A DNA stretch of 64,000 bases from an uncultured Holophaga sp. (GTDB lineage: Bacteria; Acidobacteriota; Holophagae; Holophagales; Holophagaceae). Positions within the stretch are counted from its first letter, which is position 1; every line of letters starts with the position of its first letter. Position numbers and translations under genes: made by a program. The stretch lies in assembly GCA_963664825.1 (NCBI GenBank), contig OY761614.1, forward strand, positions 1,024,001 through 1,088,000, in the 5' to 3' direction. Below, piece after piece: positions 1 through 64,000 of this stretch. The notes below the pieces were generated by a model. That model had not been told where the DNA came from. It searched no databases and saw nothing but the letters and a program-made list of their open reading frames with translations.

Positions 1-515
1 AGATCCAGGCTGAAGGCGATCTCATCGGCCGAAGAGGAGGCTTCCCGCCGGGTGCCTCCAAGGGCCTCGTAGGGATCCCGAGCGGCCGCGACCTCGATCC
101 TTTTCCGCAGTGCGGCCATGTGCTGGGCCTGCATTTGGGCCAGGGTCAAGGCCTCTGGAGAGCCCTCGGACTCCCCCTGACGGGCCCGACGGATGCGCTC
201 CAAGCGCAGCGTCTCGGTCAGTCCCTCCTCCTGCTTTACCAGCGCCTCGAAGCCATTCTCGGGGCCCACCTCCTCGGGGAGGAGGCGACGGAAGAGGGAC
301 CGCGTCAACAGTTCTGCGGCCGCCGCGGGAAGGGTGCCCGTATCGGCCCGGCCTCCACGGATCACCAGCCGGGCATGGAAGGAGCCTGAGCCGGGCCGTT
401 CTACGCACAGGACCTGGAAACCGTTGGCAAACCGGTGTTCCCGAACCTCGGGGACCTGGGCGAGGGCCGTGACCGCCAGGATGGGAGCGAAAACGCTGGA
501 GAGAGAGAGACGCAT
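1..515 (-). CDS. M16 (insulinase/pitrilysin) family peptidase-like protein, 5' part only (runs off the window start); probably a non-catalytic subunit
   Basis: Not in the ORF track. Manual translation from ATG 515 gives MRLSLSSVFAPILAVTALAQVPEVREHRFANGFQVLCVERPGSGSFHARLVIRGGRADTG..., i.e. a signal peptide then the typical M16 N-terminus (xxNGxxV...). The HxxEH motif position reads AAELLTRSLF. Confidence 0.6.
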   Translation of the reverse strand, partial: MRLSLSSVFAPILAVTALAQVPEVREHRFANGFQVLCVERPGSGSFHARLVIRGGRADTGTLPAAAAELLTRSLFRRLLPEEVGPENGFEALVKQEEGLTETLRLERIRRARQGESEGSPEALTLAQMQAQHMAALRKRIEVAAARDPYEALGGTRREASSSADEIAFSLD

Positions 516-546
516 GCGCCTAGATTAGCGCAGCCGGGCCCCCTTT

Positions 547-1425
547 TTACCGGACGCGGATACTGCCGTTGGTGGTGGCGAGGGTGATCCTCTGGGAACG
601 GCCTGGCACCTTCAGGTGGGCGCTGTGCTTGGAGAGATCAATCACCTGGGCGCCGGGCAGCTTCACCTCCAGGCTGCCATTGCTGTTCGAGGCTTGCAGT
701 TCGCCGCTGGCCTTCCCCAATTCCACCTCGATGGACCCGTTGGTGGTCTCCAGGGCGATGCCCTCGCCCCAGCCATCGAGATTCCGGGCCCGGATGGACC
801 CGTTGGTGGTCTCCATCCGAATGCCGCCCTCCACCTCCTCGAGGATGATCCGCCCATTGGTCGTGCCGCCCTGGATGCGGGCCCGCAATTTCAGGGCCTC
901 GATGGTCCCATTGGTGGTATCGGCGTGGACCTCCCCTGAGATTTCGCGGACCTTGATATCCCCGTTGGTGGTCTCGCAATTGGCAAACCCATCGAGGGCG
1001 GTCACCGTGAGCGTCCCGTTGGTCGTGCGGAAATGGGCCAGGAGCCTGCGGGGCACACTCAGGGTCATCTCGCAGCGGGGACTCTGCACGAAGCCGATCC
1101 CAAAGGTCCATTTGGGCTGCTGGAAGAGGGCTTCGATATCGAGATCCTGCCCCTTGCGCTGCAGGACGAGCTGGATCCTCCGGCGCTCGGTGTCCCGGAT
1201 CTCGGCCGTGAGGGCGACTTCTTCCCGGTCCCAGCCCGTCACGTGGATACCACCGTTCCGGTTCTTCACCCAGAGCTTGGAACCAAAGTTCAGCTTCTCC
1301 GTGCGCCTCTCGGTCCGGGTATTGCCCGTCATGGAGGGCGCAGGGGGAGGGGTCGGCACCTGGGCCGCCAGGGCGCCACAGACCAGAAGGGCCCCCAGAG
1401 TCACGGAAACGCGAGCGGATTTCAT
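547..1425 (-). CDS. DUF4097 / putative adhesin beta-strand repeat protein with signal peptide
   Basis: Start [11 protein letters not shown] at 1425 behind an AAGGGAG SD. The protein has multiple tandem (T/S)TNG(T/D/S/R)(I/L) repeats. Confidence 0.8.
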
Positions 1426-1637
1426 GGCCTCTCCCTTGGAAAAGAACCGGTACGACCCCGGACATATGTAAAACGCACGAACCCTCAAATAGATTAGCAA
1501 GGGCTGGAGGATCCCAGGACTTCCGAGTGCGTCCCAACACAGGGGGCGGGCTCGTGTACACTCTGGGCGAGAAGGCCTCCGGACCGGCCTGGCCGGGATT
1601 CCAGGGGACGAGCCGCGGCTATCACGAGGTACGTGCA

Positions 1638-2096
1638 ATGCAGATTTCCCTCCACCTCCTCCCCCACGGTGCAGGCCTTCCCCTGCCTGAATACGCCACG
1701 GCCCATGCGGCCGGCATGGATCTCAGGGCCGCCATTCCCGAAGGAGAGACCTGGGCGCTGGAGGCCGGAGAGCGGCGTCTGGTGCCCACGGGCATCACCC
1801 TCGCCGTGCCCGTGGGCTTCGAGGCCCAGGTGCGCCCCCGTTCGGGGCTCGCCCTGCGCCACGGCGTCACCGTGCTCAACGCGCCGGGCACCATCGATGC
1901 CGATTATCGCGGCGAAGTGGCGGTCCTCCTCATCAACCACGGCCTGGAGCCCTTCGAGATCCGCCGGGGGGATCGCATCGCGCAACTGCTGGTGGCACCG
2001 GTGGCCGTGTGGGAATGGGAGTTCGAAACGCAGCTCGCCGCCCTCGGCAAAACCGAGCGCGGCGAGGGAGGCTACGGATCTACAGGCCGCAGCTGA
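1638..2096 (+). CDS. dut: dUTP diphosphatase
   Basis: All five dUTPase motifs are present: [39 protein letters not shown]. Confidence 0.97.
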
Positions 2097-2105
2097 AGGG
2101 AAGAA

Positions 2106-2699
2106 CTACTTCTTCTTCGGAGCGGGCTTGGCTGAAGACTTGGCGGCTGCGGGCTTCTGGGCCGACTTGTCGGCATCTGGCGCACCGTTCTCATACTTCT
2201 TGTCGTAGCGCTTGGCTAGTTCGTCCGAGAAGGAGGAGATGGCGGCGGCATCCACAGGGATCATGATCTGCTGGTTCCACTGGAAGAGCATCTGGAGCTT
2301 CAGGTCCTTGGCCAGATCCATCAGAATGGGGCCGATCTCCTGGTTGAACTGGCCCATGGCCTTCTGCTCTGCCTTCTGGAACTCCGCCTGGCTATCCTCC
2401 TGGAGGCGCTTGAAACCCAATTCGCCATCCTGGAATTCGCGCTGCAGCTTGGCCCGTCCCTCTTCGGAAAGGGCAGGAGACTTGATCTGCTGCTCCAGCT
2501 TCTGCAGCTCCTCGGCCTTGGCCTTGACCTTCTCGGTGAGGGTCTTGTTGAGCACCTCCAGTTCGGCAAAGACCTTCTTGGCGCGCACCGAGGTTTCGAT
2601 GACCCGTCCGGGATGGAAAACCCCAAGGCGGGTGAGAGGCTCCTGGGCGAGAAGGGGAATCGCGGCAGCCAGGGCCAGGAGGGTGACGAAACGGCGCAT
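2106..2699 (-). CDS. skp: OmpH/Skp periplasmic outer-membrane-protein chaperone
   Basis: Signal peptide plus a long basic coiled-coil region; lies directly downstream of bamA. Confidence 0.8.
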   Translation of the reverse strand: MRRFVTLLALAAAIPLLAQEPLTRLGVFHPGRVIETSVRAKKVFAELEVLNKTLTEKVKAKAEELQKLEQQIKSPALSEEGRAKLQREFQDGELGFKRLQEDSQAEFQKAEQKAMGQFNQEIGPILMDLAKDLKLQMLFQWNQQIMIPVDAAAISSFSDELAKRYDKKYENGAPDADKSAQKPAAAKSSAKPAPKKK

Positions 2700-2757
2700 G
2701 AGAAACTCCGAAGAAAGAACCAGCTTAGCGCAGCGACCGAGGATGTGTCGTCGGGGA

Positions 2758-5340
2758 TCAGAAGGTGGTCCCGATGCTGAATTGGAAATCGGTCCTGGAT
2801 TCGGTATCGAAGGGATAGGGGTTCAGCTTCTTGGACCAGATCAGGCGCAGGGGAGCCGGGCTGATGGGCAGGAAGAAGCGGAACTCGATCCCGGCTGAGC
2901 GCACCAGGGTGGGATTCCGGTAGGTCACGGCATTCCCGTAGGAGTCGTTGCCCTTGACCAGATCCCGACTGAAGACCGAGGTGCCCGGCGCCCAGGCGTT
3001 GCCGGCATCGTAGAAGAGCACCGTGCGGAACTGATCGGCGATCTTGAATTGGTATTCGAAATTGGCAATCAGCTGTTTGTTTCCCCCTACCACCACCAAC
3101 TGGGTGTTGCTGTCCGTGTAGGCACTGCCCACCTGACCGTAGCGGTAGCCGCGGATGCTGTTCTCACCCCCGGGCCGGTACATCTCCCAGATCGGGAGGC
3201 TTTCATGGCTGAGGTTGCGCAGGTAACCATAGGTGATATTGGCCGCGAAGATATGGCGCTCGGCGATATTGCCGATCTTGGTGAACTCCCAGGTGGCCCG
3301 GTAGAAGGGTTTGTCGGTGCCGAACTGCCAGCCACCATACTCCAGGCTCATACCCAGCTTGGTGCCCGACGTGGGTTTGAAGGGGTGATTGACCGTGCTG
3401 TAGGTGAGGCTCTGATTGATGGAGGAGGTGAGCTGAGGGGTGCTGGAATCCCGGTAGTAGTAGTTCTGCCCGCCCTCGATGCGCATGACTCGGAAGTTGT
3501 AGCCCACGGCATAGCTCGTGAAAAAGGCCCAGCGCTGCCCCGGGAAGAAGGTGCTCAGGCGCGTGCCCGTGGAAAGGCCCAGGCCCCGGGTGTACTGCTT
3601 GTAGGCGTTGGCCGTGCCCACGCGAGATGCATCGTAGTCCGTGGTGCCATAGGAGACCGAGGCCGACATGGAGTAGGGCTTATCGAAGATGTAGGGCTCC
3701 ATGAAGGAGAGCGTGACGTTCCGCTGGTACTTGCCCCCGTTGTAGCTGAGCCCCAGAGTCTCACCGTTGCCACCCAGGTTCTTGGTGGAGAAGCTGGCCC
3801 CCAGACTGAACCCGAAGAGCGATCCGTAGCCCCCCTGGAACAGCAGTTCGTTGACACCGGACTCCTCGCCCTTGATCTTGATATCCACCAGGGGTTTTTC
3901 GGGATCGGGCTTGATATCGGGCTCCTGGTTCTTCACATCGAAGAAGCCAAGCTGGCCAAGACCCGTGAAGGAATCCTTGAAGCCTTCCATGCTGAAGGGA
4001 TCGCCTTCCTTCACCATCAGGGAACGCCGGAGGACCTTGTCCTTGGTGGTGGTGTTGCCCTCGAAGGTGATCCGCCGAATTGTGTAGGGTTCCCCCTCCT
4101 CCAGCTTGAGGGTCGTGTCCACCTTCTTGACCCCGCCCTCCTCCCGGACCTCCAGCTTCTTGTCGGCTCGGAACATGATGTAGCTCAGGTTCGAATAGGT
4201 CTCGCGGATCTTGTCCACACCCTTATTGAGGGCATCGAGATCGAAGGGCCTCAGGTCCTTCGAGGGCAGATCGGCCGCGGAGGGTTTCAGATCCAGGAAC
4301 TTGGCGATCATGGAGCGGTTGTCCCGCTTGGCCTCGGCGATCTTCAGCCTGAGATAGTTGACGCCGGCCTCGTTCTTGAAGAGCTTGTTGTTGCCCTCGA
4401 GCTTGAGGCGGCCCTCATAGAACTTCTCGCCCTCCAGAATCGGAACGGTGAGGGTGGCTCGCATATCGTACTTGGGGGACTTGGCCTCCGCGATCCGCTT
4501 CACGTTCTTCTTCTTCTGCCGGGATGTCGTGAAGTCGTTCACCTCGATGGTGGGTTGGCCCACGAAGACATCCTTGTAGCCCTGGCGCCAGTATTCCTTC
4601 TTGATGTTCTGGAGGTCGTCCTCGAGGTTCTTGTCCACCAGCAGATCGTGGGAGGTAAGCCAGCTCCACATCCAGTGCTGGCGGGTCTTTTCCATGGCCC
4701 CCCGCAGATGAGAGCTGCTCATGAGTTTATTGCCCCGGAAAACCACCTTGTAGATCTTGACCTTGCCGCCTTCCTTGATATCGAAGACCAGCCGGGCTAA
4801 GCCTCCGCCCAGGGGTTCCAGCGTCACGTCGATCACGGGATTTCGGAAGCCCTTCTCGGCGCACTGTTCGACAATGAGACCCTTCACCTTCCGGGTGGCG
4901 TCCGGATCGTAGACCGCGTTCTCGAGGATGGTGAGCTTCTTCTCTTTGATCTTGTCCTTGAGATTGCTGAGGCCCACTTCCGTGCCGCCCCGGTAATCGA
5001 TCTCCTTGACGATGGGCCGCTCCGCCACGCGAATGACGAGCTTTTTCCCATCCTTGGTGTCCTCGACCTCGAACTTGATGTCTTCGAAGGCCTTGGAATC
5101 CCAGAGCTTCTCCAGGATGGAGGTGAAGTCCAGCGTCCGGAGATCATCCCCCACCTTCAGGCCGGCCTTGAAGATCACCGTCTCGGGCGAGAGCTTCTGG
5201 GCTCCCAGCACCTCAATCTTGGAGATGACTTCGGAGTCCTGGGCCAGGACGGGGAGGGAGTGGAGGCCCGCTACCAGGGCGAGGGGCAACAATCCACTGC
5301 ACAGAAAGGGTCTTCGCCGGGCGTCGTTCGGAATGGGCAT
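2758..5340 (-). CDS. bamA: Outer membrane protein assembly factor BamA
   Basis: Signal peptide, POTRA repeats (e.g. GNTTTKDKVLRR), the IRGY loop-6 motif and a C-terminal FQFSIGTTF. Confidence 0.95.
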   Translation of the reverse strand: MPIPNDARRRPFLCSGLLPLALVAGLHSLPVLAQDSEVISKIEVLGAQKLSPETVIFKAGLKVGDDLRTLDFTSILEKLWDSKAFEDIKFEVEDTKDGKKLVIRVAERPIVKEIDYRGGTEVGLSNLKDKIKEKKLTILENAVYDPDATRKVKGLIVEQCAEKGFRNPVIDVTLEPLGGGLARLVFDIKEGGKVKIYKVVFRGNKLMSSSHLRGAMEKTRQHWMWSWLTSHDLLVDKNLEDDLQNIKKEYWRQGYKDVFVGQPTIEVNDFTTSRQKKKNVKRIAEAKSPKYDMRATLTVPILEGEKFYEGRLKLEGNNKLFKNEAGVNYLRLKIAEAKRDNRSMIAKFLDLKPSAADLPSKDLRPFDLDALNKGVDKIRETYSNLSYIMFRADKKLEVREEGGVKKVDTTLKLEEGEPYTIRRITFEGNTTTKDKVLRRSLMVKEGDPFSMEGFKDSFTGLGQLGFFDVKNQEPDIKPDPEKPLVDIKIKGEESGVNELLFQGGYGSLFGFSLGASFSTKNLGGNGETLGLSYNGGKYQRNVTLSFMEPYIFDKPYSMSASVSYGTTDYDASRVGTANAYKQYTRGLGLSTGTRLSTFFPGQRWAFFTSYAVGYNFRVMRIEGGQNYYYRDSSTPQLTSSINQSLTYSTVNHPFKPTSGTKLGMSLEYGGWQFGTDKPFYRATWEFTKIGNIAERHIFAANITYGYLRNLSHESLPIWEMYRPGGENSIRGYRYGQVGSAYTDSNTQLVVVGGNKQLIANFEYQFKIADQFRTVLFYDAGNAWAPGTSVFSRDLVKGNDSYGNAVTYRNPTLVRSAGIEFRFFLPISPAPLRLIWSKKLNPYPFDTESRTDFQFSIGTTF

Positions 5341-5466
5341 TCAGGATCCAGAGAGAGGGGGGTTCTTTCGTCAAGAAGTCACGGACCCCCGCATGAGGGA
5401 GGCGCTTCGCTCATTCATTCTAGGTGCGTTCCCCGCAAAAAAGGGTTCACCTCTCCAGAGAAAGGT

Positions 5467-7923
5467 TCATTCCGGGGGAACGGCGCATGCGGGCTCGCTG
5501 TGGGACTGGGCCGTGAAGGCCGGAACCAGATGGTCCTCGGCCAGATCGAAGAACACGTTGCCCGCCGGGACGCTATCCTGGGCCACCATGAGCTCCGCCA
5601 AGGGATCCTCCACCTGCTTCTGAATGGCCCGCCTGAGAGGCCGCGCCCCGTAGGAGCGATCCCGGGCCGTGGTCTTCACGATGAAGTCCACGGCCGCATC
5701 CGAGAGGTCCACCACGAGGTTGTGCTTCTGAAGGGTGATATTGAGGTCCCCGATGAGGAGGCGAACGATCTTGCGGAGCTCCTCATCGCCCAGGCGGCCG
5801 AAGACCACGATCTCATCAATGCGATTCAGGAACTCTGGCGAGAAGGTGCGCTTCAGCACTTTCAGAGCGTCCCCCGTCTTCGCGTCCGGGCGCGTGTCTT
5901 GCTCCACGAATCCGAGGCTCTTGTCGGCGAGCAGTTCCCGGCTGCCCACATTGGAAGTCATGATGATCAGGGTGTTCTTGAAATCCACCACATTGCCGAA
6001 GGCGTCCGTGGCGATGCCATCGTCGAAAATCTGAAGCAGGATATTGATCAGATCGGGATGGGCCTTCTCCACTTCGTCGAAGAGCAACACGCAATACGGA
6101 TTGCGACGCACCCGGTCCGTGAGCAGACCGCCCTCCTCATAGCCCACGTACCCGGGAGGGGCGCCGAGAAGCTTGGAGACCTCGTGTTTCTCCATGAATT
6201 CGCTCATATCGAAGCGGATCATCTTCTTGGGATCCCCGAAGAGGAAGGCCGCGAGGTTCTTGGCCAGCTCCGTCTTGCCGACCCCCGTGGGCCCCAGGAA
6301 GAGGAAACTGCCCATGGGACGGTTGGGGTTCTTGAGGCCCGTACGGGCCCGGCGCACGGCCCGACTCACCGCCGAGACCGCCTCCTGCTGCCCGATGACC
6401 CGGTCGTTGAGGTGATCCTCCATGTGGGAGAGATTGGCCTTGTCCTCGTTCTTGAGGGCCTTCACCAGGATCCCCGTCCAGGAGGCCACCACGTCCTCGA
6501 TATCCTGCTCGGTGACCAGGGCGAACTGCTCGTAGTCCTCCTCGCTGAGTTCCTGGGTCGAGTGCTGGATCTTCTCCCGGAGCTGAACCTCCTTCTGACG
6601 CAGCAGGACGGCCCGCTCGAAATCACGGTTCAGGACGGCCTCGTTCATCTCGTTGATGACACGGTGCAGCTCCTCTTCCACTTTGTTGGAATCGCCCCCC
6701 CCGGGCCCCACCCGCAGCTTCACCCGAGCCCCGGCCTCGTCCAGCAGATCGATGGCCTTATCGGGCAGGAAGCGGTCCGTGATGTAGCGGTTCGAGAGAT
6801 AGACGGCCGCCTGGAGGGTCAGCTGAGCGTAGCGGACCCTGTGGAAGAGTTCGTAGCGGCCGCGGATGCCTTCGAGGATCCGCAGGCTCTCGGCCTCGTC
6901 GGGGGGGTTCACGTTCACCGGCTGGAAGCGTCGCACCAGGGACCGGTCCTTGTCGATGTACTTGGCGAACTCCTTGTGGGTTGTGGCCCCAATGCACTGG
7001 ATTTCCCCCCGGGAGAGGGCGGGCTTCAGGATATTGGCTGCGTCCAGGCTGCCCTCGGCGGCGCCGGTGCCGATGATCGAATGGATCTCGTCGATGAAGA
7101 GCACCACAGAGGTGTCCTTGGAGGCCTCCTGGATGATCGACTTGAGGCGCTCCTCGAACTGGCCCCGGTACTTGGTGCCGGCCACCACCAGACTGAGATC
7201 CAGCGCATAGATGCGCTTATCCAAGAGGCTCGGCGGCACGTGCCCCTCGAAGATCCTCTGGGCCAGTCCCTCGACAATGGCCGTCTTGCCCACGCCTGCC
7301 TCACCCAGCAGGATCGGATTATTCTTGCGGCGGCGGCTGAGGATCTGGATGATGCGCTCGATCTCCGTTTCCCGGCCGATCAAGTTATCGAAGATCCCCC
7401 GTTCCGCCAATTCAGAGAGGTTGCGGGCGAATTCCGACAGGAGCGGGTGTTCCTTCTTCTTTTTCGAGATCGTCTCTTCCTTGGTGGCTTCCAGCAGAAT
7501 CTCCTTGGCGGCGATGAGATCGGCCCCCATCTCCTTCAAGAGCCGACCCGCAAGGCCCTGCTCCTCCTTCAGCATCCCCAGCAGCAGATGCTCGGCCCCG
7601 ACATGCTTGTGGTTGAGCTTGGCGCTTTCGTTGGCCGCGTGCTGGAGGATGCGCTTGACCTCCTCCTCCATGGGGATATCGATGCTGGTGGAACTCGGCG
7701 TGACCTTCTTATCCCGGGGGGTGAGCGCGGCGATGAGGCGCTCTCGGAGCAGGCTGGTCTGGACGCCCATGCGCTCCAGGAGTCCGATGGAGGTCTTCTC
7801 CGCCTCCCGGAGCAGTCCCAGGAGCAGATGGCCGCTGCCGATGCTCTCGGCGCCGAACTGGCTGGCCTCGTAGCGCGCGAAGAACATCACGCGACGGGCT
7901 TTTTCTGTGAACTTTTCGAACAC
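5467..7923 (-). CDS. clpC: ATP-dependent Clp protease ATP-binding subunit (ClpC/ClpA type)
   Basis: GTG start (MFEKFTEKARR), Clp-N repeats, two Walker A motifs (GEAGVGKT, GPTGVGKT), a UVR-like middle domain and an LGF ClpP-docking loop. Confidence 0.92.
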   Translation of the reverse strand: MFEKFTEKARRVMFFARYEASQFGAESIGSGHLLLGLLREAEKTSIGLLERMGVQTSLLRERLIAALTPRDKKVTPSSTSIDIPMEEEVKRILQHAANESAKLNHKHVGAEHLLLGMLKEEQGLAGRLLKEMGADLIAAKEILLEATKEETISKKKKEHPLLSEFARNLSELAERGIFDNLIGRETEIERIIQILSRRRKNNPILLGEAGVGKTAIVEGLAQRIFEGHVPPSLLDKRIYALDLSLVVAGTKYRGQFEERLKSIIQEASKDTSVVLFIDEIHSIIGTGAAEGSLDAANILKPALSRGEIQCIGATTHKEFAKYIDKDRSLVRRFQPVNVNPPDEAESLRILEGIRGRYELFHRVRYAQLTLQAAVYLSNRYITDRFLPDKAIDLLDEAGARVKLRVGPGGGDSNKVEEELHRVINEMNEAVLNRDFERAVLLRQKEVQLREKIQHSTQELSEEDYEQFALVTEQDIEDVVASWTGILVKALKNEDKANLSHMEDHLNDRVIGQQEAVSAVSRAVRRARTGLKNPNRPMGSFLFLGPTGVGKTELAKNLAAFLFGDPKKMIRFDMSEFMEKHEVSKLLGAPPGYVGYEEGGLLTDRVRRNPYCVLLFDEVEKAHPDLINILLQIFDDGIATDAFGNVVDFKNTLIIMTSNVGSRELLADKSLGFVEQDTRPDAKTGDALKVLKRTFSPEFLNRIDEIVVFGRLGDEELRKIVRLLIGDLNITLQKHNLVVDLSDAAVDFIVKTTARDRSYGARPLRRAIQKQVEDPLAELMVAQDSVPAGNVFFDLAEDHLVPAFTAQSHSEPACAVPPE

Positions 7924-8079
7924 AAATCCCCCGGGGCTGGAACTCGAGCGGGACCCCAAGATGGGGTTCCTACCCGGTTGGCTACAGGGTAGCGCCATCC
8001 CTCACCGGTGTCCCCGATCGGGAATTGCGGGTAGGAAGAAAGCGCGCCCGGCGGTAATCTTAAGGGCTGGGAGCCCATC

Positions 8080-9390
8080 ATGATCGATCGTTCTAGGAAC
8101 CTCGCCATCCTCGGACTGCAATGGGGCGACGAAGGCAAGGGCAAGCTCGTGGACCTCCTGAGCGCCCGCTTCCGCCACGTGGTCCGGTTCCAGGGGGGCA
8201 ACAACGCGGGCCACACGGTGGTAGTCGACGGCCAGAGCATCGCGCTCCATCAGGTGCCCAGCGGTGCCCTGCATCCCCAGTGTTTCCTAGTGGTGGGCTC
8301 CGGCGTACTCCTCAACCTCGGGGTGTTCCGCCAGGAGCTGGATCGCTTGTCCCAGCGGGGCGTCGATGTCACAGGGCGCATGCTCATTTCGGACAAGGCC
8401 CACCTCATCCTGCCGCACCACATCGCCCTGGATCAGTGGAGGGAAGGCCGCGCCGGCGCCAGCAAGATCGGCACCACCGGACGCGGCATCGGCCCGGCCT
8501 ACGAGATGAAGGCCGCCCGCATGGGCGTGCGCATGGGTGACCTCAAGCATCCGGAGTTGCTCCAGGAGCGCATCCGGCCCAGCTACGAGGAAGTGCGGCT
8601 CCTGCTGGGGGCCGAGGCCGAACTGCCCAGCATCGAAGCCATCGCCGCTCAGTTGATGGAACAGGCCCAGCCCCTGCTCCCGCTCATCGGGGATATCCAA
8701 GCCCACTTGAGGGAGGCCGACGCCAAGGGCGAGGCCATTCTCTTCGAGGGGGCCCAGGCGACCCTGCTGGATATCGACCACGGCACCTATCCCTTTGTCA
8801 CCAGCTCCAACTGCAGCATCGGCGGCCTCTTCACGGGCACAGGGCTCTCTCACAAGGCCCTGGGATATGTGCTGGGGGTCGCCAAGGCCTATACCACCCG
8901 CGTGGGCGCGGGCCCCATGCCCTCCGAACTCCTGGATGCCTCGGGAGAACGGCTGCGGGAGGTGGGCCGGGAATTCGGAACCACCACCGGCAGGCCCCGG
9001 CGCTGCGGCTGGTTTGACGCGCCCATCACCCGCCACGCCGTGCGCACCAATGGCGTCGATGGCCTGGGCGTCATGAAGCTGGATGTGATGGATGGCTTCC
9101 AGGAAGTGGGTCTGGTCATCGGCTATCGCGACGGCGAGGGGGGCCTAGTGGCCAATCTGCCTTCCTGTGCCCAGGACTGGCTGAGCCTCAAGCCCGAGGT
9201 CCGGATGCACAAGGGATGGAGCCAGCCCACCCGAGGCATCCGGGACCTGAAGCAGCTGCCCAAGGAGGCTCATGCCTACCTGGACGCCCTCGCTGAAGCC
9301 GCCGAGGCCCCCATCGCCTACCTCAGCACGGGCCCGGACCGGGATGAAGGCTTCGCCTGGCCTGGACGATTCCTGAAAGGGATGATCTAG
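8080..9390 (+). CDS. purA: Adenylosuccinate synthetase
   Basis: Motifs QWGDEGKGK, GGNNAGHT, GTYPFVTSS and GTTTGRPRRCGW. Confidence 0.97.
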   Translation: MIDRSRNLAILGLQWGDEGKGKLVDLLSARFRHVVRFQGGNNAGHTVVVDGQSIALHQVPSGALHPQCFLVVGSGVLLNLGVFRQELDRLSQRGVDVTGRMLISDKAHLILPHHIALDQWREGRAGASKIGTTGRGIGPAYEMKAARMGVRMGDLKHPELLQERIRPSYEEVRLLLGAEAELPSIEAIAAQLMEQAQPLLPLIGDIQAHLREADAKGEAILFEGAQATLLDIDHGTYPFVTSSNCSIGGLFTGTGLSHKALGYVLGVAKAYTTRVGAGPMPSELLDASGERLREVGREFGTTTGRPRRCGWFDAPITRHAVRTNGVDGLGVMKLDVMDGFQEVGLVIGYRDGEGGLVANLPSCAQDWLSLKPEVRMHKGWSQPTRGIRDLKQLPKEAHAYLDALAEAAEAPIAYLSTGPDRDEGFAWPGRFLKGMI

Positions 9391-9499
9391 CAGGACCTGC
9401 GACTCTCACCTGTCATCCCCCCAAAAGGGGGACGGTGGTGATGGCTTGATTCCACACTCAGCGCGCCAGAGGCCAGGGAACCCATTGCTCCACGACGAC

Positions 9500-9529
9500 A
9501 AAAGAAGCGCCCCTTGCGGGGCGTTTCTT
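9500..9529 (-). terminator. Intrinsic terminator after rplQ (may also act on the convergent purA transcript)
   Basis: Hairpin AAGAAACGCCCC-GCAA-GGGGCGCTTCTT followed by T residues on the minus strand. Confidence 0.75.
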
Positions 9530-9546
9530 CGTTGAAAGCGGAAAAT

Positions 9547-9945
9547 CTACTCCGCGGTTTCCTCGACAACCTTGGGCTCAGGCATGATGTAGTCCACCAT
9601 CTCGATGAGGGCCATGTCCGCCGCGTCGCCGCGACGATGATCGGTCTTGAGGATGCGGGTGTAGCCGCCGGGACGCGCGCTGAAGCGGGCCCGGAATTCG
9701 GCGGAAAAGAGCTTCTGTACCACGGTCTTGGAACCGAGGCGGGCCATGGCCAAACGGCGATTGGCCACGGTGTCGCTCTTGGCGAGGGTGATGAAGGGCT
9801 CCACGTAGCGGCGGAGTTCCTTGGCCTTCACGAGGGTCGTCGAAATGCGCTCATGTTCGATGAACGAGGTCGCGAGGTTCTTCATGAGGGCCTTGCGCTG
9901 GTTGGTATTTCGGCCCAGGCGCTTGCCGGCAACATTGTGACGCAT
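9547..9945 (-). CDS. rplQ: 50S ribosomal protein L17
   Basis: MRHN..GKRLGR N-terminus and RPGGYTRI motif; last gene of the alpha operon. Confidence 0.98.
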   Translation of the reverse strand: MRHNVAGKRLGRNTNQRKALMKNLATSFIEHERISTTLVKAKELRRYVEPFITLAKSDTVANRRLAMARLGSKTVVQKLFSAEFRARFSARPGGYTRILKTDHRRGDAADMALIEMVDYIMPEPKVVEETAE

Positions 9946-9957
9946 GGTCGCGACTCC

Positions 9958-10929
9958 TTAGACTTCCTGTTCGATGCGCATTCCGAGGGAGAGCCCGATG
10001 CGCGCGAGCTCATCCTTGATCTCCTGCAGAGACTTCTTGCCGAAATTCTTGGTCTTCATCAGCTCGGCTTCGGTCTTTTGAACGAGTTCTCCGATGGTGG
10101 CGATATTCGCATTCCGGAGGCAATTGTTGGCCCTCACGGAGAGTTCGAGTTCTTCCACCGACTTGCCCAGCATGTTGTTGACGTTTTCGGTGCTGAGGAT
10201 CGTCTGGCCGGGTTCTTCGTCTTCGACATCCTCGTCCTCGCGGGCGAAGATCATGAAGTGCTCGCGGAGGATCAAGGCGGCGTCACTGACGGCATCCTTG
10301 GGGTCCACCGTCGCATTGGTCCAAACCTGCAACGTGAGTTTCTCATAGTCGGTGCTGTGGCCCACACGAGCGGGCTCGACCTTGTAGTTCACGCGGATGA
10401 TGGGGCTATGGTTGGAATCCATGGGAATCCAGCCCATGCCGAGCTTCTCGTCGATGTTACGGTCGGCCGTGATGAAGCCGCGGCCGTTGCGGATCTGAAT
10501 CTCGATCTCCAGCTCGCCATCCTCACCGAGGGTGGCGATGTGGATATCGGGGTCCAGCACTTCGACATTCTGATTGGTCTGGATCATGCCGGACTTGACC
10601 ACCCCTTCGCCCTTGTGGCGAAGCACGACCACCGCGGAATCCACGTTGTGGAGCGTGAAGGGCACTTCCTTGAGGTTCAGGAGGATGTGAGTGATGTCCT
10701 CCCAGACACCCGGCAGGGTAGTGAATTCGTGCTGCACGCCCTTGATGCGGACGTTGGTTACTGCGGCGCCACGGATGCTGCTCAGCAGCACGCGACGCAA
10801 GGCATGCCCGGCGGTCGTCGCGAAGCCTCGCTCAAACGGATAGGCGACGAACTCGCCGAACTTCTCCGTCTTGGTGGCAGCATTGACTTCCGCGAATCGC
10901 GGGCGCTGGAAATCACTGATGTTCAGCAT
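9958..10929 (-). CDS. rpoA: RNA polymerase alpha subunit
   Basis: [21 protein letters not shown]; alpha-[15 protein letters not shown]...NFGKKSL. Confidence 0.98.
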
Positions 10930-10939
10930 CCTCGTCCCC

Positions 10940-11572
10940 TTACTTGCTGTAGAGCTCGACGATCAGCTGCTCGTTAATTTCCAGGGGCACATCCTCACGA
11001 GTGGGGACGGCAATCACCTGGCCCTTAAAGGCAGCGGCGTCGAGGGTGAGCCATTTAGGGATTCCACGACCTGCAGCGGTTTCCACGGAGGACTTCACGA
11101 AGTCGTTCAGTTGGGCGCGCTCCGAGAGCTCGATGCTCTGGCCGCTCTTGGTCTGGAAGCTGGGAATATCAACACGGGTACCGTTCACCTTGATGTGTCC
11201 GTGCATGACCATCTGGCGGGCCGATGCGCGGCTGGGAGAAAAGCCCAGGCGGTAGATCACGTTATCCAGGCGGCTCTCCAGGAAGGCCAGCAGGTTGTGG
11301 CCGGTCTGTCCCTTCTTGCTCTCCGCCTTCTCGAAGTAGAGCCGGAACTGGTTCTCGAGCACACCGTAAATGCGCTTGACCTTCTGCTTCTCCCGAAGCT
11401 GCAGGCTGTAGCCAGTGGGCTTCTTCATCTTGCCCGCGCCGTGCTGGCCGGGGATCTTGCCCTTGCGGGTTTCAAAGGCGCACTTCTCTTTGAAGCAGCG
11501 CTCACCCTTGAGATACAGTTTCATCGCCTCGCGTCGGCAGAGGCGGCATACAGCGTCACAGTATCGTGCCAT
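10940..11572 (-). CDS. rpsD: 30S ribosomal protein S4 (Cys-containing, Zn-ribbon form)
   Basis: [20 protein letters not shown] and LESRLDN motifs. Confidence 0.98.
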
Positions 11573-11587
11573 GTCTCTCCTCCTCTC

Positions 11588-11995
11588 TTAAACCCGGCGC
11601 CGTTTGGGGGGCCGGCAACCGTTGTGGGGAATGGGGGTGACGTCGCGGATGCTCGTCACCGAAATGCCTGCGGCGTTCAGAGCGCGAATCGCGCTCTCGC
11701 GGCCTGCGCCGGGCCCCTTCACGCGGACATCCACCGAGCGGACGCCCTGTTCCTTGGCGGCCTCTGCGGCCACGCCGGATGCGATCTGAGCAGCGAAGGG
11801 CGTGCCTTTACGGGTGCCACGAAAGCTCTGGTTCCCGCTGGAAGCCCAGCAGAGCATATTCCCCATCGGATCGGAGATGGAGATGATGGTGTTGTTGAAG
11901 GACGCCTGCACATGGGCAATCCCGTGCGGTACGTTCTTCTTTTCCTTCTTCTTGACCACCTTCTTTCCGGCGGTCTTGGACTGAGTCTTGGCCAT
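11588..11995 (-). CDS. rpsK: 30S ribosomal protein S11
   Basis: ASFNNTI and [18 protein letters not shown]. Confidence 0.98.
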
Positions 11996-12009
11996 ATCAG
12001 TTCCTCACC

Positions 12010-12378
12010 TTACTTCTTCTTGCCGGCGACGGTCTTCCGCTTGCCCTTGCGGGTGCGGGCGTTGGTATGGGTGCGCTGCCCGTGGCAGGGCAGTCCCTTG
12101 CGATGACGGATGCCGCGATAGCAGCCGATATCCATCAGACGCTTGATATCCAGACCGATGTTCTTTCGGAGATCGCCTTCCACCGTCTCATCAGTGGTGA
12201 TGACGCGGCGGATACGGCCAACCTCGTCCTCGGTGAGGTCCCGGACTTTCGTCCCGAAGTCGACCTTCGCGCGAGTGAGGATGGTGTGGGCCTTGGCCCG
12301 GCCGATCCCATAGATATAGGTCAGCGCGATCTCTACGCGCTTGCCGACGGGCAGATCGATTCCTGCGATGCGTGCCAT
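12010..12378 (-). CDS. rpsM: 30S ribosomal protein S13
   Basis: [18 protein letters not shown] and [13 protein letters not shown]. Confidence 0.98.
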
Positions 12379-12387
12379 GTCGTCTCC

Positions 12388-12504
12388 TTAACCCTGACGC
12401 TGCTTGTGCTTGGGATTTTTCTTGCAGATGATCCGATTGATACCTTCACGCCGGACCACCTTGCAGTGCTCGCACAGCTTCTTGATAGAGGGCCGTACTT
12501 TCAT
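12388..12504 (-). CDS. rpmJ: 50S ribosomal protein L36 (Zn-binding form)
   Basis: Below the ORF-track length cutoff. Manual translation: [38 protein letters not shown]. Confidence 0.97.
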
Positions 12505-12521
12505 GGTTTCCTCTCGTTAGC

Positions 12522-12740
12522 TTACTTGAATCGGTAAATGATGCGGCCCCGGGTCAAATCGTAGGGGGTTACCTCTACGAGAACCCGGTCGCCGGGGAGG
12601 ATGCGGATGAAATTCTTCCGCATCTTGCCGCTGATATGGGCGAGCACTTGGTGTTTGTTCTCGAGCTCCACGCGGAAAACCGCGTTGGGTAGGGATTCCA
12701 CGACGGTGGCTTCCAGCTCGATGGCTTCTTCCTTGCTCAA
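12522..12740 (-). CDS. infA: Translation initiation factor IF-1
   Basis: TTG start overlapping the adk stop; [12 protein letters not shown]...[16 protein letters not shown]. Confidence 0.98.
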
Positions 12741-13408
12741 GCGTGCTCCTCAAAGATCTTGACTACAGTGGCGTAGACTTCATCCGGCATCCCGGATCCA
12801 TCCACCAGCCGATAGCTGGGACCACCACAGTAGAAGGCCTGGAGCGGTTTGAAGGTTGCGTAAAACTCCTTCATCCGACTCTTGAAGGCTTCGGCGGTGT
12901 CGTCGGCGCGATGTTTCAGGGGACTTCCACACTGATCGCAGACGCCAGCCACCTTGGAGGGCTTGCGTTCCAGGTGATAAATCGCACCGCAGGCGTTGTT
13001 GCTGCACACGCGGCGCTTGACCACCCGATCTTCCAAGGCTTCCTCGGGAACTTCGATGTCGACTACGAGCCCTAATTCGATGCCCTGCACGGAGAGGAAA
13101 GTCCCGAGAGCTTCGGCTTGTTGAAGGGTCCGCGGATAGCCATCGAACAGCACGTTCTGGGTTTCGTCTTGCAGCCGCGCAAAGACCAAACCGTTTACCG
13201 TGTTGTCGTCCACGAGTTTTCCAGCGGCCATGATGGCCTTGGCCCGAAGGCCAATTTCCGTTCCTTTCGAAACGGCATCTCTTAGAATATCACCCGTTGA
13301 CAGGTGAACCAAGGAGAATTTCTCGACTAGGCGTTTGGCCTGGGTACCCTTCCCGCTGCCGGGAGGGCCAAGCAGAATATGAACCTTCATGCCTAGCTTT
13401 GTGCTCAT
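12737..13408 (-). CDS. adk: Adenylate kinase (Cys4 LID type)
   Basis: [34 protein letters not shown]...CDQC. The start overlaps the secY stop (ATGA); an alternative ATG lies at 13390. Confidence 0.96.
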
Positions 13409-14751
13409 TTGGACTTCCCCCCAGCCCGCGCCAGACGGCCACCGTGGACTCTCCCCTTTTCAAGGAAGCCATCGTAGTGACGCATCACCTGGTAGCTCTC
13501 GACCTGGGCGACGGTATCCATGGCCACACCCACCACGATCAGCAGCGATGTGCCACCGAAGTAGAAGTTGAGACCAGGCATGCTGTTGGTGATGATCAGC
13601 GGCACGATGGAGATGGCAGCCAAGTAGATGGCCCCCGCGAAGGTGAGCTTCGACAGGACGCTATCCATGTAGACGCTGGTCTCCTTTCCAGGACGGATGC
13701 CTGGGATGTAGCCACCGGACCGCTTCATGTTATCGGCGGTTTCATCCGGATTGAAGACGATGCTGGTGTAGAAGAAGGCGAAGAAAATCACCACACCGAC
13801 AAAAACGGGGGTGTAGATCCAGAAGTGAGTCTGGGGGCTGATGAAGCTCGCCCCGGTCTGGAGCCAGTTCCATTTGACGAACTGGGCGATGGTCGCCGGG
13901 AAGAAGATTACCGAGCTGGCGAAGATGACGGGCATCACGCCGGCAGTGTTGACCTTGAGGGGCAGATAGGAACTGCGCTGGCTGGCCATGGTGGAGGAAT
14001 CCACCCGTCGGGCATAGTGGATGGGAATGCGCCGATAGGCGTTTTCCACCAGTACCACCGCCAGGAGCACCACACTCATTGCCGCAATCAGCAGGATGAA
14101 CACACCCGGAGGGGCGGTATTCCCCTCCTGCATGATGGAGGCGTGAAACATCGTCCAGAGCGTCTGGCCAGCCTTAGGGAGGCCCGCCACGATGCCCGCG
14201 AAGATCAGCAAGGAGATGCCGTTCCCGACGCCTCGTTCAGTGATCTGTTCGCCGAGCCACATCACGAAAATGGATCCCGTCGAGAGGGTGAAGGCGCACA
14301 TGAGCTTGAAGCCCATGCCCGGATTCACCACGACGTCGGGCCCCAATCCTTGAGCCATGGCCGCGATTCCGAAGCCCTGAACGAAGGCCAGGCCGACGGT
14401 CAAGTAGCGGGTCCACTGATTGATCTTCTGCCGACCCGCCTCGCCTTCCTTCTTCTGAAGGTTCTCGAGGGTGGGGACCACCGCGCCCATCAACTGCAAG
14501 ACGATGCTGGCCGTAATGTAGGGCGTGATGCCCAGGGCGAAGACGGAGAACTTTTTGAAGGCGCCCCCCGAGAACAGATCGACCACGTTCAGCAGATCCC
14601 CGGCCTTCCCGAGGTTCTTGGCCAGTTCGTTGGGGTTCACGCCGGGCACGGAGACATGCACTCCGAACCGGTAGATCACCAGCATGACCAGCGTGAACAG
14701 CAGGCGTTTGCGAAGTTCAGGATTTGTGAAGAGTTGCCGGATTCGTTCCAT
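13405..14751 (-). CDS. secY: Preprotein translocase subunit SecY
   Basis: SVFALGITPYITASI, WLGEQITERGVGNGISL and FGGTSLLIVVGV. Confidence 0.98.
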   Translation of the reverse strand: MERIRQLFTNPELRKRLLFTLVMLVIYRFGVHVSVPGVNPNELAKNLGKAGDLLNVVDLFSGGAFKKFSVFALGITPYITASIVLQLMGAVVPTLENLQKKEGEAGRQKINQWTRYLTVGLAFVQGFGIAAMAQGLGPDVVVNPGMGFKLMCAFTLSTGSIFVMWLGEQITERGVGNGISLLIFAGIVAGLPKAGQTLWTMFHASIMQEGNTAPPGVFILLIAAMSVVLLAVVLVENAYRRIPIHYARRVDSSTMASQRSSYLPLKVNTAGVMPVIFASSVIFFPATIAQFVKWNWLQTGASFISPQTHFWIYTPVFVGVVIFFAFFYTSIVFNPDETADNMKRSGGYIPGIRPGKETSVYMDSVLSKLTFAGAIYLAAISIVPLIITNSMPGLNFYFGGTSLLIVVGVAMDTVAQVESYQVMRHYDGFLEKGRVHGGRLARAGGKSK

Positions 14752-14763
14752 CAGGATCAGGCC

Positions 14764-15225
14764 TTACTGAGCGGGCGTAGGAGTGAGTTCCTGGATGGTG
14801 CCGCCCTTGGCGGTGATCGCCTCGCGCGCGCCCTTGGTGATCCGGTCGGCCACCACGGTGACCTTCAGGCTCAGTTCCCCAGAGGCGAGCACCACGATCT
14901 TCTGAATCGTGGAATTGACGAGCTTCTTTTCGCGCAACGTCTGGATGCTGACCGTCTCGCCATCCTGGAAATTATTGGAAATGACGGCCAGGCCGATTTC
15001 CTTGGTAACCAAGGCGTGGACATTGGTGAAACCGCGCTTGGGCAGACGGCGCACCAAGGGCATCTGGCCGCCCTCAAAGGCGCGCTTGGCGCTGTAACCA
15101 CGACGGGACTTCTGGCCCTTCTCGCCGGCGCCGGACGTCTTGCCCGTGCCGGACCCGGGGCCGCGGCCCACACGCTTCCGGTTCTTAGTCGCGCCCTCGG
15201 CGGGCTTGAGTTCGTTTAATTTCAT
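14764..15225 (-). CDS. rplO: 50S ribosomal protein L15
   Basis: RVGRGPGSG and [17 protein letters not shown]. Confidence 0.98.
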
Positions 15226-15228
15226 GGC

Positions 15229-15426
15229 CTACTCCTTGACCGTCACTGCGACGAGGTGCGGAATGCGCTTGACCATGCCATGCACATTCGGGGTGTACTC
15301 GCACTGACGGGTGTCACCCACCTTCTTGAGTCCCATGGTCTGCACGAAGGCCCGATGTTTGGGGGGCGTGCAGATGATGGAACGCACGAGCGTCAAGACG
15401 ACCTGCTTTCCGATCAGGTTGGTCAT
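15229..15426 (-). CDS. rpmD: 50S ribosomal protein L30
   Basis: Sits between rpsE and rplO; TLVRSII...MGLKK...GMVKRIPHLV. Confidence 0.92.
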   Translation of the reverse strand: MTNLIGKQVVLTLVRSIICTPPKHRAFVQTMGLKKVGDTRQCEYTPNVHGMVKRIPHLVAVTVKE

Positions 15427-15427
15427 G

Positions 15428-15940
15428 TTAAGCCTCCGCCTGGTCGATGCCACGGTTGGTCATGACCGTGTAGGGATCCATGAGACTCTGGAATCCAGCA
15501 AAGGTGGCGCGAACCACATTGTGAGGATTGGAAGATCCCAGGCTCTTGGTGAGCACGTTGTGAATGCCGGCGGCTTCCATGACGGCGCGCACCGTGGCCC
15601 CAGCGATGACGCCAGTGCCCTCGGGAGCGGGCTTCATCAGTACGGAACCCGCACCGAAACGACCCGTGATCGCGTGAGGAATGGAACCGGTAGGAGTCAC
15701 CGGAACGGATGTCAGATTGCGCTTGGCGGCCTCGATGCCCTTCTTGATGGCGGAGGGAACTTCGAGTGCCTTGCCAAGTCCGAAGCCAACCTTGCCTCGG
15801 CCATCGCCGACGACGACCAGCGCGGAAAAGGAGAAGTTCTTGCCTCCCTTTACCACCTTGGTTACGCGACCGACGTAGATGACCTGGTCCTTGAGTTCGC
15901 CCTGTGGGGTCTCAGCGTGGTTCTTTACATCAGCGGACAT
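15428..15940 (-). CDS. rpsE: 30S ribosomal protein S5
   Basis: [23 protein letters not shown] and [11 protein letters not shown]; start MSADVKN at 15940. Confidence 0.97.
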
Positions 15941-15950
15941 GAGCCCCCCC

Positions 15951-16313
15951 TCAGAACTGCAACCCGGCGGCCCGGGCGCTGTCAGCCAGCGCTTTGACGC
16001 GGCCGTGATAGACATAACCATTGCGGTCGAAGACCACCGCCTTGACGCCCAACTCTTGGAGTCGGGTGGCGATGCTGGCACCAACGACCTTCGCGGCCTC
16101 GATGTTCGCGCCATTCTTCAGCGTGCCGCGCAGATCCTTCTCCAGGCTGGAGGCAGAAGCCAGTGTGACACCCTTGGTGTCATCCACCGCTTGGACATAA
16201 ATGCGCTTGAGGCTCTTGTAGATAGTGAGACGCGGACGCTCGGCAGTCCCCGAGAGGCGACTCCGGATCTTCGTCTTCGTCTTCTGACGACGTACCTTCA
16301 TTTCATTGGCCAT
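15951..16313 (-). CDS. rplR: 50S ribosomal protein L18
   Basis: GTAERPRL and [16 protein letters not shown]. Confidence 0.98.
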
Positions 16314-16322
16314 GGTTTCCCC

Positions 16323-16859
16323 TTACTTCCCAGTCTTGCCGGCCTTGCGGCGGATAACTTCGCCGGTGTATTGGACGCCCTTGCCCTTGTAAGGCTCGGG
16401 TTTGCGGAACTGGCGGATATCGGCAGCGACCTGTCCCACGATCTGCCGGTCTTGACCGGTGACGATGAGATGGGTGCCCTTCTCGACGGCGATGACAATG
16501 CCTTTCGGCGCGTCGTAGAAGATGGGGTGGCTGAAACCGAGGTCCAGGCGGAGCTTGGCTCCCTCCATGGCGGCCTTGTAGCCGACACCGACGATATCGA
16601 GTTCCTTCTTCCAGCCCTCGGTGACGCCGGTCACGGCGTTCTGGATGAGGGCACGGCAGAGACCGTGGAAGGCCCGGGTCTGGGCCTCTTCGTTGGCACG
16701 AACAAGGTTGATGGAATCGGCCTGAATATCGAGGGAAATCCCTGTGGGGACCGGGCATTTCAACAGGCCCTTGGCGCCTTCGACGACAGCCTCAGCCCCG
16801 TTGACAGTGACTTTGACGCCTTTCGGCAGCGTCACGGGCTTTTTTCCGATGCGAGACAT
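16323..16859 (-). CDS. rplF: 50S ribosomal protein L6
   Basis: MSRIGKKP and RKPEPYKGKG. Confidence 0.98.
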   Translation of the reverse strand: MSRIGKKPVTLPKGVKVTVNGAEAVVEGAKGLLKCPVPTGISLDIQADSINLVRANEEAQTRAFHGLCRALIQNAVTGVTEGWKKELDIVGVGYKAAMEGAKLRLDLGFSHPIFYDAPKGIVIAVEKGTHLIVTGQDRQIVGQVAADIRQFRKPEPYKGKGVQYTGEVIRRKAGKTGK

Positions 16860-16892
16860 GATTGAATCCTTGGAAACGGGTTGAACGAAGGA

Positions 16893-17288
16893 CTACCAGA
16901 CGTGCGCGAGAATCTCGCCGCCTACGTTCTGCTTCCGGGCATCCTTCCCCGTGAGCAGTCCCTTGGGAGTGGTGAGAATGGCGATACCGAGACCGGAGTG
17001 GACATCGGTGATCTCATTGGCACCGACGTAGACACGCAGGCCGGGGCTGGAGATGCGCTTGAGGCCGTGGATGACGGATTCTCCGCCCTTCACGTACTTC
17101 AGGCTCACGACAAGGTACTCGCGGCCCTCATGCTCCACGCTCTTGTAACCGTGGATGTAGCCCTCCTGCTTGAGGATGGCCGAGAGACGCACCTTCATCT
17201 TGGAGGTCGGCACGACGACAGCGTCGTGACCAGCCATGAGGCCGTTGCGTAAACGGGTGAGGTAATCGGCGATAGGATCGGTGTACAT
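16893..17288 (-). CDS. rpsH: 30S ribosomal protein S8
   Basis: TDPIADYLTRLRN, RISSPGLRVY and GGEILAHVW. Confidence 0.98.
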   Translation of the reverse strand: MYTDPIADYLTRLRNGLMAGHDAVVVPTSKMKVRLSAILKQEGYIHGYKSVEHEGREYLVVSLKYVKGGESVIHGLKRISSPGLRVYVGANEITDVHSGLGIAILTTPKGLLTGKDARKQNVGGEILAHVW

Positions 17289-17300
17289 GGTTTCCTCTTC

Positions 17301-17486
17301 TTACCAGGAGGACTTCTGAACGCCGGGAAGCTCGCCTGCGAGGGCGTGTTTCCGGAAGCAAAGGCGGCAGAGTTCGAACTTGCGCATGAATCCGCGGGCA
17401 CGACCGCACAGCTTGCAACGATTGCGGTGCTGGGTCGAGAACTTGGGCTTAGAAGCGTCTTTATATCTCTTCGCGATGCGAGCCAT
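17301..17486 (-). CDS. rpsN: 30S ribosomal protein S14, short Zn-binding type Z
   Basis: 61 aa; NRCKLCGR...LCRLCFR...LPGVQKSSW. Confidence 0.97.
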
Positions 17487-17498
17487 TGGTTCTCCTGA

Positions 17499-18053
17499 CT
17501 ACTTGCGGAAAGGCATTCCGAGGTGGGCGAGCATCGCTCGAGCCTCGGCGTCAGTGGGTGCGGAGGTCACGAAGGTCACGTTCATGCCCTTGATCTTCTC
17601 GACCCGCGAATAATCGATTTCCTGGAAAATCAGCTGATCCTTGAGACCCAGCGTGTAGTTGCCGCGGCCATCGAAGGACTTGGTGGGAACGCCGCGAAAA
17701 TCGCGAACGCGAGGAAGGGACAGACTGACCAGACGGTCAAAGAATTCCCACATACGCTCGGCACGCAGCGTCACCATGCAGGCGATGGGCATCCCCTCGC
17801 GCAGCTTGAACTGAGCGACGCTCTTCTTGGCCTTCCGGATCACGGGCTTCTGGCCCACGATGGCGGTGAGCTCTTCCACGGCCACATCCAGGGTCTTGAT
17901 GTTCTGGATGGCGTCACCAACGCCCATGTTGATGACGATCTTCTGAAGCCGAGGCACCTGCATCTTACTGGTGTAGGCGAATTCCTCTATGAGCTTCGGC
18001 ACCACTTCGGTGCGGTAGCGAGCCTTGACGCGCGGCTCTGCTGGGGTAGGCAT
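17499..18053 (-). CDS. rplE: 50S ribosomal protein L5
   Basis: [18 protein letters not shown] and [17 protein letters not shown] before ATG 18053. Confidence 0.97.
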
Positions 18054-18238
18054 CAGTTCCTCCATTTCCGGGGGGCGACTACGTCCCACGGGTTCGGGAG
18101 AGCGAAAGGGCTTGGGTTCCGGCGGTCCGGCCCGTTTCCTTTCAACCTCGAGTTTTCAAGCAATTCCGTCGGCGGCGTTCCGCCGACGGAATGAACAGTG
18201 TCTCACATAATCTGAAATCGCGAAGCGATTTTAACGAC

Positions 18239-18514
18239 TTAGACCGTGCGCTTGCGCGTGGGCTTCTGGGTCGCAGGATCCACCAGCATCACGTTGGAGG
18301 CATGGATGGAGGCTTCCTTGGTGACGATGCCGCCCTCAACCCCAGCTTGGGGGTTGGGTTTGGTGGCCTTCTTGATCATGTTCATGCCGGCCACGACCAC
18401 GCGATTGGAGCTGGGGCTGACCTTGGTGATCTGGCCCCGCTTTCCGCGATCCTTGCCGGTAATGATGAGGACTTCGTCCCCCTTCTTGAGCTTCATCTTG
18501 ACTGGCTTTTCCAT
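18239..18514 (-). CDS. rplX: 50S ribosomal protein L24 (short)
   Basis: KOW motif [18 protein letters not shown] and EASIHASNV. The start overlaps the rplN stop (TGATG); an alternative GTG lies at 18517. Confidence 0.96.
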
Positions 18515-18882
18515 CACAGCACCTCAGGAGCGAGGGAGACGATCTTCATGTATTTCCGCTCTCGCAGCTCGCGGGCCACGGGGCCAAACACGCGCGTTCC
18601 GACCGGTTCGCCATCCTTCTTGATGATGACGGCCGCGTTCTCGTCAAAACGAATGTAGGACCCGTCCTTGCGGCGGAAAGCCTTCCGCTGCCGCACGATG
18701 ACGGCCTGCACGACGGCCTTCTTTTTGACAGTGCCCCCGGGGATAGCTTCCTTGACGGAGGCGGTGATGACATCGCCGATCTGGGCGATGTTGCCCACCC
18801 CGCCACCTAGCGGCAGGATGCAGCAGATCTTCTTGGCGCCGGAATTATCGGCCACCGTAAGCATGGTTCCCATCTGGATCAT
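18514..18882 (-). CDS. rplN: 50S ribosomal protein L14
   Basis: [18 protein letters not shown] and [13 protein letters not shown]. Confidence 0.98.
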
Positions 18883-18891
18883 GTCGCCTCC

Positions 18892-19149
18892 TTACTCGCC
18901 AGCTTTCTGGACGATCTCTAGGACCATCCAGCGCTTGCGCTTGGACAGGGGCCGCGACTCAACGATCTGAACCACATCGCCAATCTGACAGGCGTTGGTC
19001 TCGTCGTGAGCCATGAGTTTCTTGCTCTGTTTGACCGTGCGATTGTAGAGAGGGTGCTGGTACTTGCGTTCCACCTTCACCACGACCGTCTTATCGGCCT
19101 TGTTGGATACCACGATGCCGCTGCGGATCATTTTCTGTTCTAGGCTCAT
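18892..19149 (-). CDS. rpsQ: 30S ribosomal protein S17
   Basis: [14 protein letters not shown] and [11 protein letters not shown]. Confidence 0.98.
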
Positions 19150-19157
19150 GGTCTACC

Positions 19158-19358
19158 TCACGCCAGCTTCATCTTGAGCGCGGTCTTGACGCGGGCGAGT
19201 TCACGGCGTGTCTTCCGGATCTCGGCGGTGTTTTCCACCTGGCCCACGGCGTGCTGGAAGCGGAGAGTGAAACGCTTGGCGGCCAGATCGGCCTCCAACT
19301 GCGCGAGCTCTTCGATGTTCTTCACAGCCAGTTCGCTGAATGGATTCTTCTTATTCAT
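19158..19358 (-). CDS. rpmC: 50S ribosomal protein L29
   Basis: Expected position; [14 protein letters not shown]...RRELARVKT. Confidence 0.95.
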
Positions 19359-19368
19359 GTCGGTCCTC

Positions 19369-19788
19369 TCACTCTTCCGGCGGCGTACGGGAGATGAAGT
19401 CGGAGGCCACGCAGAGCTTCATCTGGGCTAGACGCAAGGCTTCGCGAGCTGTTTCCTCGTCGACGCCCTCCATCTCGAAGAGAATCTTGCCGGGCCGAAC
19501 CACCGCCACCCAGCCATCGGGCGCGCCCTTGCCGGAACCCATACGGGTTTCAGCGGGTTTGCTGGTGGTGGGCTTATCGGGGAAGATCCGGATCCAGATT
19601 CGACCACCGCGCTTGATGTGGCGCGTCATGGCAATACGAGCGGCCTCGATCTGACGATTTGTGACCCAGGCGTGTTCGAGGGCCTTCAGGCCGAAATCGC
19701 CGAAGGAGAGCTCGTTGCCGCGGGTCGCGACGCCGCGGGTGCGGCCCTTCATGACTTTCCTGTGCTTGACTTTATTCGGCATCAACAT
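19369..19788 (-). CDS. rplP: 50S ribosomal protein L16
   Basis: MLMP.KVKHRK, RQIEAAR and RMGSGKG. Confidence 0.98.
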
Positions 19789-19797
19789 GGGTTCACC

Positions 19798-20445
<648 letters not shown>

Positions 20446-20447
20446 GG

Positions 20448-20795
20448 TTACTCCTCCCGACCCAACTGCAGTGTGATGTGGCAGGTGCGCTTCTGCACCC
20501 GGTAGGCCCGGCCCATTGGCGCAGGGCGGACCCGCTTCATGCGGAAGCCCTCATCCACGAAGGCGGTCTTGACGACCAGGGCATCGGGATTCACAGCGGG
20601 ATCCTTGTCGATGGCGTTGGCCACGGCGGAGTCGAGCAGCTTCTTGATGGGCGCAGAGGCGTACTTCTTGGTGGACAGAAGAATCCACTGAGCCTCGCCA
20701 ACCTGCTTGCCGCGGATCAAATCGACGACGAGACGGGCCTTCTGAGCGGAGCCCCGCAGGTGTCGGATAGTGGCAGTAGAAACGATTTCAGACAT
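20448..20795 (-). CDS. rplV: 50S ribosomal protein L22
   Basis: [20 protein letters not shown] and PAPMGRA; GGAGG SD before ATG 20795. Confidence 0.97.
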
Positions 20796-20796
20796 A

Positions 20797-21081
20797 TTAC
20801 CTCCCCTTCGCCTTGGCGTCGGACTTGCCGGCATGCCCTTTGAAGGTGCGGGTTTGGGAGAACTCACCCAGCTTGTGACCGACCATGTTGTCAGTGACGT
20901 AGACGGGGATGAACTTGTTTCCGTTGTGGACGGCGATGGTCATCCCGATCATCTGAGGCAGAACCGTGGACCTACGGGACCAGGTCTTGATGACGCGCTT
21001 GTCCATCGAGGCCTGAGCCGTGTCGATCTTCTTCTGCAAATGGGTGTCAATGAACGGACCTTTTTTCAGCGAACGTGCCAT
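20797..21081 (-). CDS. rpsS: 30S ribosomal protein S19
   Basis: [10 protein letters not shown] and MVGHKLGEF. Confidence 0.98.
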
Positions 21082-21092
21082 GGCATCCTCTC

Positions 21093-21914
21093 CTAGTTGA
21101 TCCGCTTGACGATGAACTTGGCGGTGCGCTTATTGCGCCGCGTCTTGTAGCCGCGCGTCGGCTGGCCCCAAGGCGTGACGGGATGGCGTCCGCCGGATGT
21201 ACGGCCTTCACCACCACCGTGGGGGTGATCCACAGGGTTCATCACCACACCGCGGACGGTGGGGCGGATGCCCATCCAGATCTTGCGACCGGCCTTCCCC
21301 AGGGACACGTTCTCGTGCTGGAGGTTGCCGACCTGACCCACTGTCGCGAAGCAATCCAGATGGATCCTGCGGATCTCACCGGAGGGCATGCGGAGCTGAG
21401 CGTAGTCCTCGTCCTTGGCCACGAGCTGAGCGAAGGTCCCTGCGGCGCGGGCGATCTGACCACCCTTGCCAGGCTTCATCTCGATGTTGTGCACCGTGGT
21501 GCCAAGCGGCATGTTCCGGAGGGGCAAGGCGTTGCCCACCAGGATATCTGCGTCCTTACCGGAGAGGACCGTACGGCCCACTTCCAGGCCGTCGGGTGCC
21601 AGGATGTAGCGCTTCTCGCCATCCGCGTAGATGAGGAGGGCAATGCGAGCCGTTCTGTTGGGGTCGTACTCGATGGTCGCGACCTTGGCGGGAACGCCGG
21701 GCTTGTTGCGCTTGAAGTCGATGATTCGATAGCGACGCTTGTGCCCACCACCGATGTGGCGAGTCGTGATACGTCCGTTGTTGTTACGTCCGCCGGTGCG
21801 TTTGAGCGTGCCGATGAGGGAGCGTTCGGGAGTATCAGAAGTGATCTCCTCGAACCCCTGCTTCGACATGCCCCGCTGACCGGGGGTCGTAGGCTTGAGC
21901 AGCTTGATGCTCAT
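21093..21914 (-). CDS. rplB: 50S ribosomal protein L2
   Basis: [15 protein letters not shown] and [13 protein letters not shown]. Confidence 0.98.
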
Positions 21915-21989
21915 GGGATCCTCTTGCCTAGATGTGCGGGCGATAGTGGCAAGGCCTTGTCCGCCCGCGGGGTTTAAACGAAGGGGCGA

Positions 21990-22268
21990 CTATTCGGCGA
22001 CCGGGGCAGAGCCCTCGGCGAGTTCGATATAGGCCTTTTTCATGGCACTGGTGGAGCCCAACCAACGACCGAGGCGCTTCGCTTTCGAAGGCACCCGAAC
22101 CGTGCGGACGGACTTGACCTTGGCCTGGAGCAGGAGTTCCGCAGCTTCCTTGATCTGATGCTTGGAGGCCCATGTGGCCACCTCGAACACCTGAACATTG
22201 GATTCGCGGAGAATCTGGCCCTTCTCGGTGAGAAGGGGCTTGCGGATCACTTCGAAAATCTTGGTCAT
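21990..22268 (-). CDS. rplW: 50S ribosomal protein L23
   Basis: PLLTEK and KKAYIEL; expected position. Confidence 0.96.
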   Translation of the reverse strand: MTKIFEVIRKPLLTEKGQILRESNVQVFEVATWASKHQIKEAAELLLQAKVKSVRTVRVPSKAKRLGRWLGSTSAMKKAYIELAEGSAPVAE

Positions 22269-22900
22269 GGCTTCACCACTTCCTGCAGGGCGAGGATGGC
22301 GTCTTTGGAGAAGATCACCTGGTCGTACTTCAGAAGTTCATAGACATTGACGCCCAGGCTCTCGATGATGGCCAGCTTGGGGTTGTTGCCCGAAGCGAGC
22401 TGCATCTTTTCGGAGGTCTCGGCACCCACGAGGAGAGCAGTGCCGTTGACACCCAGCTTGGCGAGTGTGTTGGAAAGGGCCTTCGTCTTGTGGGATGCGA
22501 GGTCCCAATTCTCCACCACCATCACCTGTCCATCCGCCATCTTGACGGAAAGGGCATTGCGAAGGGCAGAGCGGCGGGCCTTCTTGGGGAAGGCGTAATC
22601 GTAGGAGCGGGGGTGCGGCCCATGGACCGTAGAACCGCCCTTCCACAGCGCGCTGCGGATGGAACCGATGCGGGCGCGACCGGTGCCCTTCTGCTTCCAG
22701 AGCTTGCGACCGGAACCGCTGACTTCCCACTTATCCTTGGTGGAGGCAGTGCCTGCGCGACGCTTGGCGAGGAAGTGACGAACGGCTTCCCAGATCAGAT
22801 GTTTGTTGATGTCCTCGAGCTTGAAGACCTCGGAAAGCAGGTCGACGTTACCGACAGACTTGTTTTCAAGACTAATGACGGGGTGCTGGAAGGTGGCCAT
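22265..22900 (-). CDS. rplD: 50S ribosomal protein L4
   Basis: RAGTASTK, QKGTGRARIGS and GPHPRSY. Confidence 0.98.
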   Translation of the reverse strand: MATFQHPVISLENKSVGNVDLLSEVFKLEDINKHLIWEAVRHFLAKRRAGTASTKDKWEVSGSGRKLWKQKGTGRARIGSIRSALWKGGSTVHGPHPRSYDYAFPKKARRSALRNALSVKMADGQVMVVENWDLASHKTKALSNTLAKLGVNGTALLVGAETSEKMQLASGNNPKLAIIESLGVNVYELLKYDQVIFSKDAILALQEVVKP

Positions 22901-22902
22901 TC

Positions 22903-23529
22903 TTACGCCTCCTGCTTGATGACGACGTAGCCGCCCTTGGGGCCGGGCACGGCGCCCTTGATGAGCAGCAGGTTATTCTCGACGTCCACCTTGGCGATCT
23001 CGAGATTGCGGACGGTCACCTGCTCCGAACCCATGTGGCCGGGCATGCGCATTCCGGGCCATACACGACTGGGGTAGGACGAGTTGCCGATGGAACCGGG
23101 AGCGCGATGGAACATGGAACCGTGGGTCTCGCGTCCACCCTTGAAGTGGTGGCGCTTCATCACGCCGGCAAACCCCTTGCCCTTGCTGATGCCCGTGACA
23201 TGGACCTTGCCCTTTTCCTCGAACTGGGCAACAAGAATGCTGTCGCCAGCCTTGAGTCCACTCTCGGTCTCGATCTTGAATTCGCGAAGCACTCGCACGG
23301 GAGCCACGCCATTCTTCTCGCAGTGGCCCTTTTCCGCCTTGGAGGCACGCTTGCCGCCCTGGGGATCCACGAAGCCCAACTGCACGGCCTCGTATCCATC
23401 GTGGGAAGCAGTCTTGCGCTGGACGACCACACAGGGGCCAGCCTGGATGACAGTGACGGGGACAACCTGTCCCTTGTCGTTGAAGATCTGGGTCATGCCC
23501 AGTTTCTTGCCGATGATTCCGTTCGTCAT
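22903..23529 (-). CDS. rplC: 50S ribosomal protein L3
   Basis: [24 protein letters not shown] and GAVPG; GGAG SD before ATG 23529. Confidence 0.97.
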
Positions 23530-23543
23530 GTTCTCCACCCCCT

Positions 23544-23870
23544 TTACCGGTTGCCCTGGCGGCTGAAGACCTTGATCTCGACGTCGACGCCCGCGGGCAG
23601 ATCGAGACGCATCAGGGTGTCCACCGTGTTCTGGGTGGGATTGAGGATGTCCAGAAGACGCTTGTGAGTGCGGATCTCGAACTGATCACGGCTCTTCTTG
23701 TCCACGTGAGGGGACCGGTTGACCGTGTACTTGCTGATCCGGGTCGGGAGAGGGATCGGGCCCGCAACCTGAGCGCCTGTGCGCTTGGCGGTATCCACGA
23801 TCTCCCGCGTCGACTGATCGAGCAGACGGTGGTCAAAGGCTCGCAGACGGATGCGAATGTTGTCCTTCAT
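23544..23870 (-). CDS. rpsJ: 30S ribosomal protein S10 (NusE)
   Basis: [17 protein letters not shown] and [10 protein letters not shown]. Confidence 0.98.
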
Positions 23871-23964
23871 ATTCACTCCATTGGGACGGACAGACCGTCC
23901 ATAGATGTGGGGCGCTAGTCGCCCTTACGTTATAGATGTCCCGTCAACGGGGACAGGGCCATCC

Positions 23965-23992
23965 AGAATACCAAAAGCCAATGCAAATGCAA
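23965..23992 (-). promoter_or_regulatory. Putative sigma70-type promoter of the S10 operon
   Basis: TTGCAT-16 nt-TATTCT with an extended -10 (TGg) and an A-rich upstream tract. Confidence 0.6.
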
Positions 23993-24174
23993 TGGCTTTT
24001 TTTGATTTTCAAGGCCGTCCGGAGGGACCGTGCGGCAGGATCAAGAGGCCTCGATCAGGGATCTCGGGCGGCCTCACCCCCCTGACGGGGGCTGTGATGG
24101 GTATGACTTCATGGGGGGCCCGACGCGAACGAGTCTCGCAGGGCCTAGACCCGAGGGGCCCCTCGGGCTTCGTC

Positions 24175-26283
24175 TTACTTACTGCCCTTGACCTTGGCCA
24201 CGATTTCCTCGGCCACATTGCGGGGGGCCTCGTCATAGTGGCTGAACTGCATGGTGTAGGTGCCGCGTCCCTGGGTCATGGAACGCAGGGTGGTGGAGTA
24301 GGCGAACATCTCGGCCAGGGGCACCTTCGAGGTGATGACCCGGGCGCCGGCCCGCTCTTCCATGTTCTCGATGCGGCCGCGGCGACTGTTGAGGTTGCCG
24401 ATGACATCGCCCATGTAATCGTCGGGCGTCTCGATCTCCACGGCCATGATGGGCTCGAGGAGCACGGGATGAGCCTTCTCGCAGGCCGTCTTGAAGGCCA
24501 TGGAACCGGCGATCTTGAAGGCCATTTCGTTGGAATCGACCTCGTGATAGCTGCCGTCGTAGAGCGTGACCTTCACGTCCACCACGGGGAAGCCGGCCAG
24601 GACGCCCGAACGGAGGGCCTCCTGGACGCCCTGATCCACAGGCTTGATGTATTCCTTGGGCACGACGCCGCCCGAAATGGCATTGACGAACTCGTAGCCC
24701 TTGCCTGTCTCGTTGGGCTCCACCGTGAGGCGGACATGGCCGTACTGGCCGTGGCCACCTGTCTGGCGCACGAACTTGCCTTCGGCGTCCACCTTCTTGC
24801 GGATGGTCTCGCGGTAGGCCACCTGGGGCTTGCCCACGTTGGCCTCCACCTTGAATTCGCGCATCATGCGGTCGACGATGATCTCGAGATGCAGCTCACC
24901 CATACCGGCGATGATGGTCTGGTTGGTTTCGGGATCGGTACGCACCTTGAAGGTGGGATCTTCCTGGGCCAGTTTCTGGAGGGCGACGCCCATCTTCTCT
25001 TGGTCGACCTTGGTCTTGGGCTCGATGGCCACCTGGATGACGGGATCGGGGAAGTCCATGGATTCGAGCACCACCGGACTATCCTCGTCACAGATCGTCT
25101 CACCCGTGTAGACATCCTTGAAACCCACGGCCGCGCCGATATCACCGGTGCGGACTTCCGTGATGTCCTCGCGCTTATTGGCGTGCATCTGAAGCAGGCG
25201 GCCGATGCGGTCCCGACGCCCCTTGTTGGCGTTGTAGACGGCCGATCCCGCGGCCAGGATGCCGGAGTAGACGCGAATGAAGGCCAGGCTGCCCACGAAT
25301 GGATCGGCCATGATCTTGAAGATGAGGGCGCTGAAGGGCTCGCTATCGCTGGCCTTGCGCTCGGTGGGCTGGCCATCGAGGTCATGGCCCTGGATGGGCG
25401 GGATATCGACGGGACTGGGCATGTAGCTCACCACCGCGTCGAGCAGGGGCTGGACGCCCTTGTTCTTGAAGGCAGAGCCGCAGGTCATGGGCGTGAAGAG
25501 GAGTGCGAGGCAGCCCTTGCGGATACCCGCCCGGAGCTCGTCCTCGGTAAGCTGTTCGCCGCCGAGGTACTTCTCCATCAGTTGCTCGTCGGTCTCGGCC
25601 ACCAACTCAACCATGTGCTCGCGCCATTTGTTGGCCTCGGCCACGAGTTCGGCGGGAATCTCGCCATAGACGACATTGCTGCCCTTGTCGCTCTCGTCGA
25701 AGGTGAGGGCCTGCATGGTGACCAGATCGATGAGGCCTTTGAAGTTATCCTCAGCGCCGATGGGAATCTGAATGGGCATGGGCTTGGCGTGGAGGCGGGT
25801 CCTCATCATCTCGATGACCCGATAGAAATCCGCGCCTGTGCGATCCATCTTGTTCACGAAGGCCAGCCGGGGCACCTTGTACTTGTTGGCCTGCCGCCAG
25901 ACGGTCTCAGACTGGGGCTGCACACCGCCCACCGCGCAGAACACGGCTACAGAGCCGTCGAGCACCCGCAGGGAGCGCTCCACTTCGGCGGTGAAATCCA
26001 CGTGACCGGGGGTGTCGATGATATTGATGCGGTGCTCAACGCCGGTCAACAGGCCGGTCTGAGGGATCCAGGCCGCCGTGATGGCAGCCGAAGTGATGGT
26101 GATGCCGCGCTCCTGCTCCTGAACCATCCAGTCGGTGGTCGCGGCGCCGTCATGCACTTCGCCGATCTTGTGGATCTTCCCCGTGTAATAGAGGATGCGC
26201 TCCGTGGTCGTCGTCTTCCCGGCATCGATGTGGGCCATGATGCCAATATTGCGATAGCGCTCGAGAGGGGTCGTGCGGGCCAC
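24175..26283 (-). CDS. fusA: Elongation factor G
   Basis: GTG start behind [32 protein letters not shown] and GMGELHL. Confidence 0.98.
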
Positions 26284-26297
26284 GGGGGCCTCCTTAC

Positions 26298-26337
26298 AAA
26301 AAAGAATCACCACGAAGGCGCGAGGCCCCCGTGGTGA
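26298..26337 (-). terminator. Terminator-like hairpin between rpsG and fusA (can alternatively pair with the fusA SD/start)
   Basis: UCACCACGGGGGC-CUCGC-GCCUUCGUGGUGA (13 bp including 2 G-U) followed by UUCUUUUUU. Confidence 0.55.
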
Positions 26338-26349
26338 ACATTTTCCTGC

Positions 26350-26820
26350 CTACCAGCGGAAGTGAGCGAAGGCCTTGTTGGCTTCAGCCATCTTGTGGAC
26401 GTCGTCCTTCTTCTTCATGGCGGCGCCACGGAAGTTCATCGCGTCCAGGATCTCGCCGGCCAGCTTATCGCGCATGGTGCGCTCGCCACGAGAGGCCGAG
26501 TAGGCCTTCAGCCAACGCATGGCCAGGGACTGGCGGCGGTTCTGAGGAACCTCCACAGGCACCTGGTAGGTGGCGCCACCCACACGACGAGACTTGACCT
26601 CGACGGAGGGCTTGATGTTGGTGATGGCCTTATCGAAGGCATCCAACGCCAATTCGCCGGACTTCTTGGCCACGATTTCCAACGCTCCATAGAGGATGCG
26701 TTCGGCCGTGGCCTTCTTGCCGCGCTCCATGAGCACGTTGACGAACTTGGTGATGGTGACGCTGTTGTAAACAGGATCAGGAAGAATATCGCGCTTTGCG
26801 GGAGTACTGCGACGGGACAT
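26350..26820 (-). CDS. rpsG: 30S ribosomal protein S7
   Basis: [18 protein letters not shown] and [13 protein letters not shown]. Confidence 0.98.
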
Positions 26821-26828
26821 GGCCTACC

Positions 26829-27227
26829 TCACTTCTTCTTCGCAGCGGCAGCACCGGCCTTGGGCCGCTTTGCGCCGTACTTGGAACGGGACTGGTTGCG
26901 GTTGGCGACGCCCGTGGCGTCGAGGGTGCCGCGAACCACGTGGTAGCGCACGCCAGGCAGATCCTTCACACGACCACCACGGATGAGCACGATGCTGTGC
27001 TCCTGCAGGTTGTGTCCCACACCGGGAATGTAGGTGGTGCACTCGATGCCGTTGGTGAGACGGACACGGGCCACCTTACGAAGCGCGGAGTTCGGCTTCT
27101 TAGGCGTGGTGGTGAAGACGCGCGTGCAAACGCCGCGCTTCTGGGGGCAGGCGTTGAGCGCGGGGCTCTTCGTCTTGTTCTGGAAGGTCGTCCGCCCGTG
27201 GCGGATCAGCTGATTGATGGTTGGCAC
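26829..27227 (-). CDS. rpsL: 30S ribosomal protein S12
   Basis: GTG start (MPTINQL) behind [17 protein letters not shown] and KDLPGVRY. Confidence 0.98.
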
Positions 27228-27350
27228 TCCAACCTCCTTGCGTGGGCACCAGGAACGTCCTGGGCCTGAGCCCGAGAGGTCGAACACCGCAGGGGCGGCG
27301 ACATCGGACAGACGTGAAACGGCGCGACCCACCGGGGTCGGGAACCTTTG

Positions 27351-27378
27351 ATCCTAGCAAAATGCCAAGGAAAGTCAA
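27351..27378 (-). promoter_or_regulatory. Putative sigma70-type promoter of the str (rpsL) operon
   Basis: TTGACT-16 nt-TAGGAT with an extended -10 (TGc). Confidence 0.65.
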
Positions 27379-27448
27379 AGCCAAATGCCGCAGAGATCAA
27401 GCCTCCGTCCGAGAACAACCCGAGAAGGTGAGGCGATCAGCAGGGGGC

Positions 27449-27703
27449 CTAATGGCAGGCGCAGGACCCACCACAGCAGCTGGTTGGTTTAGCAGGGGTT
27501 TCCGACTTCTCGGAGGCGCCCTTCCCGTACCCTTGGGCGTACCAGCCGCTTCCCACGAGAGTGAAGGCCCCTACAGAAATCTGGCGGTGCATGCCATCAG
27601 CCTGTCCACAGGCGGGGCAATCGTGGTGATCCGGGGCCGAGATTTTTTCAAGGTTTTCTTCGGACTGCCCGCAGGCATCGCACCGATATTCGTAAAGCGG
27701 CAT
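27449..27703 (-). CDS. FmdB family zinc-ribbon protein with a Cys-rich tail
   Basis: MPLYEYRCDACG...CPACG...GSGWY signature; ends SCCGGSCACH. Confidence 0.88.
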   Translation of the reverse strand: MPLYEYRCDACGQSEENLEKISAPDHHDCPACGQADGMHRQISVGAFTLVGSGWYAQGYGKGASEKSETPAKPTSCCGGSCACH

Positions 27704-27764
27704 GGCTTCCTCGTGTTCTAAGGGGGCGTTTAGCCCTAACCTTCAAGTTTAGCCTGGACGCCCC

Positions 27765-28256
27765 ATGCCTGCACTCGACCGTTTCTTCCCAGATCCCGAA
27801 GCCTACTGGCGCGCCTTCCCAGAGCGCCCAGGAAAACTCTGCTTCACTAACGGCTGCTTCGATCTGATCCACCCCGGCCACGTCCAGTACCTCGAGGAGG
27901 TTCGCGCCCTGGGTGACTTCCTGATCGTGGGCTTGAATAGCGATACCAGCGTGCGGCGCCTGAAGGGCCCCAGTCGCCCCCTTCAGGACGAATGGGCCAG
28001 GGCCCGGATCCTGCTCGGCCTACGGAGCGTGGACGCGGTCATCTGCTTCGACGAGGACACGCCCATGGAACTCATCCAGGCCCTCCGTCCCGATATCCTC
28101 GCCAAGGGCGGCGACTACACACCTGAGGCGGTGGTGGGCAAGGATATCGTGGAGGCCAGAGGGGGAAGATTGGTCCTGGTGCCCTTCCTTCCCGGCCATA
28201 GCACCTCCCTCATCGAGGACCGTATCCGGAAGGGATGCGGCGTCCTGGGCGCGTGA
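27765..28256 (+). CDS. rfaE2: D-glycero-beta-D-manno-heptose 1-phosphate adenylyltransferase (stand-alone HldE domain II)
   Basis: [31 protein letters not shown] and GHSTS. Confidence 0.9.
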
Positions 28257-28338
28257 CAGCCACGCAACCCAGGGCCTCCAGTCCTTTTCGAGGCTGAACG
28301 CTACGAGCCCAGCCCACAGCCGCCATACTCAGATCCCT

Positions 28339-30072
28339 ATGGAACTTCCGCCCTGGCCTTCCTCCACCTTTTCCAGCCACCGACGCCTCCTTCTGGCGGT
28401 CGGCATCACCCTGATCACCGGCCTCCTGCTGCGCGCCGAAGGTTGCGGGGCCTTGTCCTCCGGACTCCTGGTGCTCGTCGCCTGGTGGGCCTGGAGCCTC
28501 GCCGAGGCCTGGTTCCATGCCCTCCGACTCAGTCGCGGGGAGCGTCTCTGGTCCGCAGACGCCTCCGGGGAAAGCATCCTGCGGGAAGTCTCCCGGGCCA
28601 GCCTCGCCCGGGGCGAAACGGGCTACCGCCTCCATCTCCTCGCCTCCCGGGTCTGGCTCAAGGAGGGCGACCGGGCCCAGGCTTGGCAGGAATCCTTCCT
28701 GGCCCATCTCTGCCGTCTGCCCCTCTGGAAACGCCTTCCGATCCTCATCTACGGCCACCTGGGCCCGCACCTTCCCGTGCAGGCCGCCACCGCCTGGGAA
28801 GCCCGCCTGTACCGCTTCGCCCCGGAGATGCCCTCCTTGAGCCATCGCCTCGCCTCGCGAACCCTGGCCACAGGAGTGTCTGCCCTCGAAAAATCTGCCT
28901 GGGAGCTGTTCCTCGCCACCCTGCCCACGGCCCAGGATGACCCCCTGCTCCTGGAATCCATGCTGCTCGGCGCCCTGGAACGCATCCAGCACGCCGACCA
29001 GCTGGGCCATCAGGACTGGAGCCCCCTGGTTCCCTATCTCTTCGAGGAGGTACTTCGCCTGCTGCTCCGGCGCCACGGGGAGTCCCGGGTGGCCTGGGAT
29101 CGCGAGGCCCCGGCCCTCCATCTGCTGCGCCAGGGCCGTCTCCGGGAGGTGATCCAGCTGGCCCAGAGCCTCCCCCTCTCCCGGAGGAGTGCGGCGCTCT
29201 GCGAAGGGGAGATCAGCGCCCTGCGCCAGACAGGGGACCTCCGAGGGGCACAGGCGGCCATCCGCGCAGCCCTGAAGCTATATCCATCCTCCTTCCGCCT
29301 CTGGATGGAGCGCTTCCAGGCGGCCATGGCGGCATCGGAAACGGGCATCGCCCTGGATTCCATGGAGAGGGCCGAAGGCTTGCTTCCGGCCCTTCCCGAG
29401 AGGGACCGCCCGAGGCATGAAGGCGAATGGCACCTGCGACGCGCTGAATACGCCCACTGGATCCAGCGGGACCCAGACCTCGCCTGGATACACCTCCAGG
29501 CCCTGTCCGAGGCCTCCCGGGAAGAAAATGGACTCCTGGTGCTCCAGGTCCAGATGGCCCTCGAACACTACGCGGCCGCCCAGGAAGGGGCCCGCAGACT
29601 CCTGACCCGCCACCCCCAGGATACGGAATTGCTGCTTCTCCAAGCCGAGTGCATGGCGGGAACGGACGCCTGGGCGACCCTCCTCCCCTTCCTGGAACGC
29701 CTCCCGGAAGAAACGCGGGAGCGGTCGGTTTTCTGGCACCTGAAGGGCCTGGCCCAGGCTCATCTCGGCAGCGCCCAGGAGGCCCGGGAGGATCTGGAAA
29801 TCGCCGCCCACATGGCTCCCCGGGACCTCCAGATGACCCTGGACGCGGGCCACGCCGCCGCGGAAATGGGGGATCATGTCCGGGCCGAACACCACTGGCG
29901 GCGGGCCCTCCAGCTGGACCCGAAGTGTGAAGAGGCGCTCATCCAGTTGGCCGACACCCGTCATGCCAGGCAGGACCCGGAAGGAGCGCGGCGCCTGCTG
30001 CGGGAGTGCCTCCTCCACCACCCCGATAGTGAAGGGGCCCAGAGCTTCCTGACGGAGCTGGAAGCCAATTAG
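28339..30072 (+). CDS. Membrane-anchored tetratricopeptide-repeat protein, function unknown
   Basis: Two N-terminal hydrophobic segments, an all-helical Ala/Leu-rich body and C-terminal TPR-like units (A...W..AL.LDP). Confidence 0.65.
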   Translation: MELPPWPSSTFSSHRRLLLAVGITLITGLLLRAEGCGALSSGLLVLVAWWAWSLAEAWFHALRLSRGERLWSADASGESILREVSRASLARGETGYRLHLLASRVWLKEGDRAQAWQESFLAHLCRLPLWKRLPILIYGHLGPHLPVQAATAWEARLYRFAPEMPSLSHRLASRTLATGVSALEKSAWELFLATLPTAQDDPLLLESMLLGALERIQHADQLGHQDWSPLVPYLFEEVLRLLLRRHGESRVAWDREAPALHLLRQGRLREVIQLAQSLPLSRRSAALCEGEISALRQTGDLRGAQAAIRAALKLYPSSFRLWMERFQAAMAASETGIALDSMERAEGLLPALPERDRPRHEGEWHLRRAEYAHWIQRDPDLAWIHLQALSEASREENGLLVLQVQMALEHYAAAQEGARRLLTRHPQDTELLLLQAECMAGTDAWATLLPFLERLPEETRERSVFWHLKGLAQAHLGSAQEAREDLEIAAHMAPRDLQMTLDAGHAAAEMGDHVRAEHHWRRALQLDPKCEEALIQLADTRHARQDPEGARRLLRECLLHHPDSEGAQSFLTELEAN

Positions 30073-30075
30073 CCT

Positions 30076-31170
30076 TCATTTCGCCTTGGGCTCCCCGACC
30101 TTCCCCTTCTGCTGCTCCCGGATCGCGGCCAGCTTGCCGTCGTAGCGCTCCCGTTCCTCCGGGATCGCCCAGTGTTGGGCCTGTTCCAGGGCCTTAACCG
30201 CGGCCTCGGTACTGCCCAGCAGGATCTGAAGCCGGGCAAGCGTCAGGAAGAATTCGGGTTCGCGGGGCTGGAGCTTGAGGGCCGTCTTGATGCGCTTCTC
30301 CGCTTCCCCGTAGTCCCCCGCAGCCATGGCCTCCTCGGCCAGGAAGGCGTGGAAGAAGGGGTCCTTCTTCCGAACGACCTCTCCCAACATCCGAAAGCGG
30401 ATGGCCTCTTCTAAACGCCCCTGTTCCCGCAGGAGGGTCTCCATGTTCCCGATGGCGGAGCTATCCTTCGGGTCGCAGGCCAGGGAGCGCCGGAAGGCCT
30501 TTTCCGCGGCCTCCAGCTCCCCCCGGGACTTGCGGACCACACCCAGAATGTTCCAGCCCACGCTCATGGCTGGGTCGATCCGGATGGAGGCTTCGGCCTT
30601 GGCCAGGGCTTCATCGATTTGCGCCCCCTCCAGCAGTTCCACGGCCCGGTTGGCGAAGAAGAGGGCCTTGACCCGCTCCCGAGACTGCACCATCACCCGG
30701 TAGACCCCCACCCGGCGCCGCAATTGGGGCAGGAAATCCGCCACCACATCCTCGCTAGGAGGCAGGGGTACGAGGGCGACCAGATGGCGTTCGAAGCGGA
30801 TCACCGACCCCACGCGCCGCCACCGGTTCGTATTGAGGGCCTCGGCATACTGGGCGCGGATGCCGACGGAATCACAGGCCGCGATGTAGAAGGCCGTCAG
30901 GGAGAGGCAATTCGCCTTCCGGTCCCGCCAAACCTCTGCCACCGTCCGGGTATGGCTGTTGTCATAGACCATCCCCAGGCCCCCGTCGGCTTCTGGTCGG
31001 AAGATGGCATCCAGCAGGTGCTGCAGCTTCGCCTTTGTGGGGGATTGCGCGGCTGTGGCCCTCCGGGCAAAAACCTGGATTTCCGGGAGAACCGCCAGGG
31101 GGTCCTGTTCCTCCCCCAAGGCCGGGAGGCAGCAGATCAGGGCTGGGATCGCGCCATAGCGCACGGGCAC
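30076..31170 (-). CDS. Exported transglutaminase-like (Cys-His-Asp) domain protein with C-terminal TPRs
   Basis: Signal-like N-terminus; KANCLSLT, ERHLVA and VADF; TPR units (GWNILGVV...AFRRSL..DP). Confidence 0.7.
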   Translation of the reverse strand: MPVRYGAIPALICCLPALGEEQDPLAVLPEIQVFARRATAAQSPTKAKLQHLLDAIFRPEADGGLGMVYDNSHTRTVAEVWRDRKANCLSLTAFYIAACDSVGIRAQYAEALNTNRWRRVGSVIRFERHLVALVPLPPSEDVVADFLPQLRRRVGVYRVMVQSRERVKALFFANRAVELLEGAQIDEALAKAEASIRIDPAMSVGWNILGVVRKSRGELEAAEKAFRRSLACDPKDSSAIGNMETLLREQGRLEEAIRFRMLGEVVRKKDPFFHAFLAEEAMAAGDYGEAEKRIKTALKLQPREPEFFLTLARLQILLGSTEAAVKALEQAQHWAIPEERERYDGKLAAIREQQKGKVGEPKAK

Positions 31171-31290
31171 CTCACAGGCCCAAGATACAGCCCTCTCAGG
31201 CCCAGGCCACTGCGATCAGGGACAAAGGGCGCCCTCCCAGGGGCAGACCGGAACCTCAAACTGCTTCAAGATGGAACCCTGGAGTCCAAC

Positions 31291-32211
31291 ATGACCACAG
31301 CCATCGTCTGCGCCTATTCCCCCGTGGGCCGCGAGGCCCTTGGAGGCCTTCTCGAAGCCGGCGTGGAGGTATTGGCCCTCTACACCTATGTTCAAGGCCC
31401 CGATGAGAGTTGGTTCGAGGCCCCAGCCGTGTTGGCCGAGGCCCGTGGCATCCCGGTTCATCGGGAGCCCGACTTCAACGCCGATCACGTCTTCGAGGAC
31501 ATCCGCAAGGCCGCCCCCGATCTCCTCCTGAGCTTCTATTTCCGGGAGATGATCCAGGCGCGCTTCCTGCAGATCCCCCACCTGGGCGCCTACAACCTGC
31601 ACGGCTCCCTGCTGCCGAAGTACCGGGGCCGGGCGCCCATCAATTGGGTCCTGGTGAAGGGTGAGACTGAAACCGGCGTCACCCTGCATGCGATGACGCC
31701 CCAGCCCGATGACGGGGAGATCCTCGCCCAGGCCCCCATCCCCATCGAATGGGACGATACGGCCCTCAGCCTCACGCTCAAGGCCGCTCGCGCAGGACGT
31801 GAACTCGTGCGCGACTGCGTTCCTCGCATCGCCGAAGGGAAGGCGTCCAGGGTCCTCCAAAAGCAGATCGGCCCTTCCACCTACTTCGGAGGACGAAAGC
31901 CCCAGGACAGCCGCCTGGATTTCGGGATGACCCTGCGGGAGGCCTTCAACCAGATCCGCGCCGTGGCCGATCCCTGGCCCAACGCCTTCCTGGAGACCCC
32001 GAAGGGGCGGGTCAAACTGCCCTGGGCCCTGCCCTCGACTGCGCCCTGCCCCGTCGGCCACTTTCGTTCCACCCCAGAAGGCGTGCTCCTGGGCTTTGCC
32101 GACGGGGCCTTGCGGCTCGTGGCCCTGCACCAGGACGGGTCCCGCAGCGAACGTCCCACGGAGCACGCAGCCTGGCTCCGGGCCCTGGACATCCCCGAGG
32201 CGAGAACCTAA
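31291..32211 (+). CDS. Formyltransferase similar to the ArnA N-terminal domain (N10-formyl-THF dependent)
   Basis: GGAG SD before ATG 31291; PDLLLSFYFR, YNLHGSLLPKYRGRAPINW, GVTLH, and YFGGRKPQDS...IRAVADPWP. Confidence 0.85.
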   Translation: MTTAIVCAYSPVGREALGGLLEAGVEVLALYTYVQGPDESWFEAPAVLAEARGIPVHREPDFNADHVFEDIRKAAPDLLLSFYFREMIQARFLQIPHLGAYNLHGSLLPKYRGRAPINWVLVKGETETGVTLHAMTPQPDDGEILAQAPIPIEWDDTALSLTLKAARAGRELVRDCVPRIAEGKASRVLQKQIGPSTYFGGRKPQDSRLDFGMTLREAFNQIRAVADPWPNAFLETPKGRVKLPWALPSTAPCPVGHFRSTPEGVLLGFADGALRLVALHQDGSRSERPTEHAAWLRALDIPEART

Positions 32212-32241
32212 CTTGGGTTCCTTCGTCCCGGGAGGTCAACC

Positions 32242-32556
32242 ATGAAGCGTCTCACCGCCCTGTTGCTGGTGCCTTCCATCCTTCTGGTGGCAAGCGATGG
32301 GGCGCCGAAGAAGCCCTCCCGCAGGGGAGGCCCTGTCGGTTCAACCCGAGAGGCCAAGGCCATCGCCGAGCAGGAAACCGGCGGCAAGGCTCTCAGTGCT
32401 CGCCGGATCCCCCTCAATGGCGCCTCGGGAGGCTGGGAAGTGGATGTCCACATGCCCAGGGAGAGCCAGGGCTGGCGCTGCATCATCGACGCCGACACCC
32501 ATTCGGTCCACACCAAGGACCGCATCCCCAATCCCCCGTTGAAGCCTCGGCGCTGA
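32242..32556 (+). CDS. Small exported PepSY-domain protein
   Basis: GGAGG SD and signal peptide; EAKAIA...GG...WEVDV...IIDADT pattern. Confidence 0.7.
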   Translation: MKRLTALLLVPSILLVASDGAPKKPSRRGGPVGSTREAKAIAEQETGGKALSARRIPLNGASGGWEVDVHMPRESQGWRCIIDADTHSVHTKDRIPNPPLKPRR

Positions 32557-32669
32557 GCCCCGTTCGGCTCCCTCTTCCCTCCTCTCGGCGAGGGAAAGCA
32601 CATCCTCACATCCCACCTTGACCGGACGCTTACACTTGTCCTGCGGCGGAGGTCGCTTCGGAGGTCAAA

Positions 32670-33716
32670 ATGGGTTTGATGGACTGGGGCAAGGCCCAAT
32701 TCCTCGATATTCTCGAGTGGCTGGACGACTCCAACGACACCATGGCCTGGCGCTTCCCCATGCGCGGCCAGGAGATCCAGAATGGCGGCAAGCTGGTGGT
32801 GCGCGAAAGCCAGGAGGCGGTCTTCGTCAACGAGGGCCAGTTTGCGGACTGCTTCACACCGGGCACCCACAATCTGACCACACAGAACCTGCCGGTTTTG
32901 GCGACACTCAAGGGCTGGAAGTACGGCTTCGAGAGCCCCTTCAAGAGCGATGTCTACTTCCTGAACACCAAGCTTTTCAATGATCTGGGATGGGGCACGC
33001 CCAACCCGATCATGATGCGCGATGCGGATTTCGGTATGCTGCGCATCCGCGCCTTCGGCATCTACTCCATCCGGGTGAAGGACTCCAAGAGCTTCCTGAA
33101 GAATGTCGTGGGCACCAACGGCCTGTTCACCGTGGCTGATATCCAGGAGCAGCTGCGCAAGAGCATCATCAGCAAGTTCACGGACGCCCTCGGCGAAGCC
33201 AAGATCCCCGCCCTGGATCTGGCGGCCAAGTACGACGAGATCAGCGATCTGCTGCGCCAGAAGATGGACCCCGAATTCCAGACCATGGGACTGGAGTGCT
33301 CCAAGCTCTTCATCGAGAACATCAGCCTCCCCGAAGAAGTCGAGGCCATGATGGACAAGCGCACCAGCGTGGGCATGATGGCCCCGGTCATGGGCGCCTA
33401 CACCCAGATGCAGGTGGCCGATTCCATCCCGCTGGCCGCCTCCAACCCCGGCGGCGTGGCCGGCATGGGCATGGGCGTGGGCCTGGGCTTCGGCATGGGC
33501 AACATGATGGGCAACCAGATGGGCCAGGCCGCTGCCCAGATGAACCAGGGCCTCGGTCAGACGGGCCAGGCGGCACCCATTCCCGCCGCTCCGACCAAGA
33601 CACTCAAGGAAGAACTGACGGATCTGAAGGATCTCTTCGATTCCCAGCTCATCACCCAGGCCGAGTTCGACGCCCAGCGCGGCACCATCATGAAGAAGCA
33701 CGGGATGGGCGTGTAG
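32670..33716 (+). CDS. SPFH (band 7)-like protein, YdjI/virion-core type, with a C-terminal SHOCT domain
   Basis: LVVRESQEAVFV, TQNLPVL, SPFKSDVYF, WGTPNP, ISLPEEV, a GMG-rich linker, and LKDLFDSQLITQAEFDAQR (SHOCT). Confidence 0.88.
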   Translation: MGLMDWGKAQFLDILEWLDDSNDTMAWRFPMRGQEIQNGGKLVVRESQEAVFVNEGQFADCFTPGTHNLTTQNLPVLATLKGWKYGFESPFKSDVYFLNTKLFNDLGWGTPNPIMMRDADFGMLRIRAFGIYSIRVKDSKSFLKNVVGTNGLFTVADIQEQLRKSIISKFTDALGEAKIPALDLAAKYDEISDLLRQKMDPEFQTMGLECSKLFIENISLPEEVEAMMDKRTSVGMMAPVMGAYTQMQVADSIPLAASNPGGVAGMGMGVGLGFGMGNMMGNQMGQAAAQMNQGLGQTGQAAPIPAAPTKTLKEELTDLKDLFDSQLITQAEFDAQRGTIMKKHGMGV

Positions 33717-33734
33717 CTTCCCCCACACTTCGCA

Positions 33735-34784
33735 TCAGCGCTCCAGGAGGATGGAATCCTGGAGCGCTTTTACGTGATCCAGCAGGAGGTCCGGAGCAAG
33801 GACGGGTCTGTCTTGGGGGGCTGGCCTAGCCTCGATGCGCGAGAGGATGGCAGGGCCCCAAGGCTCCCAGGCATCCAGTCCCAAACGGTCTGCCAACGGG
33901 CGCAACACGGCCTCTGGGCTCGCCACAAGCGCCTCGTACGAGATCGCCGATTGTTCGCGAAAAACGCCTTCGGCCTGCAACTGCCCGATCAAATCGCCGT
34001 AGGCAGACAGGGCCTTTCCGAGGAAGTCCTCGATCTCACCCCCGGGAGCGTTCCAGAGACCATAGCGCTCGGCCATGGCCCGCCACATGACCACATTGGA
34101 TCGCCAGAGTTCCTGGGGCGAGCGCAGGATCCACAGGAAGCGCGCCCGCGGATACCGAGCCGCGAGGGCCCTGTAGCGGAAGAGATGGTTCGGCGATTTC
34201 ACGACCATCCGAGCCTGATCCTTCCTCCGGCACCAGGAGAGAAAACACTCCAAGGATTTCAGCCAACTGGTATCGCTCGAACTCCAGAACCCCGGATCCA
34301 GGAGGGCCTCCAGCTCTGGAAGGCGGCGGGGATCCAGGAAGCCCCGGTAGACACTGGGCACCCCCATGGCCATCAGGGCGAATTCATCCTCCTGGGGCGA
34401 ATCATTCGAGACCAGCACACGATCCATGGGCCTTTGGATCGCCCCAGAGGAGGCCTTCCCCCGGCTGAGCAGCAGGGCCGAAGGATCCATGCACTGCCAG
34501 GTGCGGGGCGCGCCGCACCCTGGAGCTTCCGTGAGCAGTTCGTGCAGCAGAGTCGTGCCCGAACGCCAGAATCCCAGGATGAAGATCAGGCCCTCACCCT
34601 CCGGAAAGGGGAAGGGCTGGGTGCCGGGCCCCGTGCCCCGCAGGAGGGCGAAGTGAGGCTCCAACCAGAGGGCCCGCCAACGGTAGAGCCAGAGGACCGA
34701 GGGAGGAACGCGATCGGGACGGCCCCCCTGGCGCGCCCAATGCACCAAGTCCCGCCCGGCGGCCAGGAGGGGGCGAGGATTCAA
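33735..34784 (-). CDS. PAPS-dependent sulfotransferase (Sulfotransfer_3 / Stf-like)
   Basis: TTG start overlaps the upstream stop (TTGA) behind GGAGG; 5'-PSB loop IFILGFWRSGTTLLHELL, SPQEDEF, and KSPNH...YPRARFLWILRSP. Confidence 0.85.
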   Translation of the reverse strand: MNPRPLLAAGRDLVHWARQGGRPDRVPPSVLWLYRWRALWLEPHFALLRGTGPGTQPFPFPEGEGLIFILGFWRSGTTLLHELLTEAPGCGAPRTWQCMDPSALLLSRGKASSGAIQRPMDRVLVSNDSPQEDEFALMAMGVPSVYRGFLDPRRLPELEALLDPGFWSSSDTSWLKSLECFLSWCRRKDQARMVVKSPNHLFRYRALAARYPRARFLWILRSPQELWRSNVVMWRAMAERYGLWNAPGGEIEDFLGKALSAYGDLIGQLQAEGVFREQSAISYEALVASPEAVLRPLADRLGLDAWEPWGPAILSRIEARPAPQDRPVLAPDLLLDHVKALQDSILLER

Positions 34785-36673
34785 GGCGCCTCCGGTTTCA
34801 GGCCTCTCTTCGTGAGTTCCTCCAGGATCCGCCGGTGCATGGGGCCCACTATTTCCGGCCGGCCTTCGATCATGTTCTGATTCTCGTTCGGATCCCGGTC
34901 CAGATCGTAGAGCTCGCGCCGGGGCCAGGGCTGGGCCCAGGGGCCGAAGTGGACCACGTATTTCCAGTTCCCCTGGCGCATGGCCAGCGAGAAGGTGGGC
35001 TTCCTGGTGCTGAGATCCCTGTTCATGGAGAAGGTGGGCAGGCCTTCGGCCTTGAGGGGATAGGGCTGGCCTTCCATGCCCAGGGGAATGGGGAGACCCG
35101 CCATGTGCAGCAGGGTCGGCGCCAGATCTGCCTGTTCGAAGAGCCGCGAGACTCGCTTGGCCCCTGTGTGCCCCGGAGGCTTGATCAGGCAAGGCACGCG
35201 CACCAGGTCCTCCGTGAGTAGGGGGCCGCCGTGGCCCCCATAACCATGGGAGAAGGATTCTCCATGGTCGGCGCTCACCACCACGAGGCTGCCCTCGAAG
35301 CGCCCGTGGGCCTTCAGCCAATCCAGCAACTGACCCACGGCGGCATCCACGTAGGAGACGGCCTCGTCGTAGCGCCCCTCCAGGAGCTTCTGGCGTTCGG
35401 GATTCCCCCCAGCCGCAAACCGGTAATCAGCGGCGCTCTCCCGGACCCCCCGGACCAAAGAGGAAGGTTCGAAGCGCCCAAGGAAGGGATCCGGTGTCGC
35501 ATAGGGATCATGGGGCGGCACGAGATGGAGCCAGAAGAAGCGCGGACGGCCTGTGGGCGCCCGCCCGAGCATCTCTTCAGCCCAGGCGAGAGGAAGGCGT
35601 GTCCTGTCCCGGGAGGGTGACTGGAACAATGAGGGAACCCCCTGCTGTAGGTACAGTGCAGGCCCCACCCCATTGGCGAATACTGAAGACGGAAGGAGAT
35701 CAAGGCCAACCGTCGTATGGAATAAGCCGCCTTGCACCAGCACCCGTTCGGTACAACGCGTCGGCGTCCCCTGCCAGGCGTGATCGGCAAAGGCATTCGA
35801 GGAGACCGTGCGGATCTCATATCCCGCCCGAGCGAGACAACCCAGGAGGTTCTGGTTCTCCCTGACGCTCCGGAGGGGACGGCCCAAATCTCCGGCATGG
35901 GTCCAGGGCCTGGCCCCGTTCAAGAGACTGGCGAAACCTGGGCGGGTCCAGTTGGCATTGGCGTAGAACCCTTCGAAGAGGATGGCATCCTGGGCGAAGG
36001 CATCCAGGTGGGGACTCGTGGGCCGGGAATATCCGTAGCAGGACAGATGACGGGAGGAGAGGGCGTCCAGGGTCACCAGGATGATATCGGGCGCACTCCG
36101 GGACAAGGCGACGGGCCCACGGCCCTGGACCCGTTTCTGTTGGATCAAGGCCTCCTGGGTCAGGAATCCCAGGGCCAGAGGCAGGATGCAGAGGGCAATC
36201 CAGCGGGGGATCACCAGGCACCGCGCCAGGAAGAGGCCCCTCCAGACAAGGCCCAGGGCGCCTAGGACGAGGAATACCAGAACGCCTCGCTTGATCCAGA
36301 GGGGCGCGGTCTCGGATCCCATCCAGGCGAGCTTGATCGCCAACGCCGTCACGGCCAGGATCAGCAGATTGGCCCCATGGCCCATTCCCCAGCTCACAGC
36401 CCGAGGATAGGGCACACGGGCAAACAGCGAGAGGGCGCCGCCCAGGTAGATCAGGAGCGCCACCGCGAGAGCCGCCGGGAGGAAATTCAGGAGGACCGAC
36501 GCCCCCAAGGCCTGGCACTTCTCCAGAGGGGTGGTGCTCCCCAGCATCACCCAACCCCGCAGCATCCACTCCAGTGGAAGCCAGTAGCCCAGGAAGACCG
36601 TGACGAGGGGCATGGGGGATAGATCATGCTCCAACAGCGCATTCAGGCGATGGATCCCATCACGCAGTGTCAT
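34781..36673 (-). CDS. Membrane-bound sulfatase-like / alkaline-phosphatase-superfamily hydrolase or transferase
   Basis: About 5-6 N-terminal TM segments, then PDIILVTLDAL, NWTRPGFASLL, PPHDPY, YDEAVSYVD, SADHGE and ELYDL..DP.E. Confidence 0.85.
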   Translation of the reverse strand: MTLRDGIHRLNALLEHDLSPMPLVTVFLGYWLPLEWMLRGWVMLGSTTPLEKCQALGASVLLNFLPAALAVALLIYLGGALSLFARVPYPRAVSWGMGHGANLLILAVTALAIKLAWMGSETAPLWIKRGVLVFLVLGALGLVWRGLFLARCLVIPRWIALCILPLALGFLTQEALIQQKRVQGRGPVALSRSAPDIILVTLDALSSRHLSCYGYSRPTSPHLDAFAQDAILFEGFYANANWTRPGFASLLNGARPWTHAGDLGRPLRSVRENQNLLGCLARAGYEIRTVSSNAFADHAWQGTPTRCTERVLVQGGLFHTTVGLDLLPSSVFANGVGPALYLQQGVPSLFQSPSRDRTRLPLAWAEEMLGRAPTGRPRFFWLHLVPPHDPYATPDPFLGRFEPSSLVRGVRESAADYRFAAGGNPERQKLLEGRYDEAVSYVDAAVGQLLDWLKAHGRFEGSLVVVSADHGESFSHGYGGHGGPLLTEDLVRVPCLIKPPGHTGAKRVSRLFEQADLAPTLLHMAGLPIPLGMEGQPYPLKAEGLPTFSMNRDLSTRKPTFSLAMRQGNWKYVVHFGPWAQPWPRRELYDLDRDPNENQNMIEGRPEIVGPMHRRILEELTKRGLKPEAP

Positions 36674-36897
36674 GGTTGGCTCTCGTCATCGGGCTTCGTG
36701 CGATGAAAGGCCCTGCGGATGAGGCCTCCGATGCGGTGCTTGAACTGGATTCCGAGGACGGAGACCAAAATGAAGACGGGGGCCAGCACGCGCATGAGCG
36801 TCCCGGCACTGCCCGGATCCACATAGGCCATGGCATGCAGCTCCTGGGCGAATCCCAGGAGCATGACCGAGAGGAGCACCTTAGACAGCTTCGACAA
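36670..36897 (-). CDS. Small membrane protein with signal peptide and AYVDPG motif
   Basis: TTG start behind GGAGG; signal peptide, AYVDPGSAG, a TM helix and a basic tail. The stop overlaps the next start (ATGA). Confidence 0.72.
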   Translation of the reverse strand: MSKLSKVLLSVMLLGFAQELHAMAYVDPGSAGTLMRVLAPVFILVSVLGIQFKHRIGGLIRRAFHRTKPDDESQP

Positions 36898-37062
36898 TTC
36901 CCCCTCCCGGAGAAAGGAAGGTGGAACACCCCAAGACCCGCACATAGCACGTCATTGTTCCCCCCGCCTGTCATGGATGGCGTGAAGTGTACGCCTCACT
37001 TCACATGGGGGGAATCGTTTTCACTGCTTCTTTAGCGCGCCAGGATTTCCTTGCCCAGCCCT

Positions 37063-38355
37063 TCAGCCCCAGACCTGCCGGCCTCCCACCCAGGTGCCCA
37101 GGATCTTCCCGGGGAGTTCCCAGCCCTGGAAGGGCGTGTTGAAGGCCTTGCTCTGGACGAAGGCGCGATCCACGCGGATCTTCCCGTCCAGGTCCACCAG
37201 CGTGAAATCCGCGGGATTCCCCACGGCCAGGCTGCCGAGGCCCTTCCGATCCAGATGGAAGGCCCGGGCTGGGCCCGTGGTGAGCAGTTCGATGGCTCGC
37301 GCAAGGGAGATGACCCTGCGGTTCACCAACAACTCGAGGGTGAGCGGCAGGGCCGTCTCCAGGCCAATAACGCCGAAGGCGGCCTGGGGCAGCTCGCATT
37401 CCTTGTCGTCCCAGGCATGGGGCGCGTGATCGGTGGCAATGGCGTCCACCGTACCATCCGCCAGGCCCTCCAGGATGGCCTCGATATCGGCCTGGGTGCG
37501 AAGGGGGGGGTTCATCTTGAAGTTCGGGGCGAACTTCGTCAGCTCCTTATCCGTGAGGGCAAAGTGGTGGGGCGTCACCTCGCAGGTGACCTTCAGGCCC
37601 CGCCCCTTGGCCGCCCGCACCATGGCGAGGCTGCTCTTGGTGGAGAGATGAGCCAGATGGAGATGGCCGCCGGTGTACTCCGCCAGCACCAGATCCCGGG
37701 CCACCATGACTTCCTCTGCGGCGCTGGGGATGCCCAGGCATCCGAGACGGGCACTCACGGAGCCCTCGTTCATGTAACCTTTGCCCGAGAGATTCGTGTC
37801 CTCCTCGTGGGCCACGATGGGCGCATCGAGCCAGGCCGTGTATTTGAGGGCCCGGCGCATGATGGCGGCGTTCATCACGGACTTGCCGTCATCGCTGAAG
37901 GCCACACAGCCCGCCGCCTGGAGCGTGCCATAGTCCGCCAACTCCTCGCCCTCCATGCCCCGCGTCAGGGCGCCGATGGGAAAGTAGCGGCAGAGATTGG
38001 CCCGGGCCGCGCGGGTGAGCATCATTTCCGTGATGGCCACGGAGTCATTGACCGGCTTGGTATTGGCCATGGCGCATACGGAGGTGAAGCCCCCGGCGAC
38101 GGCGGCGCGGCTGCCGGATTCGATATTTTCCTTGGCGGTCTGGCCCGGCTCCCGGAAGTGGACATGCAGATCGATGAAGCCCGGCACCAGGAGTCGGCCT
38201 CCCGCGTCCAGCACCTCGGCACCCTGGGCTTGGGCGTCAGTCTCCGCCCCTGCGCCAATGGCCTTGACCACGCCATCCACCACCAGCAGGGATCCGAGGC
38301 CATCGAGCTTCTGGAGGGGGTCCAGGATGCGGGCGTTCTTCACGAGCAGGGACAT
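37063..38355 (-). CDS. pyrC: Dihydroorotase (long type I)
   Basis: PGFIDLHVHFREPG, CAMANTKP, EVTPHH, KMNPPLR and ATDHAPH. Confidence 0.93.
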   Translation of the reverse strand: MSLLVKNARILDPLQKLDGLGSLLVVDGVVKAIGAGAETDAQAQGAEVLDAGGRLLVPGFIDLHVHFREPGQTAKENIESGSRAAVAGGFTSVCAMANTKPVNDSVAITEMMLTRAARANLCRYFPIGALTRGMEGEELADYGTLQAAGCVAFSDDGKSVMNAAIMRRALKYTAWLDAPIVAHEEDTNLSGKGYMNEGSVSARLGCLGIPSAAEEVMVARDLVLAEYTGGHLHLAHLSTKSSLAMVRAAKGRGLKVTCEVTPHHFALTDKELTKFAPNFKMNPPLRTQADIEAILEGLADGTVDAIATDHAPHAWDDKECELPQAAFGVIGLETALPLTLELLVNRRVISLARAIELLTTGPARAFHLDRKGLGSLAVGNPADFTLVDLDGKIRVDRAFVQSKAFNTPFQGWELPGKILGTWVGGRQVWG

Positions 38356-38416
38356 GGGCACCTCGGCGGAAGGCTCCATGGTACCGCGCCCGGCCCTGTC
38401 ATGGCGATGTCGCGGA

Positions 38417-39382
38417 TCAATGATGGTGCTCTTCGGCCTCGTGCCTATGGCAAAACCTGTGATCATGGCCTTCTGCCATGGCCGGAGTCTCGAAGTGGAT
38501 GGTCAGATGGCGAACATCGAAATCCTCCTTGAGCACCCCTTCGATGGCCACTAGGTAGCGCGAGGTCTCATCCAGGCGCTGGGCTTCCACGGCGATGTGC
38601 GCTGTCGCCACCACGAGATGGCTGCAGACTCGCCAGGAGCGCAGGTCCTCCACACCCAGCACGCCCGGGATCTCCAGCAGCCGCTGGCGAGCCAAGGCAT
38701 GATCGAAGGCCGCCCGATGCATGAGGATGCCGAAGGCGTCCCACAATAATCCGAAGGCCCCCCGCAGAATCACCAGCACGATCACCAGGGCGATGACGGG
38801 ATCCACCCACCACCAGCCAGTGAGGCGCATCAGAATCATGGAGACCACCAGGGCGATGCTCGTGAAGGCATCCGAGGCCGCATGGACGTAGGCCGCCCTG
38901 AGACTCGCGTCCCGCTGGAGCAACCCTTTCTGCTTCGGCCTCAGGGCCCAGGTGGCCGCCAGGTTCAGGACCAGGCCACTCAAGGCGAAGACCAACACCC
39001 AGCCCACCTGGATGGGTTGAGCGTGGCCAAAGCGATGGAAGGCCTCCAGGGAGACAGCCCCAGCCAGCACCAGCAGCATGCCGGCACCGAAGATGGTATT
39101 GAAGACCTCCAGCCGGTGCCAGCCGTAGGCATAGCGATCACTGGGCTCCCGGCCATTGGCGACCACCAGGCTCGTGAGGCCCACCAGATTCACAATCACG
39201 TCATTGAGGTTCTCCAGGCTATCGGAGATGAGCCCCAGGGAACCCGTCCACAGCCCGCCAATACCCTGGCAGAGCGCGCTGAACCCGAAGATCGCCGCAC
39301 TCCAGGCCAGCCGCCTGGTGGTCCCGGGTTCCTGATGCGCCTGCCCGCCTCGTTCCTGCCCCCTCAGGGTCTGCCGCGCCAC
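38417..39382 (-). CDS. Cation diffusion facilitator (CzcD/ZitB-like)
   Basis: GTG start behind GGAGG; GSLGLISDSLE, YAYGWHRLE, RAAYVHAASD, VDP, HLTIHFE and a His-rich tail. Confidence 0.88.
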   Translation of the reverse strand: MARQTLRGQERGGQAHQEPGTTRRLAWSAAIFGFSALCQGIGGLWTGSLGLISDSLENLNDVIVNLVGLTSLVVANGREPSDRYAYGWHRLEVFNTIFGAGMLLVLAGAVSLEAFHRFGHAQPIQVGWVLVFALSGLVLNLAATWALRPKQKGLLQRDASLRAAYVHAASDAFTSIALVVSMILMRLTGWWWVDPVIALVIVLVILRGAFGLLWDAFGILMHRAAFDHALARQRLLEIPGVLGVEDLRSWRVCSHLVVATAHIAVEAQRLDETSRYLVAIEGVLKEDFDVRHLTIHFETPAMAEGHDHRFCHRHEAEEHHH

Positions 39383-39503
39383 ATCCACCTCCCGATACCC
39401 GGGAGTATAGCGGCGAGCCTCCCTGCCGCACCCGTGCGGGGAACGGCCCTTCAGCCTCTCGCGAAGGCGAACCCCTGACTCTGCGACTGGAGGCTCGAAC
39501 CCT

Positions 39504-39731
39504 TCACTCGACTTCGACAACTTCGATGAGTTCGTCGTCTTCCTCGGCGAAATCGCCCTCTTCCATCAGGATCTTCTTGATCCGACAGGCCTCGGGGGCG
39601 TTCACGTAGAAGGGCGTCCGAGCGGAGTCCGCCCCTTCCATGAGCACGAGCGCCTCGTCCTCCTCCACTTCCTGGCCCAGCCGGACGAACACGTCCACCA
39701 CGGTGCCCGGCCATTCCGCCCTGATGATCAT
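39504..39731 (-). CDS. Small acidic biotinyl/lipoyl-like (hybrid motif) protein lacking the attachment Lys
   Basis: GGAGG SD before ATG 39731; MIIRAEWPGTVVDVFVRLGQEVEEDEALVLME...VNAP...IKKILMEEGD...LIEV fits the biotin/lipoyl domain pattern. Confidence 0.72.
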   Translation of the reverse strand: MIIRAEWPGTVVDVFVRLGQEVEEDEALVLMEGADSARTPFYVNAPEACRIKKILMEEGDFAEEDDELIEVVEVE

Positions 39732-39999
39732 GCAGCCTCCCGAATCTAGGGGGGAAGGTAAGGTGACGGCCCGAAAAGCGCAAGGCACCATTTTGGGAAT
39801 TCTATTCACGCCCAGGTGGGCAGCCCCCTCAAGGAAGGCGGGAGACCTACCCTCCCATGGTAAACTTTCCGGGAATATCAATCGCCTCGGCGGCGACCTC
39901 TGCAGGAAGCCCACCTCCCCATCAATCTCGATCTGGCGGAGGGTTTCATGGAGCGATCGCGCCGGGGACATGAGCGGGGCCATTACCCCAGGAGACTTC

Positions 40000-42180
40000 A
40001 TGAATACATTAACTTTCCACCCCACCACCGTCAGCGTGGATCTCGGCGGAACCCCCATCAGCCTCGAGACGGGGCGCATCGCCAAGCAGGCCGCCGGCTC
40101 CGTGGTCGTCCGCCAGGGCGACACCATGGTCCTGGTGGCCGTCTGCACCGCCGATCCCCGGGAAGGCATCGACTTCTTCCCCCTCACGGTGGACTATCGC
40201 GAACCCGTCTTTGCCGCCGGCAAGATCCCTGGCGGCTGGTTCAAGCGCGAGGGCAAGCAGACCACGAAAGAAACCCTCACCAGCCGCCTCATCGATCGCC
40301 CCCTGCGCCCCCTCTTCGAGGAAGGCTACAACGGCGACACCATGATCACCTGCCAGGTCATCAGCTACGATGGCCAGCATGCCCCGGAAGTCCTGGCCCT
40401 GGTGGGTGCCTCGGCGGCCCTCATCATCAGCGAGATCCCCTTCCACAGCCCCGTGGGCGGTGTGCGGGTGGGCCGCGTCAACGGGCAGCTCGTGGTGAAC
40501 CCCACCACCGATCAGCGCGAGGGCAGCGATCTCGATCTGGTCGTGGCCGGCACGGACGAGGCCCTGGTGATGGTCGAATGCGGCGCCCAGGAAGTGCAGG
40601 AAGCCGATATGGTGAAGGCCCTGGAATTCGGCCAGGAGCAGATCCGCATCCTGGTGAAGCTCCAGCAGGAGCTCCAGGCCAAGGTCGGCAAGGCCAAGAT
40701 GGTGCCGGTGAAAGTCGAGCTGAACCAGGATATCTATAAGCAGGTGGCTGACACCTTCGCCGAGAAGCTCTTCAAGGCCCTCACCATGAAGGTGAAGATC
40801 GAGAGCTACAAGGCCATCGACGCCCTCAAGAAGGAAGCCGTCAAGGCCCTGGCCACCGAAAAGCCTGAGCTGAAGAAGGAGGTCGTCGCCAGCTTCGAAC
40901 TCCTCAAGGAGACCCTGTTCCGCAATGCCGTCCTCAAGCAGGGCGTGCGCCTGGATGGCCGCAAGTTCGACCAGATCCGCCCCCTCAACATCGAAGTGGG
41001 CGTCCTGCCTTCCTCCCACGGTTCCTGCCTCTTCACCCGCGGCGAGACCCAGGCCATGGTCACCACCACCCTGGGCACCCTCCAAAACATCCAGATCATC
41101 GATGGCCTGGAAGAGGAGTACAAGAAGAAGTTCTACCTGCACTACAACTTCCCCGGCTACTCCGTGGGCGAATGCAAGCCCAACCGTGGCCCCGGACGCC
41201 GGGAGATCGGTCACGGCATGCTGGCCGAGCGCTCCCTCTTCGCCATGATGCCTGACGCCGAGCAGAACCCCTACACCGTGCGCGTGGTCAGCGATATCAC
41301 CGAGAGCAACGGCTCCAGCTCCATGGCCACCATCTGCGGCGGCACCCTGGCACTGATGGACGCAGGCATCAAGCTGAAGGCACCGGTGGCCGGCGTGGCC
41401 ATGGGCCTCGTCAGCGATGGCGACAAGTTTGTGGTGCTCACCGATATCGCCGGTCAGGAAGACCACTATGGCGATATGGACTTCAAGGTGGCCGGCACGC
41501 CCAATGGCATCACTGCCCTCCAGATGGATATCAAGATCGGCGGCATCACCACCGCGATCCTCACCAAGGCCCTTGACCAGGCCAAGAAGGGCCGCCTGGA
41601 ATTGCTGGCCGCAATGGGCAACGTGCTGGCCGCACCTCGCGCCGAATTCGCGGGCAACGCTCCCCAGATGCACAGCCTCCAGCTCCCCAAGGAAAAGATC
41701 CGCGACGTCATCGGCAAGGGCGGCGTGACCATCCGCGGCATCATCGAGACCAGCGGCTGCGACGTGAACATCGATGACAACGGCCTCTGCCAGGTTTCCG
41801 GACCCACCCAGGAGAAGCTGCAGGTCGCCCTCAAGATGATCGGCGATCTCATTCAGAGCGCCGAAGTGGGCGCCACCTACCTGGGCAAGGTCGCCAAAGT
41901 CGTCGAATTCGGCGCCTTCGTGACGATCCTCCCCGGCATCGATGGCCTGCTGCACGTGAGTGAAATGGCCCCCTACCGGGTCGCCAATCCCGCCGACGAA
42001 GTGAGCGAAGGCCAGGAGATCATGGTCAAGTGCATCGGCGTCGACGAGCGCGGCAAGATCAAGCTTAGCCGCAAGGCCCTGTTGCCCAAGGTCGAAGGCG
42101 AGGAAGGCCAGGCTCCCACCGAAGGCGAACCCGCCGCCAGCGAGGAGCGCCCCCGGCGCCCCCGCGCACCCAGGCGCTAA
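40000..42180 (+). CDS. pnp: Polyribonucleotide nucleotidyltransferase (PNPase)
   Basis: AGGAG SD; ETGRIAKQA, FFPLTVDY, RREIGHG, ESNGSSSMA, GDMDFKVAG, plus KH and S1 domains. Confidence 0.98.
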   Translation: MNTLTFHPTTVSVDLGGTPISLETGRIAKQAAGSVVVRQGDTMVLVAVCTADPREGIDFFPLTVDYREPVFAAGKIPGGWFKREGKQTTKETLTSRLIDRPLRPLFEEGYNGDTMITCQVISYDGQHAPEVLALVGASAALIISEIPFHSPVGGVRVGRVNGQLVVNPTTDQREGSDLDLVVAGTDEALVMVECGAQEVQEADMVKALEFGQEQIRILVKLQQELQAKVGKAKMVPVKVELNQDIYKQVADTFAEKLFKALTMKVKIESYKAIDALKKEAVKALATEKPELKKEVVASFELLKETLFRNAVLKQGVRLDGRKFDQIRPLNIEVGVLPSSHGSCLFTRGETQAMVTTTLGTLQNIQIIDGLEEEYKKKFYLHYNFPGYSVGECKPNRGPGRREIGHGMLAERSLFAMMPDAEQNPYTVRVVSDITESNGSSSMATICGGTLALMDAGIKLKAPVAGVAMGLVSDGDKFVVLTDIAGQEDHYGDMDFKVAGTPNGITALQMDIKIGGITTAILTKALDQAKKGRLELLAAMGNVLAAPRAEFAGNAPQMHSLQLPKEKIRDVIGKGGVTIRGIIETSGCDVNIDDNGLCQVSGPTQEKLQVALKMIGDLIQSAEVGATYLGKVAKVVEFGAFVTILPGIDGLLHVSEMAPYRVANPADEVSEGQEIMVKCIGVDERGKIKLSRKALLPKVEGEEGQAPTEGEPAASEERPRRPRAPRR

Positions 42181-42204
42181 GCCCCAACACCGTTAACTCC
42201 GCAT

Positions 42205-42238
42205 AACAGAAGGGGCCCCGTCAGGGCCCCTTCTGTTT
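42205..42238 (+). terminator. Intrinsic terminator after pnp
   Basis: AACAGAAGGGGCCC-CGTCA-GGGCCCCTTCTGTTT. Confidence 0.75.
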
Positions 42239-42275
42239 GCCAGCGCGGATCGTTCGAGAATTAGAAAAGCAGGCC

Positions 42276-42306
42276 AAAAAAAACGCCCGCCGGATGGCGG
42301 GCGTTT
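42276..42306 (-). terminator. Intrinsic terminator after rpoC
   Basis: AAACGCCCGCC-ATCC-GGCGGGCGTTTTTTTT on the minus strand. Confidence 0.85.
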
Positions 42307-42326
42307 CCCATTCAGAGAGGAACTTC

Positions 42327-46577
<4,251 letters not shown>

Positions 46578-46649
46578 AGTGACCTCGTCAATCTATTCGC
46601 TGGATCAGGCTTCTCGCTGGATCAGGCAGGCGGGACCGGAGTCCCGACG

Positions 46650-51176
<4,527 letters not shown>

Positions 51177-51413
51177 GGTTCACTCCAGGATCATGCCGGG
51201 AACCGCCGCAGCGGCCCCCCGGAGAGGCACAGGTTTGAATTCTTCAACGGCATGACACGCGCCCACAAGCCAAGGGCCAGTCTTCCATCCGTTCCGGAAG
51301 GAAGCTGACCCCAACGACTTGGACATGCACGTGCAGGGGATGTATAGCAACCGAAGCCCTTCGTGGTGGCTGGGTTCTGCCTGCCCGGGGCGCCGACCCG
51401 GGCGTAAGGAATA

Positions 51414-51441
51414 AGCATACCACTTTACGCGAGAGGCGCAA
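51414..51441 (-). promoter_or_regulatory. Putative internal promoter for rpoBC
   Basis: TTGCGC-16 nt-TATGCT with an extended -10 (TGg), in the rplL-rpoB spacer. Confidence 0.55.
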
Positions 51442-51499
51442 AGCGCAAAGCGCAAGGCACACCCGGCGCCTCGCGCTTTGCGTTTCCAGCGGGAACGGT

Positions 51500-51874
51500 C
51501 TACTTAATCGTGACCTTGGCGCCGGCTGCCTCAAGCTTTTCCTTGATCTTGGCAGCCTCTTCCTTGGTCGCGCCTTCCTTGACGACCTTGGGAGCGCCGT
51601 CCACCAAGTCCTTAGCCTCTTTGAGGCCGAGGCCGGGGACGATCTCGCGGACCGCCTTGATGACGTTCAGCTTGTTGGCGCCCGTTTCGGTGAGCTCGAC
51701 GTCAAATTCGGTCTGCTCTTCGGCGGCGGCGGCAGGGGCGGCGGAACCACCCCCCACGGAGACGGCGGCGGCAGAGACGCCGAAGCGCTCTTCAAGAGCC
51801 TTGACCAAGCTGGCCAGCTCGAGAACGGTCATGGATTCGATTTCCTGGATCAACTGATCGGCGGTGAGAGCCAT
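51500..51874 (-). CDS. rplL: 50S ribosomal protein L7/L12
   Basis: [18 protein letters not shown] and [11 protein letters not shown]. Confidence 0.98.
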
Positions 51875-51940
51875 GGGGTACTCCTCTCGGAATTGAGATT
51901 CGGGGTTGAGGTGAAGCGACTCTAGCCAAGCAACGCTTCG

Positions 51941-52432
51941 CTAAGCCGCGCCTTCCTTCTGCTGCCGGATCTGGTCCAAAGCAATGGCCAAGCCGGAAAC
52001 AGGGTACTGCATGAGATAGAGCAGCTTGCTGATGAGCACGTCGCGGCTCGGGAGTTCGGCAATGGCCTGGAACTCCTGGATCGAGACGGCCTTCCCATCG
52101 AGGATGGCGCCCTTGAAATTAGCCGCCGGATTATCCTTCAGGAAGACGCTCACAGCCTTGGCGAGGGAGACGATATCGCCTTCGCTGGTCGCGACGGCCG
52201 TGGCGCCCTTGAAATGTGGAGTGAGCACTTCAAAGGGGGTTTCCTTCACGGCCAGGCGCAACAGGGTGTTCTTGGACACCCGGTAATGGGCCTTGCTCTC
52301 GCGGATGTTCTTTCGGAAGGCCGTGTCCTTGACCACGCTGAGGCCCTTGAAGCCCAGCACCACCGCAGACTTAGCCGAGGTGAATGTACCCTGGAGGAGG
52401 GTCACTTCTTGATGCTTCTGTTCGCGTTCCAT
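51941..52432 (-). CDS. rplJ: 50S ribosomal protein L10
   Basis: FKGLSV, VSKNTLL and AELPSR; start MEREQK at 52432. Confidence 0.96.
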   Translation of the reverse strand: MEREQKHQEVTLLQGTFTSAKSAVVLGFKGLSVVKDTAFRKNIRESKAHYRVSKNTLLRLAVKETPFEVLTPHFKGATAVATSEGDIVSLAKAVSVFLKDNPAANFKGAILDGKAVSIQEFQAIAELPSRDVLISKLLYLMQYPVSGLAIALDQIRQQKEGAA

Positions 52433-52440
52433 GCTCCGCC

Positions 52441-53133
52441 TCACTTCTCAACAATGCTGGTGGACACGGTCACGCTGGGGCCCATCGTCGAAGCCAAGTG
52501 AATGGCCATGACGTACTTGCCCTTGGCTGCGGACGGTTTGGCCTTCTGCACGGCGTTGATGAGGGCGCGGGCGTTTTCCACCAGCTTCTCAACTCCGAAG
52601 GACAGCTTGCCCACACCAGCATGGATGATGCCGGTCTTGTCGACGCGGTATTCCACCTTTCCGGCCTTGATCTCCTTGATGGCCTTGGCCACGTCGAAGG
52701 TCACGGTTCCGGTCTTGGGGTTCGGCATGAGGCCTCGGGGACCGAGCACCTTACCGAGACGACCCACGCCCTTCATCATGTCAGGCGTCGCCACGAGGGC
52801 GTCGAATTCCAGAAAACCGCCTGCGATGCGTTCCACAAGATCGTCGCCACCGACGATCTCTGCGCCCACGGCTTCCGCCTCTTTGATCTTTTCGCCTCCA
52901 GCGATGACGGCCACCCGCATTGTCTTGCCCGTTCCATGGGGCAGGACGATGGTGCCGCGAACCATCTGGTCCGCGTGGCGGGGGTCGACACCGAGCCTCA
53001 TGTGCAATTCCACAGTCTCATCGAACTTGGCGTAAGCCACGTCCTTGATGGCAGTGAGCGCATCCTTGAGGTCATAAGGGCGATCCTCGATCGTGGAGGC
53101 GGCAGCCCGGTACTTCTTGCCAGGTTTTGCCAT
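52441..53133 (-). CDS. rplA: 50S ribosomal protein L1
   Basis: [26 protein letters not shown] and STMGP. Confidence 0.98.
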
Positions 53134-53171
53134 AACTACTCCTCTTCGGAAGATCTTCCGCGATAACGGTC

Positions 53172-53208
53172 GCGGTTACCGGGAGTTCCGCACGCTGCGG
53201 TCCTCCGC
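53172..53208 (-). promoter_or_regulatory. Probable L1-binding autoregulatory RNA site between rplK and rplA
   Basis: GCGGAGG-(hairpin CCGCA-GCG-UGCGG)-CCCGGUAACCGC resembles the asymmetric-loop L1 operator pattern GYGG(G)AGG...CC..AACCRC. Judged by eye only. Confidence 0.55.
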
Positions 53209-53218
53209 AAAAAAACAA

Positions 53219-53650
53219 TCAGTCAACGACCTCGACGCCCATGGAGCGCGCGGAGCCGGCGATGGAGCGCATGGCCGATTCGAGGCTGCCGGCATTGAGA
53301 TCGGGCATCTTGGCCTTGGCGATCTCTTCGAGCTGCACCTTGGTGAGCTTGCCCACCTTCTGTTTGTTAGGCGTGGCGCTGCCCTTGTCGAGGCCGAGCT
53401 TCTTCTTGATGAGGACGGCCGCGGGGGGCGTCTTCAGGATGAAGCTGAAGCTGCGGTCACCAAAGACCGTGATCACCACGGGAACGATGGTGCCCTTCTC
53501 CACGGCACCCACGGACTTCGCGTTGAACTGCTTCACGAATTCCATGATATTGACGCCGTGCTGGCCAAGAGCCGGGCCCACGGGAGGGGCCGGGGTGGCT
53601 TCGCCTGCGGGAAGCTGCAGCTTGATGTATCCGGTGACCTTCTTTGCCAT
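53219..53650 (-). CDS. rplK: 50S ribosomal protein L11
   Basis: [24 protein letters not shown] and IAGSARSMG. Confidence 0.98.
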
Positions 53651-53766
53651 GTTCGTCTTCCTTTCCCGCAGCGGATTCCGGCAAATGCCGGCGACTGCTG
53701 CCTTCAAGGGCGTGCGGCAGGATTACCGCGTGCCTGGTCTGCGTTTCGAAGCCTTTTGAAAACGCG

Positions 53767-54402
53767 TCAGCGTTTTTCAACCTGGATGAAATCGAGTTCG
53801 ACGGAGGTGCTGCGCCCGAAGACCGTCACCATCACCTTGATGGTGGAACGTTCCTCGTGGATCTCATCCACATCCCCTTCAAAATTAGCGAAGGGGCCGT
53901 CTATGATACGGACCTTTTCACCCTTTTCAAAGTGGAATTTAGGCTTGGGCCGCTCCTGGGTCTCCTCGGTGTGGTTCATGATCTGCCGGACTTCATCATC
54001 CGTGAGGGGCGTGGGCCGCTTCTTATTGGCGCCGACGAAGCTGGTCACCTTGGGCGTATTACGCACCAGATGCCAATCGGCATCCTCCATTTCGGAGATC
54101 GCGCCCTTCTTGGTGACGGCGATCTGCACGAGCAGGTAGCCGGGGAAGGATTTGCGCTTCTTGAGAATGCGCTCCTTCTTCCCGCTCTTGGCATCCACCT
54201 TCATTTCTTCGTAGGTCTCTTCTGGGATCTGAATATCGCCGAAAGAGGTGTCCCGGGCTTCCATCTTGATGCGCTGCCGCAAGCTCTCCATCACCTTGGC
54301 TTCGTAGCCCGAGTAGGTGTGAATGATGAACCAGGCCAGTTTCTGTTCTGGAATAGCCTCGACGGGAATCGGGGCCTGCTGAGTGCCGATGAGATCAGTC
54401 AT
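53767..54402 (-). CDS. nusG: Transcription elongation factor NusG
   Basis: WFIIHTYSGYE, FPGYLLV, and KOW motif VRIIDGPFANF...VFGRST. Confidence 0.97.
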   Translation of the reverse strand: MTDLIGTQQAPIPVEAIPEQKLAWFIIHTYSGYEAKVMESLRQRIKMEARDTSFGDIQIPEETYEEMKVDAKSGKKERILKKRKSFPGYLLVQIAVTKKGAISEMEDADWHLVRNTPKVTSFVGANKKRPTPLTDDEVRQIMNHTEETQERPKPKFHFEKGEKVRIIDGPFANFEGDVDEIHEERSTIKVMVTVFGRSTSVELDFIQVEKR

Positions 54403-54415
54403 GCGTCCTCCAGGC

Positions 54416-54607
54416 CTAGTGGTTAGGGAGGATGAAGCTCATCCCCCAGGTAATGCACCGGTCTGCGGTGTACAGGAAGACCGCCACAAATAGGGAGACG
54501 ACGACGACGGCTCCGGTGGAGCTCATCACCTTCTCCTTGGTTGGCCAATCCACGCGGTTGAGTTCGGCGAGGAGGTCCTTCGTTTGCTGCTTGATGGTGG
54601 TGATCAA
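54416..54607 (-). CDS. secE: Preprotein translocase subunit SecE
   Basis: ELNRVDWPT followed by a single TM helix; sits before nusG. TTG start inferred from the GAGGGGG SD. Confidence 0.9.
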   Translation of the reverse strand: MITTIKQQTKDLLAELNRVDWPTKEKVMSSTGAVVVVSLFVAVFLYTADRCITWGMSFILPNH

Positions 54608-54635
54608 GATGTACCCCCTCAGCGGGCGGACTTTC

Positions 54636-54669
54636 AATAAACCGGCCCCAGCGCGAAAGGCTGGGGCCG
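54636..54669 (-). terminator. Hairpin after tRNA-Trp (terminator or processing site)
   Basis: CGGCCCCAGC-CTTTCGC-GCTGGGGCCG followed by GTTTATT. Confidence 0.55.
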
Positions 54670-54677
54670 AAACGAAG

Positions 54678-54753
54678 TGGCAGGGGAGACAGGGGTCGAA
54701 CCTGCGACCTGCGGATTTGGAGTCCGCTGCTCTGCCAGCTGAGCTACTCCCCT
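54678..54753 (-). tRNA. tRNA-Trp (CCA)
   Basis: 76-nt cloverleaf; anticodon arm GCGGA-CTCCAAA-TCCGC, GTTCGA T-loop and encoded CCA. Confidence 0.97.
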
Positions 54754-54807
54754 ATAGTCAAGAGGCTAGCGCCGAACCCCGCCCTGAGGCAGAGTCCGGC
54801 GTCCGAC

Positions 54808-54957
54808 CTACTTCGCTTCGCGATGAATCTTGTGGCCGCCACAGAACCGGCAGAATTTCTTGAATTCAAGCTTGCCGGTGGTGGTTCTCTTGTTCTTGGT
54901 TGTGCTGTAGTTCTTGCGCTTGCATTCAGCGCACTGCAATTGAACGATATCGCGCAT
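54808..54957 (-). CDS. rpmG: 50S ribosomal protein L33 (Zn-binding form)
   Basis: Manual translation: MRDIVQLQCAECKRKNYSTTKNKRTTTGKLEFKKFCRFCGGHKIHREAK. Confidence 0.97.
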   Translation of the reverse strand: MRDIVQLQCAECKRKNYSTTKNKRTTTGKLEFKKFCRFCGGHKIHREAK

Positions 54958-54979
54958 GACGGAATCCTTGCTGTTTCAG

Positions 54980-56179
<1,200 letters not shown>

Positions 56180-56232
56180 TGTTGCCTCCTGAGGTGGGTG
56201 GAATTGATGAAACGTGCGAGGGACGAAAGAAG

Positions 56233-56307
<75 letters not shown>

Positions 56308-56317
56308 CTGGAACTTC

Positions 56318-56393
<76 letters not shown>

Positions 56394-56428
56394 TTGCTGA
56401 CCAGCCTTCCTCGAAAGGACTGGATGGG

Positions 56429-56515
56429 TGGTGCCGAGAGAAGGATTCGAACCTCCGTAACGCGTTGCGTGGCAGATTTACAGTCTGCTGCCATTAACCA
56501 CTCGGCCATCTCGGC
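56429..56515 (-). tRNA. tRNA-Tyr (GTA)
   Basis: 87 nt with a long variable arm; anticodon arm GCAGA-CTGTAAA-TCTGC and encoded CCA. Confidence 0.97.
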
Positions 56516-56586
56516 ATTGTATTCGGTTGTCAATCTTCCTCATCCGGTAGCTCTGCGGGGCAAAGCTTTCCTGATAGGGAATCCGA

Positions 56587-56615
56587 AAGATATCACGCAC
56601 ATCGCCCGACCACAA
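56587..56615 (-). promoter_or_regulatory. Putative promoter of the tRNA-tuf operon
   Basis: TTGTGG-17 nt-TATCTT with an extended -10 (TGa). Confidence 0.45.
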
Positions 56616-56625
56616 CCGGAAAAGT

Positions 56626-57360
56626 TCAGCGGCTTCCATTGGCACGCACCGCCAACACACGGAAAAGCATGACCGAGGCCGCCGCAGAGACATTCAGGCT
56701 CTCGATTCCGCCAGGCATGGGGATGCGGAGCAAAGCGTCACAGTGCTCGGCGATCTTCTCGTGCAGTCCCTCCCCTTCCGAACCGAGCACAAGCACCGTG
56801 GCCCGATCGAAGGGCTCCCGGAGGTAATCCGTGCTCTTGGGTCCGGCCGCCAACCCGAAGGTCCAGGCTCCGACCTCCTTGAGCTCCTCCAGAGCGCGGG
56901 CGAGATTCACCACACGCACCAGCGAGACCCTGGCGGCCGTCCCGGCGCTGGCGCGGACCACGGTATCGTTGACCTGGGCGCTGCGCCGCTCGGGGAAGAC
57001 GACCCCATCCACCCCCGCCGCCGCGGCGGATCGCAGGATCGCCCCGAAATTATGAGGGTCGGTCACGCCGTCCAGAGCCAGGACCAGAGCCGCGTTCCCC
57101 CGTTCCCGCACACGGTCCAGCAGGGCCTCCATGGAATCCAGACGCAGCTCGCCCCCTTCTCCCAACACACCCTGGTGGCGCTGGCCCTCGGCCCTGCGGT
57201 CGAGGCTATCCATGGGCTCCCGGTGCACGGTCACACCCGCGGCCCGGGCCTCGGTTCGGAGCTTGGCACACCGCTCCCAGGCCGGAGGAGCGATGCGGAG
57301 CACCTGCAGCTCCCCCTGGGCTAGGGCTTCTTCACACGCATGGGGACCGAGAAAGCGCAT
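56626..57360 (-). CDS. rlmB: 23S rRNA (guanosine-2'-O)-methyltransferase RlmB (SpoU family)
   Basis: HQGV, LDGVTDPHNFGAILRSA, GSEGEG and IPM...SLNVS. Confidence 0.92.
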   Translation of the reverse strand: MRFLGPHACEEALAQGELQVLRIAPPAWERCAKLRTEARAAGVTVHREPMDSLDRRAEGQRHQGVLGEGGELRLDSMEALLDRVRERGNAALVLALDGVTDPHNFGAILRSAAAAGVDGVVFPERRSAQVNDTVVRASAGTAARVSLVRVVNLARALEELKEVGAWTFGLAAGPKSTDYLREPFDRATVLVLGSEGEGLHEKIAEHCDALLRIPMPGGIESLNVSAAASVMLFRVLAVRANGSR

Positions 57361-57365
57361 GGGAT

Positions 57366-58742
57366 TCAGAAACTCCGCTTGAAGCCGATGGACCAGAGAT
57401 GGCCCATGGCCTCGATGCGGGTCTTGGTGCCCACGGTCCGGTACCCCAAGTTGTCCCAAGTCCCCTCGGTGTTGTAGCTATCGAGATCCAGGTTCTGCCG
57501 GAACTGGTAGCCCACATTCAGCTCGCCACCCCAGATCCGGTAGCCCGCACCAAGGGAAAAGGCCGCCGACCGCGACCCGGAGAGGAGCGGATTGACGTTG
57601 GCGTCATCCTGGAGGGCCGGTTCGAAGGAGGCGCCGGCCCGCAGCGTCCAGAAGCGGCCCACCAGCACCTCCGCCATGGCGCTCACCCCAAACCCGCTGC
57701 GGAAGCCCGTCGGCAGCTCGGTGCCGATGTCCCCGCTGAGGGTGGTCACGGTGGGCGAGGAAGGCAGTTCCATGCTGGAGCCCTCGATATGGTGCACGTC
57801 TAGTTCCCAGGTGACGAACTGGTTCACACGCTGCCGCAGGCCGAGGGTGGCCTTGCCCGGCAGCACGATGCGGCGGGAGCCGGGCTGGTATTGGAGCCCT
57901 GCCACCGTGGCCGCCTCCCGGAGGTTCATCTCCGGGCCCTGGTTTGGAAGGCCATACCCCGAGGGGTTCACGAACAGGGGCTGATCCCCGCCCTGGCTCG
58001 CATGAAGATCCAGGTTCCCCCTCAGGGCCGCCTGATAGGTCCCGGCCAGGGTCCACCGGGGATGGAGGGCCCACCGGAAGCCCAGGGAATAGGAGGGCAC
58101 CGTGACCTTCCCGCCCTGCTGGGCCCTCACTTCGGCCAGGGCCTCGATGGGGTTCGTGGAACTCGCTGGCAGCGAGGGATCCTCCAGCACGAGGGCCCGG
58201 TAATTGGCGCTGAAATCGTAGGACAGTCGGGCCAAGCCCACGCCCACCCCCAGGGAGAAATCCGGACGGATGGCCCAGGCCCCCTGGAATTCCAGGCGTT
58301 CGGCCTTGAGGTCGAGGCTTCGCCCCAGGAAACGGATGGTGCTCTGGTTGGAGATCTCCCCATGACGAAGAAAGGGCTCGTCGAACTTGAGACCAAAGGA
58401 AAAGCGATCATTGGCCTTCCAGGCGCCCCCGAAGGAAGGCAGCGCGCGATTCCGCTCACCGGTGAAGAGGCTGCGCTGGGTGGATTGCAGGGAATCCTGG
58501 GCGGAGGCCATATCCATACCCAGACCCAGATAGGCGCTGGAGGCATCGCGAAGGGTGACGAGAAGGGCTGGATTGAGGGTGCAGGCCTCCAGGCTCTGAC
58601 CAAAGGCCACACCCGTGCCGCTGCGGGCGATACCCACCGGGTCAGAGGCCGGGAGCCAGAGGCTCTGGGCAGCCAGGGGACCCGAAAGCCCCGCCACGAG
58701 GCCCGCCAGGCCAGTTCCCAACCATCGATACAAACGCGCCAT
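57366..58742 (-). CDS. OmpP1/FadL/TodX family outer membrane transporter
   Basis: Signal peptide, hatch with ARSGTGVA and NPA motif, alternating beta-strand pattern and a C-terminal Phe. Confidence 0.8.
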   Translation of the reverse strand: MARLYRWLGTGLAGLVAGLSGPLAAQSLWLPASDPVGIARSGTGVAFGQSLEACTLNPALLVTLRDASSAYLGLGMDMASAQDSLQSTQRSLFTGERNRALPSFGGAWKANDRFSFGLKFDEPFLRHGEISNQSTIRFLGRSLDLKAERLEFQGAWAIRPDFSLGVGVGLARLSYDFSANYRALVLEDPSLPASSTNPIEALAEVRAQQGGKVTVPSYSLGFRWALHPRWTLAGTYQAALRGNLDLHASQGGDQPLFVNPSGYGLPNQGPEMNLREAATVAGLQYQPGSRRIVLPGKATLGLRQRVNQFVTWELDVHHIEGSSMELPSSPTVTTLSGDIGTELPTGFRSGFGVSAMAEVLVGRFWTLRAGASFEPALQDDANVNPLLSGSRSAAFSLGAGYRIWGGELNVGYQFRQNLDLDSYNTEGTWDNLGYRTVGTKTRIEAMGHLWSIGFKRSF

Positions 58743-58857
58743 GCTCCAACCTCCGAAAAGGGTCCGCTTCCCAAATGGCGCGGGGGCCCCACAGGTTCAA
58801 TACCGAACCCCAGGATGGCCGAAGGTCCCCCAGCCACCAAGGGGCTATTCTTGAGGA

Positions 58858-60051
58858 ATGGCCTCTGCCCGCCCTCCCACTGGCATCGCCGCCCGCCTGG
58901 GCTGGGTCTCCTTCTTCAACGACTTTTCCAGCGAGGTTCTGGCCCGGGTGCTTCCCCTGCATCTGACCTTGACCCTCGGCATCAGCCCCGCCTTCCTGGG
59001 CCTCATCGAGGGCCTAGCCGAAAGCATCGCAGTGCTCTTGAAGGGCGTTTCCGGCTGGCTTTCGGACCGCTTCACCAGCCGCAAGAGCTTCGTAATGGGG
59101 GGCTACGCCCTCTCCGTGGCCGCCCGAGCCTGTTACTTGGCGGTGTTCTCGCCGACCCTACTGGGCCTTTCCCGAGTCCTGGACCGGGTGGGCAAGGGCC
59201 TGCGAGGCGCCCCTCGGGACGCCATGGTGGCCGATGCCGCAGTCTCCGGGAAATCCGGCCGCGACTTCGGCATCACGCGGTTCCTGGACACCCTGGGGGC
59301 CATGGCGGGCCTGGCTCTAGTCCTGATCCTGGGCGTGGGTCATGGCCCCTTAGGCGCCACCACCTTCCGGATATGTGCATGGATCGCCCTGCCCCTGGGC
59401 ATAGCGACCCTGGGGTTGCTCATCTTTTGGGTGCCCCGGATCCCCCGCGCCACCCTTACCTCGAACCGCTTGGCCTGGCGCCTCCCCAAGGAGATCCGAG
59501 GCTACCTGCCCATCGTGTTCGTCTTCGGGCTGGCCAATTCCAGTGATGCCTTCCTGGTGATCAAGGCCCAGCGGGTGGGCTTCGGGTTCCGAGAGATCCT
59601 GGGCCTGTTCCTCGTCTTCAACGCCCTGGCCGCAGCGCTCGCCGTGCCCGTGGGAAGGCTCTCGGATCGCTTCGGCCGTGTGCGTTTCCTGGCTCTCGGA
59701 TGGGCGGTCTACGCCATGGCCTATGCAGCGATGGGCCTGGCCTCCTCCCGCGGGACCTTCGCCATGGCCCTCCTCGGGTATGGGGCTTTCTACGGCCTCA
59801 CCGAAGGCGTGGAGAAGGCCCTTCTGGCGGACCTGCTGCCCGCCGAACAACGAGGCACGGGCTTCGGAGCCTTTCAGACGGCCCTGGGCCTAGCCGCCCT
59901 CCTGGCCAGCCCCCTGATGGGCCTCCTGATGGCGCGACGGGGCACCACCTTCGCCTTCCTGGTCGCAGGCGGAACCGCACTGGCGGCCATGCTGGCCCTG
60001 ATCGCCTGGTCAAACCTGCGCAGAAAGCAGCTTTTTTCAAAAAAGTCTTAA
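58858..60051 (+). CDS. MFS transporter
   Basis: About 12 TM segments; SFFNDFSSE, GLIEG, GWLSDR, DRVGKGLRGAPRDA and GRLSDRFGR. Confidence 0.92.
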   Translation: MASARPPTGIAARLGWVSFFNDFSSEVLARVLPLHLTLTLGISPAFLGLIEGLAESIAVLLKGVSGWLSDRFTSRKSFVMGGYALSVAARACYLAVFSPTLLGLSRVLDRVGKGLRGAPRDAMVADAAVSGKSGRDFGITRFLDTLGAMAGLALVLILGVGHGPLGATTFRICAWIALPLGIATLGLLIFWVPRIPRATLTSNRLAWRLPKEIRGYLPIVFVFGLANSSDAFLVIKAQRVGFGFREILGLFLVFNALAAALAVPVGRLSDRFGRVRFLALGWAVYAMAYAAMGLASSRGTFAMALLGYGAFYGLTEGVEKALLADLLPAEQRGTGFGAFQTALGLAALLASPLMGLLMARRGTTFAFLVAGGTALAAMLALIAWSNLRRKQLFSKKS

Positions 60052-60131
60052 CACAATGTCAATCACACCTTCCCCTTGCCCCACACCGGAGGGGGGTCTG
60101 TCAGACTGTCCCGGCGATCAATGGAGATCCC

Positions 60132-61619
60132 ATGAGTGATGTCATTTCTCTCAATCCGAACAAGCTCGTGCGCGCCCTCGGGAAGCCCGCGGCCGAGCTC
60201 ACCAAGCAGGACATCATCCGGTTCATCGAGCAAAACGATATCCGGATGTTCAACTTCCGCTACGTGGCCGGGGACGGGCGTCTCAAGAAGCTGAACTTCG
60301 TCATCAATAGCCGGGCCCACCTGGAGAAGGTGCTCTCCATGGGGGAACGGGTGGACGGCTCCAGCCTCTTCCCCTTCATCTCCGCCGATTCCAGCGACCT
60401 CTACGTGGTGCCCCGGTACCGCACGGCCTTCGTCAATCCCTTCACGGAAGTGCCCACCCTCGACTTCATCTGCTCCTTCTACAACAACCAGGGCGAGCCC
60501 CTGGAGAGCGCCCCCGAGTACATCCTGCGCAAGGCGCAGAAGGAACTCAAGGCCAAGACCGGATGCACACTGGAGGCCCTGGGCGAGCTGGAGTACTACC
60601 TCTTCTCCGAGGTGGATCGCATCTATCCGATCATCGAGCAGAAGGGCTACCACGAGAGCCACCCCTTCTCCAAGTGGGGCCTGGTGCGGCGCGAGGCCAT
60701 GCAGGTCATCAGCGAAATGGGCGGCATGATCAAGTACGGCCACGCGGAAGTGGGCAACATCATCTTCGGGGATCTGGAGATGGTGCAGCACGAGATCGAA
60801 TTCCTGCCCGTGCCCATCGAGGACGCCGCCGATCAGCTGGTGACCGCCAAGTGGGCCCTCCGGGAAGTGGCCTATCGCCATGGGCTGGAGGTGAGCTTCG
60901 CCCCCAAGATCATCGTGGGCCAGGCCGGCAGCGGCATGCACTTCCACACCCGGCTGGTCAAGGACGGCGTGAATCTCATGGCCGACGAGAAGGGCCTCAC
61001 CGATACCGCCAGGAAAGTCATCGCGGGATACCTGATGTGCTCGGAATCCCTCACGGCCTTCGGCAACACCGTGCCGACTTCCTTCCTGCGCCTGGTGCCC
61101 CACCAGGAAGCGCCCACGAGCATCTGCTGGGGCGACCGCAATCGCTCCGTGCTCGTGCGCGTGCCACTGGGCTGGGTGGGCGTGGGCGACAGGATGCTCC
61201 GGGATGCCAATCCCCTCGAAGCCCCCGGCACGGGCATCTTCGAGAACAATCAGACCGTGGAAATCCGCAGCCCCGATGGGTCAGCCAATGTCCATCTGCT
61301 CCTGGCGGGTCTGGCGGTGGCCGCGCGCTTCGGGATGGAGCACCCCGACGCCCTGAAGATCGCCGAAGAGCTCTACGTCCGGGCCGACGCCAGCAAGATG
61401 GAGGGACTCAAGCAGCTTCCCGCCTCCTGCTTCGAGGCCGGCCAATGCCTGAAGCGCGACCGGGCCCGCTACGAAGCGGCGGGGATCTTCCCAGCCGGAC
61501 TCATCGATGCCCTGGCCCAGAATCTCCAGTCCTTCGACGACCAGGACATGAGCGAGAAGCTCTTCGGCAACGCCGAGAGCCTCCGCCTGCTCGTCCAGAG
61601 GCATCTGCACTGCGGCTGA
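60132..61619 (+). CDS. glnA: Glutamine synthetase family protein (GSI-like)
   Basis: GGAG SD; VDGSS, ELEYY, HAEVG...QHEIEF, FAPK...AGSGMHFH, RLVPHQEAP, NRS.L.RVP and EIRSPD. Confidence 0.85.
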   Translation: MSDVISLNPNKLVRALGKPAAELTKQDIIRFIEQNDIRMFNFRYVAGDGRLKKLNFVINSRAHLEKVLSMGERVDGSSLFPFISADSSDLYVVPRYRTAFVNPFTEVPTLDFICSFYNNQGEPLESAPEYILRKAQKELKAKTGCTLEALGELEYYLFSEVDRIYPIIEQKGYHESHPFSKWGLVRREAMQVISEMGGMIKYGHAEVGNIIFGDLEMVQHEIEFLPVPIEDAADQLVTAKWALREVAYRHGLEVSFAPKIIVGQAGSGMHFHTRLVKDGVNLMADEKGLTDTARKVIAGYLMCSESLTAFGNTVPTSFLRLVPHQEAPTSICWGDRNRSVLVRVPLGWVGVGDRMLRDANPLEAPGTGIFENNQTVEIRSPDGSANVHLLLAGLAVAARFGMEHPDALKIAEELYVRADASKMEGLKQLPASCFEAGQCLKRDRARYEAAGIFPAGLIDALAQNLQSFDDQDMSEKLFGNAESLRLLVQRHLHCG

Positions 61620-61631
61620 TAGGGTCCGAAC

Positions 61632-63785
61632 TCAGATCAGCGGCGCCAATAGTTCCCGGTAGACGGGCATGGGCCAGAGCCGGGCGGCGCAATCCTTCTC
61701 GGCCTGGTCCAGCAGCAGGCGTAGGGCTTCTTGAGCCTGCTTCACGGACTTCCCGAAGGCCTCCGTGCGCGCGGTGGGTTCTTCCACCGCTTCCGCAGCC
61801 ACCATGGCGGCCTTGAGGGCCACCAGGCGTTCCTGGGCCTGGCCCACCAGATGCGTCTGCCCCTTCAGGGCGGCTTTCAGGGATTCGGGCACTTCGATCC
61901 CGGCGGCCCCCAGCTTCACCAGCGCATCGGCGCGTAGCCGCAGATCCTCCAGGAGGGCCGGCAGCACCAGGGTCTCGGCCATCTCCCGCAATACCTGGGC
62001 CTCGATGGAAAGGGTCTTCTGGTATTGCTCGTGGCGGATATGGATGCGGGCCTCCCATTCCTCCGGCGTGAGGATGCCCATGCCCGTGAGAACCTCCCGG
62101 GTGGCCTCCTCCTCGAAGATGTGGAGGGCGGCCACGGTGTCCCGGGCATGGGGGAGGCCCCGGCGCTCGGCCTCGGCCTTCCATTCCTCACCGTAGCCGT
62201 TGCCCTCGAAGCGGATGTTCTGGGTGTCCAGGACGGCCCTGCGCAGGACGGCGAGGAGGGCGACTGCGTTCTCCTTGCCCGAGGCGATCTCCCCCTCCAG
62301 TTCGGCCCTGAGGCAATCGAGGGCCTCCGCCACGGAGGCATTGATGACGGCCAGGGGAAAGGCGATGGGCTGACTCGACCCCACGGCCCGGAATTCGAAT
62401 TTGTTGCCCGTGAAGGCGAAGGGGCTCGTGCGATTGCGGTCCGTGGCATCCCTCTCCAACTGGGGCAGGTTGGCCAAGCCGAAGTCCAGGATGCGCTTGA
62501 CGCTGGCATCGGCCACATCGCCCCGGGCGATGGCGTCCAGCACGGCATTGAGTTGTCGGCCCAGGAAGGCGCTCATGATGGCCGGGGGAGCCTCGTTGGC
62601 CCCCAGGCGATGATCGTTGCCCGCGCTGGCGATGGCGGCCCGCAGGAGGCCGCCGTGGCGGTGGATGGCCTTCAGGGTCGCCGCCAGGAAAAACAGGAAC
62701 TGCAGGTTCTGTTCCGGCGTGCTCCCGGGTTCCAGCAGGTTCTGGCCCTCATCGGTGGCCAGGCTCCAGTTCACATGCTTGCCGCTGCCATTGACCCCCG
62801 CGAAGGGCTTCTCGTGGAGCAGGCACATCAGGCCATGCTTCTCGGCCACCCGCTTGAGGAGTTCCATCAGGAGCTGGTTGTGATCGCTGGCGAGGTTGGC
62901 GGGTTCAAAGATCGGCGCGATCTCGAACTGATTGGGCGCCACTTCGTTGTGGCGGGTCTTGGCGGGAATGCCCACCTTGAAGCACTCCACTTCCACGTCC
63001 TGCATGAAGCCGAGCACGCGGTCCTTGATGGAGCCGAAGTAGTGATCCTCCAGTTCCTGGCCCTTGGGAGGCCGCGCCCCCTGGAGGCTGCGACTGGCGA
63101 AGAGCAGATCCGGGCGCTGCTGGGCCAGTTTGAGATCCACCAGGAAATACTCCTGTTCCGCGCCGCACTGGGCGATTACCCGGGACGTGCGGGTGCCGAA
63201 ATGGGCCAGAGCCCCCTGGGCCGCCTTGCTGAGGGCCTCCATGGAACGCAGCAGGGGCACCTTGTGATCCAGGGCCTCGCCGTGGTAACCCACGAAGGCC
63301 GTGGGGATGCAGAGGGTCCTCCCGCCGGGCCCCTCCATGAGGAAGGCCGGACTGCCCGGGTCCCAGGCCGTATAGCCCCGGGCCTCGAAGGTGGCCCGGA
63401 GGCCCCCGCTGGGGAATGACGAGGCGTCTGATTCCCCCTGGATGAGCTGGGAGCCGCTGAAACACTCGATCACGGTGCCGGCTTCGTCCCAGGCGATGAA
63501 GGCGTCGTGCTTCTCCGCGGTGGCCCCTGTCATGGGCAGGAAACAGTGGGTGTAGTGGGTCGCCCCCTTCTCCATGGCCCATTCCTTCATGGCGTGGGCC
63601 ACGGAGCGCGCGATCTCCGGCGAGAGGGGTTCCCCCTTGCGGTGGGCGGAGCGGAAGGCCTTGTAGATATCCTTGGGCAGCTTCTCGCGCATGGCCCGGT
63701 CGTTGAAGGTATTGCAGCCGAAATAGCCGCTCACCTTCACCTGGTCCAGAGGACTCGTTCCATTGGAAAATGGGGTCGGGGTCAT
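61632..63785 (-). CDS. Glutamine synthetase type III
   Basis: AAGGAGG SD; GATHYTH.F.P.TG.TAEKHD, DASSFPSGGLR.TFEARGYTAWD, HNEVAP, NGSGKH, DRNRTSPFAFTGNKFEFR and WP.P.Y. Confidence 0.96.
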   Translation of the reverse strand: MTPTPFSNGTSPLDQVKVSGYFGCNTFNDRAMREKLPKDIYKAFRSAHRKGEPLSPEIARSVAHAMKEWAMEKGATHYTHCFLPMTGATAEKHDAFIAWDEAGTVIECFSGSQLIQGESDASSFPSGGLRATFEARGYTAWDPGSPAFLMEGPGGRTLCIPTAFVGYHGEALDHKVPLLRSMEALSKAAQGALAHFGTRTSRVIAQCGAEQEYFLVDLKLAQQRPDLLFASRSLQGARPPKGQELEDHYFGSIKDRVLGFMQDVEVECFKVGIPAKTRHNEVAPNQFEIAPIFEPANLASDHNQLLMELLKRVAEKHGLMCLLHEKPFAGVNGSGKHVNWSLATDEGQNLLEPGSTPEQNLQFLFFLAATLKAIHRHGGLLRAAIASAGNDHRLGANEAPPAIMSAFLGRQLNAVLDAIARGDVADASVKRILDFGLANLPQLERDATDRNRTSPFAFTGNKFEFRAVGSSQPIAFPLAVINASVAEALDCLRAELEGEIASGKENAVALLAVLRRAVLDTQNIRFEGNGYGEEWKAEAERRGLPHARDTVAALHIFEEEATREVLTGMGILTPEEWEARIHIRHEQYQKTLSIEAQVLREMAETLVLPALLEDLRLRADALVKLGAAGIEVPESLKAALKGQTHLVGQAQERLVALKAAMVAAEAVEEPTARTEAFGKSVKQAQEALRLLLDQAEKDCAARLWPMPVYRELLAPLI

Positions 63786-63872
63786 GGGGGCCTCCTTCAA
63801 ATGGATAAAAGCAAAGCCACCACAGGCCTAGGACCCGTGGTGGACACGCTTGGGAGCAAGCTCTCGCTGACC

Positions 63873-63901
63873 AGATTACCAGCGTGTGACTCAGATCACA
63901 A
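63873..63901 (-). promoter_or_regulatory. Putative GSIII promoter overlapped by a CRP/FNR-family-type palindrome
   Basis: TTGTGA-17 nt-TAATCT with an extended -10 (TGg); TGTGA-N6-TCACA at 63885-63900. Confidence 0.6.
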
Positions 63902-63967
63902 GTCCAAACCCGTGAGGATAGAGATCCTGAACGCCCGGGCCACGGGCCCTGGGATTACACTTCAGGC

Positions 63968-64000
63968 ATGAGTCTTCCTCCCTACCACCCTGACCTGGAG
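63968..64000 (+). CDS. Possible start of a divergent gene (MSLPPYHPDLE...), truncated by the window end
   Basis: ATG 6 nt after a TACACT hexamer; the frame is open to the window end. Too short to identify. Confidence 0.3.
   Translation, partial: MSLPPYHPDLE

Follow-up and report, generated by a model that had tools for sequence, protein, structure and literature searches.

A stretch of 64,000 nucleotides from an uncultured Holophaga sp. (the window) carries three overlapping genes for a membrane microprotein, a membrane enzyme of sulfatase fold and a sulfotransferase, raising the question of what such a unit does. A trans-envelope sulfation relay is well supported, because the trio co-occurs widely, the sulfotransferase lacks transmembrane (TM) segments, the membrane enzyme is a Thr-type enzyme predicted to face outward, and the loci have a glycan and PAPS context. 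The best reading, with about an even chance of being right, is that sulfate passes from PAPS to a tyrosine of the microprotein, from the resulting sulfotyrosine to the periplasmic enzyme, and from there to a surface glycan.

Layout and distribution of the cassette

The preliminary description of this DNA had claimed three minus-strand genes joined by 4-nt stop/start overlaps, with an upstream region of their own. All three open reading frames are present in the sequence, as are an ATGA overlap between the peptide and enzyme genes (36670-36673), a TTGA overlap between the enzyme and sulfotransferase genes (34781-34784) and a 165-bp region that separates the stop of pyrC from the start of the peptide gene (Table 1). 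A purine-rich, ribosome-binding-like stretch precedes the TTG start of the peptide gene. Sigma-70-like promoter matches in the 165-bp region and terminator-like matches in the cassette both number 0 (0.4 and 2.3 in shuffles). Of 160 related loci, 27 have the peptide gene on the opposite strand, and so the overlaps are dispensable for the unit; together with the conservation of the peptide as a protein, this excludes a leader peptide or a translational-coupling device.

Table 1. Features of the cassette in the window.
Feature	Position	Strand	Remark
YxDP microprotein gene	36670..36897	-	75 aa, TTG start; candidate sulfotyrosine carrier
Y-V-D-P motif	36814..36825	-	Tyr25 = codon 36825-36823, first residue past predicted signal-peptidase site
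Predicted microprotein TM helix, residues 34-52	36742..36798	-	hydropathy; followed by K/R-rich tail
Thr-type membrane enzyme gene	34781..36673	-	630 aa; candidate sulfo-accepting transferase
Thr243	35945..35947	-	at formylglycine-precursor position of sulfatases; aligned to S-x-P-x-R of solved sulfatases
Sulfotransferase gene	33735..34784	-	349 aa, TTG start; candidate loader
G-F-W-R-S-G-T-T, presumed 5'-phosphosulfate-binding loop	34551..34574	-	alignment of 33 homologues
Region from pyrC stop to peptide start	36898..37062	.	165 bp
Whole cassette as insertion between SPFH gene and pyrC	33717..37062	.	congener comparison

The SPFH–pyrC site has no insert in congeners G007 and G008 and is filled by other genes (metK, a sugar kinase and an ahcY-like gene) in G002 and G003, and the cassette was not found in any of the eight congeners searched. 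Its GC3 is 0.77-0.80, compared with 0.85-0.88 for both flanking genes. Contigs from a second public run (X4) show zero differences over 33630-36454 and 36455-36931, and run X7 contains a variant copy of the cassette, and so an assembly artefact is ruled out. A core housekeeping function is excluded by the eight congeners and by the finding of the sulfotransferase (E<=1e-30) in only one of 271 genomes of the class to which genome G309 belongs, a survey that scored no more than the best 4-7 candidates of each genome.

A gene-neighbourhood search, named in the preliminary description as a check, finds that the trio co-occurs elsewhere. All three genes are present at 81 of 88 well-flanked sulfotransferase loci from several orders and at least four phyla, these loci being interdependent in that at least 33 belong to one Burkholderiales context. 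Four of the seven exceptions have an arylsulfate sulfotransferase (ASST) instead of the Thr-type enzyme; in G393 the enzyme is encoded elsewhere in the genome (E 5e-226), and in another the enzyme gene is in two parts about 9 kb apart, the peptide lying at its 5' end. The remaining exception is locus L166. In six of the 88 loci the Thr-type enzyme is missing and the peptide is still kept beside the sulfotransferase. Glycan genes flank 62 of the 88 loci, compared with 13 of 218 bins of the window's own genome, and cysD/N/C are found in 16 loci; the window cassette is a minimal three-gene insert without glycan genes, and its own genome has cysD-cysNC. The recurrent neighbours include no MBOAT-like membrane transferase, no lipid-synthesis gene and no lipid flippase. 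In G309 the peptide, of the sulfotransferase type, and the enzyme lie together, the sulfotransferase is 5 Mb away, and this sulfotransferase clusters with loci whose peptides are nearest to that of G309. In G320 a sulfotransferase of the clade adjoins cysC, and searches for the peptide, the Thr-type enzyme and ASST found none.

The three gene products

The microprotein consists of a signal-like N-terminus, A-M-A/Y-V-D-P, a single TM helix by hydropathy and a basic tail, in keeping with the signal-plus-TM peptide first described. Signal cleavage is predicted directly before Tyr25, and the predicted topology is N-out, C-in; across the family, Lys plus Arg residues average 0.02 over the first 12 residues of the mature peptide and 5.9 over the tail. 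The stretch left outside the TM helix is only about eight residues long. A possible alternative start is the in-frame ATG at 36831, which precedes the Tyr by two codons and has AGGAG upstream. The family consensus is AxA/Y-x-D-P followed by a TM helix and a basic tail. Y-x-D-P is found in all 132 complete peptides of sulfotransferase loci and in all 150 top library matches, and the Tyr in all 120 additional matches. A change of this Tyr to Phe is never seen, whereas another aromatic column of the same peptides swaps Phe and Tyr freely (55/22). The family comprises 5892 clusters at E<=1e-3; a single-protein search with the window peptide recovers only two relatives. A Pfam search of the microprotein gives no family and NCBIfam only a weak match far under cut-off, and a plasmid search with the peptide of one relative found none. 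Such peptides may also adjoin CDP-glycerol transferases and YidC.

The sulfotransferase belongs to PF13469 (Pfam, E 3e-25; 90 bits versus a cut-off of 27). Hydropathy analysis finds no TM segment in it, so that the soluble enzyme of the preliminary description is borne out. Its TTG start is the same start residue as in homologues. Among 33 aligned homologues, G71, F72, W73, R74, G76, T77, T78, R221 and S229 are invariant; G-F-W-R-S-G-T-T is what we take to be the 5'-phosphosulfate-binding loop, and R221 and S229 would fit the 3'-phosphate motif. Family score, fold and PAPS-binding motifs place the protein among PAPS-dependent sulfotransferases. The closest solved folds are the mycobacterial Stf9 (Z 22.5) and Stf1 (Z 19.1), including the N-terminal helices, and not tyrosylprotein sulfotransferases (Z 13.3-13.5), which are tied with heparan sulfate enzymes; Cpz8 is a distant match (Z 8.5). 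Four of 120 listed homologues bear the name of a menaquinone sulfotransferase (one source).

The 630-residue enzyme is a PF00884 protein (Pfam, E 9e-37) with five predicted TM helices followed by a sulfatase-fold domain of the alkaline phosphatase superfamily. The structure model has a pLDDT of 93; this catalytic domain is predicted to face the periplasm, and the positive-inside pattern agrees with an outward-facing domain; the cytoplasmic placement against which the preliminary description had wanted a topology check is thus not what is predicted. The full-length structural match is PbgA (6xlp) and the best domain matches are S1 sulfatases, the catalytic domain having Z scores of 34-40 to arylsulfatases and PbgA/YejM versus 28-29 to LtaS or EptA. 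The sulfatase fold is present (Z up to 39.7, rmsd 2.7, 353 residues aligned) with invariant metal-site residues D203, D469 and H470.

Thr occupies the nucleophile position in all 113 unique relatives, in which H388 and H481 are also invariant. The window motif is T-R-P-G-F and not (C/S)-x-P-x-R, and Arg is outside the five commonest residues at +4 in the 113 relatives. The G-Y of the signature G-Y-x-T-x3-G-K-W-H (Lys113 of AtsA) is kept and its G-K-W-H part is absent, with an invariant Asn293 (112/113) in its place, and the family has neither the Arg nor the Lys of sulfatases. According to the accessible part of one source, no formation of formylglycine from Thr has ever been demonstrated, and PF00884 over-annotates Thr-type proteins (PMC5066984). 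The invariant Thr and the missing sulfatase motifs exclude a hydrolytic formylglycine sulfatase; the multi-TM alkaline-phosphatase fold of the sulfatase-like enzyme first described is retained. The predicted architecture is that of PbgA/YejM, LtaS, EptA and OpgB, which likewise have five TM helices, an outer alkaline-phosphatase domain and a Thr nucleophile. However, the domain is nearer to S1 arylsulfatases and the NCBIfam scores are far under cut-off (YejM, 32 versus 825 bits; LtaS, 28 versus 970; EptA, 19-21 versus 561-660). LtaS/EptA/OpgB-type transferases move phospho-groups from lipids, the Thr enzymes of the superfamily (LtaS, EptA, NPP) are usually phosphotransferases, and we know of no Thr-type enzyme of this fold that transfers sulfate.

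A tyrosine as the proposed sulfate carrier, and the alternatives

In the putative relay, the invariant Tyr of the microprotein would receive sulfate from PAPS through the cytoplasmic sulfotransferase. The Thr-type enzyme, predicted to face the periplasm, would then take the sulfate off the sulfotyrosine through a sulfo-Thr243 intermediate and hand it on, probably to a surface polysaccharide. The crossing of the membrane is the weakest step. Since the loader is cytoplasmic, the predicted location of the mature Tyr is outside and no MBOAT-like neighbour recurs, loading needs either modification before export or flipping. In the simplest version the precursor would be sulfated in the cytoplasm and then inserted by Sec/YidC, each peptide thereby being a single-use donor; alternatively, a flipping helix may allow recycling.

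Three observations point to the peptide Tyr rather than a lipid as the carrier: the invariant Tyr at the predicted mature N-terminus, the replacement of the Thr-type enzyme by ASST, and the reuse of the peptide family with NoeA. Sulfotyrosine belongs to the aryl sulfates. Seven loci without the Thr-type enzyme have an ASST immediately upstream of the peptide; they fall on two distinct branches of the tree of sulfotransferases, six of the seven forming one clade. Locus L095, nested among these, has the Thr-type enzyme in that slot, and locus L103 has both. No PF05935 protein is found in the genome of the window, where a PAPS enzyme and an ASST are not paired. In its accessible part, one source describes ASSTs as taking aryl-sulfate donors via a covalent enzyme intermediate, and the periplasmic ones as known mainly from non-physiological donors (PMC10932419); the portions available of PMC12135136, PMC11625862 and bioRxiv 10.64898/2026.10.08.757636 give general ASST background only.

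A NoeA-type kinase-methyltransferase lies beside the same peptide family in 32 of 40 peptide-first loci, and in S. meliloti the order is nodL-peptide-noeA-noeB (peptide WQP23214.1). The peptide subtype tracks the cytoplasmic partner by nearest neighbour (115/115 and 32/32), and the window peptide is of the sulfotransferase subtype. Co-inheritance alone can give rise to such subtypes. The genome of the window has no tblastn match to NoeA, and a YxDP microprotein beside an alkaline-phosphatase-fold membrane enzyme is found in the window. Long fusions of the NoeA-type peptide are absent from the best 120 of 215 matches, which is weak evidence. It is a tentative proposal, held at somewhat below an even chance, that YxDP microproteins are a widespread, unnamed class of carriers that take anionic groups over the inner membrane as tyrosine esters and need no membrane transferase, the group being sulfate here, where ASSTs and Thr-type 'sulfatases' would gain a natural donor, and methylphosphate in NoeA/NoeB. 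They may be single-use donors that receive their group in the cytoplasm, leave through Sec and are then unmasked by signal peptidase.

The main rival is a relay in which a sulfated lipid, such as a quinol or a phenolic lipid, crosses the membrane and feeds the Thr-type enzyme or ASST while the peptide is a structural subunit. The Stf9/Stf1-like fold with its N-terminal helices, the menaquinone sulfotransferase names and the architecture shared with lipid-donor enzymes agree with it, as does the G320 sulfotransferase without a peptide; a sulfated aryl lipid would be a fitting donor for ASST as well and would do away with the topology problem of the peptide. However, it leaves unexplained why an invariant-Tyr peptide is kept with two unrelated outer and two unrelated inner enzymes and why its subtype tracks the inner one, the would-be lipid-binding TM region has a single column conserved at >=80% (W126), and lipid genes do not recur among the neighbours. 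This reading is considered unlikely. The preliminary description had preferred a lipid carrier and given the peptide the role of subunit or acceptor; its trans-envelope sulfation relay is well supported, and its carrier is no longer the first choice.

Less probable still is the absence of any relay, the sulfotransferase acting on a lipid-linked glycan repeat in the cytoplasm and the Thr-type enzyme with the peptide being a separate periplasmic editor that desulfates the same polymer or transfers phospho-groups to it. The glycan context and the phosphotransferase habit of superfamily Thr enzymes fit this reading, as do the lone G320 sulfotransferase with cysC and Thr-type membrane enzymes of related sequence (E 1e-80 to 1e-102) in nine of the 271 surveyed genomes in which the sulfotransferase was not found. 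The last two also tell against the sulfotyrosine relay, as do the predicted outside location of the mature Tyr, the sulfotransferase fold and names, the missing sulfatase Arg and Lys, and the interdependence of the loci. Against an editor, ASST, a transferase, takes the slot of the Thr-type enzyme, the peptide stays with the sulfotransferase where that enzyme is missing, and a three-gene insert without glycan genes exists. It is improbable that the pathway ends in the sulfated peptide, as a displayed or shed RaxX-like signal or host mimic edited or recycled by the Thr-type enzyme or ASST: some relatives begin with Y-G-D-P-S, which we take to resemble plant sulfopeptides, and pre-export loading has a parallel in RaxST, but the residues beyond the TM helix are too few for a diderm cell surface, the neighbourhood is one of polysaccharide synthesis and not peptide export, and the same peptide serves NoeA/NoeB.

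Known systems and implications

The sulfotyrosine relay resembles DltB/DltX/DltD and PatA/PatB, in which a membrane microprotein whose extracytoplasmic Tyr never varies stands between an activated cytoplasmic donor and an outer hydroxyl-nucleophile enzyme that decorates an envelope polymer, the Tyr of DltX being an acyl shuttle (PMC12148441, accessible part). The DltX-type shuttles are not homologous and have a C-terminal FxYxxF motif, MBOAT and SGNH partners and acyl cargo, whereas the window has an invariant Tyr at a predicted outer location, in Y-x-D-P at the predicted mature N-terminus, PF00884/PF13469 partners, a soluble loader and sulfate, and no FxYxxF with MBOAT/SGNH. In caprazamycin synthesis, as far as the available text goes, the PAPS enzyme Cpz8 forms an aryl sulfate, which is the donor for Cpz4, an enzyme that does not need PAPS, the shuttle being a small pyrone in a secondary-metabolite pathway (PMC4257720); here a ribosomal membrane peptide would bridge compartments, and the second enzyme is usually of the Thr sulfatase fold. 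The proposed relay would act like DltX plus Cpz8/Cpz4 but is a member of neither family. In RaxX/RaxST, too, a bacterial PAPS enzyme sulfates a Tyr, in this case on a ribosomal precursor that still carries its leader, but RaxX is a secreted end product, whereas the window peptide is membrane-anchored and nearly always accompanied by an outer transferase-type enzyme (PMC11143521, in part). NoeA/NoeB of S. meliloti and the Lani_1193-1195 trio likewise have cytoplasmic group-transfer and alkaline-phosphatase-fold membrane enzymes (PMC9758233), differing for NoeA/NoeB in a kinase-methyltransferase loader whose cargo would be methylphosphate; section 8 of that source, in its available text, leaves the biochemistry of NoeA/NoeB unsolved and proposes no role for a peptide tyrosine.

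A literature search that could reach few subscription papers found no published description of the trio, and nothing relevant on sulfotransferase microprotein shuttles, methyl phosphate small membrane proteins or invariant-Tyr sulfatase-like partners. If the relay is true, bacteria have a way to sulfate polymers beyond the cytoplasm while PAPS stays inside, a set of periplasmic ASSTs gains a natural donor, and a branch of mis-annotated Thr-type 'sulfatases' gains a transferase function. The tyrosine-shuttle principle, so far one of acyl groups, would then also cover sulfate and probably methylphosphate by means of unrelated proteins, and the overlooked peptide gene in the operon would give a direct handle on the long-unexplained S. 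meliloti host-range genes noeA/noeB. Cultured and harmless carriers include Roseateles, Pelomonas, Undibacterium, Inhella and Thalassospira.

Distribution of the three-gene cassette

The sequence confirms the three genes on the minus strand and their two overlaps as given in the preliminary description. The 630-aa and 349-aa proteins belong to PF00884 and PF13469, respectively, and no Pfam family is assigned to the 75-aa peptide. Public contigs reproduce the cassette sequence, and its GC3 is slightly below that of its two neighbours. The cassette was not found in any of the eight congeners searched, and the SPFH–pyrC site is empty in two congeners (G007 and G008), filled by other genes in two (G002 and G003) and broken across contigs in G006. 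Since the site is empty or otherwise filled in congeners, the cassette is an insertion. The junction (L034 and L035) varies within the genus, being empty or holding the cassette or an ahcY–kinase–metK block with extra genes. A nearby stand-alone ArnA-like formyltransferase, scoring below NCBIfam cut-offs, is not part of the cassette because congeners have it too. The genome also encodes further weak sulfatase-like paralogues; no second Y-x-D-P peptide was found in it.

Features discussed in the text and their positions
Feature	Location	Strand
Peptide gene	window 36670-36897	-
Sulfatase-fold (Thr) enzyme gene	window 34781-36673	-
Sulfotransferase gene	window 33735-34784	-
SPFH–pyrC junction	window 33717-37062	
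ArnA-like formyltransferase	window 31294-32211	+
Sulfatase-like paralogues	G000 (own genome):C1:2414312-2415220; 1698541-1698828	
cysD–cysNC	own genome C1:1616882-1619559	
Wza/chain-length/flippase cluster	own genome, near 1.91-1.92 Mb	
S. meliloti microprotein WQP23214.1	L270:3754-3969	
Interrupted Thr-enzyme gene, Nevskia MAG (G394)	L320:4255-16221	
Lone sulfotransferase (L291)	G320:C1:2943724-2944533	
Peptide–enzyme fusion (G323)	L269:819-5669	

An alignment of 33 sulfotransferases served as query. From 410 genome loci and 571 metagenome loci, the best 80 of each set were taken, and 88 of these 160 have at least 3 kb of flank on each side. The co-occurrence expected in the preliminary description is borne out: 81 of these 88 loci carry both enzyme and peptide genes, six the peptide alone and one the enzyme alone, although the loci are non-independent, with some duplicates and at least 33 sharing one Burkholderiales context. 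Record titles include Acidobacteriota, Opitutaceae, Eremiobacteraceae, Syntrophobacteraceae and Pseudomonadota (Burkholderiales, Nevskia, Methylobacter, Sphingomonadales and Thalassospira). The order is peptide–enzyme–sulfotransferase in 58, enzyme–sulfotransferase with a convergent peptide gene in 13, sulfotransferase–peptide–enzyme in five and different in the rest. Variation of this kind suggests that function, rather than position, links the three genes. Among the seven exceptions, an arylsulfate sulfotransferase (ASST) replaces the enzyme in four (L093, L100, L114 and L190), in L116 the enzyme is encoded elsewhere in the genome, in L045 its gene is interrupted by about 9 kb, the peptide lying at its 5' end, and L166 is the seventh; in L102, a short-flank locus outside the 88, the enzyme likewise lies elsewhere. 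In a Nevskia MAG, about 9 kb separates the TM part from the catalytic part of this gene. As a counterexample, a sulfotransferase of the cassette clade lies beside cysC in G320, a genome in which no peptide, Thr enzyme or ASST was found, and is either a remnant or put to a different use. A weaker, PKS-linked homologue in G307 branches outside the cassette loci.

The peptide and its alternative partners

The peptide profile, seeded on the Y-x-D-P motif, matches 5892 clusters at E<=1e-3. The motif occurs in 132 of 133 peptides of sulfotransferase loci, the remaining one being cut by a contig end, and in 150/150 top matches of this motif-seeded profile; Tyr is present in 120/120 further matches. 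A peptide match is missing in just one of the 88 loci, so there is no hidden pool of Phe variants there; in the second aromatic column, F and Y interchange freely. The residues ahead of Tyr fit a signal-peptidase site (AxA in 101/150, CxA in 26/150), K/R is absent from the first 12 residues of the mature form, and the tail is basic. In the predicted mature peptide, Tyr1 is outside, followed by one TM helix and a tail in the cytoplasm. The signal segment is missing from a few relatives, such as L040. In L092, L085, L109 and other Terriglobales loci, the mature peptide starts Y-G-D-P-S/T, which we take to resemble plant sulfotyrosine peptide hormones, probably by coincidence. In a third architecture (L269 and L313–L319), a related Y-I-G-P-G-A-G signal-plus-TM segment is fused N-terminally to a phosphodiesterase-fold protein of about 730 aa; this fusion would put the enzyme domain and Tyr on opposite sides. 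A paralogue of the same fold comes next and, in L269, has a lipoprotein-like signal. In seven of the eight loci, four of them close kin, there is also a small sulfotransferase of the PF13469 type in the vicinity.

A peptide-first search of the phylum gave matches in 82 of 351 genomes. Among 40 loci, picked across genera from the stronger matches and including one long-ORF match, a NoeA homologue is present in 32 and an enzyme of the alkaline phosphatase fold in 25; 20 loci have both, and the cassette sulfotransferase is in none. NoeA is also present in 8/9 further loci. According to section 8 of PMC9758233, NoeA is a kinase–methyltransferase and NoeB has an alkaline phosphatase fold. An unnamed 71-aa YLDPG microprotein is encoded between nodL and noeA on S. 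meliloti pSymA, and plasmids of Singulisphaera and Smac51 encode similar peptides beside NoeA homologues. The peptides separate completely according to cytoplasmic partner (115 unique sequences with the sulfotransferase, 32 with NoeA), a TM proline being found in 114/115 versus 0/32; co-inheritance could cause this sorting. In an out-of-sample test, the sulfotransferase-type peptide of G309 correctly predicted a sulfotransferase, then found 5 Mb away and grouping with the same loci as its peptide. Among 271 genomes of its class, with the best 4-7 candidates per genome scored, only G309 has the sulfotransferase, and it scores best for the other two parts; nine others have weaker Thr-enzyme relatives without the sulfotransferase.

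Seven loci without the Thr enzyme have an ASST gene immediately upstream of the peptide gene on the same strand: six related Acidobacteriota loci (PF05935 in L089 and L100; 66-86% identity to L089 in the rest), and L190, with a distant 433-aa ASST in a GT–ASST–peptide–cysC run. In the sulfotransferase tree the two groups branch separately, among loci with the Thr enzyme, and in L095 the Thr enzyme occupies the slot where its tree neighbours have ASST. ASSTs accept sulfate from phenolic sulfate esters via a covalent His intermediate (accessible part of PMC10932419), and so the replacement shows an aryl-sulfate donor to be compatible with the outer step. Among conserved aryl groups encoded by the cassette, the peptide Tyr is the sole candidate carrier; an aryl lipid made elsewhere may serve instead.

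A putative tyrosine-carrier route for sulfate

The Thr enzyme has Thr243 where sulfatases have Cys/Ser, and Thr243, D203, H388, D469, H470 and H481 are unchanged in 113/113 unique relatives. For the domain, S1 sulfatases match best (Z 39.7), followed by LtaS (29.4) and EptA (28.3). The alignment to PbgA spans the full length (Z 34.4), its rmsd of 16.5 indicating a different domain orientation. Transferases of the alkaline phosphatase superfamily rely on a stable Thr intermediate, and aryl sulfate would be a monoanion like the phosphodiesters used by these enzymes. With Thr243, no +4 Arg and no G-K-W-H motif, a formylglycine sulfatase is ruled out by the criteria in the accessible part of PMC5066984. 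The structure model (pLDDT 93) has five N-terminal helices, and mean K/R counts in the family are 2.1 and 3.0 in loops 2 and 4 and 1.0 and 0.8 in loops 1 and 3, suggesting an N-in topology with the catalytic domain outside, as the preliminary description had assumed. Direct cytoplasmic sulfation with this enzyme as a separate editor is improbable.

The sulfotransferase is soluble as first described, without a TM segment or evident signal peptide, and its PAPS motifs are invariant among homologues. Its nearest folds are mycobacterial Stf9 (Z 22.5) and Stf1 (Z 19.1), followed by tyrosylprotein and heparan sulfate enzymes, tied at Z ~13. The acceptor is not identifiable from the fold. A lipid carrier for sulfate, the basis of the relay first proposed with the peptide as subunit or acceptor, is unlikely, though the best placed of the alternatives.

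The cassette is likely to be a genuine and as yet uncharacterised functional unit that transfers sulfate outside the cytoplasm. The tyrosine carrier is the bolder part: in the most economical model, for which the chances seem about even, sulfate would pass from PAPS to the peptide Tyr in the cytoplasm, be displayed outside as sulfotyrosine, and move via sulfo-Thr243, or sulfo-His of ASST, to a surface glycan; in the NoeA version, methylphosphate would take the same route. No conserved channel is encoded, the enzyme TM region being divergent and the ASST anchor different, and we therefore favour a route, albeit costly and unproven, in which the precursor is loaded first and inserted by Sec/YidC afterwards; signal cleavage would then free Tyr. 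RaxST likewise acts prior to leader removal (accessible part of PMC11143521). A flipping helix is a possible alternative. That the sulfopeptide itself is the end product is very unlikely. DltX combined with Cpz8/Cpz4 works alike, but the cassette lacks the defining features of either family, as far as the accessible parts of PMC12148441 and PMC4257720 describe them. No description of the trio or peptide family was found in the literature searched, outside which most subscription papers lie, and we judge the cassette categorically new as a system.

Genomic context and a candidate acceptor

Glycan-synthesis genes occur in 62/88 loci versus 13/218 bins of 16 kb in the own genome, a contrast inflated because the context queries were drawn from the same loci; cysD/N/C genes occur in 16/88. 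The window cassette has neither glycan nor cysD/N/C genes as neighbours, and its genome encodes cysD–cysNC and a Wza cluster elsewhere. In the close relative L040, the peptide gene directly adjoins a copy, 60% identical, of the gene that follows wza in this cluster, and the polymer of the Wza cluster is a candidate acceptor. In Burkholderiales loci L055–L088 and L164–L197, the cassette has a cluster of glycosyltransferase/flippase genes on one side and a type II secretion-like cluster on the other; T2SS F is present in 34 loci.
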